This document shows positions 1 to 64,000 of a stretch of 64,000 nucleotides of DNA, piece after piece. Numbering within the stretch: the stretch's first letter is position 1; every line of letters starts with the position of its first letter. Where the stretch lies: the NCBI GenBank assembly GCA_002189035.1, contig NEEC01000013.1:558001-622000 (forward strand). The letters are read 5' to 3'. Below the pieces are notes generated by a model. That model ran no database searches, was not told the origin of the DNA, and saw only the letters and a list, made by a program, of their open reading frames with translations. A program made the position numbers and the translations under genes. This stretch comes from Utricularia gibba. Its lineage: Eukaryota > Plantae > Magnoliophyta.

Positions 1-19
1 GCTCCTATAAGTAGCTATT

Positions 20-2056
20 TGATAAACGGAAATTTTAGCAATGTCGTTGCAAATAAAGAAAATCTCCGTATCAAATAAATTTATAAGCCCTAATCTATAC
101 AAAATACAAATTTAGAAAACTTGTATAGTGGATTTCGAGGTTGATCACAAAGAGCTTGTGCTTGTCATGTATTTCAGCAAATGCAGAATTCAAAATAACG
201 GTAAATCTTAGTCTAAGCTCAGACCAACAATGGTAAACAAGTTCGGTAAACAAGATCAGTAAATACTATCAGGTCTCACCGCTAAATGTAACAAGTACTG
301 ATTCTAACTCAAAGTAATACCCAGGTCATTCATCACTCTTTTGGCTAAATTAGTCCCCAATATCATCACCAACATTGCAATTAGGTCTATCCGCATACAA
401 GACATATAGAACTAGGTCTACCCAGTTCTACTAGTTCTACCCCGGACTAACACCTATTGCTCCCGTCTTGATTTGTGGGTTTACCTCTAAATCAAGCATC
501 TAAGTTGTGAAGTTACTTATTCCCCTTCTTAGGTAGACACCCATGGATTGATAGAAACAAGAGCTAAGGCACAATGATGAATTTTATTATGAATCCTAGA
601 TCCACACCACCATACTTTATCTTAAGACATCCAAAGGGTTCTAGTCACTCATATTTGGAAGGTAAAAAGCAATGACATTAACATTAAACAACGAAAATGT
701 TAAGAACATCGTGCAAAAAGTTGGTTGCAGAAACTAAAAACATAAACAAACGAAAATAAAGTAGTAAGAGTTCTGGTTTCAATCTACTACTGTTCACAGG
801 CCGGAACAGTAGCACTGGACTGGGTCTTAATCTCCTTCTTTCATGCTGGAGGTTCTTCGGTATTCTTCGTGTTCGAGTTGGGGGAGAGACCCCCTTGTGT
901 GTGTGTCGCAAACTGCTGGTCATCCCTCTTGCAACTCTCTATCCTCCATTTTTTGCTCTGTCTCGCACTTCCCAAAGCAGGTACAATCTCTGACAAATCT
1001 GCTGCTCCTGGCCCTAACTTGCAGACTACTGCCGCGACAATGTACTCATTGCTCCCTGCAGCGTGGTGACTTGCATGAAATCTAGAATTCTTCCTTGATT
1101 CTCGGGTTGATGCTAGACTCAAAAATCAGGTTAGACATGGGATGGGCTAAATCAAAGGATTTAGCCCACTAACACAACATAAATCATATTTTTCCTAATC
1201 AAATGAAAATATTTAAAACTGTAAAATTAACAACTAAAAATCATTAAAATTTTAGTATAGAAAGTAAGAAAATTTGTGTGCTATCATACTACGCTATAAC
1301 GACACCAAACTTGTCCCCAAGTCCTACCCAAGACTAGCAGGAAACCGGTTACTTCAGTATCAGTAATGAACATAAACAACTGAAAGTTATTTCCGGTGCA
1401 TGTGCTACAAAAGTGCAAGTGTGCATGTCATTTCATCACTCAAATGTGCATGAATAGATTCCTCTTGATAAGCGATTTCGAAGATCATATCTTATAGAAT
1501 TGATCCCTTCAAAGTCACTTAAGGTCATGGTTGCCAACCCATTTTTTTTCTTCTTTTTTTTTCTTTTCCTTTCTTTTTTTTGGGCAGTGAAGGGGCAGCT
1601 TGTTCTAGACTAATCGGGGCATAATTTAATTGTCCTTTTCTTTATCAGAGTGTTGGCTAAGCACTCACACATTATAACACCAGTCGATCTCAAGGAATTG
1701 AGTTTTGCAAAAAGTGTTTTGCATTAAACTTTTACAAATTGTCATAGATTTGTAAAAGAGAGTTTTTGAAATACAGAAATAAAAGACATAATACAAGTAA
1801 TGAATCTTGATTAAGGGTAGTTTTTGGGAAATGGATTCCATTCCCTTGAACGATTAACAGGACAAGAGGATTGACGTCAGTTGCCCTCATAACCAAATTT
1901 TGTGCATGTGTCCAACTGTTGCCAATGACCAGTGATGGGTATGAGGTCACCACTTGTCCATGGTCGCGGTATCTCGGTCACAAAGAATTCACTATCTCCC
2001 TCAAACCAATAGGGTTGGAGATGGTGCTCCTTGTTGGGTTTCTCGTAGACATCGTA
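20..2056 (-). mobile_element. 3' end of Athila/Tat-like Gypsy element: LTR family B (20-1286) plus deleted internal 3' region
   Basis: On the minus strand the LTR reads TGATAGCACAC...CCGTTTATCA. 20-1560 is the reverse complement of about 28060-29690, and 460-900 matches about 47300-47800 directly. The assignment of 1560-2056 as internal sequence is weak. Confidence 0.8.
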
Positions 2057-3418
2057 TGTTATAAAAGCAGTGGAATTTAAAATTTTTTGAGAAACCCCAA
2101 TTGCAGATCTTGAAATACGGTATACGTCAGATTAAGGGATGCAGAAAATACATTTCAGAGGACTCCATTGTTAACCAACCGCCAATAGTAGACGGTCTCT
2201 ATGGTATCCACATGTGAAGCACTCTGTCGATAACCTTTTCAAGGCTGCTGAATGTTGGTCGAATTCCTCAGATGCTGGTATAGAAAATCGCCCCTTGTGA
2301 ATTAGTCTCAAAGAGCACGAAGATGATGGAAGCGGATCTATAGATCTAAATCTTTTGATAGATATATGGTAACATATCGAATCATATCTCCGTAAAGATC
2401 TTATCCTGTGGAGATATGTATATGTTCCAAATCTTATCTATATCAGATCTTTTATTTTAAGTTTAATCAATATTAATCTCAAAATAACTCTCTATTTAAT
2501 TTATCTACTTTACCAATTACATCTCATGTAATTGTGTCATTCTATTTTATATCGATGAATGACTCCACTATTGTGTGTGACCCTATAGGCTTCTTCAATC
2601 AAGGGCGTAATAATGGATTTATTAATTAATTTTTAATTAATCAAATCCATCATTATCGATTATGAGTGATGTCTAACAACATATCATGATCCCCAAGATT
2701 CAAGAATAATCAGGTGAACTGATTGAGTCTTTCCATTACCAGTCACTATGCAATGAACAATTTTCATCATACTTATATCTCATTCGATACTAGAACATGG
2801 GTGTGTGTCTTTCTGATGTATCGAACTTATAATTGCATTCAAGCACTAACATGCAATGACCTACTCAAACAATTCGAGTGTCATTACCCTAGGCCCAGGA
2901 CTTACTGTTAGGGTTTGATGCAATTACTTGAGATATGATTTCATCGCTAACATGAGTAATGAATCTTTTATTGATCAATCATTTATCTCCAACCTTAAGG
3001 AGTCATATACCTACTCATCCATACTAAGCAAGGCATGGTTAGGCTGTCATTAATAATGAGCGAAAATGTGAGTTTCAGATCAAGATAACTTTGTTGACCT
3101 CAAGTCTAAGCTTACTTGCACGGCTGTCATATTCGAGATCTTGCTACTGACACTTGGTTAGCTTCCCATAGTAGAATCTCAAAGATGAGTCATCCAATGA
3201 ATCGATTCTCTAATCGACATCCACACATAGGTTCTAGTAATCTCATTACATCAATTGTGAGAACTCAATGTGTGCCAGCCTATCAATATTTGTGATATCC
3301 TCATTTCACAAACACTCTAGCCAATGAATTTTTAATTTGAATATAAATGCTTGAAGAATCTCACATGTGCCAATCTTGGATGCCCACTACTTTATGTCAA
3401 GCATACTTGAGGCAACTA
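2057..3418 (-). mobile_element. Probable Copia (Angela-like) LTR remnant
   Basis: The minus strand ends ...AAAATTTTAAATTCCACTGCTTTTATAACA, resembling Angela LTR 3' ends. No TSD was found and the 5' boundary is uncertain. Confidence 0.4.
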
Positions 3419-6256
3419 TTTATGGAGTTTTAACTACTAGACAGTATGATATTAAGGAATTGAAAGGAAAAGAAAAGAAGGATTGTAATCATGTGGGGTA
3501 GGTAAGAGGGGTGGCACACCTCTATTGATTTCATCAAGCCAAAGCAGTAAAAGAGCCTCTTGATCTTGGTTTCTAAGGTTTTCAGATTGAAATTATGATG
3601 GTTAAAGGGGTACAACAATGCACATAAATCTAATAGACTCTTGATATGTTAAATGTTATTGTTTATTCTTCATATTTCCTAGTGAGCCTTTATTCTGAAT
3701 GATTAAATAACTGCTCTACATGGCCCTCTTGATTCTACGTATTGCATTCAGTGCCTTGATCACTAATTATTCTAGAAAATGAATGGGAAACCTAAGATTA
3801 AATGTTGTGATGTACATTGGGGAATGGATCTTACTTACAGCCATTTTAGTGCCTCTTTTTTGTGGTCCTAGGCTGGTCCTTAAGAGTGGAGTTCACTTCT
3901 CAATTGGCCCTTCTATTTCAAGGGTGTCAATGTGAGTCCGTTAAATGTTGAGTCTATGTAGGGAATCATGTCATCTAAACTAAACATATTATCCAAACCA
4001 TGTTTTACTATGTTGACTTTATTTTTGTTTCACTGTATCCTATGTGATATCCATTAAATTGTTTCCAATTTCCCTATGAGTTTACGTTAATAGAATATTA
4101 GGACCTTATGTTCATTCTTTGGAAACATGGTATGAAGGCCTAAGTTCATAAGGTGTGAATTAGGACCTTGACATGGGTTGCATTGTTTTTTCCTTGATGA
4201 TGATTTTCTAACCTTTTTTTTTTATCCTTGTATAATTTTTTTGATAGTCTATATTCATGAAAGAACAAAATATGCCAGTTTGCATAAAAAAAAAAAAAAA
4301 ATCTTGAATACACTAATCTGACAATGTTGAGCATGTTGATATCTCATGAAAACATTAGGTCAAAATGTATGCTCGCGAAAGTAAAAATGGCTATAACAAA
4401 ATTCATGCATTTTAAGTATCATAGAAAACAGCCCATACATGTAGGAATATTTAAAGATATTTATTATATAATGTTTTCTTTTTTTTAGGAAGAAAGATAA
4501 TTTCAACATATCAAAAAGTAAAGTTGCATTTTGATCCTTGAATCTATGGGATATTATAGGAAAATTGTAGTGGAAGTCAACATTCACAAGTAGGTCATTG
4601 CTCATATTTTGAAAATTTTAGTTTGAGTTTTTATTCTTTTATCTGGATAACTAGATATGTGAAAATGCTTTATGAAGGCAAAAAAACCCAAAGAATCCAC
4701 AATCAAAATTAGAGGAAGATTCTAATTTTGTGTCCAAAAGTAGTTGAAGTTATTTTTTAGATTATATCTTACTTAGTGTAACTCAAAAAGTCACAAATTC
4801 CACTACAAGAAGGGGCGACAAATATGGTGTATATCCCTAATAATACACTGACTTCTTCTTACAACTGGTTACTCAAAAAGTCGCAGTTGCAAAAATTGAA
4901 GATTTTGTGCATGGACTTAGTGTTGTTAACACTCTACAAGACAAATGAAATTAAAAAGTTGTTTTTATTTTATTGAACAATGCACAAATATGTTTGGTTT
5001 TGGATGCTTGTTGATAATACCTATTTGATATTTTTTTTATTATTCAAGTAAATTATGATCATCTATTATAGTTAATATATTCAATACAAAATAAATATCA
5101 GTAAAAAAAAATCTTAAAAGAAAGTTATTGAACATCAAAGTGGATATCAGTTTTTATAATAAAAATCATGTGGGTATAAAATATCATAAAATTCTTATGG
5201 GGACCGTTTAAATATATAATAAGGACAAATGGTTTGATATCCAACAACTATTATAATAGTGGGTATGTGGTGTAATTTTGAAAGATATTGGTATGTTGAG
5301 CAAATAAAGTATAAAATAAGGATATGAAACATAATTTATCTGCAAGGAACTAAGTTGTAGAGGTTAGGATCAGATTTGAAAAAAATATAGGTTATCATAA
5401 GTGGTGAAATGAATCTTGTGGTGTGATTGATTTTATAATTCTACATGATGAGAGATGGTGTTATAATGGTTACCAAATATAACTATTCTATACTAATACC
5501 CCAAACTTGCATAAATGAGTTAATTCTTAAGATTTACATATACACACATGAGCGAAATTTTTAAGATCTAAAACCACTTTTTATATTATTTTTAAAACCA
5601 TTTTTTGGTTTTTTAGTAAATTCTTTTCGAGTTATTATACACTTTTTATGAAGACTATCTTTATTTATTATATGGATATATTTATACACTTATAGAATTA
5701 CCATCATCCTTACTTGCATCAAATTCTCTTCAATCCATTTCTTGACACTAATCTATCATTATTCAATTAAACACGTGTCAAATTCACACCATATCACTAA
5801 TCTATCATCCTTACCTATTAGAAAATTAGACTTCAATTATTTTACAAAATTCATAATATTTTGTTTTACTAAATTTCAATAGTTTTTATTACTTTTGTAG
5901 AGAGCGTGTGATCTTACCATATTAGTATCTTCTCAATTGATGATGACTATCTTTATTTCTTCCTTAATAATATACATTCTATCATTTTATATGAAATTAA
6001 TGATCTTTTTATGTTTTTAAACTTCTCTTGCAACAGCTCTACAATTTTGTAATTATTAATTTAGGGTTAGTTACTTTACCTATCTCAAAGTATACACATC
6101 AAGGAAGCATATTTGACTTTTTTGAATCACTTTAGGCATCAAATTATGGAGATTCTTATAAAGAGCATTCATTTTGGTGTAATATTCCATAAACTGCATG
6201 CCATCACTCAGACTAAAACTATTGATTTCAAATTGTGTATTATTCCATAGACTATT

Positions 6257-6938
6257 TGATAACACATTTTTTTTGAGTAATTGAATACAAAGAAATGACT
6301 CATATTGTGTTACAAAACTTAATCTTTACTGGCTAGTTCTATATTTTTGCGCATAGTACCGTAGTTGTATTTGTTTTAGTCTTAGTTGGGACTAAATCAA
6401 CTAAATCTACGATTTAGTCCCAACCTTACTTCTAATAGTTTTCTTTGAGCAATGCAGCATATGTCGGCAACATGAGGGGTAGAGGATGAGGGAGTAATGA
6501 AACCCACATTAACAACCCTAATTAGAGGTAGACCAAAGATTAAGGGAAAAACAAGAGTCCGGGTAGACTTAGACTTTGTTTGTTTGTTAGTTGTTTTATT
6601 TATAGTTTGTGGGAGTGTGTTTAATGATAAGCATACATACCCTAAGAGTCCTAAGACATCATCCATTTCATCTTAGAAACAATCGAGTTCAGAAGTTTAT
6701 TACTTTTCTTTACTGTATTTTATCGTAATTTTGCCTTAGTCCTAGTTAAGACCAAATCTATCAACGTAACACTGATTTCATACATTGACTCTTACATAGC
6801 AAGCATCTACCTACTTGTGTTCGACCCTAGTCCACTATGTTCATATTTTTCATTTGATTTGATGTAAATTAGATTTATAAATTTCATTTCATAGGAAAAT
6901 TTGTAAATTAACGACATTGCATAATTTTTCATTTATCA
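6257..6938 (+). mobile_element. Solo LTR, Athila-like family A, internally deleted
   Basis: Termini TGATAAC...TTTATCA with a perfect 5-bp TSD CTATT (6252-6256 / 6939-6943). Homologous to 27137, 37633 and 60214. Confidence 0.92.
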
Positions 6939-9237
6939 CTATTATTTAACAATCCATAGCATACCTTCAAAGTTTTTCATAAATCTCGAAAATCTATGTA
7001 ATAAATGTCTCCGAATCCTTAGAAATGTCCCTAGATGAAGTACAATTTATCTTTTACCTTCGGGAGACAATTGGACTCCTCTTCTCCACTCAAAGTAATG
7101 ATGGTTTGAAGTTCACTTATCTACCTTGCATTTAAATGGTAAAATATGCTTATATCAAGATTATTCATCCAATACAAGGAATCTACTATAAGCACAATAC
7201 TTCTATCATTCTATTTCCAACATCGAATTCATTGTTCATCACCAACTAGAATCTATGAGTCATATAATCAACACACTTTCTTGAAGCTAGAAGCACAACA
7301 TTTACCACAACATCAATTCACAATTGTCCATGTTTATTGAATCATGTGCAAATTCTAGGATGAAAAAAATGACTACCATGAAGAAGAAAAGGAAATTTGA
7401 TTATATTGTCATTGATAATAGGAAGATTTGACATTTGGTACTCTAATCTAATTAATAAAGAAAAAATAAAGTAAAGTAAATAATGCCTATATATATGACT
7501 AGTGAAAGGCCAAACTAGTTTCTTGAAGATCTCAAACACACTTATGAGATCTATATACCAAAGGATAGTAGTTCATCTTAAATTGCATCATTTTTTTTTT
7601 AGTTTCAGCAATATGTAAACATCTTTGAAGAAACTGTGCATCTATTTTTAATTCATCTCGGTTTCATATTCCACGTGTAATGGCATATCAAACGAAATAT
7701 TTCTTTGATCTTACCTCTTATTTTCATTAAAATGTAAAAATGATTAAAGTTCTCATCACCCTTTATAAGCCACTAGTTTAAATTGTTGACAATATATGTT
7801 TGTGATAGAAAATATATTTCCTATATTTTTATATTTTTTATTTAAATTAATATTGTAGGATATTCAATTAGTTCTAGTTTTTATTATAATTGTTTGTATA
7901 ATAACGACTCAAAAGAAGACTATCATCTATTATTTTACAAGAGAAAAAGAGAAGATAATAAGGAAAATATTATAATCATTTACATGGCTTCTAATATCCT
8001 TGATGTGTGTTCAAAGTAGCAAACATCAAATCTAACATTTGAATAAGAAATAAATGGATAATATGAATTGAAGTATGAAGGAATATAATCTTAAGAAGAA
8101 ATTTAGGATTGCAACCTCTAATATGGAAGTATCTGAGTAATGAAAGACATGATGTTTATAAAGCATACTCTTCTCAAAAAACCATCAAAGGCATTTTTAT
8201 TATTCATGGTTTAGCAAGTTATTTTTCTAGGATGGAATATTGAGAAAATAAATATAGTGTATGTTGCCTTTTTGTTATTTTTTTACTAAATAAAAGAATT
8301 AAATTGATAATGATGTCTTCACAATTCATAGCTTTTAAAATTGGAAAAAGTGAATAATGGAAAAATTATTATTTTCTTACTCATATAGGAACTAATCCTT
8401 GTTGACAACATAATAATGCACTAAAATCTTGTTGTGCATTGTCGGATTTGTTGAATAATGAATACCGGATATGGAGAATTAGAAGATGATTGAAATAATC
8501 TTAAGTTGCAATATCATGATTGGTATGATTAGATATCTACAAGACTTCATTTGATAAGAAAGGATTCAATTGAAACTTAAGTTTGTGATATTTTGTTTTG
8601 GATGTATCCCAAATTGCTATGTTGTAAAAGATAGACATTCTAATAGAATTTTATCATTTTATGGTTGAAACAAATTGACATTGTATGTTCAATTTGATTG
8701 ATCTCTATTATAATTACTTGTGATACTTCCAACTATTACAACTTGTTTCAACATCAAATTTCTGTACTGAAAGCAAATAAAATAAGATTACGAAATAAGG
8801 TGGAAAATGGTTTTTTGTTAATTGTACTCTCGTGAATATTGAAGGTGAACTTATAAAGAAATACACATATGATAATATCATCAATGACTTCAAAATGTTC
8901 ATGATTGCTGAAAGAAGTTGCAAAACTTTTCATGATTCATCTATGTATTGATGAAACCAAAGGGATATAGTTCAGAATCTCTATTTTCTGATTGAAGTAT
9001 GATGAGATAATTATAAAAATAAATCTCTTTTCAATCTCTCGCACTTATATCTATTTCAATGTTGGATAGCAAAAATCTATCAATTCTACTCTTTTTTGTT
9101 TAAAAAATATATACGATTTCAAATTTCTTCTTTGTAGATGTAGATCTTTTAGTCTCTAGGAAACTCCTCATGGTTTACATCACTTATATTTCCCCCAATT
9201 TGAATTCATAAAAACCATAAGCATATATAGTTTTCCC

Positions 9238-9450
9238 TAGAGGTGGATTCGGTTCCGAACCGTACGGTTTCGTTTCCAAACCGAAAGGTTCCAACGAACC
9301 GTCGGTTCCAAAACCGTGGTTCACTGTAGACAACGGTTCCGGTTTCGGTTCGAAACCGTACGGACGAAACCTTGAACCGAACCGAAACCGGAACCGTACG
9401 GACGGTTTTGGTTCAGAACCGGAACCGAACCATAACTGGAACCGATCGGT
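9238..9450. repeat. Left TIR and subterminal repeat array of the hAT element
   Basis: Dense AACCG/CGGTT/GAACC repeats in both orientations directly after the TIR, as in Ac/Ds-type subterminal regions. Confidence 0.9.
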
Positions 9451-10000
9451 TACTGTTTATAGGTGTTTTCGGACACCCATATGAATCATTGTGGGTGTCT
9501 GGCAGTGAAATTTATAATAATAATTATTTTTTTATATTTAAATATTATCAAACAATATATTTAATAATATTAATTTTTGTATTTAACTAGATATATTATG
9601 TAATCTACTATATTAATTTATAAAAAGCTATAACTTAAATTAATTGATAGACTATCTCAATAAAATATAATTAAAATCAATATAATTTATGACTTAAATA
9701 AATGAAATAAATAATGAAATTATTAGTATTTGAATGTATATTTGATAAAATTAAATTTTTTAAAACAAATACAACAAGATTACAAATTATATAAAATGAA
9801 TAGAATTATTATTTATATATTTATTTTTTTAAAATGAAGATGTTTATATAGTTGTTTTATATAATCTTTTGTAAGTATTGTGTATTTTTCAAATTAAAAT
9901 AAAACAACATCTATTTCATATATTTTGGAAACAAAATATTAGAAGGATTAAATACATTGCATTTTCAAAATTAACATCACATATTTCACATCTCTTAATA

Positions 10001-10190
10001 ATCGTTAAGGGTGTCCAGGCTCCAGAGAAGATCCAGGCACCCTCAATAACGGATCAGAGTGTCTGGACAACCTCTAACCATAATCCTAATTTTAAAGTGC
10101 GTGCTGTCTTCGTTAAGAGTGTCCAGACTCTAGAGAAGATCTCAGGCACCCTGAATAATGGATCAGAGTGCCTGGACGACCTCGAACGAC
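10001..10190. repeat. Two about 110-bp-period tandem units each containing the CCAGGCACCC...GAGTGTCTGG palindrome
   Basis: Units start at about 10001 and 10111 (CGTTAAG(G/A)GTGTCCAG(G/A)CTC(C/T)AGAGAAGATC..CAGGCACCCT). Confidence 0.85.
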
Positions 10191-10430
10191 ATTCCTTATT
10201 CTGAGGCTCACGCTGCCAAGGCATTAGAGGCACCCTTAGAAATCATTATATATCTCCCAAATGAATTTAAAGGATCACTATTCACTAGAGCATATTTCAC
10301 ACGATGCATATGGGAATTCAACGAATGTAACACTAACAACAACATAATTGTCGACTAGAAAAAAAGTCATCAACAAAAATATTTCAACTACAACATAAGT
10401 GTTCAAAATAACTAATATTAGAGGCTTCCT

Positions 10431-12689
10431 TTAACAATCTTGTAGGCATGCATAATACTCCCATAAGGCATGTCCCTCACGTATGGGAGGCTGTCCTATT
10501 TGGTTCTCATTAACATAACTTGGAACATCATGAGTATATCGTAATCCTTCAAGGAAAGTCCGCATCTCACCATCAACATTTAATGATGCATCATCCCTAT
10601 TAGTATGCGAATAGGGACTTGGAAAAACAGCATTATTTTCCTGAAAAATTAATGGTTAGTTTTGATGTATAACCAAGTGTATGGTAGAGTAGAAAAGCTA
10701 AAATGACTTACCGGATTTTTCATTGACTTGTGAGGCGAATCATCAATCAATAAGGTGTTGTGACAGCCATATCTTGAGTTTAATCCATTGTTGACATCCC
10801 ATACACGACTCAACTCCTTCATATAGACTGTGTTGCTAGGATTGCTGTGAACACGTACACCCGTATTCGTAGTCATCGTTTGATCCCAAACAAAAATGAG
10901 TTTATCAAATAATGAAGGTGGAAAGACCCATTTAGTGATTGCTTGTAGGTGCTCCCTACAAAATAAATCAATTGCAAGAATTGGCACCATTCTAAATACC
11001 AACCAAAAAAAAAAGTAACATACGTACCCACCACGGGATGACCATAAGGCTACATCAAAATTATCTATACACCCTAATAAAGTCACGAGCATATGGACGT
11101 AGAAAGACTGCATAAATTACACTAAATAAGTGTTGTTTTAATACCTGATCGGCCATATATAATTTTATTTGGAGGATTTGTGACCTTGACGGTCCAGCCC
11201 TATACACGATGTCTGCGAGCACACCATTGACATCCAAGATTATCAGCTTTCGTTGAGGCTCAGAGGCACTCAAAGAGGGTCCGGTATTGCCCAATGGCTC
11301 TCATACCAATCCAACTTAGAGTGAAGCTCTTCATTTTCCTTTGTTATAAATTCAAGTCTCTCATCTACATCATTGAGACCACGTGTGAGCTCGTCCCCTT
11401 CAACATCATTACTTTCTTGTGTCCTCTCATTCTTAGACAAATCTTCATTCTTTTGGGATACTCTAGGATTCTTCAATACACTACACTAATAACGTTTTGT
11501 CCCCGGTGCATCCACAAATTATGGTAAAATGTCAATAAAACTCTTTTGCATACTGGAGAAAAGGAGTATAAGATCTTGTACATCCCTCTTGTGCAAGGTA
11601 TCAAATCCTACAATAAAAAAAGATTAATTAACAATAGATTCAACAAAAATATTCAATAAAAATATTAAATATGAGTTATTTCGACAAGTCTAAACTAAAA
11701 AGCAATAAATTAAATACACATATTCAAAAAGAGTATTGAAAAAAAATATTCAATAACACTAAACTGTATAAATATATACTCAATAAGAAAAGATTAAAAA
11801 ATATTCAATAAAAATATTCAATAATGATAGATTGAATAAAAATAGATAGAAAAGTATTCAATAAGAATAATTGAATAAAAATACATTGAAAAAAAAATCT
11901 CTAAAAAATAATGAATAAGAACAGAATAAAAAAATTAACAAACAAATTTAATTAGATTAGATCGAATAAAAGTAAAATCTGAAAAATTTTCAATAAAAAC
12001 AAGATTTAATAAGATTAACTTCACTAAAAATATTTAATAACAATAGAATTAATAAAAGTAGATTAAAAAACGTTCAATTATAATACATTCAATAAAAACC
12101 TTCAATACAAATATTCATTAAAAATATTCCATATTTTTATTCATATTTCTTATAGTAATACAATGAAAGATTTACCTTTTGTCTTGCATACTTCACTCGA
12201 ATTAGGATGCATTTGAGGAAATCTCGTTTCCATTGGAGGACGTATCCAAACAAAGCTTGTCCACCATTCCTCAAATCCTCTTCTCACGTCTGTCACTAGT
12301 ACCAACTCTTTTTTCCCCTTTAGTGTGTAGTGGTTCTTGTTTGGAATCCTAGAGCATACACTCACAGCAAAAAAATAACGAAGTTCCACCTCAAGAGATA
12401 ACTCCTCACAAATACTCACAAAAGCTAACACATATGAGATAGATCTTGGAGTTAAATGAGATAATGGAATTGCTAAACATTCTAATATTTCTTCTAAAAA
12501 GGGCAACAATGGTAAGCGTAAACCTCAACGAAAATGTTCCGTGCTTAAGGCAAATCCCATTGGACCCACACGGTTTGGAATTTCACTCTCAATCAACTCA
12601 TTTGGTTCTTTGTCCCAAATCTCATACTCATCCGGTATCAAGAATCTAGTTCTCAATTTTTCAGAAGTATATATCTACAAAACACCCAT
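10431..12689 (-). pseudogene. Spliced cargo gene: Transposase_28-like domain + coiled-coil + NIF/FCP1-like HAD phosphatase domain (about 500 aa reconstructed, disrupted)
   Basis: Exons 12674-12176, 11607-11145, 11107-11028, 10955-10712 and 10640-10431 with GT-AG introns. N-terminus: LRTRFLIPDEYEI...GLRLPLLPFLEEILECLAIPLSHLTPRSISYVLAFVSICEEL...WWTSFVWIR. C-terminus: RKLIILDVNGVLADIV...VFLRPYARDF...FDVALWSSR...LIFVWDQ...NTLLIDDSPHKSMKNPENNAVFP...IGQPPI..GHALWEYY. Stops at 12525, 11519 and 11486 (plus TAG at 12675-12677 if the ATG at 12689 is the start); frameshifts near 11297, 11180 and 11070. Confidence 0.85.
11640..12120. repeat. Degenerate short-motif array (TTCAATAA / TTGAATAA) in the 568-bp intron of the cargo gene
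   Basis: Eight exact TCAATAA copies between 11650 and 12100, plus several TTGAATAA/GAATAA variants. Confidence 0.65.
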
Positions 12690-13159
12690 AGGTATTGTAT
12701 AAAAAATCAAACTACAATAATTGGACAAGGTATTTCAATTTGGAACACAGATTAGCAACCATGATGGAAAATAAATCACATACCTTGTTTAATTTAAACA
12801 ACACTCCAAGTAGGTGGTGGGACTGTGGGGGCGTTCGGTCGCTTTCGGCTGGGGGGGCATGGGGGAAAGAGGTAAGAAAATTTTCTTACCGGATGGGTGG
12901 GGATTAGGGTTGTCTTAATTGTCAACGTGGGGAGTGGGTAAAGTGGGGACTGGGGTGGTGATGTGTAGCGCTATGTATGGGTGCGTGAAGAGTTGGTTTA
13001 ATTATCGAAATCATTAGGTAATGATTACGTGCAATATGTCTCTAGGTTCATCGGTTGTCAGTAATTATTTTTGTTGATTTCCAATGAGAAGTGTCGCTCG
13101 CTTGAATCGATCCGAACCCACTGTGTAATTTTTTTGGAAATGCTGTTTAATTACTCCAA

Positions 13160-13860
13160 TTTTGAGGCACCAGAGTCGCTAATGTGGGTGCCTCCGTCAC
13201 CCGTAAAATTATATTTTCTAGGCACCCGTACCCTAATATTTGGGAATTGCGCAATTTTAAAAGAAGACTTAATTTTCAAAAATATACCATTGTTTTCGTG
13301 CATTAATTGGATTATAAGAAATTGAAAATGAAATTTTTTCATATATCCTAAATATTACAAAAAAAATTAAATGGCATGTTAATTAAACATTGAAATAAAA
13401 TTTTAGTAAATAAAAAATTTTCATGTGTCGTTTAGACCATCTTCCAGACACCTACATTGTATCGTGTGGGTGTTTGGAAAGAGACTAGGATTCCCTTTTC
13501 CAAGCACTCACAATGCCTCGCGTGAGTGTCTGGGAAGACTAGGCGAGACCATTTTCAGGCACCCATATTTGCACATGTGGGTATCTGGGAGTGTGCAATC
13601 ATATTCCAGGCACTCTATTTTTAGGAACGATAAGGATCGAGTCCATTATTTATTTGACTTAAAAATATTGCACTCTATACGTACGTTTTCTAAGGATCGA
13701 ATATTAGTGTATAATAAAAAAGTGCACTCTATATTTAGGAACGATAAGGATCGAGTGTATTATTTATTTGACTTGAAAATATTAAACTCTATCCTTATGT
13801 TCGATCCGTATGAGTGCAACCCTATTCCAGGCACCCACATTTGCGCATGTGGGTGTCTGG
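13160..13860. repeat. Array of palindromic units TTCCAGGCACCCACA-N8-TGTGGGTGTCTGG between the cargo gene and the transposase
   Basis: Units at about 13163, 13442, 13498, 13552, 13604 and 13824. The period is about 55 bp in the core. The unit at 13604 is followed by a 114-bp-period tandem duplication (13611 and 13725). Confidence 0.88.
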
Positions 13861-13985
13861 TAAGGATGCATCCAAACGTTTTGGTAAGTGCTCAGATCAT
13901 ATAATTTTAATGAAAGGCATGAATACAACGTACTTCATCTTCATACAAAGTAATAGTACTTCATGAAGCACACAATGTTATCAAA

Positions 13986-16083
13986 TTAGGAGTCTTCAAC
14001 TTCATCTTCACTTGAACTTGAGGATAATGTTTGATTTTTTTTCAATGATTCTAGCCAATCCTTTAGACAAATGCATGCCTCCAGGGTCTCTACGTTCAAC
14101 TTGGACCGCTTGTGATTAAGAACTCGTCCCCCTGCACTAAACGCACTTTCGGATGCCACTATACATGCTGAAGTTGTTAGAAGATCTTTGGCCATTCTAG
14201 CCAAGATAGAGTATGTAGTAGAATTTGTCTTCCACCAACCCAATATATTAAAGTTGTCATCATCAACACCCTCAACAATAGGAGTATTATTGTAAAGTGT
14301 AATTTGATCAACAGAATTTAATGAAGATGATAAAGAGGATGACACAAATGAGCTATGTTTTCTACGAATAATGTCCATCAGATTGCGACTGCCAAACATC
14401 GAATTATTACATGTTTTAAGAATAGGAACACTAAGATCACTATATTTAGAAGCATAAAGGGAATATTTAGCATGTAAAATGTTGTTAGCATCAACATCTA
14501 TTTCTTCACAATTTTTAATGGAAAAAGCAACATCATCTACACTAAATGACTACGAAATGCATTCAAGTAATGTTTTCACACCTCTAGATTTAACCCGAGG
14601 ATTCAAAATAGGTGCAATAAGAAACAAATGTGGGATTTCATCAAAATATTTCATATTTTTCATATTTCGCACTACATCCACCAAAAAATCACAATCAGTT
14701 TGATGATCATAAAAAGCAAACGAAATTTTACAAATACATGAAATCACAAGTTGAGAAGTTGGATAATAAATACCACTCAAAATTTTAGTACAAGAATAAA
14801 ATGTTTCTAGTAAATTTACTAAACCTCTTATTTTTTCAAAAATAGAATGAGTCAAGAAATTGAAACCTGTAAAAGATTCACAAAATTGAATAAGAACATT
14901 TTCATAAGGAATCAAAAATTGTTACATATCATATATAGAATTCCATCTAGTTGGACAATCATTTTTAAATTTTCGATAACAGATATTTCTTTTTGACAAA
15001 TCCTCTTAAAATCATCTCTTTTGTTAGGTGTAGTTCTAATCATACCCACTAAATCATGAATAGGAGTTAAAAAAATTTCACATTCTTTTAAACCATTTTG
15101 AATACACAAATTTAAGATATGACAAGTGCATCTAGTGTGGAAAAAAATGCTATTCAATATAGGATTCATGCTACTTTTCAAAATATCAATAGCATTTGTA
15201 TTTGCATAGGCATTATCCAAAGAAATAGAAAAAATCCTATCAGATATTCCATAAAATGCTGTGACCTTTTCAATGATTTTAGCAATAGAAAAACCATTAT
15301 TTGGTGATGGCCATTCTTGAAAAGCTAAAATTCGTTTTTGCATACACCAAGAATTATCTACCCAAGAACATGTAATAACAATATAACTCTCATTGTTACA
15401 ACCTTTCTAACCATTACAAGTCAAACAAAAATTACATTGTAGAGATTTAAAAGTAGAAATTAAAGAGTCACGCATGTTTTTAAAATCCTCAAGTGCCATA
15501 TGATGCACGGTTTTCCTGGAAAAATTTTTGTATCCCAATTGAGCTTGTTTCAACATATCATTAAAAGAAGATTTTTCAACTAATGAAAAAAGAAGTTCAT
15601 TAAGTATCAAATAACACACCACACTTACTTGAAAAAGTTTATAATTAAAAATAAAATTAGATAATCCCACACTATTATCACCCCTAAACATAATCTAGTT
15701 TGACGAAACTGTGGTAATTTATCATTATGCTTCTCCCTAACATGCCTCTTATATGTACCGGTTCCCCAACCCTTTTTGAAAGTATACTCTTAACCACAAT
15801 GTTTACAAGAAATTTTTTCGGGATTAGAAACAACAAAATGCTCTCCAACATCCAAAGAATCATCACTAGAATTTTTTGATCTTTTACGAAAAAGGAGACT
15901 CGATGAGGTTGAAGAACCCACTTCTCGAGGACTAGAAAAATCATCATGTTCGGGTAAGGGACCACATTCAAGTTCTTGTAAAAATTGAAGGCCTTCCCCA
16001 AAAGAAAATTCTCTATTATTTTCAAAAACACAAGGTATAGTAGAATCAGATTGAGAAGAATTTTGTAAACCAGACCTCTCCAT
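13986..16083 (-). pseudogene. hAT (Ac/Tam3/RICESLEEPER-like) transposase, disrupted
   Basis: BED finger ISCKHCG*EYTFKKGWGTGTYKRHVREKH; SISLDNAYAN; HTRCTCHILNLCIQ (CxxH); DUF4413-like IYYPTSQL...AFYDH; C-terminal dimerisation domain FNILGWWK...ILARMAKDLL...ASESAFSAGGRVL. Several stops and frameshifts. Confidence 0.95.
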
Positions 16084-16811
16084 GTTGTAAAAAATAAAAA
16101 AAAACCTGTTACCCTGCAGGCCTCATCAATGTCTCCAAGTGGAAATTTGAAACTTGATACTTCAGAGTATCTCCAATCACGAGTTGTATGCAGAAGCTGC
16201 AATAGAATTATTTCTAGTAATGAGTGATGAGATAATAAGAAAAAGTAATGGAAAACTATAAGACAGCCATATCATATATATAGATAATTTTTTTTATTAA
16301 ATTAATAGCAACGGATACTTTCAAATCCATGTGCAACTCCACAGTATGCACAATCACAAATGCATGTACTAGCCGTTGAGATTAATATATACATAAAAAA
16401 TATATTTTAAATATGATGCTGCCACGGCAATCTTCACATGAGTATTTTAAATATATATTTATGTTTAAATATGCATTGTACTACAAATATGGATAAATTA
16501 GAGATATTGGCAACGCATAACTAGTTATTGAGAAAACTATGTAGGTAATGAAATGTTAAAATATTTATTTGGTTGAACTATCGAAATTATTCAATAAATT
16601 TGTGTAATTTAGTATTTTTCTATTGAGGTTATACATTTTATATTTATTAATTTCATTCTAATTTTATAATTTATAGTATATAAATAAATGAAATAAATTA
16701 TTAAAGTGATAAAATTATCAGTAATTGAAAACATATACAATAAAATTACATTTTTTCAGACACCAACATTAGTTTGTGAGTGTTCAGGAAGAACATCTGA
16801 AAGATAGAGAC

Positions 16812-16968
16812 CATTCCCTGGCCACCCGCATTTAATCATGCCTCATGTAAGAGTGTCATGAGGGTGGCTGAGATCATTTTCCAGGCACCCACATCTATTG
16901 TCAGTGTGTCTGGGAAGGAGTGTTTCAGAAGATTTTCTAGGCACCCACTTCCATCGTATGGTGTCTGA
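16812..16968. repeat. Three further palindromic CCAGGCACCC units near the right end of the hAT
   Basis: Units at about 16815 (diverged), 16878 and 16935, about 60-bp period; same consensus as 13442-13860. Confidence 0.8.
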
Positions 16969-17046
16969 AATCATATACATTTATTTATTTATTTATTTAT
17001 TTAATTTTTTAATTTTTTTCTAATTTTTTAATTTTTTAATTTTTTT

Positions 17047-17240
17047 CGGTTCCGAACCGTGTACAGTACGGTTCATACACGGGTCAGAACCGTCGGTTCC
17101 ACGGTTCCAAATTTGCCGAATCGAACCGAAACTGTATGGTTCCGGTTCCGGAACTAGAACCGTACGAACATCCACCTCTTGAAACCAAACTGGAACCGGA
17201 ACCGGAACCGCGGTTCCAGTTCGAACCGAATCCACCTCTA
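17047..17240. repeat. Right subterminal repeat array and TIR of the hAT element
   Basis: Dense GAACC/AACCG/CGGTT repeats ending in GAACCGAATCCACCTCTA. Confidence 0.9.
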
Positions 17241-19997
17241 GTTTTTCCTATTTTATCAACCTCTTTAAGTATTGTCCCTTTTTAGCATTACTCAAATTTG
17301 AATGTTGATTTTTATTACTTTCATCGAAAATAAACAAGATTACATTATTATGATGATGAAGCCTCATTATTTTTACAAAATCATCATGATTTTCGTCTTC
17401 TTAATCTATTGGGAGTGAAATCCTATTATCTCCACCCTCATTTCATATCTCATTTGTCTAAGCATGCTCAATGCAAGTATATTGACCAATTCTTTTTCTT
17501 CAATCTTAGCTCCTTTGTTTTTGCTTAAAGCCATGCTTCTTTTTTTTTTTTTTTTTTGAAGATTTTGTTGTCCTTTTACAATTTTTCTTAATGATATTTG
17601 TTTTTAGTTTAAAATTTTTCGTGTATCTACTCCCCTCTAATAAATAAAAATTTTCAATTCATTGCAAGATATTAAATTTTTTATATCAAATAAAATTTAT
17701 AAAGTCCTAATGCATATGAATGAACAAATCCCCATAAAAATGTCAATGGCTTCAGAACGAATTCAAAAAACTAAGTACTTGTTGTGCTGAAGCGCATGCA
17801 TTCTGGTATCAAATTCAATTTAGTATTAGCTAATAATATCATGGCTTCAATAATAATTATAAAAAAAAAGACAATAGAGTTCTAATTCCAATTGATAGAA
17901 CAAAACTAGAATACCTTGAAGTTTTAGTAATGGAATGCTCACTCAACTCATGGTCCCAAAATACTTATACATGCTCTCATCTTAAATGAACCAAATCATT
18001 TCTCTTGATTTCAACTTAGCATCTTGTATCATGCTCTCACATTTGCAAATCTGAAACCAAATCAACGATCCGTTGCATTCCGTCTTCCCGAAACAAAGAC
18101 ATTTGTAATAATCTCAATGCGTTGGAGAGCTATCCAGATCTTCAGAAAAAGACATTGTATGTTCATTTATTCTTGCCTTCTTCGAATCCTCTTATTTTCT
18201 TTAACAATATTCACAAGCAATTTGTTAAAGCCAAGGATTTGTGAATCAGACAAGCACATGTATGAAGTTCAAATTGGTAAAAAACATTAATCACATTTAA
18301 AAAGATTTAACTCAATCAATTACAAGCAGTCCACAATATCTTGTATATGTATATCACTTAATGTTTTTTTTATATGAGGCTACTTGCTCTAATACCCGCT
18401 TTTAAGTTGAATTGACATTAATTAGGTTAATATTTTTTTTGGTTATTATAAGTATTGCTCAATTTATAGATAAATTTTATTATTATCATATAAACCTAAT
18501 GTATGACCTTGCTTTTTTTTAATCGAAACTCATAACAGCACATAAGGTCCATCTTAGCCACCTAAGTTTTAAGTCAAATGTTCTAATATTATGTTGAAAT
18601 AAAAAATCTGATGGATCGGACAATCACATTTGAAAAAATTAAAACTAATCAATTATTAATGATTTATAATCTCTTACATATTAATCATATTATTTTAATT
18701 TTTTGATATTAATTATTTTTTTTAACAATTCCAATGTACTTCAAGCCTTCGTTTTTCTTAGCAAATGAATGAATGCAAAAAAGTAACATTCTCATGTTGG
18801 CAATCCCTCCAAGGTGGGAGGGTGTACGGACGATCGGAAAGAGGCTTAGGATGGATGCTCGGTTAGGTGAGGGTTTTTCCCCTTATTATTCACTTGGAAA
18901 AGTACCTTTTCTATTTTTTTAAATAACCAAATATCATATGTTATTTCCTTGTAATTTTGTGATTAATTTAAACTTTGAAATTAATAAAATCACAATATAA
19001 AGCTATAAAACTATAAAGAGTGAACGAACTCTGAAAATCAAATTTCAAAATTTTTATGTTGTATTTTACTATTTTTTATCATCTGTAGAAACGGCTACTC
19101 TTCTTGTGATGGTTACTTAGGTTTTGTAAACATGGCACATAAAACTAACAAATTTTCGTCACCTCTCTTGGCCGAAATTTCGCCCAAACCGCACAACTCA
19201 AATCCGAATGACGAATCCGGAAAATGAGTTTAAGCTTTTTTGGGTCGCATGATTAGAAAAGTACCTCGTCCCCACCCACGCATTCCGCGTAGGGTCCGAG
19301 CATATAGCTTTTCTTCCTCCAACCAAAGCAAAGCGAGCTCCCCACGACCACTACGGCTACACGCAATTGGCTCGCAGATGATTGTCGTCCAAAAAAATAA
19401 AGAAACCCCTTAGTGGGCATCAACTTTTGTAGCAGATAGCAGCATCCCCCCACTCACCTCTCCAGATATTTTGGGTTTTCACTTCCTAGTTACTTTCATT
19501 ACCGCTCACACTCTACGAAGTTTAAGAGTGCGGTAATAAACCGGATCTCGTACAGGCGTTGACAGGAGGGAGTCTCGACTCTCGCACCCCCCTGGTGTTG
19601 TGCTAGGCTTGGGGGGTCCAAGTGTTTTAGGGAAAGAAGAAAAACCCATGGGCCCCGACGAAAAGGCAATGTTGCTTTCCACAAGACACTGGGAATCCTC
19701 TGTTCACACTTCATCTTCGGCCAACATTCCAACGTTAACATTCCATTGGTTAACCCTCAAACCCAATTGTAGTACGTGTTTTGTATTCTAGAAGTGAAAG
19801 AATAATGTATCTAACCAATTTATCGACGGCCGTGCATTGTGTATAGGGAAAAAAACAATAGCCACAAGAAAAAGAATAACATACAGAATTTGAACATATA
19901 TTTTGGCCCAAATGAAATTCCGTGGAATTCGAAGTCCACAGGAGAATCTAACTTCCTTCATAAAAAGCCTTGAGCTTCACACAACTTCCTTGGGCGA

Positions 19998-20245
19998 ATG
20001 GAGAGAGACAAGTATTGTGAAACAGGTGATGAAGATGAGGCTGCGGAGGATGAAGAAAGTTCGTGGGTTGCTGCTTCCAAACCAGGATCCTCTCAGCCGC
20101 GTTCCTGCCAAGTCGATGACTGTACGGCCAACCTGACTTCTGCAAAGCTATACCATCGTCGCCATAAAGTTTGTGAGTTTCATGCTAAGGCTGCAGCAGT
20201 TCTTCTTCAAGGATCGCAGCAGCGCTTCTGTCAGCAGTGCAGCAG
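19998..20245 (+). CDS. SPL3-like: SBP-box (SQUAMOSA promoter-binding-like) transcription factor, SPL3/4/5 type, exon 1
   Basis: MERDKY...[28 protein letters not shown]...QRFCQQCSR. An in-frame TGA at 19971 lies upstream of the ATG. The donor AG|GTTTGT is at the conserved SBP intron position. Confidence 0.95.
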
Positions 20246-20790
20246 GTTTGTTCTCCGCAACTCTTTGTTTAAGTGTGTTCGTGTAGCCGGCCTCCTCACT
20301 GAAAAAGAAAAAAAATATTGAATCGTAAAATGATGAAACGAATTTCATGTCTGAGCCTGAAAAGTCCAGTTCTGACTTGCATCCCACGTCGAGTAATGAT
20401 ATGGGAAATGAAAACTTTAAGTCACTTACACGACTAGGTTGAAGGTAACACTTTTTAGGGTGTTTAGTTCTACTTATTATGAAGTGGTTCCACTTGCGTA
20501 GATCCTAAACAACAATCGCATGTATGAAGGTTAGACGTATTAATTGGAGGTTGAGTTGTTATAAGTTTATGTGCAATTTTGTGCATGAACAAAGCACTAC
20601 CAAACTCAAATGGGACAGGTACTTCATAGTAGCAAAAGGAGCTGAAACCTGAAACTTTTGTTTTTCTATTTCTCTACTCACTGTTTTTTTTTTTTTTTTC
20701 AGGTAAGTGGTTATTTTTCGAATAAAAAACACGTCATGCAAATAGAATAAACTTCTTTCAGTTTCTGAATGTCTGATTCATGCTCTTCAG

Positions 20791-20890
20791 GTTTCATGAA
20801 CTGTCTGAGTTTGACGACTCGAAGAGAAGCTGCCGCAGACGTCTGGCTGGCCACAACGAGCGACGCCGCAAGAGCACGTGTGATTCTTAA
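20791..20890 (+). CDS. SPL3-like: SPL3/4/5-type gene, exon 2 (115 aa total)
   Basis: Acceptor TTCAG| followed by (R)[32 protein letters not shown], which includes the bipartite NLS. Joined CDS is 348 nt. Confidence 0.95.
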
Positions 20891-20920
20891 TGAGTAGAGT
20901 AGAGGGATGTTATTGTAAGC

Positions 20921-20958
20921 TAGTAGTAGTGGTAGTAGTAGTAGTCGTCGTCGTCGTC
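20921..20958 (+). repeat. Compound (GTA)n(GTC)n microsatellite in the SPL 3' UTR
   Basis: TAGTAGTAGTGGTAGTAGTAGTAGTCGTCGTCGTCGTC. Confidence 0.9.
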
Positions 20959-21018
20959 TTTGTAAGACGAAGAGCATCTGGCACAAACACTGGGATTAGG
21001 TGTTGGTGAACATGTAGG

Positions 21019-21038
21019 GTGCTTTCTATCTTCTGTCA
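21019..21038 (+). promoter_or_regulatory. miR156/miR157 target site in the SPL 3' UTR
   Basis: GTGCTTTCTATCTTCTGTCA, about 130 nt after the stop. A 3' UTR location is typical of the SPL3/4/5 clade. Confidence 0.93.
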
Positions 21039-21299
21039 CTTGTGTATTTGCCTTTCATAAAAAGAACTTGTTCTGGTTGTTCAACTTGGACAAGTTGTGG
21101 GAGATGCATGCTTATCCATACATCTGCTCACAATCCCAGATCAGACCTGCTTCTAAGATCCAGGAGTATTGAGAGATGAAATTCAGAGCACTTGTTTTTT
21201 TTATCAGTACAAATTTTGCATTTTTATCTTCAGCAACAAAAATAGACGTATCTATCTTATGCAATTAATTAAAGCATTGGATGGACAAACTGATCATCC

Positions 21300-21973
21300 G
21301 TACCAATTTATAGCTCACATATTATACCTTTTCCAATAAATATGATGATCAACATTCGATTTGTTTGAACGTTTGGTATTTCTTCGACTCAAATAGCCCA
21401 TATTGTAACATATGACCCGACCCTTATAGTCTTCTTAATTTTTTATGATGTTACATGTGTTGGAGAGTACGGCCATATCTATTCATCTGCTACAACATCA
21501 TTGGATTTGCTTCTTCTTGATAAAAACAGATTAATGTTCCCCTATTACTTCTCCATTACCTTCTTTACTTTGTTCTCTAACACGTTATTGATAATCTTAT
21601 ATTGCATCCCAACTAGACTTATCCGCCTATGGTCAAGATCAGATATTGGTGTTGCTTTTTTCAATATTAGGAAAAGAAAGAGGTATTGGATCCACTACCT
21701 ATTAGGGAAGTAGACACAAATCTTTCATGAAATTCACAATTCCTTCCTTTATTATTTCCCAATCTTTTTTATTATTTCAAAGGATAATCCATCTGGACCT
21801 AGTGCTTTATCATCTCTGCAACTAACACACGGCTTGCTTTATCTCTTCTTCCGTAATGATGCTATCTGTCCCTCTACTTGAAGCTTTTGATCACCCTCTG
21901 CTTGAAGCTTTTGATAGCCTTCTCACACTCGTCAGTTCCTTTCATAGTCAGTCTACAATTAAATGTGTATAAG
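21300..21973 (-). mobile_element. LINE (L1) ORF2, reverse transcriptase N-terminal part
   Basis: ITEEEIKQAVC / DDKALGPDGLSFEIIK / WEIIKEGIVNFMKD, with decayed downstream RT motifs. It continues the LINE at 31075-33450 once the inserts are removed. Confidence 0.8.
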
Positions 21974-23278
21974 TGATAACATACATTTTATTAATATTTT
22001 TATAACATAAAATCATCATGTTTTCTTATTATTCAGGCTTTATTTGTGTGGTTTTTCATATTTTAAGTGATATTTATATTATTTTCATGTTTATGTGTAA
22101 AAATGAATTAAATCACTTGATTTAGTCTGTCTTGTATTATTAATATTTAACTGAGTCTTAACAGAAAAAATAGTAACGAATCTGACTAAAAAGTACAGGC
22201 ATTAAGTCAAAGGGTCACATTATCTGAATGACTACTCAAAAAACACTAGCAATACATAGATGGGAAAACCGAAATATAGACTACTTTTACAATTAATAGG
22301 AGAAATTGGGTTCATGCTTGATCAGTTATCTAGACAATGACCAAGCTCGATGACTCATTGAGACTGTTTGACAATCGCATTAACTAGTCGAGCATATCAT
22401 ACATTCTCAAAGAGTCATTGAGATTGTCATAAAGGAAAATAAATATTTGATTTTGGAAAACATAGAAATTAAAAAAAGAACAGATGGAATGTATCTCTAT
22501 AAATACCCATCAATCATTCTTAAATATCATTTGAGAAATCGGGAGAAATCTAGTTTTGTTGGAGGAGAATTGATGTTAGTAATTTTTTATTTTTAAAATA
22601 TTCTATTTGAATTTTTAATTATATTAATTTGCATGTTGTTAATGTATATTTTAACATTTTTTTGAGTATATTTTTCGAAAGTTAGTTAAATAATTCATTA
22701 GATATATTTAAGTTTGGTTTTTTGAAATATATTTTTGTATTTATTTTTTATGATATGTTTATTTAAAAACATCATTTTTTAAATTGAATTAGTTTACATA
22801 ATTCATTAAATATATTTATGTTTGATATTTTTTAAAATATTTTTAAATTTATTCATGTGTGTATTTTGAGTGTTAAACTTGTTTAATTATATTGGTTTTT
22901 AATATGATCATATGTTTTTTCAAGTGTTAGTCAAATCAAGATTTTTTATTAAATTTGAATGCTAAAAAATTTGGAATAAACCTTATTAATGAGGATAAAT
23001 AATCATATTTTTTTAATTGGATTATGTTATTTATTTAATTAATTTTAATATAATATTCTAATTAATTTTTTTTATGATAGTTTATTTGACATTCACATTA
23101 TTAATGTATATTTGGGTTCTTTTTTATGAAAATATTATGCTCCTTATTTAACACAATTTTCAGATATTATATTTATATAACATCTGTTATTTTTATTTTT
23201 TAATTTCACATATGTATGTATTTTTTCATTATATATATGAAATATTTGTCTAATTTACTGTATTATGATTTTAGGTTT

Positions 23279-25541
23279 ATGGATTCTCAAAATGCACCAT
23301 TGGATTCTAGCTTATTGTATTTATAAGATCATCATATTTTCAGTCGCATTTTAAGTTGTAAAAATTTGAATAATATTTTTACATTTACATTGGAATCTTA
23401 TTTTACATGATCTCTACTCTAGTTGCCAAAATTCTTGATCTTTAGGGATTTTATGGAGTTTTAAAAACATATCGAATTTTATATGACTACCACTTACTTA
23501 CACCATTGATAGAAAGATGATGGCCTGAAACCAAAACATTTCACCTTGTTTGTGGAGAGGTAATATACTCCTTTATACAAATGTTGTTCTTAAATAGTTC
23601 ATTATATCCAATTTTCTTTATAGGTTACAATAACTCTACAAGATATATTTGTTATTTGGGGTTTTTGAGTGAATGGTCTTCCCATTTAATACAAGAGGAC
23701 ATCCAGAAATCAGAATGAGTGGCTTGAATTTCTTGAAAGTAGATTTGGGTGAATAGTAGCACAACTTCAAAACACAACAAAATTCTTACTTTCAAAATTT
23801 AAAGATTATGTTGAGGAGTTTGGGAAGACAATTGGTCTCAATTTAGAGCAGCTTGATATAATGTGATAATTCTCCAATTCTTTGTTTGATTTTTAAGTTA
23901 TCACTAATTCTATTGATTGTAAGTATACTTGTTGTATTGTTGCTTTGATCGCATGTAGTGCTTTTTTCCCTAATACGAAAGGGAGTGAAGGTCACCTTGA
24001 CTATATGGATTTATTCACTAATGATGAAGAAACTAAACAACTTAGTTGAGGTTTAGCTGTTTTGGCTTATCTTTATTGTACGCTAAGTGAGGGATCCATC
24101 TATGGAAGATGGACTTTAGGTGGACCTATGCGACTTTTACAGGTTTTTTAAAATTTTCATAGACATTTTTTTAATTCTTCAAAATATAAAAGACTGTTTT
24201 TTAGATATGGGCTTTGGGCCAAATCCGGACTTTATCACTTAGTGTACATATGCCGATTTATGGTACATCATATGATCCAGAATGCCACATGATTTATGGT
24301 TGGAGGTGAACAATTTATGATTATTTTAAACATAAATATCTTTTTTGTAATAATTGATGTTTTTTAGTGAAGGTAAGTTACATATATGGAATGAACAACT
24401 ACGTCTCACAATCAACTATTTTTTTTCAAAGATAGTCTATACTTTATTGGACACGACAAGGTGAAAATCAAACTAAATAACTTTTTAATGTATATTTCTG
24501 ATTTTTTTATTTTCAGTTTATTTGGCAGCTATATTCGAATAAAAAATTTCAAGTTGTTGAAGAAGATTCCCGTAAAATTTGGACATATTGTGGGCCTTTG
24601 CTCTTTTTTTGAATATTTGAACATCACAATGTGTACAAAGTGACACGTTAGTATTGATTACCATTGTGCATTCCACCAAATCCAATCGATCCTCCACCAA
24701 AACATTGGACTTTTAAAGTTCAACATTGGGAATCAAGAAATGATCACTATTTTGAGACTTGGAATGCAAGGATGGAGAACCACTATCAGTCCCCGGATTC
24801 TATAGCAAGTGAGAAAGAATATTATGAGTGATATGAAAGAGTCTTAATAAGATTTCTTGGAATAATGCCGGCAAATTTCAGTAAAAGTTGGTTAGGAGGA
24901 GTTGTACAACCTCTTGCATATGCGGTAATAGTATAATTTTATATCTACTTTTTAAATTTTCAAGAGTCTTATATAATTGATTTGGTTAGTAATATTTTTT
25001 TCTTACATTTCATCATGTAGGCATCTCAATTTGATAACATGGCCAACATGTCCTCTACTGATTTGACTATGATGAGAGATTTAGCTAAGATTGCCTCCCA
25101 TAGAGTTCAAAACTATTTATTTGGTAGATCATATTGGTTTTTGATGCATGTAGAGCCTCATCCGGGAGAATCCTGTCCAATTAGTCATCCAGACAACCCT
25201 TCTGTTTCATGATATCCATCACAGGATTATTTGCTGGCTTCGCAGTTTTTTAGTAATTTGATGCCGACATATCCAACTCAGAAGAGATTTGGTCCACAAT
25301 TTACCCTCCATTACGTGCATCCACGCCCAACACAATGGAGTACACCTTATGAATTTCAGACACCACCTTACGTTGGTAGCATGAATATGGGTTTTCTTCG
25401 ATGGTGGGAAGACCTTCTCCATGGTTATATGGGAATTCTACAACTCCAATTGTACCTACAAGGCCTAATCTAATGGTATCTTCATCGAGCATTTGTATTA
25501 CGCAAAATAGATATGATGAAGAGGAGGATGAAAACAACTAG
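23279..25541 (+). pseudogene. Plant Mobile Domain (PMD, aminotransferase-like/MAIN-like) gene, multi-exon, disrupted
   Basis: MDSQNAPLDSSLLYL; YDYHLLTPLIER*WPETKTFHLVCGE; AFFPNTKGSEGHLDYM...LS*GLAVLAYLYCTL; FIWQLY...IWTYCGPLLFF. Confidence 0.88.
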
Positions 25542-27136
25542 CACTTGACTTTTGTTTATTTTTGTATTGGTGCGTTTTGAACATTTGTTGTTTGTTCATA
25601 CATTTTTCTATTATAAGTGACTGCGAATCTGAAGATTTGGTAAACATGACTTTTGTAACCTTATTGTGTTACCTTTCATACTTAAAAAGAATGTTTGGAT
25701 TTGTAGCTAGGAGTAGAAAGTTGTGCACTTTTTCCTAAAATTGCTCAAACTACCTTTGTTACCCAGAAATAGTTTTCGGAGTCCAACTTTAAAAATTTGT
25801 AACTTAATCTTGAATGATTGGATTTACATTATTCTTAATTCTTTAAGTAGATCTATTGCTTACCTTTCAAATGAATCTTTTACATGAATCTAGTTTCAAG
25901 ATTTTTAGCTAAGTTTAAGGCTTCTAAAATATATTTAGTTTAAGCAACTGTAGAATTGTTTTTATGCATACTATGTAAAATATGTGTGATGTGAATTAGG
26001 AAAATGAAAAAAGTTTTGAAAGTATGGTTTGAGTCATGACATAAATAGTACTTAATATATTAAGGAATAAGAATATTTATTAAAGAACAATATTTTATTT
26101 ATTCAATAGTTACTTAGAGTAAAAAACCAAAATCATTAACATAAATACAATACATCAGTCATCCATTTCATTTGAAATTCTAGTACCATGATAATGACCT
26201 CTTCCATGTTTATCACAATGTTTATCACAATGTTTATCATGATACAAGTACCAAATTGCTTGATGCTATTTTTCTTCTTGACATAAATCTTGTAATACCT
26301 TATCAGTATACTACATCCACAATAAATCAAAAGTCGATTCACAAATGACCATTTGGTTTAATAGCATTCGGCACCTTTTCCCACATTTTAGAACATGAGA
26401 CAAGGAAGTTGGTGACTTACCATTTTCCATATGTGCATGTTTGTGATTGTAAATCAACTATTTTTTGATTTCTTTTTGTGCATTTTTTCAAAACAACATA
26501 AACAAAGCCAACAAGATGATCAAGATCCCAATAGTATAACTGAAATTGCCCTACTTTTTATTGTTGTTTCTGAAACCATGCATTTATCTTGTCTATGAAA
26601 TCTGGTTTATTATCAAATACATTAAGCATGAATCATTTATGAATTTCAATACAAAATAATTTGCAATAACATACCTCTCTATTATCATTGAAATGAGTAA
26701 TCTCTTGATGCCTTGTAATAAACATTGTTTGTGTCCAATAGAAAGTAGAATCCACAATGCTGGAAATTGGATATCTTCGTATTTTTTTAAAAACTCCATT
26801 CATGCATTCTACCTGATTTGTAGTCAAATATATGTGACACTTGCCATTTTCAAATGCAAGCGTCCATTTTTTAGTATTATTCAAAATCTCAGGATAATTT
26901 AGCCATTGTGTTGCCGCGTGATGAATAAAGATTTCCTCCATGTATCCTTGGAATTTTACCTTATTTAGTGTAGCACCAGCCGCATATAAATGTTATTTGA
27001 AGTCCTTTTTTACAGACTTGTAAAAATTGGAAACAAAATGTCAAAGTCATCAACAAAGAATAAGTATGCCATTTGTAAATGCTTGCATAGAGCTAATAGT
27101 AGCCAATATACCAGCATGACGATCTGAGATGATTGT

Positions 27137-27827
27137 TGATAACACATATTTTTGAGTGACTCAATGTAGGAATTTACTCATGTTGTGCTACAAAAATTAT
27201 GCTTTATTGCCTAATTTTATATTTTTGCACATAAGTACCGTAGTAGTGTCAATTTACCGTAGTACCGTAATAGTTGCTTTCTGGTATTTGAGTGTGAAAT
27301 GAGCACATTGTGGATGATGTTTTTTTTTCCACTTTTTTTTACCTTAAGCATGAGTGGCTAAGTACTTAGGGGGGTGCCTTGGGGTAAAAAGGGGAGAAAC
27401 ATGTTAATCAACCTTTAGATCTAAACAACCATGAGTCGCGCCACTTCATTAACAAACCAGGATAGATCAAAGAGGGGGAATTAGTGAAACCCAACTTAAC
27501 AACCCTAATTAGAGGTAGACCAAAGATTAGGGGAAAAAACAAGAATTCGGGTAGACCTAGATCTTGTGAGTTAGTTGTATGATATGTGGTTTGTATGAGT
27601 TTGTTTAGTGATAAGCATACATCCCCTAGGAGTTCCAAGGCATCACCCATTCCATTCTAGAAACAACCGAGCTCCAGAACTTATTACTTTTCTTTACTGT
27701 ATTTCGTTTTAGTTCTGCCTTAATTTGCATTTAAGTCATAATTGTATTATGTTTTAATGTGTATTAGGTTATAAATTTATTTGATAGGAAAATTTGCATT
27801 TAACGACATTGCAAAATTTTTCGTTTA
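27137..27827 (+). mobile_element. LTR family A copy, internally deleted, lacking terminal TCA
   Basis: Starts TGATAACACATATTTTTGAGT and ends TTTTTCGTTTA. Homologous to 6257, 37633 and 60214. Confidence 0.88.
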
Positions 27828-28059
27828 GGTACTATATGTTCACCTGAATCGTAACAAACAACAATTAACAATTTATGATCATACCTGTACATAAAATTAT
27901 AAATTAAAGATAATAAAATATATAAATCGAAATTCTAAAATTAAAAAACATTACCTTGCATAAAAATATATTGCATCAATAGAAATCACTAGAGTACATA
28001 GTTGATATGCATCAAGTCAAGGCTTAAATTCTATAAGATATGATATTCGAAAAAAAAAG

Positions 28060-29707
28060 ATGAAGAAAAGAAAAAGTGGGTTGCAACTTTGATTTTAAGT
28101 GACTTTGGAGGGATCAATTCTATAAGATATGATCTTCGAAAACACTCCTCAAGAGGAATCTACTCATGCATACTTGAGTGATGAAATGACATGCACACTT
28201 ACACTTCTGTAGCTCATGCATCGAAATTTACTCTCAGTTTTTATGTTCATCACTGATGCTGAAGGAATCAGTTTTTTGCTAGTCCTAGGTAGGACTCGGG
28301 GACAAGTCTAATGTCGTTGTAGCATAGTATGATAGCACACAAATTTTCATGTTTTAGGATAGCAAAATCACAAATTTTTAATTATGTTTAGTTGTTAATT
28401 TTATAGTTTTAAGTATTTTTATATGATTAGAGAAAATGTGATTTTTGGTGTATTAGTGGGCTAATTCAAAGGATTTAGCCCACCCCATGTTCTAATCGGA
28501 TTTTGAGTCTAGCAGCAACTCAAAAATCATTAAAAAGTCAAGGATTTCGTGCAAGTCATCGTGCAGTAGGGAGCAATGAGTACACTATCATGGCGGCAGT
28601 CTGAAATTAAGGGGCAGAAGCAGTAGAGTTGTCAGAGATTGAACTTGCCATGGGAATTGAGAGGCGAGAGAAAGATGAGGAGAGAGAATCGCAAAAAGAG
28701 TGGGAGCTTCAATAGTTTGCAGAACACACATGAGGAGGTTTCTCCTCCAACTCAAACATGAAGAATACTAAAGGAGAAGGAGAAGGAGCTTCAATAGAAG
28801 GAGAAGAACCTCCAACCTGAAGGAAGAAGATCAAGACTTAGTCCAACGCTACTATTCCGGCCTGTGAACAGTAGTCTATGGAAACCAAAGCTATCACTTC
28901 TTTACTTTCGTTTGTTGACATTTTAAGTTTTTGCAACCAACTCCTTCACGATGTTTTTGACATTTTCGTTGTTTCATATTAATGTTATCATATTTTACCT
29001 TAAAAGTATGAGTAGCTAGAACCTTAAAGATGTCTTAAGGTGAAACATGGTGATGTGGATCTAGGATTCATGAAAAAAATTCATCATTGTTTCTTAGCTC
29101 TTGTTTTTATCATTCCATGGGTAGACCTAAGGAAGGGAACAAGTAGCTTAACAACTAAGATGCTTGATTTAGAGATAAACCAACAAATCAAGATGGGTGC
29201 AGTAGGTGTTGGTCCGGGGTAGAACCAATAAAATCAGGTAGACTTAGTTCTATATGCTCTACATGCGGGTAGACCTAATTGCAATGGTAGTGATAATAAT
29301 GAGGACTAGCTTAATCGAAAATATGATGAATGACTTGGATAGATTTAGTTTATTTTAAGTTGTGAGTGTACGAATATGGTAAATTAAATTAGGCATTTTA
29401 GTACCACACCACCTACAGACCCTTAAGGCATCTTAGTATTACTCTGAATTAGAACCAGTATTTGTTACCTTTAGCGTTGAGATTCGATATTGTTTACTGA
29501 CCTTGTTTACTGAACTTGTTTACCACTCTTGGCCCGAGCTTAAACTAAGACTCACTGTTATTCTGAATTGTGCATTTGCTGAGACACTAAACAAGCACAA
29601 GCTCCTTGTGATCGACACCGACATCCACTATACAAGTTTTCTAAATTTGTATTTTGTGTAGATTAGGGGTTATAAATTAATTTGAGCAAAGTAGTATTTC
29701 AGCATCA
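28060..29707 (+). mobile_element. LTR family B (28330-29707) with preceding internal 3' region
   Basis: TGATAGCACAC...CAGCATCA. Inverted homolog of 20-1560. Confidence 0.85.
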
Positions 29708-31074
29708 AATGCATTTATTTACTTTTGCTCACACAAAACTGCAAATGATTCTTAATATGAATGATGAACACAAAAATAAGCTTTTTCTTTGGATTTAAAT
29801 CCCAATCCAACTTCTAAGATAGGATTATCAAGATCGTAGCTCATATAAATACATCTGATTGCAAATTCATTTGCAATTATTGATTCTCCACTCTTAAATA
29901 ATATAGCTAACCTTTCAGATATATCTCCTGTAAATTTATATATCAAACTTGCTGCATGCAAAACATACTTGTACAATGGCACACTATTGGATGCCATTGT
30001 GATATCAAATGAAAGGGGTGAATAAGTCAGGATATGAATACAATCCTCTATTTATAATTCTTTTATAGAATTATTTATTTACTTTCACATTCACGAGATA
30101 CATTTAAAATTAATGACAACCCATATTTTCATGTCCATAAGGCATGATTTTCTAAAAGATTCATCTCCCTTTCTTGTATTTTCAACTATCTTCTCGAAAA
30201 ATCTTGATGATTGGTCGAGACTATCTGACATTCTCAACCCGTCATCAAGATTGTTCATCATCTCGATGACTGGTCGAAAATGAAACCAATTTCACTCATT
30301 AATTGTAAAAGTAGCCTACATTTCGGTTTTCTCCATTCATAGATCTGGGGTAGGATTAATATGGATGTTGAAAATAGTGCCACATTGGAAAATGAGAAGT
30401 ATAACTGGACAAGATATTTTATGTGAAAAGGGGACTTTTTGAACATAGAGAAAAAATCTAAAAGAACATAGAAAACTTCAAAGATGAAGCAAGAAGAACA
30501 AGTTTTCAAGGAGAACCAACTTCATGCTTGAAAGTAAGTGATTGCACAACTTAGAAACTTAATTCAGAGGTTGAACAAAGAGTTCAAATGAGCAGGTTAG
30601 GCGTTATTTTCAAATAGAATCAATAGAAACGAGTAGACCTAGTTCTATTTATTTCATAAATTAATATACAGATGCATGACATGAGTAAAGAAACTAGAGA
30701 ATATTGTGACTGAAAATGTAACAAACAACCCAGATAGACTTAGATTGTTTGAAATTATGTAGTGTGAAAGGATGGAATTTCATCACCATTCTACCAGAGT
30801 ACTGCATTACATTTCTCTTTGTGCAAAACTTTGAATTTATTTACTTTCTGCAATGTTATTTGATCTAAATTACTTGTTTCATGTGACAATGCTAGTTTGA
30901 CCTAGAACTAAAAGTACAATTATTTTGTGATCTTGTACTTGATAAAACACATAGTAAACACTTGGTCCTTGTGATCAATCCTCAAACCTACTATACAAAT
31001 TTGTACTGAATTTTTTTTGTGAAGAATAAAAATTATAAATTTATTTGATACGAAAGATTATTTATTTGGCAACA

Positions 31075-33450
31075 ATAAGCATTTTTGAGGAAACAGTACA
31101 AATACTCTTTGATTAATATCAATCTCATAATCCACTCATCATGGCAGATCAATCCACTGATTTCTTTTTTTATGCTTCTCCTTCTCATTAAAGAATGAAA
31201 ATACTTAAGTTCCCATCTCCTTCTATATGCCATTTTAATTTCACTTGTTGACAGTACATGTTTGCTTGATGTCTCATTAATCTCCATACTTCTCTCTAGT
31301 TTTCCATCTTAAATTCTTGCTCTTTATAGTTTAGCTCTGTTGATTCTACAGCAGCATTTCACTTGGTTATTTACTCCCAATTGTTTCCCAATATCTCTAA
31401 AAACTTTCTTGTTCCATTCCTTCAACTTATCTATAACGAATTTCATTTTTTCTTTCAATGTGTAACATGCTGCTCCTTCCACCTCGGCACCATTCCATGA
31501 TTCCTGAATGAATTTCTAAATCTCTATTAATTAAAAAATTTAAAGGGTCATGGTCCGAAATCTCTATTTTCTAATCTCAATATGATGAGACAATGATTGG
31601 ACAAATATCCTTTGAACTCATTGATGAATGAAAAATTTAAAAGGTGTCAACGACTTAAAGTTTTCTTCATCAAAAGTAATTTATAAATTGAATAAATAAT
31701 TAATATCTGAGAAAACATGGAATCATTGTAGTAATAGTAAATTTAAGTTGATCCGCAGAGAACAAATTGTTTTTACTTGCTAGTCTTTTGTGCAAGTAGC
31801 ATCAAACAAGGTTTTTTGTTTGGAAGTGAGTTTCTACTTTAATTAAAATTTATAAAATTCATCTACTAGATTCTAATATGAAAGCATCGAATAAATATGT
31901 AAACTGGTATTTCTAGAAATTAAAAATAAACATTACACTTAATTCGAGATTAAAGTAAACATGATCAGATTAAACTTCATCTTCATCTTTTTGGGTTCAT
32001 GTGAAAATGGTAATAGAAATAACTAAAAAAACATGTTCAGCTGTTGAGGGACTTCGAGCAAATTAAACATTCTAACAGAAAAGGTAACTAGCTAGATGGT
32101 TCTACAATTAAAATTTGGAAATGAAATTTCGTAGGAAAAAAAAGTTCGTTCAATGCTCTAGTTTTGATCTCGCTTGTGTGTCATCTTCTTCTCAAATTGC
32201 TGATCTTTGAGATTCACTCTTGATAATCTCAATCATTGTTGCAGTTTTAGATGTTAGAGGTTAGTTCTAGTGACATTAGAATTGTTCCTCCTTCAACTTC
32301 TTCTCCGAAAAACAATAAAATGTGTGGAATCCCACTTTAAAACAAATCTAGTTGAAGATATTCTTCACCCTCTCTCTACTTGATCTACTGACCCCTTGTT
32401 GTGTGTTCTGACCCCTTGTTCCTTCTTTTGCACTGCCTTTCTGATCCTCTAATGCATGCTGATGTTCAATTTCCATTCTACCCCCCTACTAATGATGACT
32501 TTGCAGATTGGTCAGATTACACGATTCAACGGTCTCAATTTAATCCTAAAATCACCCAGCCCTCATAGTAAAGAAAAAAATGACGCAAATCATGTTTTCA
32601 TAAATAACAATTTGTCTAATGTGAATTTTGACATTTTTTTCTATTCTAATTCACATAATTCTATTACTATATCATTGGAAATAGTATAATAAGATAAAAT
32701 TTGACACAAAGTCACTCATCCAAAGTTAATCGTTTCCATTCCACTGATAAATCCTTGGACATCACACATCTATCTATTCTACTCACTTGTGTTCCATTGA
32801 TATTATACCATGTTAACTTTCTTCATTGGAGAGGTATTTTAGTGTACCTCTTTTAATAAAATTGTCAAAATCCTCCATCTCAACTCTATTGCCATAGTGC
32901 CCTCCTCTCTCACTCATATTTGCCACAATATTAAAGTCTTTCATCAAACACATATATCCACTCTCATTATCATGCAGTATCTGCAAGTCTTCCAAAAAAA
33001 TGTTTACTCTATTTGACCGGTTGTAGCATAACTGTTTTATTGTATAACAATTGAATTCCAATCCTTCCCACTTGCCTACAACTCTTACAAAACCAATTCC
33101 TTCAAAGACATCTTCCTTTACAATGTATTGTGGGTCCCAAATTGATATCAATCCCCCTAATTTAGTTCGGTTAGTTTTGAATGATACTCGACTCTTAATG
33201 TCTTTCATGAATTTAAAAATAACTTCTCTGTTATCTCCTCTAATTTCAATTCTTTAACTGTTTTAACAATCCCTTTAAGTATTGTCTCTTTTCTACTATA
33301 ATTAAGCCTTGAATATTGATACTTATTAATTTCATTGATTTTTAGTTAGATTCCATTATCATTACTGCTATCGAACACCTAATTGCATTTACAATCCCAT
33401 CATGAACTTTGTCTCCTTAATTTGGTGGGCTGAAATTTTATAGTTGTCGA
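31075..33450 (-). mobile_element. LINE (L1) ORF2 endonuclease and tower region, interrupted by about 1 kb of unassigned DNA (about 31650-32700)
   Basis: YMCLMKDFNIVANMSERGG...EMEDFDNFIK; VSRIDRCVMS; DICPII; KFIQESWNGAEVEGAACYTLKEKMKFVIDKLKEWNKKVF; KWHIEGDGN..YFHSLM. Confidence 0.85.
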
Positions 33451-33599
33451 CTATAGATATTGCAAATAGTTTTGTAGTAACACCTCAAAAAGAACCATTT
33501 CATGTCAACATAGAATGTTCATGTGAAATTTTAAATGGCAGATGGGAGATATAGTGATTTGCTTCTTACTCCAGTAAAAAGAAAAGAAAAGTTAGTTGA

Positions 33600-36500
33600 G
33601 CATGAATCCAAGGCATTAAGGAAGTGAACTTTGCAAGGAAAAGTTCAAAACTGGCTCGAGAGGGTGACATGGGATGCTGAAATTACAATAATTATGGAAC
33701 ATGTAAAAGAGTATGTATGGGATGTGATCATTGAAGGGACACATCGAACATCACTTAATCATGATAGGAAGAGAAATAAACCCTAGATGATGACAATGCC
33801 ACTGCATCCAGGTCTATAAAATGATCTTGTATGGTGCACTCAATGGAAGTAGCTTTTGAAGATCTAATTGCTTTCATAATTGTAGTAATTAAGACAACAA
33901 CAATTGATGGAAGTATGTCTAATGATGACTGAAACAGTTAGTTCATAATAACCAAAAAAATCTGTTTCCAACAAAAAAAATGACATGCTTTTTAATCATC
34001 TATTGCACATCTTGCATACCCTACATTGTGCTACATCCCTTTTTCCAAGCGGCCGACATTATTGATTCTTTAGCAGCTGATTATATTTGAAATGCTTTTA
34101 TCTATAGAACCCATATTTAAAAAGTCACAAACTTTCTTCAAGGATAACATGATATAATAGAAAGATAAAGTAATGAAAAAGAAAAAAAACTTATAAAAAA
34201 AGGGTGCATGTGACATTCTAAAAAAAAAGGCTATCATCGCCAGAAGGCAGCTTACATATATAGAAGTATTGGCAAACAGGAGCTGCACTATGTCAATGAC
34301 CTCAAGTATAAGAGGTGCACACTATCAAAAGAATCCTTCATTTAAATTCTTGAGCATTTACTAGTGTCACTGCTAGAACGACATGATTCAAAAATTTCTA
34401 TGTTAGAATCTGTGAACAATAACTCTTAATGCACCATTGAGATGTTATCTGAAGAACATCATATCTTAGATATTCTCAGGCCACTCAAAATGCCTTTTGA
34501 CAAGTTGGGACAAAAGACATGAAAAGTCTTGATGAATCTGCCCCATAAGCTACAACAAAGTCATTCCAAGGGAATTTATCTCATGTTGGAAAGTTCCCTC
34601 CATGCTCTCATTGCAAAAAAAACCAATCATAAAGAGAATGTTTCTATAGGCTGAGTGCCTTTTGTGACAAGTGTAGAACCCTTGGACATGTGTCTAGAGT
34701 ATGCAAACACTCTCAAAAGGCTACAATGGTGCAAGAAATCGAACAAGATGTTCAGCATGATGAAATTCCATCTGATGCTGCCCCTGTGACTTAAGTGAAG
34801 TTCACTTGTGCCATGGCTTATCTTAATGAAGACTTCAGTGATTCATGACCAGATGGAAAATATGTACAGTTGAAGTGCTCGATTTCAAATACTTCAAAAA
34901 TAAAATTTTAAAGTCAATTGAAGTACGTAACAATTGGTGATTGGATAGTGGTTGTACATCCCATATCACAGGAAATAGGGACTTTTAAAGTTCCTTAGAT
35001 ATGACTTGGCTCAAGGAGCATTCCCTCACTAAATGGAAGTTTCTCTTTTCTTACATTTTTTGATGAAATTAGTGGATTTTGCAGGGTGTTTTTCCTACGG
35101 ACTAAGAATGCCACATTCGGAGCATTCAAATATTTCCAAGCTGAAGTGGAAAATCGCTTTGGGATCAAGATCAAGAACCAGGATAATGGTTGTGAGTTTT
35201 GTTCAACTTCCTTTATACTTCATCTGAAAATTAATGGAATCATTCATCAGTTGACCGTTCCATACAATCTTGAACAAAATAGTGTAGCTGAATGCAAAAA
35301 CAGGACAATGACGAACATGACCAGATGTACGTTACTTGAGAAACAACTTCCAAAATCGTTATGGGCAGAAGCTATAAATACTCAGTGTATTTACCAAATA
35401 GACTCCCCACAAAGATTGCATTGTATCAGACCTCATATGAAACCTAACATGGCTCTTAACCCTCACCAAGAAACCTTAGAGTATTTGGTAGTATTTGTTA
35501 TGCTCATGTTCTTGAAGGCAAACGAGATAAATTATCAGACATATTTGGGATATGTATTTTTGAAGGGCAGACTTGCAAAGGCTACTGGGTGTTGAATCCT
35601 TACACCTTGAAAGTCACGGTTGCTCACAACACCAAAGTGAATGAATAAATAAAATGGGATTGGACTAATAAATGCCTAGTGCATGATGCCTTTAGTGCAT
35701 TCGAAAGTCTCAAGAAAAGCAGACGTTTCGTATGGTTGAACATGATGCATAAGCTACTCAAAGGACTAGATCCCCACATGACATTTAACATCAATGTGGT
35801 ACTGTTGTATATGAGCCAAAATCAACCACTGATGTTGCGTCATATTTCAATTTATTTGAGTCAATTTCATTGATAGAGTATTAGGATTATGTGAACTAAA
35901 ATAGGAAAAATACCAAAACATGCATTGATCAAGTTATTTTCGGTAAAAATGCGACTTGAGCCATTTTTCCCTTAGTCCAAGTGCAAGGTGGTTTTATTGT
36001 TCTTCCCACCCCGTGTACGTTGGGTCCATTTGGGTTGGATTGCATTATCCAACTAGTTTGCGAAGTTGTCATCAGCATAGAGGCAAAACTTAAATTAAAG
36101 GTCTGAATGTTGAGGAAGGATAAGGAAGGTTGGTATAAAATAACAAAAAGATCACAACACATGCAACGAACTATGGCTGGCGCATGAGACTAGAGTGAAT
36201 AAAAAAAGGAAAAGATCTACTACCTATATAATTCCTTTCTCTCCAAAATATCACAAAAGTAATGAACCTACCAATCAACCAATGAGAGAATTCTTCTGTT
36301 TCAAAAAGATTTTTCTCCCCAAAGAGCGTTTTTGTGGTTAGAGTGGGAGAGAAGATGAAGGAGAGGCGTTGTAGTGTGATAGTGAAACTAATCTCATACG
36401 TCATAAGTGTAGCTAAAATCTGAATGATCCACAAGGAGGCCTTGGAATTTGTAGTTTAGGAAGAAGAAGGCAAGGAGAACTTAGAACTAGAGAATAAAAC

Positions 36501-37620
36501 AAACATTTTATTTTTCTCGCAAATCTTATTTCTTGCATCATATTTCATGAACATGCGCACTATTTCCATTTCATCTTTTCAATGTTCAATTTGTTCAAAT
36601 GCTTTCATCATATAATTTACATACTCTGGTATCTAAAAAGTACTTTTACATTAGGAACCATTAAAAGTTTTTATTTACATACTACTGTTATCTACTTGTA
36701 TTTAGATTACGCATCAAACAACCAACTAGAAACTATTTGATCTCTATGGATCGACCTAGACTTACTACTGCTACATTAATTTCTTTGTGAATGAAATGTG
36801 GTTTGTTTGTTTAGTTTACTAATTATTTTTTATGGGCAAAACCTTTTGACTTGCGACATTTATGGAATTTTCTATCCATCAATCACTCAAGCTTATGAAT
36901 GATGAGGCAACTCTAATCATGTGTGATAATAAATCTACCAATGCCATGATACATATCCTGTCTTCCATGGCCGCACCAAACATATCAAAGTGCATTATAA
37001 TGCAATTAAGGAAGCTGTTTGTGAGCAAGATGTAGATATTCAACTCATCCCAAGTGAAGAGCAGCTTGCTGATGCTTTCACAAAAGTACTACCAAAGGAC
37101 TGCTTTGAAACTCTCAGAAGAAAGCTTGGGGTGATTGACGGTGCATCCTTCATGGGAGCATGATGAAGATAGAAGAACAAAGTTTGTCATGTGTCCCACT
37201 TACTAAATTGGGACAATGATTATTAACTAGTCTAGTTCTTGGGTGTATTTCACCCAGTCAAATATCAATTTCCCTTTTCTTCTAGACATTGCAAAGCCCT
37301 AAAGTCTATGATTTTCAACCTTTTGTATTTGAGAAAATCGGTGCAATTGTTTGTTTCCGCCTTTCGACTACATCGTTGCTTCAACACCTGCAAGGAAACC
37401 AAATAAATCTTGGCAACTATTATTTCTTTCATCATGTTTATCAACAATAGAAGACTTACCCTAACTAGCTTTGCATGTTTGGAATGGAATGATGAAAGAT
37501 AAACTTGTATTGACTCATTGACCACATGGATTTCATTAGTTTCTAAGACATTGAAGTAAGTTCGACAAGTATAATTGCAAATCACACATCAATGAAAAAT
37601 TCATCTTACCATAGTGTTTG
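33600..37620 (+). mobile_element. Copia retrotransposon remnant: gag, protease, integrase and RNase H; RT missing
   Basis: DSKISMLES; zinc knuckle FPPCSHCKKTNH; LDSGCTSHITG; DNGCEF...GIIHQLTVPYNLEQNSVAECKNRT (35086-35595); MCDNKST...FHGRTKHIKVHY...QLADAFTK (36910-37140). A PPT-like GGGAGCA follows. Boundaries approximate. Confidence 0.85.
35871..36881 (+). mobile_element. Athila-type LTR inserted in the Copia remnant
   Basis: TGATAGAG...CCATCA termini and Athila-like LTR 3' motifs. The flanks TTCAT/ATCAC match only 3 of 5. Confidence 0.65.
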
Positions 37621-38715
37621 TCCATAGCTTCATGATAACACATATTTTTGAGTGATTGAGTATAGGAAATGACTCATATTGTTCTATAAAAATTAAGTTT
37701 TACTGCTTAGTTCTATATTTTCGTGCATAGTACCGTAGTTGTGTTATTTTAGTCTTAGTTTGGACTAAATCATAGATTTAGTCCCAACCTTTTAAGAGTT
37801 TTCTCTAAGCAATGCAGTATAGGTCGCAACACCAATCCCAAGGAGCCGGATATGAATAGCATAGAGGCAAAGGATGAGGCAAAAGTCAAAAAAGGATTAC
37901 ACACAAAATCTAAGGAAGGAAAAAGTGGAATTTTTGACAAAAAGGGGGACAGAATGGAGAGATAAAAATATCTCCCTCATTGGAGACACATGACACTTTT
38001 TTTTTCTGGAGAATGTTTCTGGGGGTTGAAGGAGGAAGACGAACCAGAAATGAAGATGATGTTTAAAGACTCTTTTCTGTTTCCAAGGAACATTACTCCT
38101 AATTAAGAGTAGTTAACGACATTTCTAGCTTTCTATTGAACTTTTAGATTCCCTGCTTGTTTATTTTCTGAGAGTTGACTGTTAGATGAGTACAATGTGG
38201 ATGATATTTTCTTTTCTATTTTTGTTTATCTTAAGCATGAGTGGCTAACTACTTAGGGGTGCCTTGGGGTGAAAAGGGGAGAAATGTGTTACTCAATCTT
38301 TAAACCTAATCAACCATAAGTCATGTCACTTCCTTAACAAACCAGTATAGATCCAGGAGGGGGAAAGATTAGGGGAAGGATTATGATCTATGTGAGCTTG
38401 TTTAGTGATAAGCATACATCCCTTCGGAGTCCCAAAGCATCACCCATTTCATCTCAGAAACAGCCGAGTTCCAAAGCTTGATACTTTTCTTTACTATATT
38501 CCATCGTAGCTTTGTCTTAGTCCTAGTTAAGACCAAATTTACCAACATGACATTGATTTCATGCATTGACTTTAACATGGCAAGCACCTGCTCTTCGTGT
38601 TCAACCCTAATCACTATGCTCATAATTGTATTATGCTTGAATGTGTGTTAAGTTATAAATTTATTTGATAGGGGAAAATTGCAATTTAACGATGTTGCTA
38701 ATTTTTCGTTTATCA

Positions 38716-38735
38716 AATTGATGCCGTTGACGAAG
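38716..38735 (+). promoter_or_regulatory. Degenerate primer-binding site (Athila tRNA-Asp type)
   Basis: AATTGATGCCGTTGACGAAG directly after the LTR end, compared with the Athila consensus TTGGCGCCGTTGCCGGGG. Confidence 0.7.
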
Positions 38736-38917
38736 AGCGGTGTTTTGTGATTCGGTTGATGCATTTGCGTTCTTCTGGTGTAGATGATCTTGTTTTCTAT
38801 CCAGAAATTGAGAGAGCTATCAGCAAGAACCGCACAAGAGTGAGAGAAGCAGCAAGGTTGAGCTGACTCCCTACTATAACTCAAATTGATTTTATCATGG
38901 AAGAATAGGAGAAGTCC

Positions 38918-39981
38918 TTGAATGAACTTGATGCAGCTGACCATACGTACAGGGGGCTGTGTATCAGGTTTTTTGATGACACAGCCAATGAATTAAAGCC
39001 TGCTATGATTGATTTTCTGCCTAAGTACTATGAAAAGGTAGGAGGAAACCCACATGAACATCTTGATAATGTCATTGCTGTTTGCACCTTGGAATCGTGG
39101 TATGTGAATTGTTTAATGTTTGGGGCATTGATTTTATGGGGCCATTCCCCACTTCTGCAGGCTATAACTTTATTTTATTGGCTGTTGATTACGTCTCAAA
39201 GCGGATTAAAGCCATTCCCGCAAGAACAAATGAAGCCAAGATAGTCATTAATTTTTTGCATAACAAAATTTTTGTGCGATATGGAACTCCTAAGGTATTG
39301 ATTAGTGACAGAGGTACGCACTTTTATAATCAAACCGTGAAAAATGTCTTGAAGTAGCTCGACGTTTGGTACAAGCCATCAACACCATACCATCCGAAAA
39401 CAAATAGGCAAACGAAGGTATCAAACATGGAGACTAAACAAATTTTGGAGAAAGTTGAGAACCCGAACAAGAAGAACTGGAGTCTGAGACTAATTGGGAC
39501 CTCTCCATTCAAGTTAGTTTATGGAAAACCTTGCAGGTTAACAGCTACATTAGAGCATAAGGCCTGGTGGGCAGTGAAGAGGCTGAACCTTAATGAAAGT
39601 CTCAGTGCAAGTCAAAGAAAGTTACAACTCTCAGAACTAGAGGAGCTGAGAAATGATGCCTACGAAAGCTCAAAGTTATTCAAAGATAGGAGTTAAAAGT
39701 ATCACGACAAGCATATTTGCAAGAGGTCCTTTGAAGTTGGTCACAAAATTTTGTTGTTTCAATTCAGGCTGAAATTACATCCAGGGAAACTAAAATCTCA
39801 TTGGATTGGACCATTTGTAGTGAAAAAAGTTTTCCCAAATGGAACAGTGGAGGTTTCTAATGGAAAGACTAATACAAGTTTTATTGTGAATGCACATAGG
39901 TTTAAGACTTTTTATGAAAATCTTGAAAACAAATTGGCTGAAGTTGAAGTTCTTGTCCTAAGGGAAACGGAAACAACATAG
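38918..39981 (+). pseudogene. Athila gag N-terminal fragment fused by deletion to integrase core and C-terminus
   Basis: ELKPAMIDFLPKYY...NPHEHL, then [16 protein letters not shown]...AVDYVSK...ISDRGTHF...SPFKLVYGKPC...GKLKSHWIGPF...VNAHRFKTF. Confidence 0.9.
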
Positions 39982-40328
39982 AGCCTGCTGAAAGTCTAGT
40001 CCAGGACTGAAAATAGGGACGCTCTTGGAAGGGAACCCAAGTTTCATTTCAATAGTTTTTATATTTATTTTCACGCCCTTTTACTTTTGCACTTTCAGAC
40101 TTAGCTAGGAGTTAGTTTGGAGAATTTATGTTGTGTTCCTGTTGCAAAATGGGGGAGTTATATTGTAGTTACAGACAAGGAACGTATAGGGGTCGTGAGT
40201 AATTGTCAGAATTTTACAAAATTGCCCTTAAACCCTCAGTGAATTTGGGGGTAAATTCCCCTGTAACGTTCATTAAGTTTCAAAATTTTTCAGTGTTCTT
40301 GACAATTCCAGAGAGGATAGCCCACAAG

Positions 40329-42172
40329 ATGCCTGCAAAGCGCCAACACCATAGCACTGTCGCAACAAAACCCAGCAAGAAAGCCGCAGTTGAGAGCAGT
40401 AAGCGCAAGAAAACTAGGGAGGATATTGGAATTGCTCTTACCCAAGAACAAAACAAGGTTGGGAATGCTTGAGAAGAACAGTTTCAGGGAGTTGATGTTT
40501 TTTTGCATGCTGCACATTTGGTGGAGCTCTCTCTCAAGAAACAAATGAATAACCTATGGTAGAGAGGAGGAGTCCACGGCTGAAAGGGAAAGAAAAATTG
40601 GTTGGTGAAGATGCACCTATTGAGCCACCCAAGATAGTATATCAAAAAAAGAAAAAGTGGAGGAAGGCTCAAAAGAAAGAGAAGGAGACCACCATGCAGA
40701 TAGGTGCTGTAATAGCAGAAACAAGGGTGGAAGAAGAGGTCGAACCTGAGACAGAAATTACACCAGCAAAGGTGGAGGAAGTCCCAGAAATTGCAGAGCA
40801 AGCAACTGAAGAAAAGGAAACAGAGGCTGGAGAAGCAAAACAAGTTCTAAAAGAAGATAAGGAGCCAACCACACGTACTGCTACAGTAGCAGAGGAGGAA
40901 GAGAATCACCAGAACCTGGTTGCAAAGAGGATGAGGAGCAAAACAAAGAAGCAGTAGGAACCCGAACCATAAATAGAGGAGTTGGAGAAAAATGCCATCG
41001 AGGAGGAGGAACAGGTGGAGAAAGAAAATGAGAAAATTTTTTACCTAACCTTGTCCCGTTGTTTTTTAGTTCAGGTAGACATGAAGAGGAAGAGAAGGGG
41101 AAATCAAAACGAAGAATGACCAATAAGGGCATTCCTTATTTTAAGCAGCATGTAGAGACACTAAACCTGAAGTATCTTCAGTTTGAGGGTGAAGAATTCA
41201 CCACCAGGTATAATCAGGTAAAAGGGACAAAGGTGATACCTTGCCGCATCATAGATTATGAGATATTGGTGGAATTGAGAATAGTTACTGAAGTCTATTC
41301 AATGCTAGAAAATTCTGGGCTGCTTATTTTGTGTGAATTGAATTATCCTTCCTACATTGAACTTATATATGAATTTGCTTCCACGTTCTGTTATGAAAAA
41401 CTAGAAACAGTGATTACACTAAGAGCAATTACATTTTAAATTGTTAGGAAAAGAATTTTCCCTCTCAATTGCTGAATGGTGTGTAACCTTAGGATTCTGT
41501 TTTGAGCAGCATGTTGACTCAAATGCGTTTGCCACCTCCTTATTTGATTATCTTGATGATTTCAATGCTGAGGAAGTGTATAAGGTGTTAACTAGTCAGC
41601 ATGTTATAGAGTTTAAACCTAAGGGTACAAAGGCTGATTTGTTTACAAAACCTACTGCATGATATGTCCATTTGCTGATTTATGTTGTGCTATTTGGAAG
41701 AGCCATAGGATTCAATATGTTATATAAACGTGAATTATTTGATATGTGGTGTTTGTTGTACAAGAAATCATTGAATTTAGGTGCAATGTTAGCAGAACAA
41801 ATGAACAGGGACTATAGGCGATGCAGCAACAACCATCTCGGGTTTGGTAATGTAATTAATCTTCTTGCTCAAAGACTGTGTGCTCATCGAATTTCTAAGC
41901 TATAATATTTTCATGTGGAGACAAAAATATTCCCTTTGAATGCTCATTTTCTTAAAACCGCTGGATTAATCCAAACTAGGGAGAGTGGTTTTGTGTTTAA
42001 ACCTCTAGCAGGAATTTGCAGCAATTTACCTGCACAAAAAGTAAAAACAGGGACCTCTCACCAAGGACCAAACAAAGTGAAGGAAGGAAAGGACTGCTAC
42101 TGCAAGGAAAAAATGGATATGATATATGACAGGCTTGGGGATTTGCTAAGGGAAGTGAAGGAGTTGAAATAG
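40329..42172 (+). pseudogene. Athila env-like extra ORF, disrupted
   Basis: Located between integrase and the 3' LTR. Long K/E-rich N-terminus, then YPSYIELIYEFASTF...FSLSIAEWCVTLGF...VVLFGRAIGFNMLYKRELFDMWCL...LNLG...GFGNVINLLAQRL, ending in a short coiled coil. Confidence 0.8.
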
Positions 42173-43345
42173 GGAATGAAGGACTCCTCCCTGATCAAGT
42201 AACATCGCTGCATTGCTTGAGCTTTATTTTTATTTTTATTTTTATTTTTATTTTTTTGACGTTAGTCTAAGTTAGGAATAATTTAGTAAAGCAATGTTAG
42301 GGTCAGGACAATTTTGTGAGTGGTTGAGGAATTTTCTTACAAGCATAGGATGTTTTTCATGATGCACGAAATACATGAATTTTGTCATGGCCATTTATGA
42401 ACCAGTGAGCATATTTTCTTTCGATTATTTTCATGAGGTAGCACACATGTTCAATGTAGTCGGATTGGTGCTTTCAAGATTTTTTTTTTAAGTAAATTTG
42501 CATGTGTTGATCTTTCATGGAAGATTGGTTGTCACGAAATCCATAGACAGCAAAAACAAAGGAGTTAGAAAGGATCATCACCAGAAAGCGATGTGACCCA
42601 CATCTTGAAAAATAACACACTACAAAAGAGCGTGTGTAGACGGCAGAGCAAAGAGCACAAGGAAGTTATGAGAAAAACTTAGGGGAGTAGATGGATCCCC
42701 TGGAGGAATAAGGAGGAGAGTGCATTGCCCACACTCACATATAAAGAGGGGAAGCAACAGTTACTTGAGTTGAACTCTAAATTTTCCCTAGTCTCGATCT
42801 CTCTAGGAAAAAGAATAGGAAAGAGAATGAAAAAAAAGGAGAGGAAAAATAGTAGTGACAACTAGCATTCTTTGAAGGTAAGCATATGCTATTTTTACTC
42901 ATTTAATTTTCGAATGCACCTTTCAGGATGAAACTGTCATGTATACTTGAGTGACACCCTCACATGCACACTGGCAGCATTGCAATTCATGCATTTTGAG
43001 CTAAATGTTAAGGAGGAAGACAAACCAAGAACGAAGCTGATGTTTGAAGACTATTTTCTGTTTTCAAGGAATATTACTCTTAGCTAGAAGTAGCTAACGA
43101 CATTTCAAGCTTTTTGTTGAACTCTTAGATTCCCTGGTTGTTTATTTTCTGATAGTCGACTGTGAGATGAGTACAATGTGGATGATGTTTTCTTTTCTAT
43201 TTTTGTTTATCTTAAGCATGAGTGGCTAACTACTTAGGGGTGCCTTGGGGAGAAAAGGGGAGAAATGTGCTAATCAATCTTTAGATTTAATTAACCATAA
43301 GTCACGTCATTTCCTTACAAACCAGGATAGATCCAAGAGGGGGAT

Positions 43346-44780
43346 TCCCATCGTTTTCTACTACCCTCCACACTTGCCGAGAGTTGTGTTCTAAAAAATA
43401 GAAATGACTTATTATTACTCATATAAACCTGACCAAGGTGTTTCTCCTCTCATAAGTTGGATTCCCATCATTGCCGTTTGCTTATCGACATTAACCTATT
43501 TCCCTCAAGGATTCTTTATTGGGTTTGATATTGAATCCCTCTAATATAGTAGGTCATGTATGATATTGAATGCCATAAACAACCGTGCCTTTGAAATATC
43601 TCAATAATCACTTCATAGCTACCTGCTCAATGACTTTCATCTGGTTTTTATGTGTATATATTGAATCTACCAATTTTTCACACTATGACAAGTTGGGTAT
43701 GATTCATTAGATACATCACACTTCCCATAATTTGAGCATATTTACTCTGGGACACAAGATCATTTTTATTTTTTTTTAAGCAAATATTTGTATCATACAA
43801 AGTCCGAGTTGGTTTCACATCATGAAAACCAAACTATTCTAAGAATTTCTCAGTATAATGACATTGAGTCAAGAGAAACCCTTCCTTGTTTCTCATGATT
43901 TTGACTCCCACTATCTAGTTAGCGTCACACATATCCTTCATTTTGAATTTTGATCTAGGAATTTCTTGACCTCTAGTACAGTGTCTAGCTTTGGCGCAAA
44001 GATCTGCATATAATCTACATAAATGATTATGATCCTACATTGATCATTAATAATTTGATTCGAAGTTTGACAATGTTATGACTTTATCAAGTTTTTCATG
44101 CCACTATTTAGGTGCATGTTACAAACCATGCAGTAACATCTTCAATCGACACAGATTTTTTCGTCTCCAACTTTTGTACAACCCCTAGGCTAAAGCATGT
44201 AGATTTCTTCTCTCAATTCATCATTCAAGAATGCCTTTTTTTTTTACATTCATTTGATAAACTGCCCAATGGTGCATAGATACCATTGCAAAGTATACTT
44301 GTATGGCTAAGAATTGAACCACTTGGGAAAATGTCTCCCTTTCTTCCATTCAAGCTTTGTATTTATCCATTTTACTATTTACAAAGAACTTTTTCTTAAA
44401 GATCTATTTGATATCAATTGACTATGACCCAGGGAGTAGATCCACTACTTCCCATACATTATTCTTAGAGATCGAATCCATCTCACAATCAATAGCCTCC
44501 AAGCACAATGGAGCATAAGGGGAAGTAATCGCATCATGATAGGTGAGAGGATCTCTACTAGTGAGATTCACACAAAAGTCATCAACAAAGCCAAATTCTG
44601 TTCTCTACAATTTGCATCGTCTAAGACGCACTTCATCTAAGGGTTCACTAATTTCATTGGTTTCATTGGTAGGTGTCTCACCACCACCATCTATTTGACT
44701 TTTCACTAGAGCAAAAAACGACCATATATGTGTGTATGACCATACGGATTGACATGCTTCCACAAAATTAGGTGAAAATT
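43346..44780 (-). mobile_element. Copia pol remnant (integrase tail, RT, RNase H)
   Basis: DPLTYHDAITS...EAIDCEMDSISKNNVWEVVDL; KMDKYKA; YQMNVK; APK*WHEK. Confidence 0.78.
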
Positions 44781-45179
44781 GTCCTCAAAAGTCACAAAAC
44801 ATGTTTCCCTTCAAAAAGATCAAAGTGATATGAAAGGTATAAAATATATCTAAAAAGATTGGGAAAGTAAAATAAAAGAGATGCAAAACTGACCTAACAA
44901 AGTCATGAAAGCATAAATATAATTGAAACAAAATCACTTATTAGCAATTAGGATAACCAATGAGTGAAAACCTGAAAAACCTCTCGCATGTGTCTGCAGG
45001 CCAAGCCCACGTTTCACCTCATTTTGATCTTGAGCCTATTAGGGTTACACATATATATTTGATTTATTTCTAAGGGATTGAAAAATCATTTAGGAGAGCA
45101 AGATATATGCTTGAGGTTTTACTCTTTTCTGATTCTTAGTGTCCAATTTTCAACAATCTAAAAGAGTTATCTCAATAGA

Positions 45180-48100
45180 TCATGCTGTTGTTTCCACTGA
45201 CGCCATAACCTCTGAGAACCCTATGTTGTAAATGATAAGGCTTGAGTAAAGGGGTAAGGGGTGTATAGACAAATAAATGAAATAAGGTTAAGCGATGAAC
45301 AATATAGAGAATATTCTTGGGATCGGAATCTTCCCTACCTATGTTCATCACGTCTTCACTCTACTCTAATCTTCTTGAGTACCCGGTTGCAACAGTTGGG
45401 AATTTCTTTGCAATGGGAAGATAAAAAGCCTTGCCATCATATGCTCATGGTCAAATTGTGCACATGTGTTGGAGTATTACCAATGACCCAATGAGTCTAG
45501 ATACGAGATCACTATTTGTTTATTGATCCTAATGCATGGGTACATACAAAACGTTATCTCCCTAAAATCAATAGGTCAAATAGGGCAGTAATCAGCTAAC
45601 AATGAATTTTAAATAAGAAGACAGTTACAGAAAGATTGTAACATAATCATGCAGAGACAAATGTAATCCGGTCAGATTTGAAAAAGAAATGAAGATTAAC
45701 TAATGAAATGTAGAACTTGGAGTCTCCCAGCCTAGAAACAAAAGTTTCTAGCCCCGAACGACCATACAAGCAAAAGAAAACGAAAGGAGAGTTCTAGAGA
45801 GAAGCTAGAAGAGAAATATTATATTGAGATAAAACTAAGTCTAAATTGAAAAACTAGAATTGAAAGTCCCCCTTTCTGAACTGAAACTCAACTACTTCTA
45901 TGTGAGTTTTCGTGTTCCTCTGACACTAATACGCTAATGATTTCATCTATCAGAGTCTCCCATATAACACACATCCAGGCTCATCATTAAATGTTTTTCA
46001 GACTTATGGAAATCAAGAAAATATAAGTTCGAGAAGATCTATTTTGTCACCATATGATATTCTATTTTTCACACTTCCTGCCACATGTTCTCTCCCAACA
46101 AAACTTGAACAAAACTAGATAAAAAATATTAGATAAAACAAATAAAATAAAATACTTACTATAATTTAGGTAAAATCAAAAAGTTACACTATAAGATCTT
46201 AACCAAACAACTTTGATTATATTTAGATATTAAAATATCTTAAAAGATAGTAATAAAATGACACACAACATAATCTCCCACACTTAAATCATATTTGTCC
46301 TCATGTATGAAAAAAAAATTTACAATCCATAATTGTGGCAGTACATAATGGACGATACATAACCAAGGTAACCTGTTATTCTCTCACTGCATGTATGTCT
46401 TCTATTTCTTCCCAAACTCTTCAAGTGATTTTAAGCATGCTACTTAAATAATAGAATCGGGTAAAAGACAGTTAGGGATCAATCTCTGATATTGGGCAAA
46501 CTCAAAGATAAAAAGAAAACATAGTAAGGAAGAAATACGAAAAACTGTCAAAATACTAAAACGAATAAATAGTTCATTTGATTAGGAAGGTACCTTAACG
46601 ATGGTGTGGCATGGAAGTGCCATGGTGTCTAGTTTGGAAGACAGTATGGCAATCTAGCACTCTAGATCTTGGTGGGCCAGCAAGAGGGTGGTGCATTTGT
46701 TCAAAGATGTCGGGGCGGTCATCAAAGGAACGTTATAGGATTCACCGTATGGATCTACAATAGTGTGCAGCTTTACGGTGGTCTTACTCTTCTCTTTCGC
46801 TAGGACGAAGATGGCACGGCCTCACACTTCCTTGAGGTAGCTGCACTAAAAAGGTCAATCAAATCAAGATATCATAAATGAGCCTCTACCTTGGGTGTGT
46901 TGGCAGTGAGATCCATCTTTAGGTGCATCGCGATCTTAGTAATGAGAGAGGCAAATAGAAGCACTCATCGGCTATGCGATGCCGCTTTTTTCAAGTGTGT
47001 GGCAATCCACCAGCCAAGGTTGATTGGGATCTTCTTCATCATAGCCTAGAGGAAAAATACCACCACCCTCGAGACCACACTAGTGCCCTGGTGAGTAGCA
47101 GAATAACATCCTCCAAGGACCTGTTCAACACTAATAGCGTAGGGGCCTTCGAGTGATAGGCCACGAGTTTGGTACTAATGAACGGTGGCTCACATACAAA
47201 TATGGAACCATAAGCAACATGAACATCAAAAGATATAAGATAATCACAACAAGGTTGAAAATAATGAGCAGAAGTCATTTCATCCTCACACATAAAACCA
47301 AGACTAACATCTACTGCTCCCATCTTGATTTTTTGGTCTACCTCTAAATCAAGCATCTAAGTTGTGAAGCTACTTGTTCCCCTCCTTAGGTCTATCCATA
47401 GTTTGATAGAAACAAGAGTTAATAAAACAATGATCAATTTTTTTAAAACTCCTAGATCCACACCACCATGCTTCACCTTAAGGCACTCCTAGGGTTTAGC
47501 TACTCATGCTTTGAAGGTAAAATGGAATAGCATTAACATAAACAACGAAAATGTTGAGGACATCATGCAGAAGTTGGTTGCAGAAGCTAAAAACATAAAC
47601 AAACGAAAATATAGCAGTAAAGTTTATTGATTCCGTCTGCCAATGTTCACAGGCTGGAACAGTGACGCTAAACTGGGTCTTGATCTTCTTCCTTCAAGCT
47701 GGAGGTTCTTCTCCAGAAAAATCTCTTTTCTTCCTCCTCCTTCAGTCTCTTCGTGTTCGAGTTGGGTTGGGGGAGAAACCCCCTCGTGTGTTCTCTGAAA
47801 ATTCTGGGGTGAATCCCTCCTTTTTGCGACTCTCTCTCCTCATCTTTCTCTTGTCTCCCACTATCCAAGGTAAGTACATTCTCTAACAAAGTAAAAGAGG
47901 AAAGAGATAATTAACGTATGGGTTGCTTCATACGTATCACCAATTTAAAGTTGTTGACCAAATTGGTGTATTACTAATGAGACTCAAGCAAGAGCAAACA
48001 CCAAATTGTTTGCAGCCAAAAGTTCTCATAATAGGGTTTCAACCTATGCTCATTGATCTTGAAACATTTCCATGTCTCATAAGAACATAGAACAATAGCA

Positions 48101-51100
48101 TCATAGCAGAAAACATATGCAACTTCATATGATCCTTGCCATTTGGATCTTAATTTTCAAGGAAAAACTTTCAAAGTGGTATCATATAAAATTTTCAAAA
48201 TACTTACTCTCATGGAAGTATTTTACCTTCTCCTTGTAGATCAAGTGATTAGAGTAGGCATTCAAGTGGATCTCCTCTAATTCATTCAAATCCAGTAGTA
48301 TCTTTTCTCTAGTTTGATCGCTAACCAGCTTTATGATGAATCTTCAATGGAGGGTGGCAAGACTTAATATAGATCATCCGAAAAGGAGACATTTAAATGG
48401 GATTTTTGTATGATGTACAATAGGCCCATAATGGATCATTCAACCCGAGGCTCTAGCCTCTTCTGTTCGAATTCACCATTTGTTTTAGAATGCATTTGAT
48501 CTCTCAATTTTAGTTCTTGGCCTACCCATTTATATGAGGATGCTTAGCTATAGAAAGACAATGATGAACTCCGAATTTTGTTAGCATGGCCAAAATAAGA
48601 ATCTTGGGATAACAAAAACTGGGAAAAATGTGAGAAGTTAGGAGATAATTTACAGTCCTGTTGTCATCTTTCTCACATGCCATAGTTTCCACCCACTTGG
48701 AAACATAATCAACAGCAAGAAAGATATAGGTCTTTCTCTTTAACGGGGGGAAAGGTCTCATAAAGTCAATCTCCAATCATCAAAAATCTCGCACATCACA
48801 ATAGTTGAAGTGGCATTTGATCCTTGAAACCTATGCCTCCACCTCTTTGGAAATTAGGGCATGCCTTGCAATGAACATATGCATCTTGAAAAAGTGTGAA
48901 CCAATAAAATTCAGCCTCAAAGACTTTGTTAGCTATGACCTTTGGACCAAAATGCCCCACATAGGGTAAGTCATGAAAATGAGTAAGAATAAAGCTCACT
49001 CTATGAGGGATGCACCAACAAAGGATTTGGTCAGGTCCAATGATGCTTGTCGTTTCCACAACAAATTTTAATATTTTTTTTTTAAAACTCATAAAACACA
49101 AAAGCGTAATACGGGTGTCGAACACAGGGAGTTGTTTTTGAGTGAAAGGTAAGGTACACAGAATACAACTGTCACGATTTGTAAATGGTTTTGAAAGTAA
49201 AAAGGTGTGAGAAACGTTAATGATGAAACTTGAGTAAGGTAATAAGAGGGGTTTGAACAGACAACAGAAATAAACGTAAGCGATGAACCTTAAATAAAGT
49301 AAATGTTCCTAGGATTGGAATCCTGTCCAGCTATGTTCGTTGCGCCTTCACTCTTCTCCGGTCTTCTCGAGTTCTCGGTTATAGGAGTAAGGAATTGCCT
49401 ACCCACCGTTACACTCTCTTGCAAGAACGCATGGGAATAGCCCCATGTTGCTCCTCCTTGGATGAATGTGAGAATAAGAGGTCCTGCTAGCGTACCCTCA
49501 TGGCCGAATTGCGCACGTGTGCCCGAGTGTTGCCAATAACTCAATGAGTCCAGATACGAGGTCACTACCTGTCCATTGATCCTGAGGTACGGCCATAGAC
49601 AAAACATTGTCTACCTCCTACCAAAAGGGCTCGAGTTGGTGCTTTCCACCTTGCTCCTCTCCAAAATCCGAGGGTAGTGATCAGCTAACCATGAACCTTG
49701 AATAAGGGGACTGTTACAGAAAGACTACAACATAGTCGTGCGAAGACATACGAAACTCATTCGGATTCAAAGAAGAGATGAAGATAAGCTAACGAAACAT
49801 AGATTTGGGAGTGTTCCAACCCAGAAACGGAAGTCTCTAGCCGTGAACGACTATACAAACTAAAGAAAACTAAATAAGGTTCTAGAGAAAAGCTAAAGGA
49901 GAGTTCCTCTAGAGAGAGAAAACAAAGTCTAAACTAAAACTGAAAGTAAAACTCTCAGCTTGTCTCAACATAAGTGAACTTCAATGAGAGTGTGAGCTTT
50001 CGTGTCCCTGTGATTCTGCTGAACTTGGGATGACTTGCAAGCAAATGTCTGCTCTGACTCTCGTACGCTAATGATGTCTCCTATCAAAGACTCTCGTGTT
50101 CCGTATGTCAAGGCTCATGATTAGGTGTATGCAGTCTTTCGTAAATCAAGGGAATGTTGGCTCGGGAAGATTCAATTTGTTGCCATTTGATGCCCTCTTT
50201 CTCTCACTTACTGCCATGTGTGCACCTCTAGAAAAACTCAATTGAAACTAGTAAAATTAATAGATAAAATACAAGATTTAGGATAATTACCCTAAACTAG
50301 ATAAAAACCTAAATCTCATATTATAGACTCCTAATTAGACACTTTTAATCATAATAAGCATAAAATCAACCTAGGAAATAGTAAGAAAATGACACTTAAC
50401 ATCCAATCTCTCATAGGTATGAGTCACCCCAAACGTAGTGAATGCTATCACTCCGCAATGTCTCCTTTTGATAATGCTAGAAGTCCTCCGAGAACTGTCC
50501 TATTGCAAGAAAATTCACAATGTCTATATAAAAGGGGGTTCTGTTATGAATCATGAATAAGTGCTCATCATGGAAGTTGTTGTTAATGGGGCTGGATGCT
50601 TCTTCATAGGTGATGTAGTTAAGGTGATCTACAACTAAATTCTCACATTCCTTCTTATCTCGGATTTCTATATCAAACTCCTGGAGCAATAGGATCCATT
50701 GGATATAACGAGATTTGGAATCCTTTTTGTTTAGGAGATATCTCAATGCTGCATGATCGAAGTAAACAATGATCTTGGCTCCAAGCAAGTAGGGTCTGAA
50801 TTTTTCCAAGGCAAAGATGATGAAAAAAAGCTCCTTCTCTATTGTTTTGTAATTCCTTTGGGCATCATCCAAGAACTTTGAGACATAGTAGATCACGTGT
50901 GATCCCTTCTCCATCTTTTGTCTAAGGACTGCTCCTAATGTTACATCACTACTTTCACATATTAACTTAAAAGGCAAATCCCAATTAGGTGGCTAAACTC
51001 TTTGAGATCTACACTTGTACTAAACTTATTTGTGTTTTATATTTTTTCTAATTAAAATTCATTGAAGAAATTACACGCAACACCCTTGATGGCATCTAAA

Positions 51101-52330
51101 GTCCAACCAATTGTTTTTTATGCTTCTAAAGCACAGCCTTGAGCTTCTTCTCCTATTCCAAAATTAGTGAACTAGAAATAATAACACGCAGGGTTTCATC
51201 ATCATCAAGGAACAAGTATTTCAAATGTTTGGGGCAAAGTTTTTAACTCTAACAATGGTGCTCGGATATCAAAGGCACTAGCGGCTCACTAGGTGTTTCC
51301 AAGCTAAGAAAAAGAACATTTTGAACTTTGGGTTCTTCGGATGGATCATTTGAATGATGGAAAACTTCAAGATCAGTAAGAGAAAAATTTTCAGATCGAG
51401 AAATTTCAGTTTTGCATTCAGGTTCGGGCTCTTGCTCATGGATCATTGCATAGTTATCATCAGTTTCACATGTGGAAATCATGTATCTCACTAATCTGAT
51501 CAAGATACTTCATTGCTTTTTCAAGACTAAAGTGCAACACATGTCTATCAAACTTAAGATTGATGGTGCCTGCTTGAACAATAATCCTTGTACTTGCATT
51601 CGCCATAAATTGTCATCTCAAAATGATGGACTCCAAATGCTTAAGGTTATCACTCTCCATAGGAATAACTAAAAACTCAACTGGAAAAACTAAATACTTA
51701 ACATGAACAAAAGTATCATCAATTCTACCATTCAATGTAACTTGTGATCTATCTGCTATTTTGCATACAACATTCATCGGTTCAAGTTTGCCTAACTTAG
51801 ATGCAAGAAAAAAATAAAGAGATCTAGGCATAACATTGATTGAGGCAATATATTGGATCCTTACATTTATGGGACATTCTCCTTTGAATGATGGCTGAAA
51901 TGTTTTTCATCGAAAGGATCACTTCTTGTACTATCTTGGCTTTCTTCTTCAAGTTGCATAGGTCCTATAGCAACTTGGCATATTTGGGGATCTGCTGAAT
52001 CATATCAAGAAGAGGAATAGAAATATTTACTTTGTTCATCATCCCCCTAAAAGTTTTCAGTCCTTTCTTGTATTTGTTCCTTCATTGAAGCCTCATCAAG
52101 AAGGGTGTTGTATGACCAATGGCTTGGTTTGAGGAACTTTATTTGCATACTTCTTCTTAGCATCTTCATGTGGCTTTGGAACATCATTACTCTGAAAGTG
52201 TTGCTATCTTATCTTTAAAAGTTGAGGTGATCTAGTGATAGTCTTCTAAGGTATACCTAGTGGGTTCCCAATGAAAACTAGGATGATTTCTTCGTCGCAT
52301 CCGATTATTTCCATTCTCGTCAAATATCAA
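45180..52330 (-). mobile_element. Composite Athila-like element: gag/protease, RNase H (RT deleted), integrase, family-B LTR fragment (about 47300-47870), env-like fragment, PPT and 3' LTR (about 45180-46270)
   Basis: KVNISIPLLDMIQQIPKYAK-type gag; IADRSQVTLNGRIDD (protease region); [10 protein letters not shown]...NYKTIEKEL...[13 protein letters not shown]; GHFGPK...FYWFTLFQDA; IDFMRPFP...AVDYVSKWVE. PPT TTTAAGTGTGGGAG precedes the LTR start at 46270. Confidence 0.85.
49041..50401 (-). mobile_element. Solo LTR (family C) inserted into Athila pol
   Basis: Termini TGTTAAG...GCATCA on the minus strand. Perfect TSD TCCAA (49036-49040 / 50402-50406). Pol reads through (EIG|PDQIL) when it is removed. 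Homologous to 45180-46270. Confidence 0.93.
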
Positions 52331-54180
52331 ACTGAATATAAAAACTTATAAAACTACATATCATTCTCAATATTTGGAATATTAGATATCAAAATAATAA
52401 AAAATTGTTAGGGCATTCTATTTCCCAAAGGAATACACAAATGGATGAAACTCATGTATGTGTTAACTTATTTTTACAATTTAGTGTAAAACCATAGGAA
52501 ATATGATGAGATTTCGCTTCATCACTCAAAAAGGAAAGTGATCCCATTGAAAGTAATATTATCATATTTAAGGATTCTCTTTGCATTTCTATCCAAGCAT
52601 TTATGACCTTTATGAACAAAATTGCCATTTACAAGTAGAATGCAAGCCATTGATTTCTAAGCAAATCTATTTCTTATGTTGGATGAAGCATGAACAAAAT
52701 TTTGACTGCTGAAAATTCTTGAAGATTATCAATTTGGAGAGCATAATAGTCACAAAAACCGCTGCATGAAATATATGAGTCCACAAAGAGTCCATTTGAA
52801 ACAAAGGGCCACTTCATTAATATGCAAGTGCTCCATTTTGAACTGACCAAGAAGATTCTCCAAGAAAAGGTTTAAATGGTTTGGAGGTGTATTCACCACA
52901 GCTTCCATGATCTCGTAGCGGCCGAGCATCGTCTGAGCTTGCTTGCTTGCCTGCCGGCCATCTTCTATCGTGTTAAACTGATGATCCATTCGGTAAACTA
53001 GAAGTCGTCAAAATCCAATCAGACTACTGAACCATTTTTCGAGGGTATTCATGAGTTTTAGAAATCAACTTACCCTCCGTGTATTACACTCCTTGCATCC
53101 AATTTATGTGCATTTGTATCTTTATTAAAAATTAATGAAAAATATTTCTAATTTGATATTTTCTTGAACTAATGTTTTCATGGTTAATTTTGATCTCAGA
53201 TTTATTTTTATTAATCTACTAATGAAAAATTAGCAAAGGCTATACATTTGTATTGACTATTAGAAGAGTCTTAATTTTGCCTTTCAAATTTCACTCTCTA
53301 AAATTCGGTTTCTTTTGTTCAATTTTTTTTTATAGAAAATGGTTAGATTTTTCCCAATTTAAATTTGCTTTGATTTATGATGTGTAATTAATTTATATAC
53401 ACTATTTTCTATTAATAAATAAATTGAAACTATATAATTTACCAGTGGGGGTACATGTGGTATTCCCTTATTTCATTGTATTCCCAAATGGTGGGGGCTG
53501 TTCTTGTTATTAGAACAAATAATCTTATATAAAATAAAATAGTTAAATATATAAAAATTTATAGATCATTAGCAATCAATTGAATTTAATATATTTTTAA
53601 TATAATTCACATTTATTATATAATTGGATTTTAAGTGTGCTTGTTCGATTTCATTGAATCTTTAATTTTAATATGATATCAGAGCATTAGCTTTATGGCG
53701 ACTTTCATGATCAAAATAAGTTTTGTATTAATCCTAGTTCTAATTAAAAAAATAAGAAGATGCATTAGGATTATAAAAAATATGTGTTAAACCAGTTTGA
53801 TTTGAAGGTAAATATTAGAAATAATTTCACATTAAAATTTTAAAATGAAATAATCAATTGTATTAAAAACTCAAATCAATATTAATCTATTACCTGTGAT
53901 TTTTTATAATAGTATTCATATCTATTATATATTTGGTGTTTCACATCATCATACATGCTCCCTCCGGGAGTGCCCGCCTTAACCAAATAAAACAAAAAAG
54001 TAAAAAGGAAGGAGGTGAAGGATGAAATGAAATGGTATGCCTAGATTGCGAGGGAGGCCGTAAAAATGATTGTCGCGCGTCCCCTAAGCCCTCACATCAA
54101 TCACATGGGATGGGTGGTTGAGATGTGGTTAATTAAGGATAATTATGTGTGTTTCTGGGTGGAAGCGACTGAGCTGTTCA

Positions 54181-54300
54181 ATCAGCGGCGTAGGCGGCGC
54201 CAGGAAGGCCGACAGTCTGAGACTCGTACAAACCATATCCCCCTAGCCGCCACGTGATCACGTGATCAACCCAACCCCATTCCAAATCCCTACGTCACCC
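54181..54300. promoter_or_regulatory. Putative cis-regulatory module about 1 kb downstream of the ERF gene
   Basis: GCC box AGCCGCC (54245-54251), two G-boxes CACGTG (54251, 54259), TACGTCA (54291) and GGCGGC (54193) in non-TE DNA. Confidence 0.4.
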
Positions 54301-55295
54301 CCCGCATCATCATATTCCCCCACTCCACCCCTCAATTCAAAATCGTTATCATCATTTACGCAGCTTTTTCTATTTTTCTTTTGTTACCAGTATTAGGGTT
54401 CCATATGTGCATCCTCTCCCCGTCTGCTGCTCTTGCAGCCTTTATCTTGCTAATATTCTTTTTTTTAAGAAGATTCCCAACACATAAAAAAAGCAATTCA
54501 GTGGCGTCCAGACAAACAAAATATGTATTAAAAAAAAGATCATGAGTAAAATGCCACCCCATGGGAGGATCAGAAATGTGTGCAGTACACGGCAAACACT
54601 ATTTTGCATTGCACTCTTGATATGAAAGAATTTCTACATAAAAAAAATGTTAGCTTTTTGTTTGTCTTTCCCTGGAAATTTCGCGTTTCCCTCGTGTCCG
54701 CGCGTGAGGCGCAGAATCGTGCTTTTACTAAAGTACCCCCGCTCTGCTGAACTGACCCTGACCTGCCCAATATGTTTCTTTTATTTTTTATTCCGTCACT
54801 TGTGACCCCCCCAGTCAACTTGGTAGCACCCTCTTTCTAGGACAAGGGATGGATGATCGACGGATCATCTTCCCACACTCTCCGGCCGGTGTGCTGCAAG
54901 GCCAGGGGCAGGGTTGTAGGAGTAGCCCGCCCGCCCGGCCGCCTGCCTGCCTTCCTGGTGAAACCTTACCTTTGAGCTCAATTACCCTGTACCGGGTTCA
55001 TAAATACACAGGGTTGGGATGGGATTATATTTCGCGATTCCTGAGCGTAATTGGTTGTAGGATTCCCTTGTGCAATGCCCAATCCACTGTCCTCCTATAA
55101 TTGCAGCTCTAGGGTCTGACTTTATTGTAAACGAATGCCCAAACCCTATCCACAAAACTGTCGTGTTGCTACTCGTCACAGGGAGAGCTCAACTGCTCAA
55201 GGGATGATACATCGCAAACTATTTCCTAGAATTGGAGATGACATAGAGATGAAAAATTTTCCGTGCAACACCCAGGTGGAAGAAAAATGAGTCGG

Positions 55296-55681
55296 CTACA
55301 TCCACACGGGTGGAGGTTCATTCAAGTCGATCGGCAGCCCCGGGTAGAAAATTCGAGGTAGTCTGGAGGCGGCGTTGTCCCGGCAGCTTCGGGCGGCGGC
55401 GTGTGAGTCTCATTCGCGTGTGCGCGGAGGAACTGGTTAATCATCAAGGAATGATCGGAGGGGAGATTCAGATCCAGAGACGGCGGCGGGAAGTTGGTCT
55501 TGGCCTTGGCCCCACGTAGGGACCTCGCGGCGCCGTCGTACGCCAGCGCGGCTTCCTCCGGCGTGTCGAAGGTCCCGAGCCAAACGCGCGTCTTCTTCCA
55601 CGGGTCCCGTATCTCCGCCGCGTACCGACCCCAAGGCCGCTTCCTCACGCCGCGGTAGTGTGCCTCACGCGCCGAGTTCAT
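55296..55681 (-). CDS. ERF12-like: AP2/ERF group VIII repressor, ERF12-like; as written it stops at 55322 (119 aa) because of a 1-bp frameshift, and would be 128 aa if repaired
   Basis: [73 protein letters not shown]. The shifted frame gives [14 protein letters not shown], matching the ERF12-type C-terminal EAR motif. Confidence 0.93.
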
Positions 55682-55906
55682 CGGCAAAACAAAACAAAAG
55701 AACCAGGAAAGAGAAACTGGTAGCTGCTTTGCCTCTGTTCCCCAGAGAGAGAGAGAGGGAGAGAAGATGGAAGAAAAGAAAAGATCGTGGGGGGTGGCCG
55801 AGCGGTAAACAGAGAGCAGGAGCTTTAAAGGAGGAGTGGGGGCGAAGTGGGGCCCGCGCAGTGAGAGCCCGCCCGTAATCGTCGGCTGGTGGACGGCGGA
55901 GGAAGC

Positions 55907-55992
55907 AGCCGCCCTTTGCAGGGGGCAGGGGTAGCGGCGGTAAAATGGACCATTGGAGGCGGGGACCGCTCTCACTCACTGGGCCGCCGCCG
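55907..55992. promoter_or_regulatory. GCC boxes upstream of the ERF gene
   Basis: AGCCGCC at 55907-55913 and GCCGCCGCC near 55983-55991. A TTTAAAG TATA-like element is near 55825. Confidence 0.45.
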
Positions 55993-57899
55993 TAAACGCG
56001 GTTGCTTCATAAAGTTACAGCACACCGCTCTGGGCTGTTTCTTTCTTTCTTTTTCTTTTTCTTTATATTTTTTTATTAAAAAAAAGAAATTGATTATTTG
56101 GAAGGGAGCATAAGCAGCCAAGTGGGATAGGGGGACAGCAGATTCTGATTCCCATGCATACCAACCAACCAGCAAGCTACCAACTGACGCAAGGAGACAA
56201 AATACCAGGGGGTGTAAAAGGTAATTTCCACCCATCTTCTTCATCTACTTTGGACAGGGACAATATCCTACCAAAATACAAAAGATGTAACTAATCCTGG
56301 ATTATCAAGTAATAATGCCAGTGGCACAAATTCAATCCGTAGACGACCAACTACCACTCCTTGTTTCGAGTTCACTGCATAAGGAATCCTCCCCATGTGC
56401 CAAATAATAAAAGAATGTGTAGTTTTAATTTTCCTATCTATTTAATGATAAAAAAATGAATAAAATGAGATGAGAAATATTAGAAAAAAAAAAAAACAAA
56501 CAAAAACGAAATTAGGCGCAGGGCCGACCTGATAATACTCATCGCAAAACCGAAATCGGTGTCCATTCAAGCAGGGGCGAATCTTTAACTTGAATCTAGG
56601 GGGGACAATTTTTTTTTTTATTAACCCATGCTTATTAACTTTATCTCCCTTCCGTGGGGAGAGATTTAAGATTCAAAATCACAAAGGTTTCGGTTGATCA
56701 GCAATGGCTGACGACGACGAATCTGAGTCACCTTGAACGTGGCAGCATCTCATTCTATTCACCATTTAAGTGATTTCCTGCCGCAACTCCTCCCGAAAGT
56801 GTGTAAGAATTTGTGAATTTGTTGCTGCAAGGGAATACATTCTATGCTTTGAGAAAAGAAAGCACTCTACTACACTGTGCTCTTCCATCACTTCCAACGA
56901 ATACGACCGTTGATTTCGCATGCCTCCCGTGTGATGTGGAATCCTTGATTTTAAGGTCAATGCTTCATTTTCAATTTTCCGTAGTCAAGACACATTCATT
57001 CTCTCTATTCAAAGTGGTCGTTTCTATTGGGTTTGCAATCAGGGTGTGAGGCCACTGGAGCTGAGTTTGCATTTTCTAATTTGCAATCAGCCTTGGAAAT
57101 ATTTCATTTGACAAATAAATGTGTGACTCCACTTTCACAACTTCCATCTCTAGGAAGGACATCTCTCCTAGGCGTGTGATTTCCAAAGTTGTTAAGATTG
57201 CTTCCTTATATTCGCTTTGAATTACTTCCTATTAAAAGTATATTATCAACATATGATAAGATAATGACCATGCCTAGTGCTTGCTTTAGGCTAAAAAGTG
57301 TTTTGTGAAGCTTTAATATTTTGTATTCCTATCCTTTGATCACAAAACTTGAGTTCCATTCAAAGAAGACTAATTTTTACACCAAAATGATAAATGTTGT
57401 GTTATAACATAAATGAAATTAAAAAAAAAAGTACTTAAGTAGCAAAAAACCTCGATGATAAGGCTCTAAGCAAAAGAGAACTTGACAGCAAAAATGGTAA
57501 GGACAAGTTTGAATGAAATGCAGGATGTTAAATCAAATTTAATTTATTTGTCTTTAGATAAATACAATTTATGTGATTTAAAGATACTTTATGTTTGATT
57601 GATAGATATAATTTATTTCAATTTGATATGAAAACGCTTTTGGTTCATGAATATAAAAATTGGATATTTGATAATTTTATATATAAAATTATTGATATAT
57701 TTTTAAAAATAAAAACTCATTTTAATTTTCCCTCTCCCTCCATCTACCGGTATTTCTTTTTTTGCTCCCCCACGTAGTACATTTCTTTTCCCACACCCTC
57801 CAACTACCCATGTCATCCTCCATCTAGATCGTGCGGGTGGTGCCACTGTGTGTTTTTTTGGCAATACCCAAACAGTCCCCTTGGATAGGTTGAAGCATT

Positions 57900-59110
57900 G
57901 AAGCTTACCAAAAAGGGTAAGTCAGAGCTCAGATGCATGGCTTAGGCATCCATTGATTTGGGTTTCAAATCATGCATTGCAGGGTTACTATATTGTATGT
58001 TGTCGATCTATAAATGCTTCCCCCCCGCACCTCAAAATTATGTTCCATTAATTTCTCTAACACAGTTTACCTTCAATTCAACAAGCTCAGTAGCAAGTTG
58101 ACCAATCTGTCTCTCAAGACTCTTCATCATCTTCAATGTCATGTTTGGCCATGATTTCAACATCATCTTCATCATTTTTTCAACTGAAAGTGGTGGTTTA
58201 ATACCTTAAGTGTTTGGCTGGTCGACCCTTTGATGTCGGGGTTGATAAGACTTAGTTGAGTATCTATTTCCCTATTGAACTCTCCGTCCTAGTTGAAACA
58301 AAATTGATTGTGCTGTTTGTTGCTACATTTGAGTAAATCCCAAGTGTTGTGAGTTTTTAATGTTGGTACTTCTCCAATTGAAATTAGGGTGACTTCTCAT
58401 GAGCTCAAAATGCTCATCATTCTTGGGTATGTAATAATCAACTTTGTTATTTAAATAACTCATGGCCTTTACTCCTTAAATCGGTTCTTCCAGGTTTCCT
58501 TTCATGAGACAATGATCAAATATGTGTCCTAAAACTTCACATACTTCACAGGGCACTAATTTGGCATGAATAAGGAATGAATCCAATACCATATCTTTCA
58601 ATTCAGCAATATCTTTATCATTTCGTGTTGCTCCATCTTCTCTCAATATCCCCATTTCATTCACTTGTCTCAGTGCTCAAGATCAAATTTGGGAGTGTCT
58701 AGAATGTCCTACCATTCCCTTGATTTTCTCCCACCCTTCAGATGGTGTGAGAGTCCTCATATTATCATGTGCAACAGAATCTAATTTATCTCTTTGAACA
58801 GACGCTAGACCCTTCAAGAAACACTTCACTTGTTTCAATTTATTGAATCCATGGTGTGGCAGTTGGAAAGAAGAGTAGTAAATCTTTCTAAATACTCATG
58901 TAAGGTCTCATCATAGTCTTGAAAAATATTCTCTTTCTTTCTTTAAATATAATCAGCTCTAGAGGTAGGGAAAAACTGATTTAAGAATGTCTTCTTCATT
59001 TCCATATGACATTTTATGCTATCTAGTTCAATTGTGTCGAACCAAGTTTTGGCATATCCTTCAAGAGTGAACTCGAAAACGCGGAATAGTAAAGCATCCT
59101 TGGTCACATC
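57900..59110 (-). mobile_element. Athila/Gypsy gag remnant
   Basis: LLFRVFEFTLEGYAKTWF...MKKTFLNQFFP; ETLHEYLERF; CEVCEVLGHIFDHC. Confidence 0.8.
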
Positions 59111-59800
59111 CAAGAGGAGGAAAAAGGATAATTTTGGACAAAAGAGAGACAAGATAGGAAAAAAATATCTCTCCTAAGCAGAAGATGTAGTAGAGTTTGG
59201 AGAAGGAGATCTAGGAAGAAAATTGCAGAAGGACGATGAAGGAAGGGAGACGAAACCAAAACCAAAGCTTATCTTTGAAGATTTCCTTTGTTTATCAGAA
59301 ATATTATTCCTAAACAAGAGTAGATTGCAATGATTTAACATTTTGCATTGAACTATTTACATTTCATCACTATTTATTTTCTTGTTGTTAAGCTACAACA
59401 TAAACGTGCTTTTGAAGTTATGTCATGCACTAATTTTATTTCTCTTTAATATGACTAGCTAATCATTAAGTGGTACCTTGAAATCAAATGGGATCAACAT
59501 GCTCATTATTCTTTAAACCATATTAATCATATAATCACATTAGTTTCTTCAAACTTGTATAGATCTAAGAAGAGAAACTAGTTGTATCTTCATCATAAGC
59601 CAACCCTAATTAAAGGTAGATCAAAAGTTAGAAGAGTACAAGGGTTTAGGTGACTTGAACTTTTGTTGGTTAGATAAATGATTATCGGTTGGAATGGGAT
59701 AGGGATAATGATAAGCATGCTGTTTCTAAAAATCTCAAGGTATCATATTTTTTTTAGACATAAATTTGTTTGATTGTATTACTCCTAACTTGGATTTAAT
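59110..59800 (+). mobile_element. Diverged family-A-like LTR fragment
   Basis: TTTTGGACAAAAGAGAGACAAGATAGG...ATATCTCTCC and CCCTAATTAAAGGTAGATCAAAAG resemble LTR-A interior blocks. Confidence 0.6.
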
Positions 59801-59829
59801 CTTTTATTGTTACAAAAAAACAGAATATG

Positions 59830-61800
59830 TCAAATTTCAAATAACAAGATAATGCTCTTTGTGTTCAAAACTAATTCTAATATACTCATATTTGTTTTAT
59901 GATTAATTGTGAAGAAGATTTATAAATTTATATGGTAGAGAAATTTTCATTTCTACGACATGTGCAAATTTTCTGTTTATCTCCATTTTTGATATAGCAA
60001 TCTATGAAGAATATGAAATATTTATTTCCGACCATTGTTGGAGGATCGATTGACCCACACACATCAAAGCATGCATTTTTCAGAGGTGTTGAGGAGATCC
60101 AATTATTGGAAGAGCAGCTAATAATATCCTTCAATCTATCCTCATCCAAAGTTGCTTCAAGAAGTTTGAACTTATAGTAACTTTTCTGGCATTAGATAAG
60201 GCATCAAGGAAATTGATAACACATATTTTTGAGTGATGGAGTACATGGAAATTACTCATATTATGCTACAAAAATCCAGTTTCACTGCTTAGTTCCATAT
60301 TTTTGCGCATAGTACTGTAGTCATGTCATTTTAGTCTTAGTTGGGACTAAATCGTAGTCCCAACCTTCTAATAGTTTTCTTTGAGCAATGCAGTGTAGGT
60401 TGCAACACAAATCCCAAGGAGTTGAATATTAACAGTGTGGTGGTAGAAGATGAGTCATAAGTCTGAAAAGGAGTACATACAAAATCCAAGGAAGAAGAAA
60501 AAGGGAGATTTTTGGACAAAAAAGGGGACAAGATGGAGAGAGAAATAGATCTTCTATTGGAGACTCATGACATGCTTTATGGAGAATTTTCTGGGGTAGA
60601 AGAAGGAAGGGGACAATGACCCTAAAGAACTAGTTCTCTTTGAAAATTTACTTTCGTTCTTGATGTATACTGTTCCTAGCTAAGACTAGTTTTAGATTTA
60701 CTGCGCGAACAATTTGTCTTTTCTATTTTTGTTATGCATTGATTGTTGTTGTTTAACTTTGAAACCAGAATGTCGTTCTTGATGAAAATGTTTTCCTTTC
60801 CCTTGTCATGAGTGGCTAAGCATTTAGGAAGTGCCTTAGAGTGAAAGGGGGAGAAATGTGCTAATCAATCTTTAGACCTAATCAGCCATAAGTCACGCCA
60901 CTTCCTTAACAAACCAGGATAGATCCAGGAGGGGGAAGTAGTGAAACCCAGCTTAATAATCTTAATTAGAGGTAAACCAAAGATTAGGGGGAAAACAAGA
61001 ATCCGGATAGACCTAGATCTTGTGTGCTAGTTGTTTGATTTATAGTGTGTATGAGCTTGTTTAGTGATAATCATACATCCCATAGGAGTCCCGAGGCATC
61101 ACCCATTTCATTTTAGAAACAACCGTATTCCAAAATTTGTTACTTTTCTTTACTATACTCCATCGTAATTCTGCCTTAGTCCTAGCTAACACCAAATTTA
61201 CTAACGTGACACTGATTGCATGCATGGACTAATCATATGACAAGCACCTGCTCTTCACGTTCGACTCTAATCACTATACTCATAATTGTTTTATGCTTGA
61301 ATATGTATTAGGTTATAAATATTATTTGATAGGAAAATTTACATTTTCACGACGTGTAAATTTTTCGTTTATCACAAATCTCCAATGCTTAATCTTAGTG
61401 TGCTCAAAGCTCTCCATTAGTAAGCTATTTGAGTTGCTTGGTTTTCTGCATTTTTTAGGTAACTTTTTTCTAGTAGCCATCCTTCTTTTGAAAAGTTATA
61501 ATCTAAGATTACCTCATAAGCTTGACTCGTTATTGCCACATCCAAAGCTTGAACACTTTTTTTTTCTAGTTTTTTTATGCTACAACCACTTCGTTATCAG
61601 CGATTAAGTGGAGTTTTAGTAAAGTAGTTACACAACTCATTCATGGAGAAGTAATTTTCCATCTTACTTTGTCACACTCTAAATTCTTTTGGATCTTTTT
61701 CTTTAAAAGAGAGAGGTGCAAGTAGAATAGCCATGGTGTAGAGCTCCTGAATTTTAGATTGTAGATAGGTTATTCAACATCAAGAAGAAAGTTGTTATTG
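59830..61800 (-). mobile_element. Copia gag / pre-integrase / integrase remnant interrupted by a solo LTR
   Basis: FDVCGSIDPPTMVGNKYFIFFIDCY (59928-60149). The portion beyond 61375 is only weakly recognisable. Confidence 0.55.
60214..61374 (+). mobile_element. Solo LTR family A (longest copy, 1161 bp)
   Basis: TGATAAC...GTTTATCA termini. TSD GAAAT / CAAAT (1 mismatch). Confidence 0.9.
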
Positions 61801-63669
61801 AGTTACTAGCTTTGCATCAGGTTCACTATGAAAAACTCTTATTGGTTCTTGTATATGAGAGGAACGCCCTGTGGAAAGATTGAGAGTTGTATTTTGTATA
61901 TTGATGTGGATTATGTCAAATATCATATATTGTATCTTAAATTTGTTAATTGTTTAACCCACTTGTGTCATATTCCATCCTTTTGTGTATGGGCCTCTTT
62001 CTTTCTCTCCACTTACTCCCATAAAGGTGAGGGCCTCATCAATTGAACCTTTCCAGCTCTTCAAGGTGAAGGAAGTCCAATCCATGGCTATCATTTTAGA
62101 GGTCTCAAGCAGTGCAACAAGCTTTAATCCAAGACTAAGTTCATATGCACACCACCTCTATGAAATAATGACATATTCCAAAGCTTTTTTTTATATTTGG
62201 CTATCTTGGCTGAAGTCTTCGACCTCTATTTTTTATTTTAATAGATTTTTTTTCAATTAACACAAAACATTCTCCATTTTGTAGATTCAAATTGTTCCCC
62301 TCTTTCATCTCAAAAGAAGAAAACTCCATTTTTAATAATTTTAAAGAAAGATATTAGCGTGTTATCTAGTTAAATTTAATTTGTTTAGTAATTTTAATAG
62401 AATTCGTATTTTTATGCACAAAATTAAACTAGATCTATACATTAGTATATATTCATAATGTCAACTTATTTAGTCTTCAACTTCACCTCAACTTGTCATG
62501 AGCAACACTAAAAGAAGACATAACTGGGATTTCACTGAAAATAAATGGAAAAAATTTACTCATGGGATGAAGCAGTAGTATCACATATGCATATCTTGAA
62601 TTAGAGTTAAAACATTGATGTCACATTACATTTTTGTATGAACTCCTTACAATTTGTAGTTGTGAGTTGTTATCAGCATTGATTTTAAAATACGAATGAA
62701 CTTTAAACCTTGTAAACACCAGCCCCTTGTGTTTGGTTCCAAAATTGCTTTATATATTTTCTGTTTGATTTATATTTTATGCAAAATTGAGTTTTATAAA
62801 TTTTATTTAATAAAAAATTTTAATTTTACAATAACTTTGAAAAATTTTCATTTATCAATCACCCTATTTCACTCAATACAAAGCTGCCCTTAGATATACT
62901 AACCAAGCTTGGTTTCACCTGGCATCCAAGACTCATGCTCTCTTTTTCCACCAATTTTGGTGCTCACAGTCAAACCAATACTCAATACTGAGCCTTGAAC
63001 TCTCTTTAAATGAATGAAGCCCATTACACTCAATATCGACTCTTCACATTCAATCCATCCTTAGCGTCTAGTTCCATATTCAAGTATAACACTTGATACT
63101 GATAGGATCAGTTACACTTAGTATTTATCGAATGATACCTCTTCACTTTGTCAATACTCATTTTTTGTTGAAAAAGAGCATCAGAGGAGTAATAAGGTAG
63201 AAATATGTAGTGATAAGGATATGGGAGATAAGGTGGCTGATGTCTCTAAACGAGAGTGTAAAATTCATCCCATAGGCTAAGTCATCCTAACTTGAACATG
63301 GTATGGTTCAATTCATTAGAGAAATCATGGAAATCGATAAAAACTCATGAAGGAAATGATTTCAAGACATGGAAGGAATATATATACATGCATGGAAAAA
63401 TGATCCACCCGGAGGAGTGGTGCTACATGGATGAAAAGATGTTGCTTTTTAGTATTTGGAGGATACACACCATAATCACTTCTTTTTACTTCTTTATTAG
63501 GTCTTGTAATGTGCGAAACAATGTATGATGAACAATTGATTCAACTTCTCTCCCTGCATGCACATTTTTGGCTCTCTATTTTTTTCTATTAGTATCATCA
63601 CATTCATCTTTCTCATAGTTCCTCCCACTTTCCGTTCAAGCTTCCACATATTCCTATCCTCATGATCCT

Positions 63670-64000
63670 TCCCAATGACCACTTCCAGCAACATTAATGT
63701 GGGAAACTTCATTACAATCAAGCTCACAAGTACGAATTATCAATTATGGGGAAAAACGGTCATTGGTTTGGCTAACAACCAAGGTCTTTACAAGCACTTG
63801 ATAGGAGAGACAGTCATTAAAAGCCTTGATTCATTTCAACCAGGGAACCCATAACAAGATATATGAATGCAGGAGAAGGAGACATGGAAGCAATGGAGCC
63901 AGTGGTTGATCATTCTGACTCCTCCAGAGGCACTACCACTTCCTACTCCAAGAATCTGTCCATAATTTTAACTCCCCAACACACAAACATTTTCCTTATC
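63670..64000 (+). mobile_element. Copia (Ale-like) gag N-terminus, running off the window
   Basis: SNINVGNFITIKLTSTNYQLWGKTVIGLANNQGLYKHLIGE, resembling the KLTxxNYLLW gag motif. Confidence 0.7.

Follow-up and report, generated by a model that had tools for sequence, protein, structure and literature searches.

Architecture of the element

A hAT transposon of 8,003 bp was found at positions 9238-17240 of the window (i.e., the whole 64,000-nt stretch of Utricularia gibba DNA that was analyzed). Its ends form a 19-nt inverted repeat (9237-9255 / 17223-17241) that is 100% complementary. With the element taken as 9238-17240 the TIRs are 18 nt long, and the repeat is perfect over 18-19 nt overall. 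The flanking target duplication, GTTTTCCC / GTTTTTCC, matches at 7 of 8 bp. An 8-bp target-site duplication (7/8), short TIRs and a transposase with a C-terminal hAT dimerization domain and an RNase-H-like core are the hAT superfamily features present. Inside the element are a transposase gene, a second gene referred to here as the cargo gene, and repeats with dyad symmetry (dyad units, numbered U01 to U14). The features are listed below in order of position, with the basis for each in parentheses.

9230..9237, no strand: left target-site duplication GTTTTCCC (7/8 match to 17241-17248)
9238..9255, plus strand: left TIR, which starts TAGAGGTGG (inverted-repeat pair I23, 100% complementary)
9256..9460, no strand: left subterminal region with dense CGGTTC/GAACCG hexamers, presumed to be of the transposase-binding type (motif count)
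9467..9502, no strand: dyad unit U01, single copy (repeat alignment, folding)
10005..10222, no strand: 109-nt direct repeat in two copies, with one diverged dyad unit per copy (repeat finding, D17)
10434..12861 (about), minus strand: cargo gene, six exons (translations, Pfam, Atlas; GT..AG borders)
11606..12175, minus strand: cargo intron with an AT-rich minisatellite, core TATTCAATAA, periods 13/26/53 (repeat finding)
12783..13000, minus strand: pyrimidine-rich (G-rich on the plus strand) leader and first-exon region of the cargo gene (GC skew +0.31 to +0.38)
13150..13262, no strand: dyad units U04-U05, degenerate (unit alignment)
13430..13654, no strand: dyad units U06-U09, one in each of about four 56-nt units that are repeated in tandem upstream of the cargo gene (direct repeats D3, D8)
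13610..13801, no strand: unrelated 78-nt direct repeat, 2-3 copies, between dyad units (D14)
13813..13870, no strand: best-preserved dyad unit, U10 (14-bp stem, -28.5 kcal/mol)
13989..16083 (about), minus strand: hAT transposase pseudogene (PF05699, translation)
16745..16980, no strand: array of about four dyad units of ~56 nt, U11-U14 (D7, unit alignment)
16979..17047, no strand: A/T microsatellite, ATTT / ATTTTTTA (tandem repeat finding)
17041..17222, no strand: right subterminal region with CGGTTC/GAACCG hexamers (motif count)
17223..17240, minus strand: right TIR (inverted-repeat pair)
17241..17248, no strand: right target-site duplication GTTTTTCC (flank match)

The transposase and cargo genes

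The transposase matched PF05699 with an E value of 8e-23 (Pfam) and PF14372 with an E value of 5.7e-5, the latter under the Pfam cut-off. Its translation contains a BED-like CxxC..HxxxxH motif, a DCPTRWNS block and the hAT dimerization domain. The reading frame is interrupted by at least four stops (15790-15792, 15407-15409, 14922-14924 and 14550-14552) and two frameshifts (near 15690 and near 15005). By tblastn, the transposase was similar to BED/ZBED1_RNase-like hAT genes of Rhodiola (E 1e-18 to 1e-30), and a word-indexed protein search with its C-terminus returned matches of at most 57% identity, mostly from Rhodiola, Rhododendron and Prunus. At two Rhodiola hAT loci, relatives too distant to offer much guidance (30-51% identity), no cargo homologue was found within ±10 kb, and the same search revealed neither clusters of dyad half-sites nor matching termini.

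The six exons of the cargo gene are located at about 12783-12861, 12176-12674, 11146-11605, ~11020-11112, 10712-10957 and 10434-10640. In order, the predicted product consists of a Transposase_28 (PF04195; TRP28) domain, an acidic/coiled linker and a NIF/FCP1-like HAD domain. The TRP28 match (31.9 bits, E 1.5e-7; Pfam) exceeded the cut-off of 26.2 bits, and the TRP28 piece had an Atlas value of 0.96. For NIF (PF03031), the Pfam match on one exon was sub-threshold (13.3 bits against a cut-off of 21.8; value 0.066), and Atlas features pointed to NIF on two separate exons (0.92/200 and 0.90/192). The coding region contains three stops (12525-12527, 11519-11521 and 11486-11488) and at least two frameshifts (near 11287 and near 11070). 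Thus, a TIR/TSD-bounded unit that carries two co-oriented genes (both on the minus strand) and is no longer functional, as proposed in an earlier reading made from the sequence alone (hereafter the sequence-only reading), is what was found at this locus.

The catalytic DxDx(T/V) motif of the FCP1/SCP CTD phosphatases is not intact in this copy: the DxDxT motif of the cargo protein reads D-V-N-G-V at 11220-11234. Because the second Asp is replaced by Asn, a change that may be private to this copy, catalysis by the phosphatase-like domain is doubtful. Searches of PDB sequences with the NIF pieces returned no relevant entry, and the NIF piece had no match in protein databases. A full HMMER scan with the TRP28 exon returned only 10 distant matches, the best of them 43% identical over 50 aa, and NIF was absent from all 10. 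The structure model of the TRP28 piece was of medium confidence (pLDDT 69, pTM 0.60) and had no fold match of E<1 in PDB or the Swiss-Prot AFDB.

The AT-rich minisatellite occupies the whole 570-nt cargo intron. Its core, TATTCAATAA, when allowed at most one mismatch, was found 35 times in the window, and 12 of these matches were within 11650-12121 (TRF periods 13/26/53), where the sequence-only reading had noticed a second short-motif array.

Two sets of cis-repeats

Two sets of cis-repeats, subterminal hexamers and internal dyads, occupy separate parts of the element. hAT transposases bind subterminal regions, and 26 of the 30 CGGTTC/GAACCG matches in the window are within the two subterminal regions of ~200 nt. 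These hexamers show no similarity to the dyad half-site. The dyad unit is 36-48 nt long, with the arms CCAGGCACCCACAT and ATGTGGGTGTCTGG separated by 6-8 nt. It is present in about 14 copies, fourteen of which align, and has been amplified as tandem units of 56 or 109 nt. Folded as hairpins, the units have z-scores of -3 to -5.9.

With at most two mismatches, the half-site CAGGCACCCAC matched 20 times in the window, compared to 4.46 ± 1.95 matches expected. While 3 matches are outside the element, 17 are inside it, i.e., within 12.5% of the window, and all 17 fall in three internal non-coding blocks, with none in coding and none in subterminal DNA. Dyad units are placed upstream and downstream of each gene: the U11-U14 array is 660-900 nt upstream of the transposase ATG, U10 follows the transposase stop at a distance of about 120 nt, and the 109-nt repeat is 210-430 nt downstream of the cargo stop. 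U01 sits among the left-end CGGTTC repeats.

The sequence-only reading held that the same palindrome occurs in every non-coding block. Two corrections apply: the left end has one unit only (9467-9502), and the two units 3' of the cargo gene (10019-10185) are diverged variants. The proposed tie between the palindrome and the element holds within the window: the arrays are not dispersed in the other 56 kb, where a search for further copies or fragments of the two genes and the arrays found none. A metagenome scan with a 16-nt half-unit gave at least 120 single-match loci. These are attributed to chance, because none of the 120 loci fetched resembled the element in DNA or protein.

The family in the Utricularia gibba genome

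To survey the family, contigs of four public DNA runs from the same organism were aligned to 9238-15237 at ≥80% identity. The four runs yielded 184, 648, 2410 and 3414 contigs, respectively, whose identity ranged from >99% to <90%. The family is large and old, with multiple copies of the cargo exons, the arrays and the transposase, and the element described here is an old, inactive copy of this many-copy two-gene hAT family. The depth over the cargo exons was similar to that over the transposase exons (about 680-1630 vs. 700-1660 in run X6) and, among contigs of ≥80% identity, 3-6 times that over the intron or the arrays. The arrays had the lowest depth of all bins (183-485 in X6) and are therefore not better conserved than the other non-coding parts.

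At 12525-12527, where this copy has a stop, nearly all other contigs encode an amino acid (690 of 711 in depth in X6), and at 11287, where the frame of this copy changes, a one-base length difference separates it from most other contigs. Both lesions are private to this copy. Given multi-copy exons and the private nature of one stop and one frameshift, the cargo gene is a gene of the family and not a one-off capture; its confinement to this copy, which the sequence-only reading had considered, is contradicted by exons as deep as those of the transposase in all four DNA runs.

Contigs about 94-95% alike run from the 5' region of the cargo gene into the arrays (12703-13413), and from the arrays into the 3' end of the transposase gene (13385-14011). 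The copies differ in the length of their arrays (joint 13170->13529) and in that of the intron minisatellite (contig joints). At position 13583, other copies have the canonical motif letter that is mutated in this copy, and 1-nt length variants are found at 12858/12860 in the cargo leader of other copies. A contig with a loose end at 9282 represents another insertion with the same terminus and a different flank.

Similarity to known systems

VANC proteins, encoded by VANDAL elements as accessory proteins, bind arrays of motifs in the non-coding DNA of their own element (PMC5735166). Like the element of this study, the Arabidopsis DNA transposon VANDAL21 codes for a protein other than the transposase, VANC21, and contains a family-specific short motif repeated in tandem, in varying number, in non-coding DNA (i.e., upstream regions and introns) (PMC5735166). 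VANDAL21 is, however, a MULE with a 9-nt motif in one orientation and a VANC-family protein, while the element here is a hAT transposon with a 36-48-nt dyad and a TRP28 plus NIF-like protein. A tandem, family-specific, non-coding motif is present in both, but a VANC-family protein is absent here, as Pfam identified only Transposase_28 and the weak NIF in the cargo protein. Binding and hypomethylation have been demonstrated for VANC (PMC5735166); for the cargo protein, both would be predictions by analogy.

In Retand retrotransposons, TRP28 is the hallmark of antisense ORFs and has family-specific tandem arrays as neighbors (PMC11963269). It is found in almost every recently active Retand element, and a regulatory role through DNA binding, itself the output of a sequence-based predictor, has been proposed (PMC11963269). 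The cargo gene similarly encodes PF04195, is borne by a mobile element and adjoins family-specific tandem arrays. In contrast to the Retand ORFs, it belongs to a class II hAT element, is spliced, is co-oriented with the transposase gene and is fused to a HAD/NIF-like domain. We accordingly rejected its assignment as a Retand antisense accessory ORF, which is located between pol and the 3' LTR of a Ty3/gypsy element.

TnpA of En/Spm (CACTA) is an accessory protein with 12-bp sites that are repeated partly as inverted pairs, and it counters methylation-linked inactivation. These sites are subterminal and serve in transposition. Repeated, partly inverted sites in the non-coding DNA of the element itself are common to En/Spm and the hAT element; the dyads here are, however, internal and apart from the subterminal hexamers, and there is no homology. 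Dart/Tip100-type plant hAT elements share the 8-bp target duplication and a BED-hAT transposase, and the terminus of rice Dart presumably also starts with TAGAGGTGG. Dart/Tip100-type elements are not known to encode any protein other than the transposase.

The PMD-PP7 modules of host genes (MAIN/MAIL1 with PP7L; the MAIL3 fusion) also combine a transposon-derived domain with a phosphatase-type domain (PMC7156037), and this pairing has been linked to transposon silencing and gene expression (PMC7156037). TRP28 is not PMD, HAD/NIF is not PPP, and the cargo gene is transposon-borne rather than a host gene. A PMD-phosphatase module was rejected for the cargo protein: Pfam detected no PMD and no PPP-type phosphatase in the element. 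As the medium-confidence TRP28 model matched nothing in PDB or the Swiss-Prot AFDB, no link to PMD proteins is shown, although a failed match carries little weight with such a model.

Possible function of the dyad arrays

The anatomy in the sequence-only reading (a bounded unit, two genes and element-specific arrays) stands, and its functional core is an analogy. We tentatively regard a two-gene hAT family that may regulate itself through putative dyad binding sites as the best explanation, at somewhat less than an even chance. In this explanation, the arrays would be bound by a dimeric protein that is specific to the element and encoded by it, through which the family could recognize its own copies and regulate their transcription in trans. 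Binding of the arrays by some element-encoded protein is possible, if short of probable. The leading candidate would be the cargo protein with TRP28 as its DNA-recognition part, although that particular pairing is unlikely on our estimate. The CTD-phosphatase-like domain might then act on the transcription machinery or on a chromatin-bound substrate. By analogy, TRP28 bound to the motifs and a phosphatase-like domain acting on polymerase or chromatin could counteract silencing. It is improbable that TRP28, a predicted DNA-binding module, reads the family dyads and recruits the CTD-phosphatase-like domain to keep the hAT element transcribed despite silencing, and anti-silencing in the sense of VANC, a subset of the case in which the cargo protein binds, is similarly hard to credit. 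It should be noted that, since the members of one family share their descent, cargo and arrays would be expected to occur together in them, and their co-occurrence is thus not independent evidence of function.

In textbook accounts, hAT elements carry a single gene. A large family of this kind with a second, spliced gene and a second class of cis-repeats would join the superfamilies with accessory proteins (CACTA, MULE/VANDAL, PIF). The arrays are a concrete, testable candidate ligand for TRP28, and their reading by TRP28 would provide a function for this Retand hallmark. If both binding and de-repression were true, the family would represent a second, convergent sequence-specific anti-silencing system and parallel PMD-PP7, in which the host combines a transposon-derived domain with a phosphatase. 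If the binding reading is false, a two-gene hAT family is still cleanly described.

It is a real, though doubtful, possibility that the arrays are ordinary fast-evolving tandem repeats, generated by slippage or unequal exchange, or enhancer sites for host transcription factors, unrelated to the cargo protein; taken separately, functionless tandem repeats are somewhat unlikely and host-factor sites quite unlikely. The ancestral arrays would then have flanked the transposase gene, with one block split in two when the cargo gene was acquired. The tandem 56-/109-nt organization and the copy-number differences among copies can be read as products of slippage, the arrays are the least covered bins and show no extra conservation, and the intron minisatellite indicates that the element gathers repeats anyway. 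Internal tandem arrays without known function are also common in plant transposons (PMC11963269 and references cited there). On the other hand, dyad symmetry is kept in most units, and in CACTCAC / GTGAGTG at 13501-13532 both arms have changed with pairing preserved. Strict absence from the subterminal regions and adjacency to both genes suggest use over accident, and dyad copies were not found outside the element in the other 56 kb of the window.

That the transposase binds the dyads, as secondary sites of a transcriptional regulator of the family, with another role or none for the cargo protein, is improbable. According to a preprint, transposases intrinsically regulate the transcription of cognate copies in a sequence-specific manner, and Spm TnpA is reported there to be transposase-derived (bioRxiv 10.64898/2026.08.24.746577); the transposase here has a BED-like finger. 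The typical hAT subterminal set, unlike the dyad half-site in sequence, is nevertheless already present. The two distant Rhodiola relatives, which have neither arrays nor cargo, fit binding by the transposase as well as binding by the cargo protein.

Little probability is likewise given to the cargo gene as a passenger picked up once and hitch-hiking without benefit to the element (Pack-type transduplication). The cargo gene of this copy is thoroughly broken and has no close relatives in public protein sets, but it is family-wide, two of its lesions are private, and its exons are kept at ≥80% identity far more often than its intron. Its N-terminal domain is specific to transposons rather than derived from a host gene (PMC11963269). 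A Pack-type captured host gene was rejected on the grounds of the multi-copy exons, the private lesions and this N-terminal domain.

Least probable, and indeed very unlikely, is a role of the units as RNA or single-stranded DNA hairpins (for example, transcript-end structures or small-RNA sources) and not as duplex sites: the hairpins are stable (-13 to -28.5 kcal/mol), but Dicer substrates have longer stems than the 11-14 bp seen here, and an Rfam search revealed no credible family. Better folding on the plus strand was observed for 9 of 11 units, with 38 G:T vs. 21 A:C pairs; about nine of the G:T pairs, however, represent one inherited position, without which the counts are 29 vs. 21. This strand bias was therefore set aside as evidence, being largely gone once that position was removed, and the favored plus strand is antisense to both genes.

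Anatomy of the hAT Element

Positions 9238-17240 are a single transposon that belongs to the hAT superfamily. Its termini form a perfect inverted repeat of 18-19 nt starting TAGAGGTGG, and the 8 bases flanking each end are identical at 7 of 8 positions, which together constitute a hAT signature. The element displayed every feature of the superfamily that was tested, and GC content and repeats divided it into distinct blocks. As the sequence-only reading had proposed, these ends bound two co-oriented genes, both on the minus strand: a transposase gene and a second, "cargo" gene predicted to combine a TRP28 (Transposase_28) domain with a NIF/FCP1-like domain.

Features of the element
9461-10433: block with dyad half-sites, 3' of the cargo gene
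10434-12861, minus strand: cargo gene, six exons with readable GT..AG borders
11606-12175: AT-rich minisatellite, core TATTCAATAA, filling a cargo intron
12901-13988: block with dyad half-sites, between the genes
13989-16083, minus strand: hAT transposase, with hAT dimerization domain (PF05699, E 8e-23)
16084-17040: block with dyad half-sites, 5' of the transposase gene

The transposase gene also had a weak Pfam match to the hAT RNase-H-like domain and a DCPTRWNS block, and its nearest database relatives were BED-hAT genes of other eudicots with identities of at most 57%. This copy is dead, as had been claimed: the transposase gene is interrupted by four in-frame stops and the cargo gene by three stops, and each has at least two frameshifts. 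Near opposite ends of the element, two AT-rich 79-nt sequences (9689-9767 and 16684-16762) are 73% alike in direct rather than inverted orientation.

The Cargo Is a Family Gene

No related sequence was found elsewhere in the 64-kb window, nor were family members found in the protein collections or among the metagenome matches listed. Family evidence came from four DNA runs on this organism (X1, X2, X6, and X7), whose contigs were compared with 9238-15237 at ≥80% identity. The four runs yielded 184, 648, 2410, and 3414 matching contigs, with identities from >99% to <90%, which shows that the family is large and old. One contig carried the same terminus beside a different flank; thus, the family was mobile. 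In all four runs, C>T and G>A were the predominant changes by which this copy differs from its relatives (in X6, 302 and 308, respectively, of roughly 1,200 variable positions). Methylated repeats are expected to show such an excess, which is the signature left when methylated cytosines deaminate in a family that has long been silenced.

Contig depth over the cargo exons was similar to that over the transposase exons and several-fold higher than that over intron and intergenic DNA, although word depth is not copy number and is indicative only. The stop at 12525-12527 is a sense codon in almost all other contigs, and most of them differ by one base in length at 11287, where the frame of this copy changes. 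At the positions that could be checked, the cargo defects are therefore private to this copy. This exon coverage and these private defects show that the cargo gene belongs to the family as a whole, and the possibility that it is confined to a single copy is rejected. Contigs 94-95% alike run from the 5' region of the cargo into the arrays of palindromic dyad units, and from these arrays into the 3' end of the transposase; the order of parts is therefore identical in other copies. The lengths of the array and of the intron repeat vary among copies (e.g., joints 13170->13529 and 11776->12026), and at array position 13583, mutated here, other copies have the canonical motif letter. The anatomy of the element and the family-wide status of its cargo gene are solid.

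Domains of the Cargo Protein

The TRP28 domain on the large second exon scored 31.9 bits, above the Pfam cut-off, and all nearest Atlas neighbors of this exon were TRP28. It is followed by an acidic coiled linker and then by a HAD-type domain (motif I, ILDVNGV; motif IV, LLIDDSP). Pfam NIF scored only 13.3 bits on the single exon tested, and NIF was also indicated by the language-model features of each of two separate exons; on this combined evidence the HAD-type domain is accepted as NIF/FCP1-like. The label of active phosphatase is not accepted, and the lack of the second Asp of motif I in this copy speaks against it. The structure that AlphaFold predicted for the TRP28 exon (pLDDT 69) matched no known fold, including PMD or DNA-binding folds, and thus provides no link between TRP28 and these folds.

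At the first exon or leader of the cargo gene, 12800-13000 is strongly G-rich on the plus strand and C-rich on the cargo sense strand (GC skew +0.31 to +0.38, many GGGG runs), and it is among the deepest-covered bins in one DNA run. A pyrimidine-rich core promoter/5'UTR is one possible reading of this tract, and a sequence prone to form G-quadruplexes is another.

Two Classes of Repeats

Of 30 CGGTTC/GAACCG hexamers in the window, 27 fall within the element, 26 of them within ~200 nt inside either end, the usual location of hAT transposase-binding repeats. The palindromic dyad unit is a distinct repeat class of 36-48 nt, with arms of 11-17 nt (CCAGGCACCCACAT / ATGTGGGTGTCTGG) and a loop of 6-13 nt, of which ~14 copies are alignable. 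Allowing ≤2 mismatches, 20 half-sites were found in the window (4.46 ± 1.95 expected). All 17 in the element are confined to the three internal non-coding blocks, with none in its exons, introns, or subterminal regions. The units are tandemly amplified, recurring every 56 nt at 13430-13654 and 16745-16980 and every 109 nt at 10005-10222. In the unit at 13501-13532, both arms have changed and the dyad is kept. The second short-motif array assigned to the cargo intron is the minisatellite, and with small corrections the original observation is confirmed.

Between dyad units and unrelated to them, a 78-nt direct repeat (13610-13801; 88% identity, 2-3 copies, TRF period 60) starts directly after CCAGGCACTC, a half-unit without a second arm.

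Possible Roles of the Arrays

The best fit to the dyad symmetry, the confinement to gene-flanking non-coding DNA and the separation from transposase-type subterminal repeats is that the dyad units would be bound by a dimeric DNA-binding protein, specific to the element, which would regulate both genes. Among single candidates for this role, the cargo protein ranks first. By analogy with known systems, its binding to the arrays is conceivable but rather unlikely; descent alone is enough to give one family both the cargo and the arrays.

That the arrays are functionless repeats is only somewhat unlikely: tandem repeats are frequent in transposons, and other copies have retained the arrays less well than any other part of the element. 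Sites for a host factor are an unlikely alternative reading of the same dyads. Binding by the transposase is quite improbable. Transposases are reported to act as sequence-specific regulators in their own right (bioRxiv 10.64898/2026.08.24.746577). RNA-level hairpins are very unlikely; the dyad units form much more stable folds than shuffled sequence does (z -3 to -5.9), and their apparent plus-strand preference (G:T > A:C pairs) was given zero weight because it mostly reflects one inherited position.

In DNA transposons, accessory proteins of the VANC type can bind motifs that have accumulated in tandem in the non-coding DNA of their own element, and can relieve silencing (PMC5735166). TRP28 is a near-universal antisense ORF (aORF) domain of Retand retrotransposons, where these ORFs adjoin family-specific tandem arrays and DNA binding was predicted by a sequence-based tool (PMC11963269), a suggestive parallel to the cargo and dyad arrays. 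The element shares an accessory gene and private motif arrays with VANC systems, the pairing of a transposon domain and a phosphatase-type domain with PMD-PP7, and TRP28 with tandem arrays with the Retand aORF. These likenesses are in architecture only, and membership in any of the three groups was rejected. Searches of the open-access literature found no paper that describes a DNA transposon with a TRP28 or NIF-like gene, or a hAT element with an accessory gene. The VANC-like anti-silencing originally proposed for this element is distinctly doubtful, and we regard the functional claim for cargo and arrays as a good testable hypothesis rather than a result.

Other Genes in the Window

No TRP28 homolog was found elsewhere in the window. 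Two further features were identified.

50480-50977, minus strand: LTR retrotransposon fragment, ORF with reverse-transcriptase RNase H-like domain (PF17917, E 3e-31)
55325-55975, minus strand: ORF with AP2 domain (PF00847, E 1.5e-14)

Judged by its domain, the latter is probably an AP2/ERF transcription-factor gene.

Follow-up and report, generated by a model that had tools for sequence, protein, structure and literature searches.

A decayed hAT transposon of Utricularia gibba carries a Transposase_28 exon and a D-x-N-G NIF gene copy that may once have formed a single gene

Can a DNA transposon carry, within one gene, an accessory domain of retrotransposons and a phosphatase-fold domain of host-type ancestry? 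This question is raised by a decayed region of a 64,000-nucleotide stretch of Utricularia gibba DNA (hereafter the window), in which an initial annotation had proposed a chimeric gene inside a hAT element. The reading proposed here, to which we give slightly better than even chances, is that the hAT cargo is a decayed non-transposase gene region that most likely yielded one spliced transcript, with a Transposase_28 domain (TRP28 or T28) in phase with a NIF domain.

The element holding this cargo extends over 8003 bp (positions 9238-17240, minus strand) and was delimited by its terminal inverted repeats (TIRs), its target site duplication (TSD) and the remains of its transposase. The TIRs (TAGAGGTGGATTCGGTTC, beginning with TAG) are perfect, matching at 18 of 18 positions between 9238-9255 and 17223-17240; this match is confined to these two sites, with 0.04 chance matches expected. 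The TSD pair, GTTTTCCC at 9230-9237 versus GTTTTTCC at 17241-17248, agrees at seven of its eight positions, and subterminal repeats of the CGGTTCCGAACCG type occupy 9245-9460 and 17042-17222. A decayed transposase (13986-16202, minus strand) comprises a BED finger, an RNase-H-like core and a C-terminal dimerisation domain (Dimer_Tnp_hAT, 4e-23). Its remains are spread over at least three reading frames, with in-frame stops in the BED finger (after CKHCG), in the catalytic region (between LTCNG and KG) and after PTRWNSIYDM. The features that define the hAT superfamily, namely short TIRs with an 8-bp TSD and a transposase bearing a dimerisation domain, occur together here, and the RNase-H region is hAT-like as well. 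The element is a hAT transposon, as the initial annotation had recognized; it is of the autonomous type and now dead.

The cargo is also embedded in sequence that is the element's own. An element-specific palindromic motif (CCAGGCACCC...GGGTGTCTGG, given without strand) occurs just 3' of the cargo at 10031-10215, with more copies at 9467-9502, 13170-13860 and 16864-16957, so that the cargo is bracketed by hAT sequence. All nine matches of the half-site CCAGRCACYC fall within the hAT and flank the cargo on both sides (0.15 expected). A nested element around the cargo was considered and rejected; no convincing TIR pair was found, the best candidate being a 16-nt AT-rich match (E = 0.05).

The first part of the cargo is a T28 exon at 12177-12674 on the minus strand, bounded by an acceptor (TAG/AT, 12675/12674) and a donor (AAAG/GTAAAT, 12177/12176). 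The Pfam profile PF04195 scores 32.1 bits on 12177-12524 of this strand, above its cut-off of 26.2, and T28 proteins match the window at 12662-12198 (tblastn, E = 1e-14), which bears out the Transposase_28-like domain first proposed. Besides, the X-masked model matches T28 proteins by blastp (E = 2e-17), the exon aligns to T28 proteins of Rubroshorea and Cuscuta, and an HMM built from alignment A1 recovered the T28 exon as its sole site in the window. The blocks GLRLPL, LTP-x-SI and W..F.WIR are kept. Six positions are reported as conserved in the family (G21, P25, L34, P46, N47 and F55; PMC11963269). With their numbering aligned by eye, the window retains both the G and the P in GLRLPL, the L, the P in LTP and the F in AF; where relatives have the conserved Asn of the PN pair (TPNSI), it has an Arg (TPRSI). 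An in-frame TGA (12527-12525) interrupts the conserved core directly ahead of GLRLPL, and neither a start codon nor a first exon for the T28 part was definable upstream of 12674.

As a protein query, the exon retrieved 11 weak matches among protein representatives, all of them T28-only; NIF is absent from all 11 and from their long isoforms. The relative P0005 lies antisense and adjoins a Gypsy gag-pol and, among the T28 sequences found, those nearest by similarity come from accessory ORFs that lie antisense in Retand-type Gypsy elements. An intron position common with the T28 relatives was also considered and drew no support, P0005 having an annotated intron nearby and P0002 and P0074 none. 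The predicted T28 structure (pLDDT 75) has no match in the PDB and matches only a T28 cluster in the Atlas (TM 0.44-0.52), so the fold yields no functional hint.

Collinear with this exon and on the same strand follows a NIF gene body. It opens with an acidic, helix-like leader (11273-11479) that shares homology with residues 31-79 of a NIF protein from Sphagnum (0 of 2000 shuffles attain the score) and ends with a frameshift at ~11285. In the NIF N-terminal part (11028-11300), motif I reads L-D-V-N-G, with the D at 11234-11232 and the N at 11228-11226; FLRPYARDFI comes next and, past a second frameshift at ~11075, motif II (CIDNFDVALWSSRGG). A 72-bp GT-AG interval (10956-11027), in frame and stop-free, is taken to be an intron because its removal is required for alignment with relatives; it is absent from the plant relative L112. 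The middle exon (10712-10955) contributes VYMKELS, with the Lys of motif III, and NTLLIDDSPHK, with motif IV. After the residues NP comes a phase-0, 71-bp GT-AG intron (10641-10711) identical in position and phase to an intron of L112, a plant-like genomic relative. The last exon (10431-10640, minus strand like all these features) runs from ENNAVFP to WEYYACLQDC and a natural TAA stop at 10433-10431. All blocks conserved across the NIF family are kept, in order.

This structure simplifies the initial model. A 37-bp intron placed at 11144-11108 does not exist: frame 0 stays open across this stretch, where the window's VFLRPYARDFI is aligned with VFRRPYCDDFL in relatives. Four exons are consequently needed instead of five, and the two frameshifts located above suffice where three had been counted. 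The natural stop and the three in-frame stops (12527-12525, 11521-11519 and 11488-11486) lie where they had been placed. The acidic segment described as coiled-coil-like exists, but its homology is with the leader found in host-type NIF proteins such as that of Sphagnum and not with T28 proteins; it belongs to the NIF gene lineage.

The identity of the NIF part emerges from the assembled model. Single exons reach at best 13.3 bits against PF03031 (cut-off 21.8), the domain being split by introns and frameshifts; PDB sequence searches with the NIF pieces gave nothing relevant, and the middle exon as a metagenome query detected no related loci. Atlas features pointed to NIF for two separate exons and gave no usable match for the last one, and an AlphaFold model of a 132-residue piece (pLDDT 59) was set aside. 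Residues 271-506 of the X-masked model matched 120 metagenome loci selected with a hand-made degenerate pattern (NTLL[IV]DDSP[HY]K), with E values down to 4e-36, which confirms the full NIF/FCP1-like HAD domain of the initial annotation; a Sphagnum protein is among the genuine PF03031 proteins matched by the model. The ORFs of the matched loci score 68-145 bits for PF03031, as in L019 (145 bits; E = 4e-36), L080 (68 bits; E = 2e-33) and L089/P0056 (80 bits; E = 2e-25), and the alignments with relatives cover 170-270 residues (E = 1e-20 to 4e-36). The tree groups the window sequence with Sphagnum and plant-like sequences in a clade supported at 99/95. The NIF part is not a recent capture, given that its identity with the relatives found never exceeds 45% and that its branch is long. 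Stand-alone NIF proteins (239-283 residues) and the 586-residue Sphagnum protein have a leader-plus-domain layout without T28, and T28 was found near none of the ~120 NIF loci. Judged from these similarities, the NIF part is of host-type ancestry.

Motif I places this domain in the plant subfamily named after LDLNG, as previously suggested: the relative L080 reads LILDLNGLLADI versus IILDVNGVLADI in the window, and D-x-N-G occurs in 29/29 relatives covering the motif. In FCP1/SCP1 enzymes, the canonical catalytic motif is D-x-D-x-T, which supplies the nucleophile and the general acid, both Asp, whereas the window (D-V-N-G-V) and the whole plant subfamily display D-x-N-G. The first Asp is kept in the window, together with the Ser of motif II, the Lys of motif III and the DD of motif IV. 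Because the general-acid Asp is an Asn across the subfamily, the CTD-type phosphatase activity previously attributed to the domain appears doubtful, and the D-x-N-G NIF domain is probably a phosphatase fold with weak catalysis or none. With this substitution, the module would probably bind phospho-substrates and not hydrolyse them. A literature search returned no functional study of the plant D-x-N-G NIF subfamily and no tested activity of any member, and the papers found for the Arabidopsis loci first suggested (At4g26190 and At2g36540) contain nothing on this family.

The two parts are separated by a 568-bp interval (11608-12176, minus strand) with GT...AG ends, a G+C content of 16-18% and numerous AATATTCAATAA-like repeats. 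It would be a phase-1 intron if T28 and NIF belonged to one gene, and a spacer if they were separate genes. The junction splice sites are good (donor AAAG/GTAAAT; T-rich acceptor TAG/G) and phase 1 is found on both sides, a match that chance alone would produce in 1 case out of 3; position and phase compatibility are as initially reported. Beyond the acceptor, an unassigned linker (FDTLHKRD..., 11483-11607, minus strand) contains an in-frame TAA (11521-11519), a TAG (11488-11486) and an ATG (11551-11549). Resemblance of the first 41 residues past the junction to T28 proteins was rejected, as 46 of 200 shuffles scored as well. The sequencing-run search found no RNA run that contains the stretch, and no RNA across the 12177/11607 junction.

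The present copy of the T28-NIF region is dead, with three stops, two frameshifts and no start codon, and decay is alike in the transposase and cargo genes of the element. A paralogous contig of 673 nt, recovered from four sequencing runs, is 81% alike over 10462-10627 in the last-exon region, the junction lying outside its span. This contig is broken too, with two stops and mostly non-synonymous changes. Since the copy is dead, the locus is of limited value and would count as a single entry in a genome-wide census.

How, then, were the two parts of the cargo related? They differ in ancestry and lie on one strand: a TRP28 exon and, 568 bp downstream, a complete, intron-bearing copy of a D-x-N-G NIF gene, comprising the leader, the HAD core and the C-terminal extension that leads to the natural stop. 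Joined in phase, the T28 exon and the NIF body would encode a protein of ~500 residues. As regards the proposed chimeric gene, both domains, the hAT frame and the compatible phase are recovered here; the single protein is less secure, the linker not being T28-like and no relative of either side carrying both domains. For the latter reason, we rate the past fusion of T28 and NIF in one protein as an evenly balanced proposition. The combination was found in no protein or locus outside the window (11 T28 relatives and ~120 NIF loci), and the literature search likewise returned no description of TRP28 with NIF, in line with the novelty initially claimed.

The alternative that survives best, although we consider it unlikely, is that of two adjacent genes: a truncated T28 ORF, an AT-rich spacer and a complete NIF gene standing alone, from its own ATG (11551-11549) through leader and two introns to its stop. 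This ATG lies 23 codons ahead of the leader homology and Met1 of the Sphagnum protein 30 codons ahead, a comparable spacing which suggests that the NIF part could have been an independent gene. The leader-plus-domain layout of T28-free NIF proteins, the post-junction segment unlike T28 and the separation of the two domains in every relative found are also readily accommodated by two genes. However, reading through the T28 donor meets a stop after eight codons, so that the T28 ORF would end just beyond a good donor and would miss the long tail of all T28 relatives, and the donor and acceptor of the junction are strong and phase-matched.

One-off transduplication, in which a host NIF copy and a T28 fragment were captured by the hAT and travelled along passively without ever serving the element, appears less probable still. 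Gene capture by plant DNA transposons, hATs included, is well known (PMC8903248), the NIF part has kept a host-type intron and leader, and every copy seen is dead. Moreover, the cargo is absent from two distant Rhodiola hAT relatives, whose loci were fetched through a search with the hAT C-terminus (the other matches being hAT fragments only). Yet neither domain is truncated, the conserved blocks being there from first to last and the sequence running on to the natural stop, whereas captured fragments are usually partial; the divergence of the NIF part speaks against recent capture; and this hAT brings its own transposase, which Pack-type elements lack. Finally, a chance or artefactual resemblance of T28 or NIF in decayed transposon DNA, for which the sub-threshold single NIF exons and the empty PDB searches might plead, is refuted by a T28 score above the curated cut-off, by long and highly significant NIF alignments and by family-wide conserved blocks kept in order.

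Under the preferred reading of a single spliced gene, T28 as a predicted DNA binder would deliver the module with the phosphatase fold to chromatin or to the DNA of the transposon. A bolder version, which we regard as speculative and rather improbable, is that T28-NIF was a real, once-selected accessory gene common to hAT, MULE and PIF/Harbinger elements and related to the Retand antisense ORF. T28 would then tether a D-x-N-G pseudo-phosphatase to element DNA, possibly at the palindromic arrays, where it would bind the phosphorylated Pol II CTD or another phosphoprotein and thereby modulate transcription of the element or escape silencing. More generally, TRP28 as cargo of a DNA transposon suggests that T28 may be a portable module of unrelated transposons, and the locus highlights a NIF subfamily, present across plants, in which D-x-N-G replaces D-x-D-x-T.

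Several known systems help to situate this cargo. Pack-TYPE transposons (PMC8903248) hold host-derived, intron-containing coding sequence between their TIRs, as does the hAT of the window; they are non-autonomous and usually carry fragments, whereas this hAT has transposase remains (13986-16202), a complete NIF body and a domain of transposable-element type. TRP28 itself was described as an antisense accessory ORF of Retand Ty3/Gypsy elements, with predicted DNA binding; it is present in nearly all recently active Retand retrotransposons, and the survey reported no similarity outside Retand-type contexts and no phosphatase partner (PMC11963269). The Retand ORF and the T28 of the window belong to the same domain family, with GLRLPL, LTP-x-SI and W..F.WIR in common. 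Nevertheless, the former is antisense between pol and the 3' LTR, whereas the latter lies inside hAT TIRs, on the transposase strand, in an element without gag-pol, and is followed by a NIF body. Members of the NIF/FCP1-SCP1 family (PF03031) such as Sphagnum magellanicum KAH9571219.1 are homologous to the window in the domain, the C-terminal extension and the N-terminal leader; the host-type members found are without T28 and outside transposons, in contrast to the NIF of the window, which stands behind T28 in a hAT. A last comparison, by analogy only, is with the PMD-PP7 module, in which MAIN/MAIL1 act with PP7L and the two domains are fused in MAIL3 and VvMAIL2.2, with roles in gene regulation and transposon silencing (PMC7156037). 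There, a domain derived from a Gypsy extra ORF has a phosphatase-fold partner, linked to it in cis or in trans; PMD is paired with a PPP-type PP7 in domesticated host genes, whereas the window pairs T28 with a HAD-type NIF in a transposon cargo. In the same way as PP7L for PMD, a NIF-type pseudo-phosphatase would be a concrete candidate partner for T28, and T28-NIF, if real, would represent the transposon-side counterpart of the host PMD-PP7 module.

Both the T28 domain (Transposase_28/TRP28, PF04195) and the NIF domain (an FCP1/SCP-like HAD phosphatase fold, PF03031) lie on the minus strand within an hAT transposon of 8003 bp (9238-17240), and the two domain identities as well as the hAT context are secure. 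The initial observation of T28 and NIF together inside an hAT element is confirmed, although its exon model had to be corrected. A perfect 18-bp inverted repeat, TAGAGGTGGATTCGGTTC, marks both ends of the element and has no other copy in the 64 kb (0.04 expected by chance); the flanking 8-mers are GTTTTCCC and GTTTTTCC. Subterminal arrays of short CGGTTCCGAACCG-like repeats (9245-9460 and 17042-17222) look typical of transposase-binding subterminal repeats. The transposase remains, with a BED finger, span 16202-13986 on the minus strand; Dimer_Tnp_hAT is recognized at 4e-23, an hAT-like RNase-H region is weakly discernible, and Rhodiola hAT products share 51-53% identity with the C-terminus. 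This transposase is dead: it is read in three frames, and stops interrupt its zinc finger (BED) and its catalytic region and follow the PTRWNS motif. In its D-x-W block, the W has become a stop and the preceding Asp an Asn (LTCNG*KG). A 1.2-kb Logan contig of SRR2033663 matches the transposase region (window 14078-15308) at 80% identity, so the family is present in at least one other sample. Copies of a ∼36-nt palindromic motif (TTCCAGGCACCC...GGGTGTCTGG) are scattered through the element (9467-9502, 10031-10215, 13170-13860 and 16864-16957) and may serve as binding sites of the transposase or an accessory protein; all nine window matches to the half-site CCAGRCACYC fall within the hAT, on both sides of the cargo (0.15 expected). 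The window otherwise consists of plant DNA with Gypsy fragments and AT-rich intergenic sequence, including a Gypsy RT/RNase H fragment (PF17917, 3e-31; 50480-50977), a weak integrase fragment (35089-35595) and an AP2-domain ORF (55325-55975).

The T28 exon (12674-12177, minus strand) scores 32.1 bits against PF04195 (cut-off 26.2). With its single in-frame TGA masked (12527-12525, inside the conserved core and directly before GLRLPL), about 150 residues align with proteins of Rubroshorea leprosula and Cuscuta europaea named 'Transposase (putative) gypsy type', with E-values up to 2e-17. It ends on a good donor (AAAG|GTAAAT), the unspliced frame closing eight codons on. Upstream of 12674, neither a start codon nor a first exon could be placed. 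The one in-phase candidate exon, a GC- and Pro-rich stretch at 12784-12885, lacks an ATG and ends in a good donor (AAG|GTATGT at 12784/12783) whose phase fits that of the acceptor (12675/12674). It may be the remnant of a first exon; a nearby ATG (MPPQPKATERP...) lies in a different frame.

Taken singly, the downstream exons reach only 13.3 bits against PF03031, below the Pfam threshold, and PDB sequence searches with the NIF pieces were empty; language-model features pointed to NIF clusters (99 of 100 matches for the middle exon, 66 for the motif I exon). The identity was settled by searching metagenomes with a degenerate DNA pattern encoding NTLL[IV]DDSP[HY]K, which returned 120 loci. Residues 271-506 of the conceptual protein, with stops masked, align to these loci well past the 11 residues of the seed, the lowest E-value being 4e-36, and ORFs of the relatives score 145 bits (L019, Sphagnum magellanicum KAH9571219.1), 80 bits (P0056) and 68 bits (L080) against PF03031. 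In a maximum-likelihood tree, the window domain sits on a long branch (1.47) inside an eight-row clade with Sphagnum and plant-like sequences (support 99/95), separate from a 35-row clade.

These alignments run through both frameshift sites and require removal of the 72-bp intron of the gene model, which is as follows, all on the minus strand. Exon 2 (11607-11028) opens with a linker of 41 residues holding two stops (TAA 11521-11519 and TAG 11488-11486). An acidic helix-like segment comes next, separated by a frameshift near 11285 from the first half of the NIF domain, where motif I reads L-D-V-N-G; beyond another frameshift, near 11075, lies the motif II block. An in-frame GT-AG intron (72 bp, 11027-10956), a middle exon of 81 codons (10955-10712), a 71-bp intron (10711-10641) that alone explains a change of frame, and a last exon of 69 codons lead to the natural stop (TAA 10433-10431). 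An extra 37-bp intron proposed earlier at 11144-11108 is not real, as frame 0 is open there and its residues align with relatives. This copy of the cargo is a pseudogene.

The 71-bp intron (after ...NP) shares position and phase 0 with the GT-AG intron of L112, a plant-like genomic contig of which L080 is the intron-less, spliced counterpart. The acidic segment, originally described as coiled-coil-like, belongs with the NIF lineage and not with the T28 side because it is homologous to the N-terminal leader of the Sphagnum protein (residues 31-79; LEFLKRRNWNLHKRLDVY aligned to LEFITKENEELHSKLDWY; local score 59 against 28.4 ± 5.5 for shuffles, 0/2000 as high). The NIF part is an entire gene body of host type that was copied in its genomic form; with an identity of 45% or less to anything retrieved, it does not derive from those genes by recent copying. 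Its assignment to an LDLNG type was correct, L080 reading LILDLNGLLADI. All relatives covering motif I read D-x-N-G there (e.g. LDLNG, LDVNG), so the Asn that replaces the general-acid Asp goes back to the ancestor of the subfamily and did not arise by decay. The window domain keeps the nucleophile Asp, the motif II Ser (WSS), the motif III Lys (KEL) and motif IV (DDSP). HAD enzymes that lose the D+2 acid turn over much more slowly, and because this acid is replaced here, the domain is probably a weak or non-catalytic phosphatase fold. KAH9571219.1 (L019:1977-3734) is a moss host protein of 586 residues with two tandem D-x-N-G NIF domains; one member of its UniRef cluster bears the name TIM50, which was probably transferred automatically. 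On a plant-like metagenome contig of 12.7 kb, L118:9439-10050 is an intron-less D-V-N-G NIF pseudogene riddled with stops. A Copia-type RT motif lies about 7 kb away, and the pseudogene may represent a further copy of this subfamily that was retroposed or is associated with a transposon.

Whether T28 and NIF formed one gene turns on the 568-bp interval between them (12176-11608, minus strand, 16-18% G+C), which closes with a T-rich tract and TAG|G. Degenerate AATATTCAATAA repeats (families D3, D5-D9 and D18) make up much of it (11620-12133), an unusual composition for an intron that might reflect an expanded microsatellite-like array. As phase 1 is found on either side, splicing would carry on in the frame of 11607-11273, joining the T28 exon in phase to the NIF body. 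A single unit is favored by the collinearity of both parts on one strand, their strong, phase-matched splice sites, the similar decay of cargo and transposase, the palindromic motif flanking the cargo, and the finding of no transposon ends either between the two parts or around them. Alternatively, a stand-alone NIF gene may lie behind a separate T28 ORF: the leader homology begins 23 codons after an in-frame ATG (11551-11549), a spacing much like that from Met1 in Sphagnum, and the linker following the junction shows no significant likeness to T28 proteins. No NIF domain occurs in the T28 relatives (676-970-residue isoforms included) or within 1 kb on the closest T28 contig, and no T28 in the NIF loci (tblastn and an HMM of the T28 alignment). 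Against separate genes, the T28 ORF would be cut right after its domain, unlike all its relatives, which have long tails. The cargo is absent from two Rhodiola hAT relatives, and the public sequencing runs searched yielded no RNA covering the stretch; the only contig obtained from them is a diverged paralogue (81%) of the last exon, also broken. The fusion gene as first proposed is plausible though unproven, with chances we put at even or marginally better.

T28 is described as the hallmark antisense ORF of Retand elements, with predicted DNA binding and unknown function, and no similarity beyond these elements has been reported (PMC11963269). One T28 relative (P0005), antisense and adjoining a Gypsy gag-pol, fits this description, whereas the window T28 lies inside a DNA transposon. 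Full-text literature searches turned up neither a report of T28 together with NIF nor one of such cargo in an hAT. The arrangement is of moderate importance, and only T28-NIF holding as a family would make it high. DNA transposons are known to capture genes (PMC8903248), but the window hAT is not a Pack-type element. The nearest functional analogy, without implying membership, is the PMD-PP7 module (PMC7156037), where a domain of Gypsy origin acts together with a protein of phosphatase fold or is fused to it. T28-NIF in an hAT is a variation on known kinds, namely accessory or captured genes of transposons and modules pairing a transposable-element domain with a phosphatase fold.
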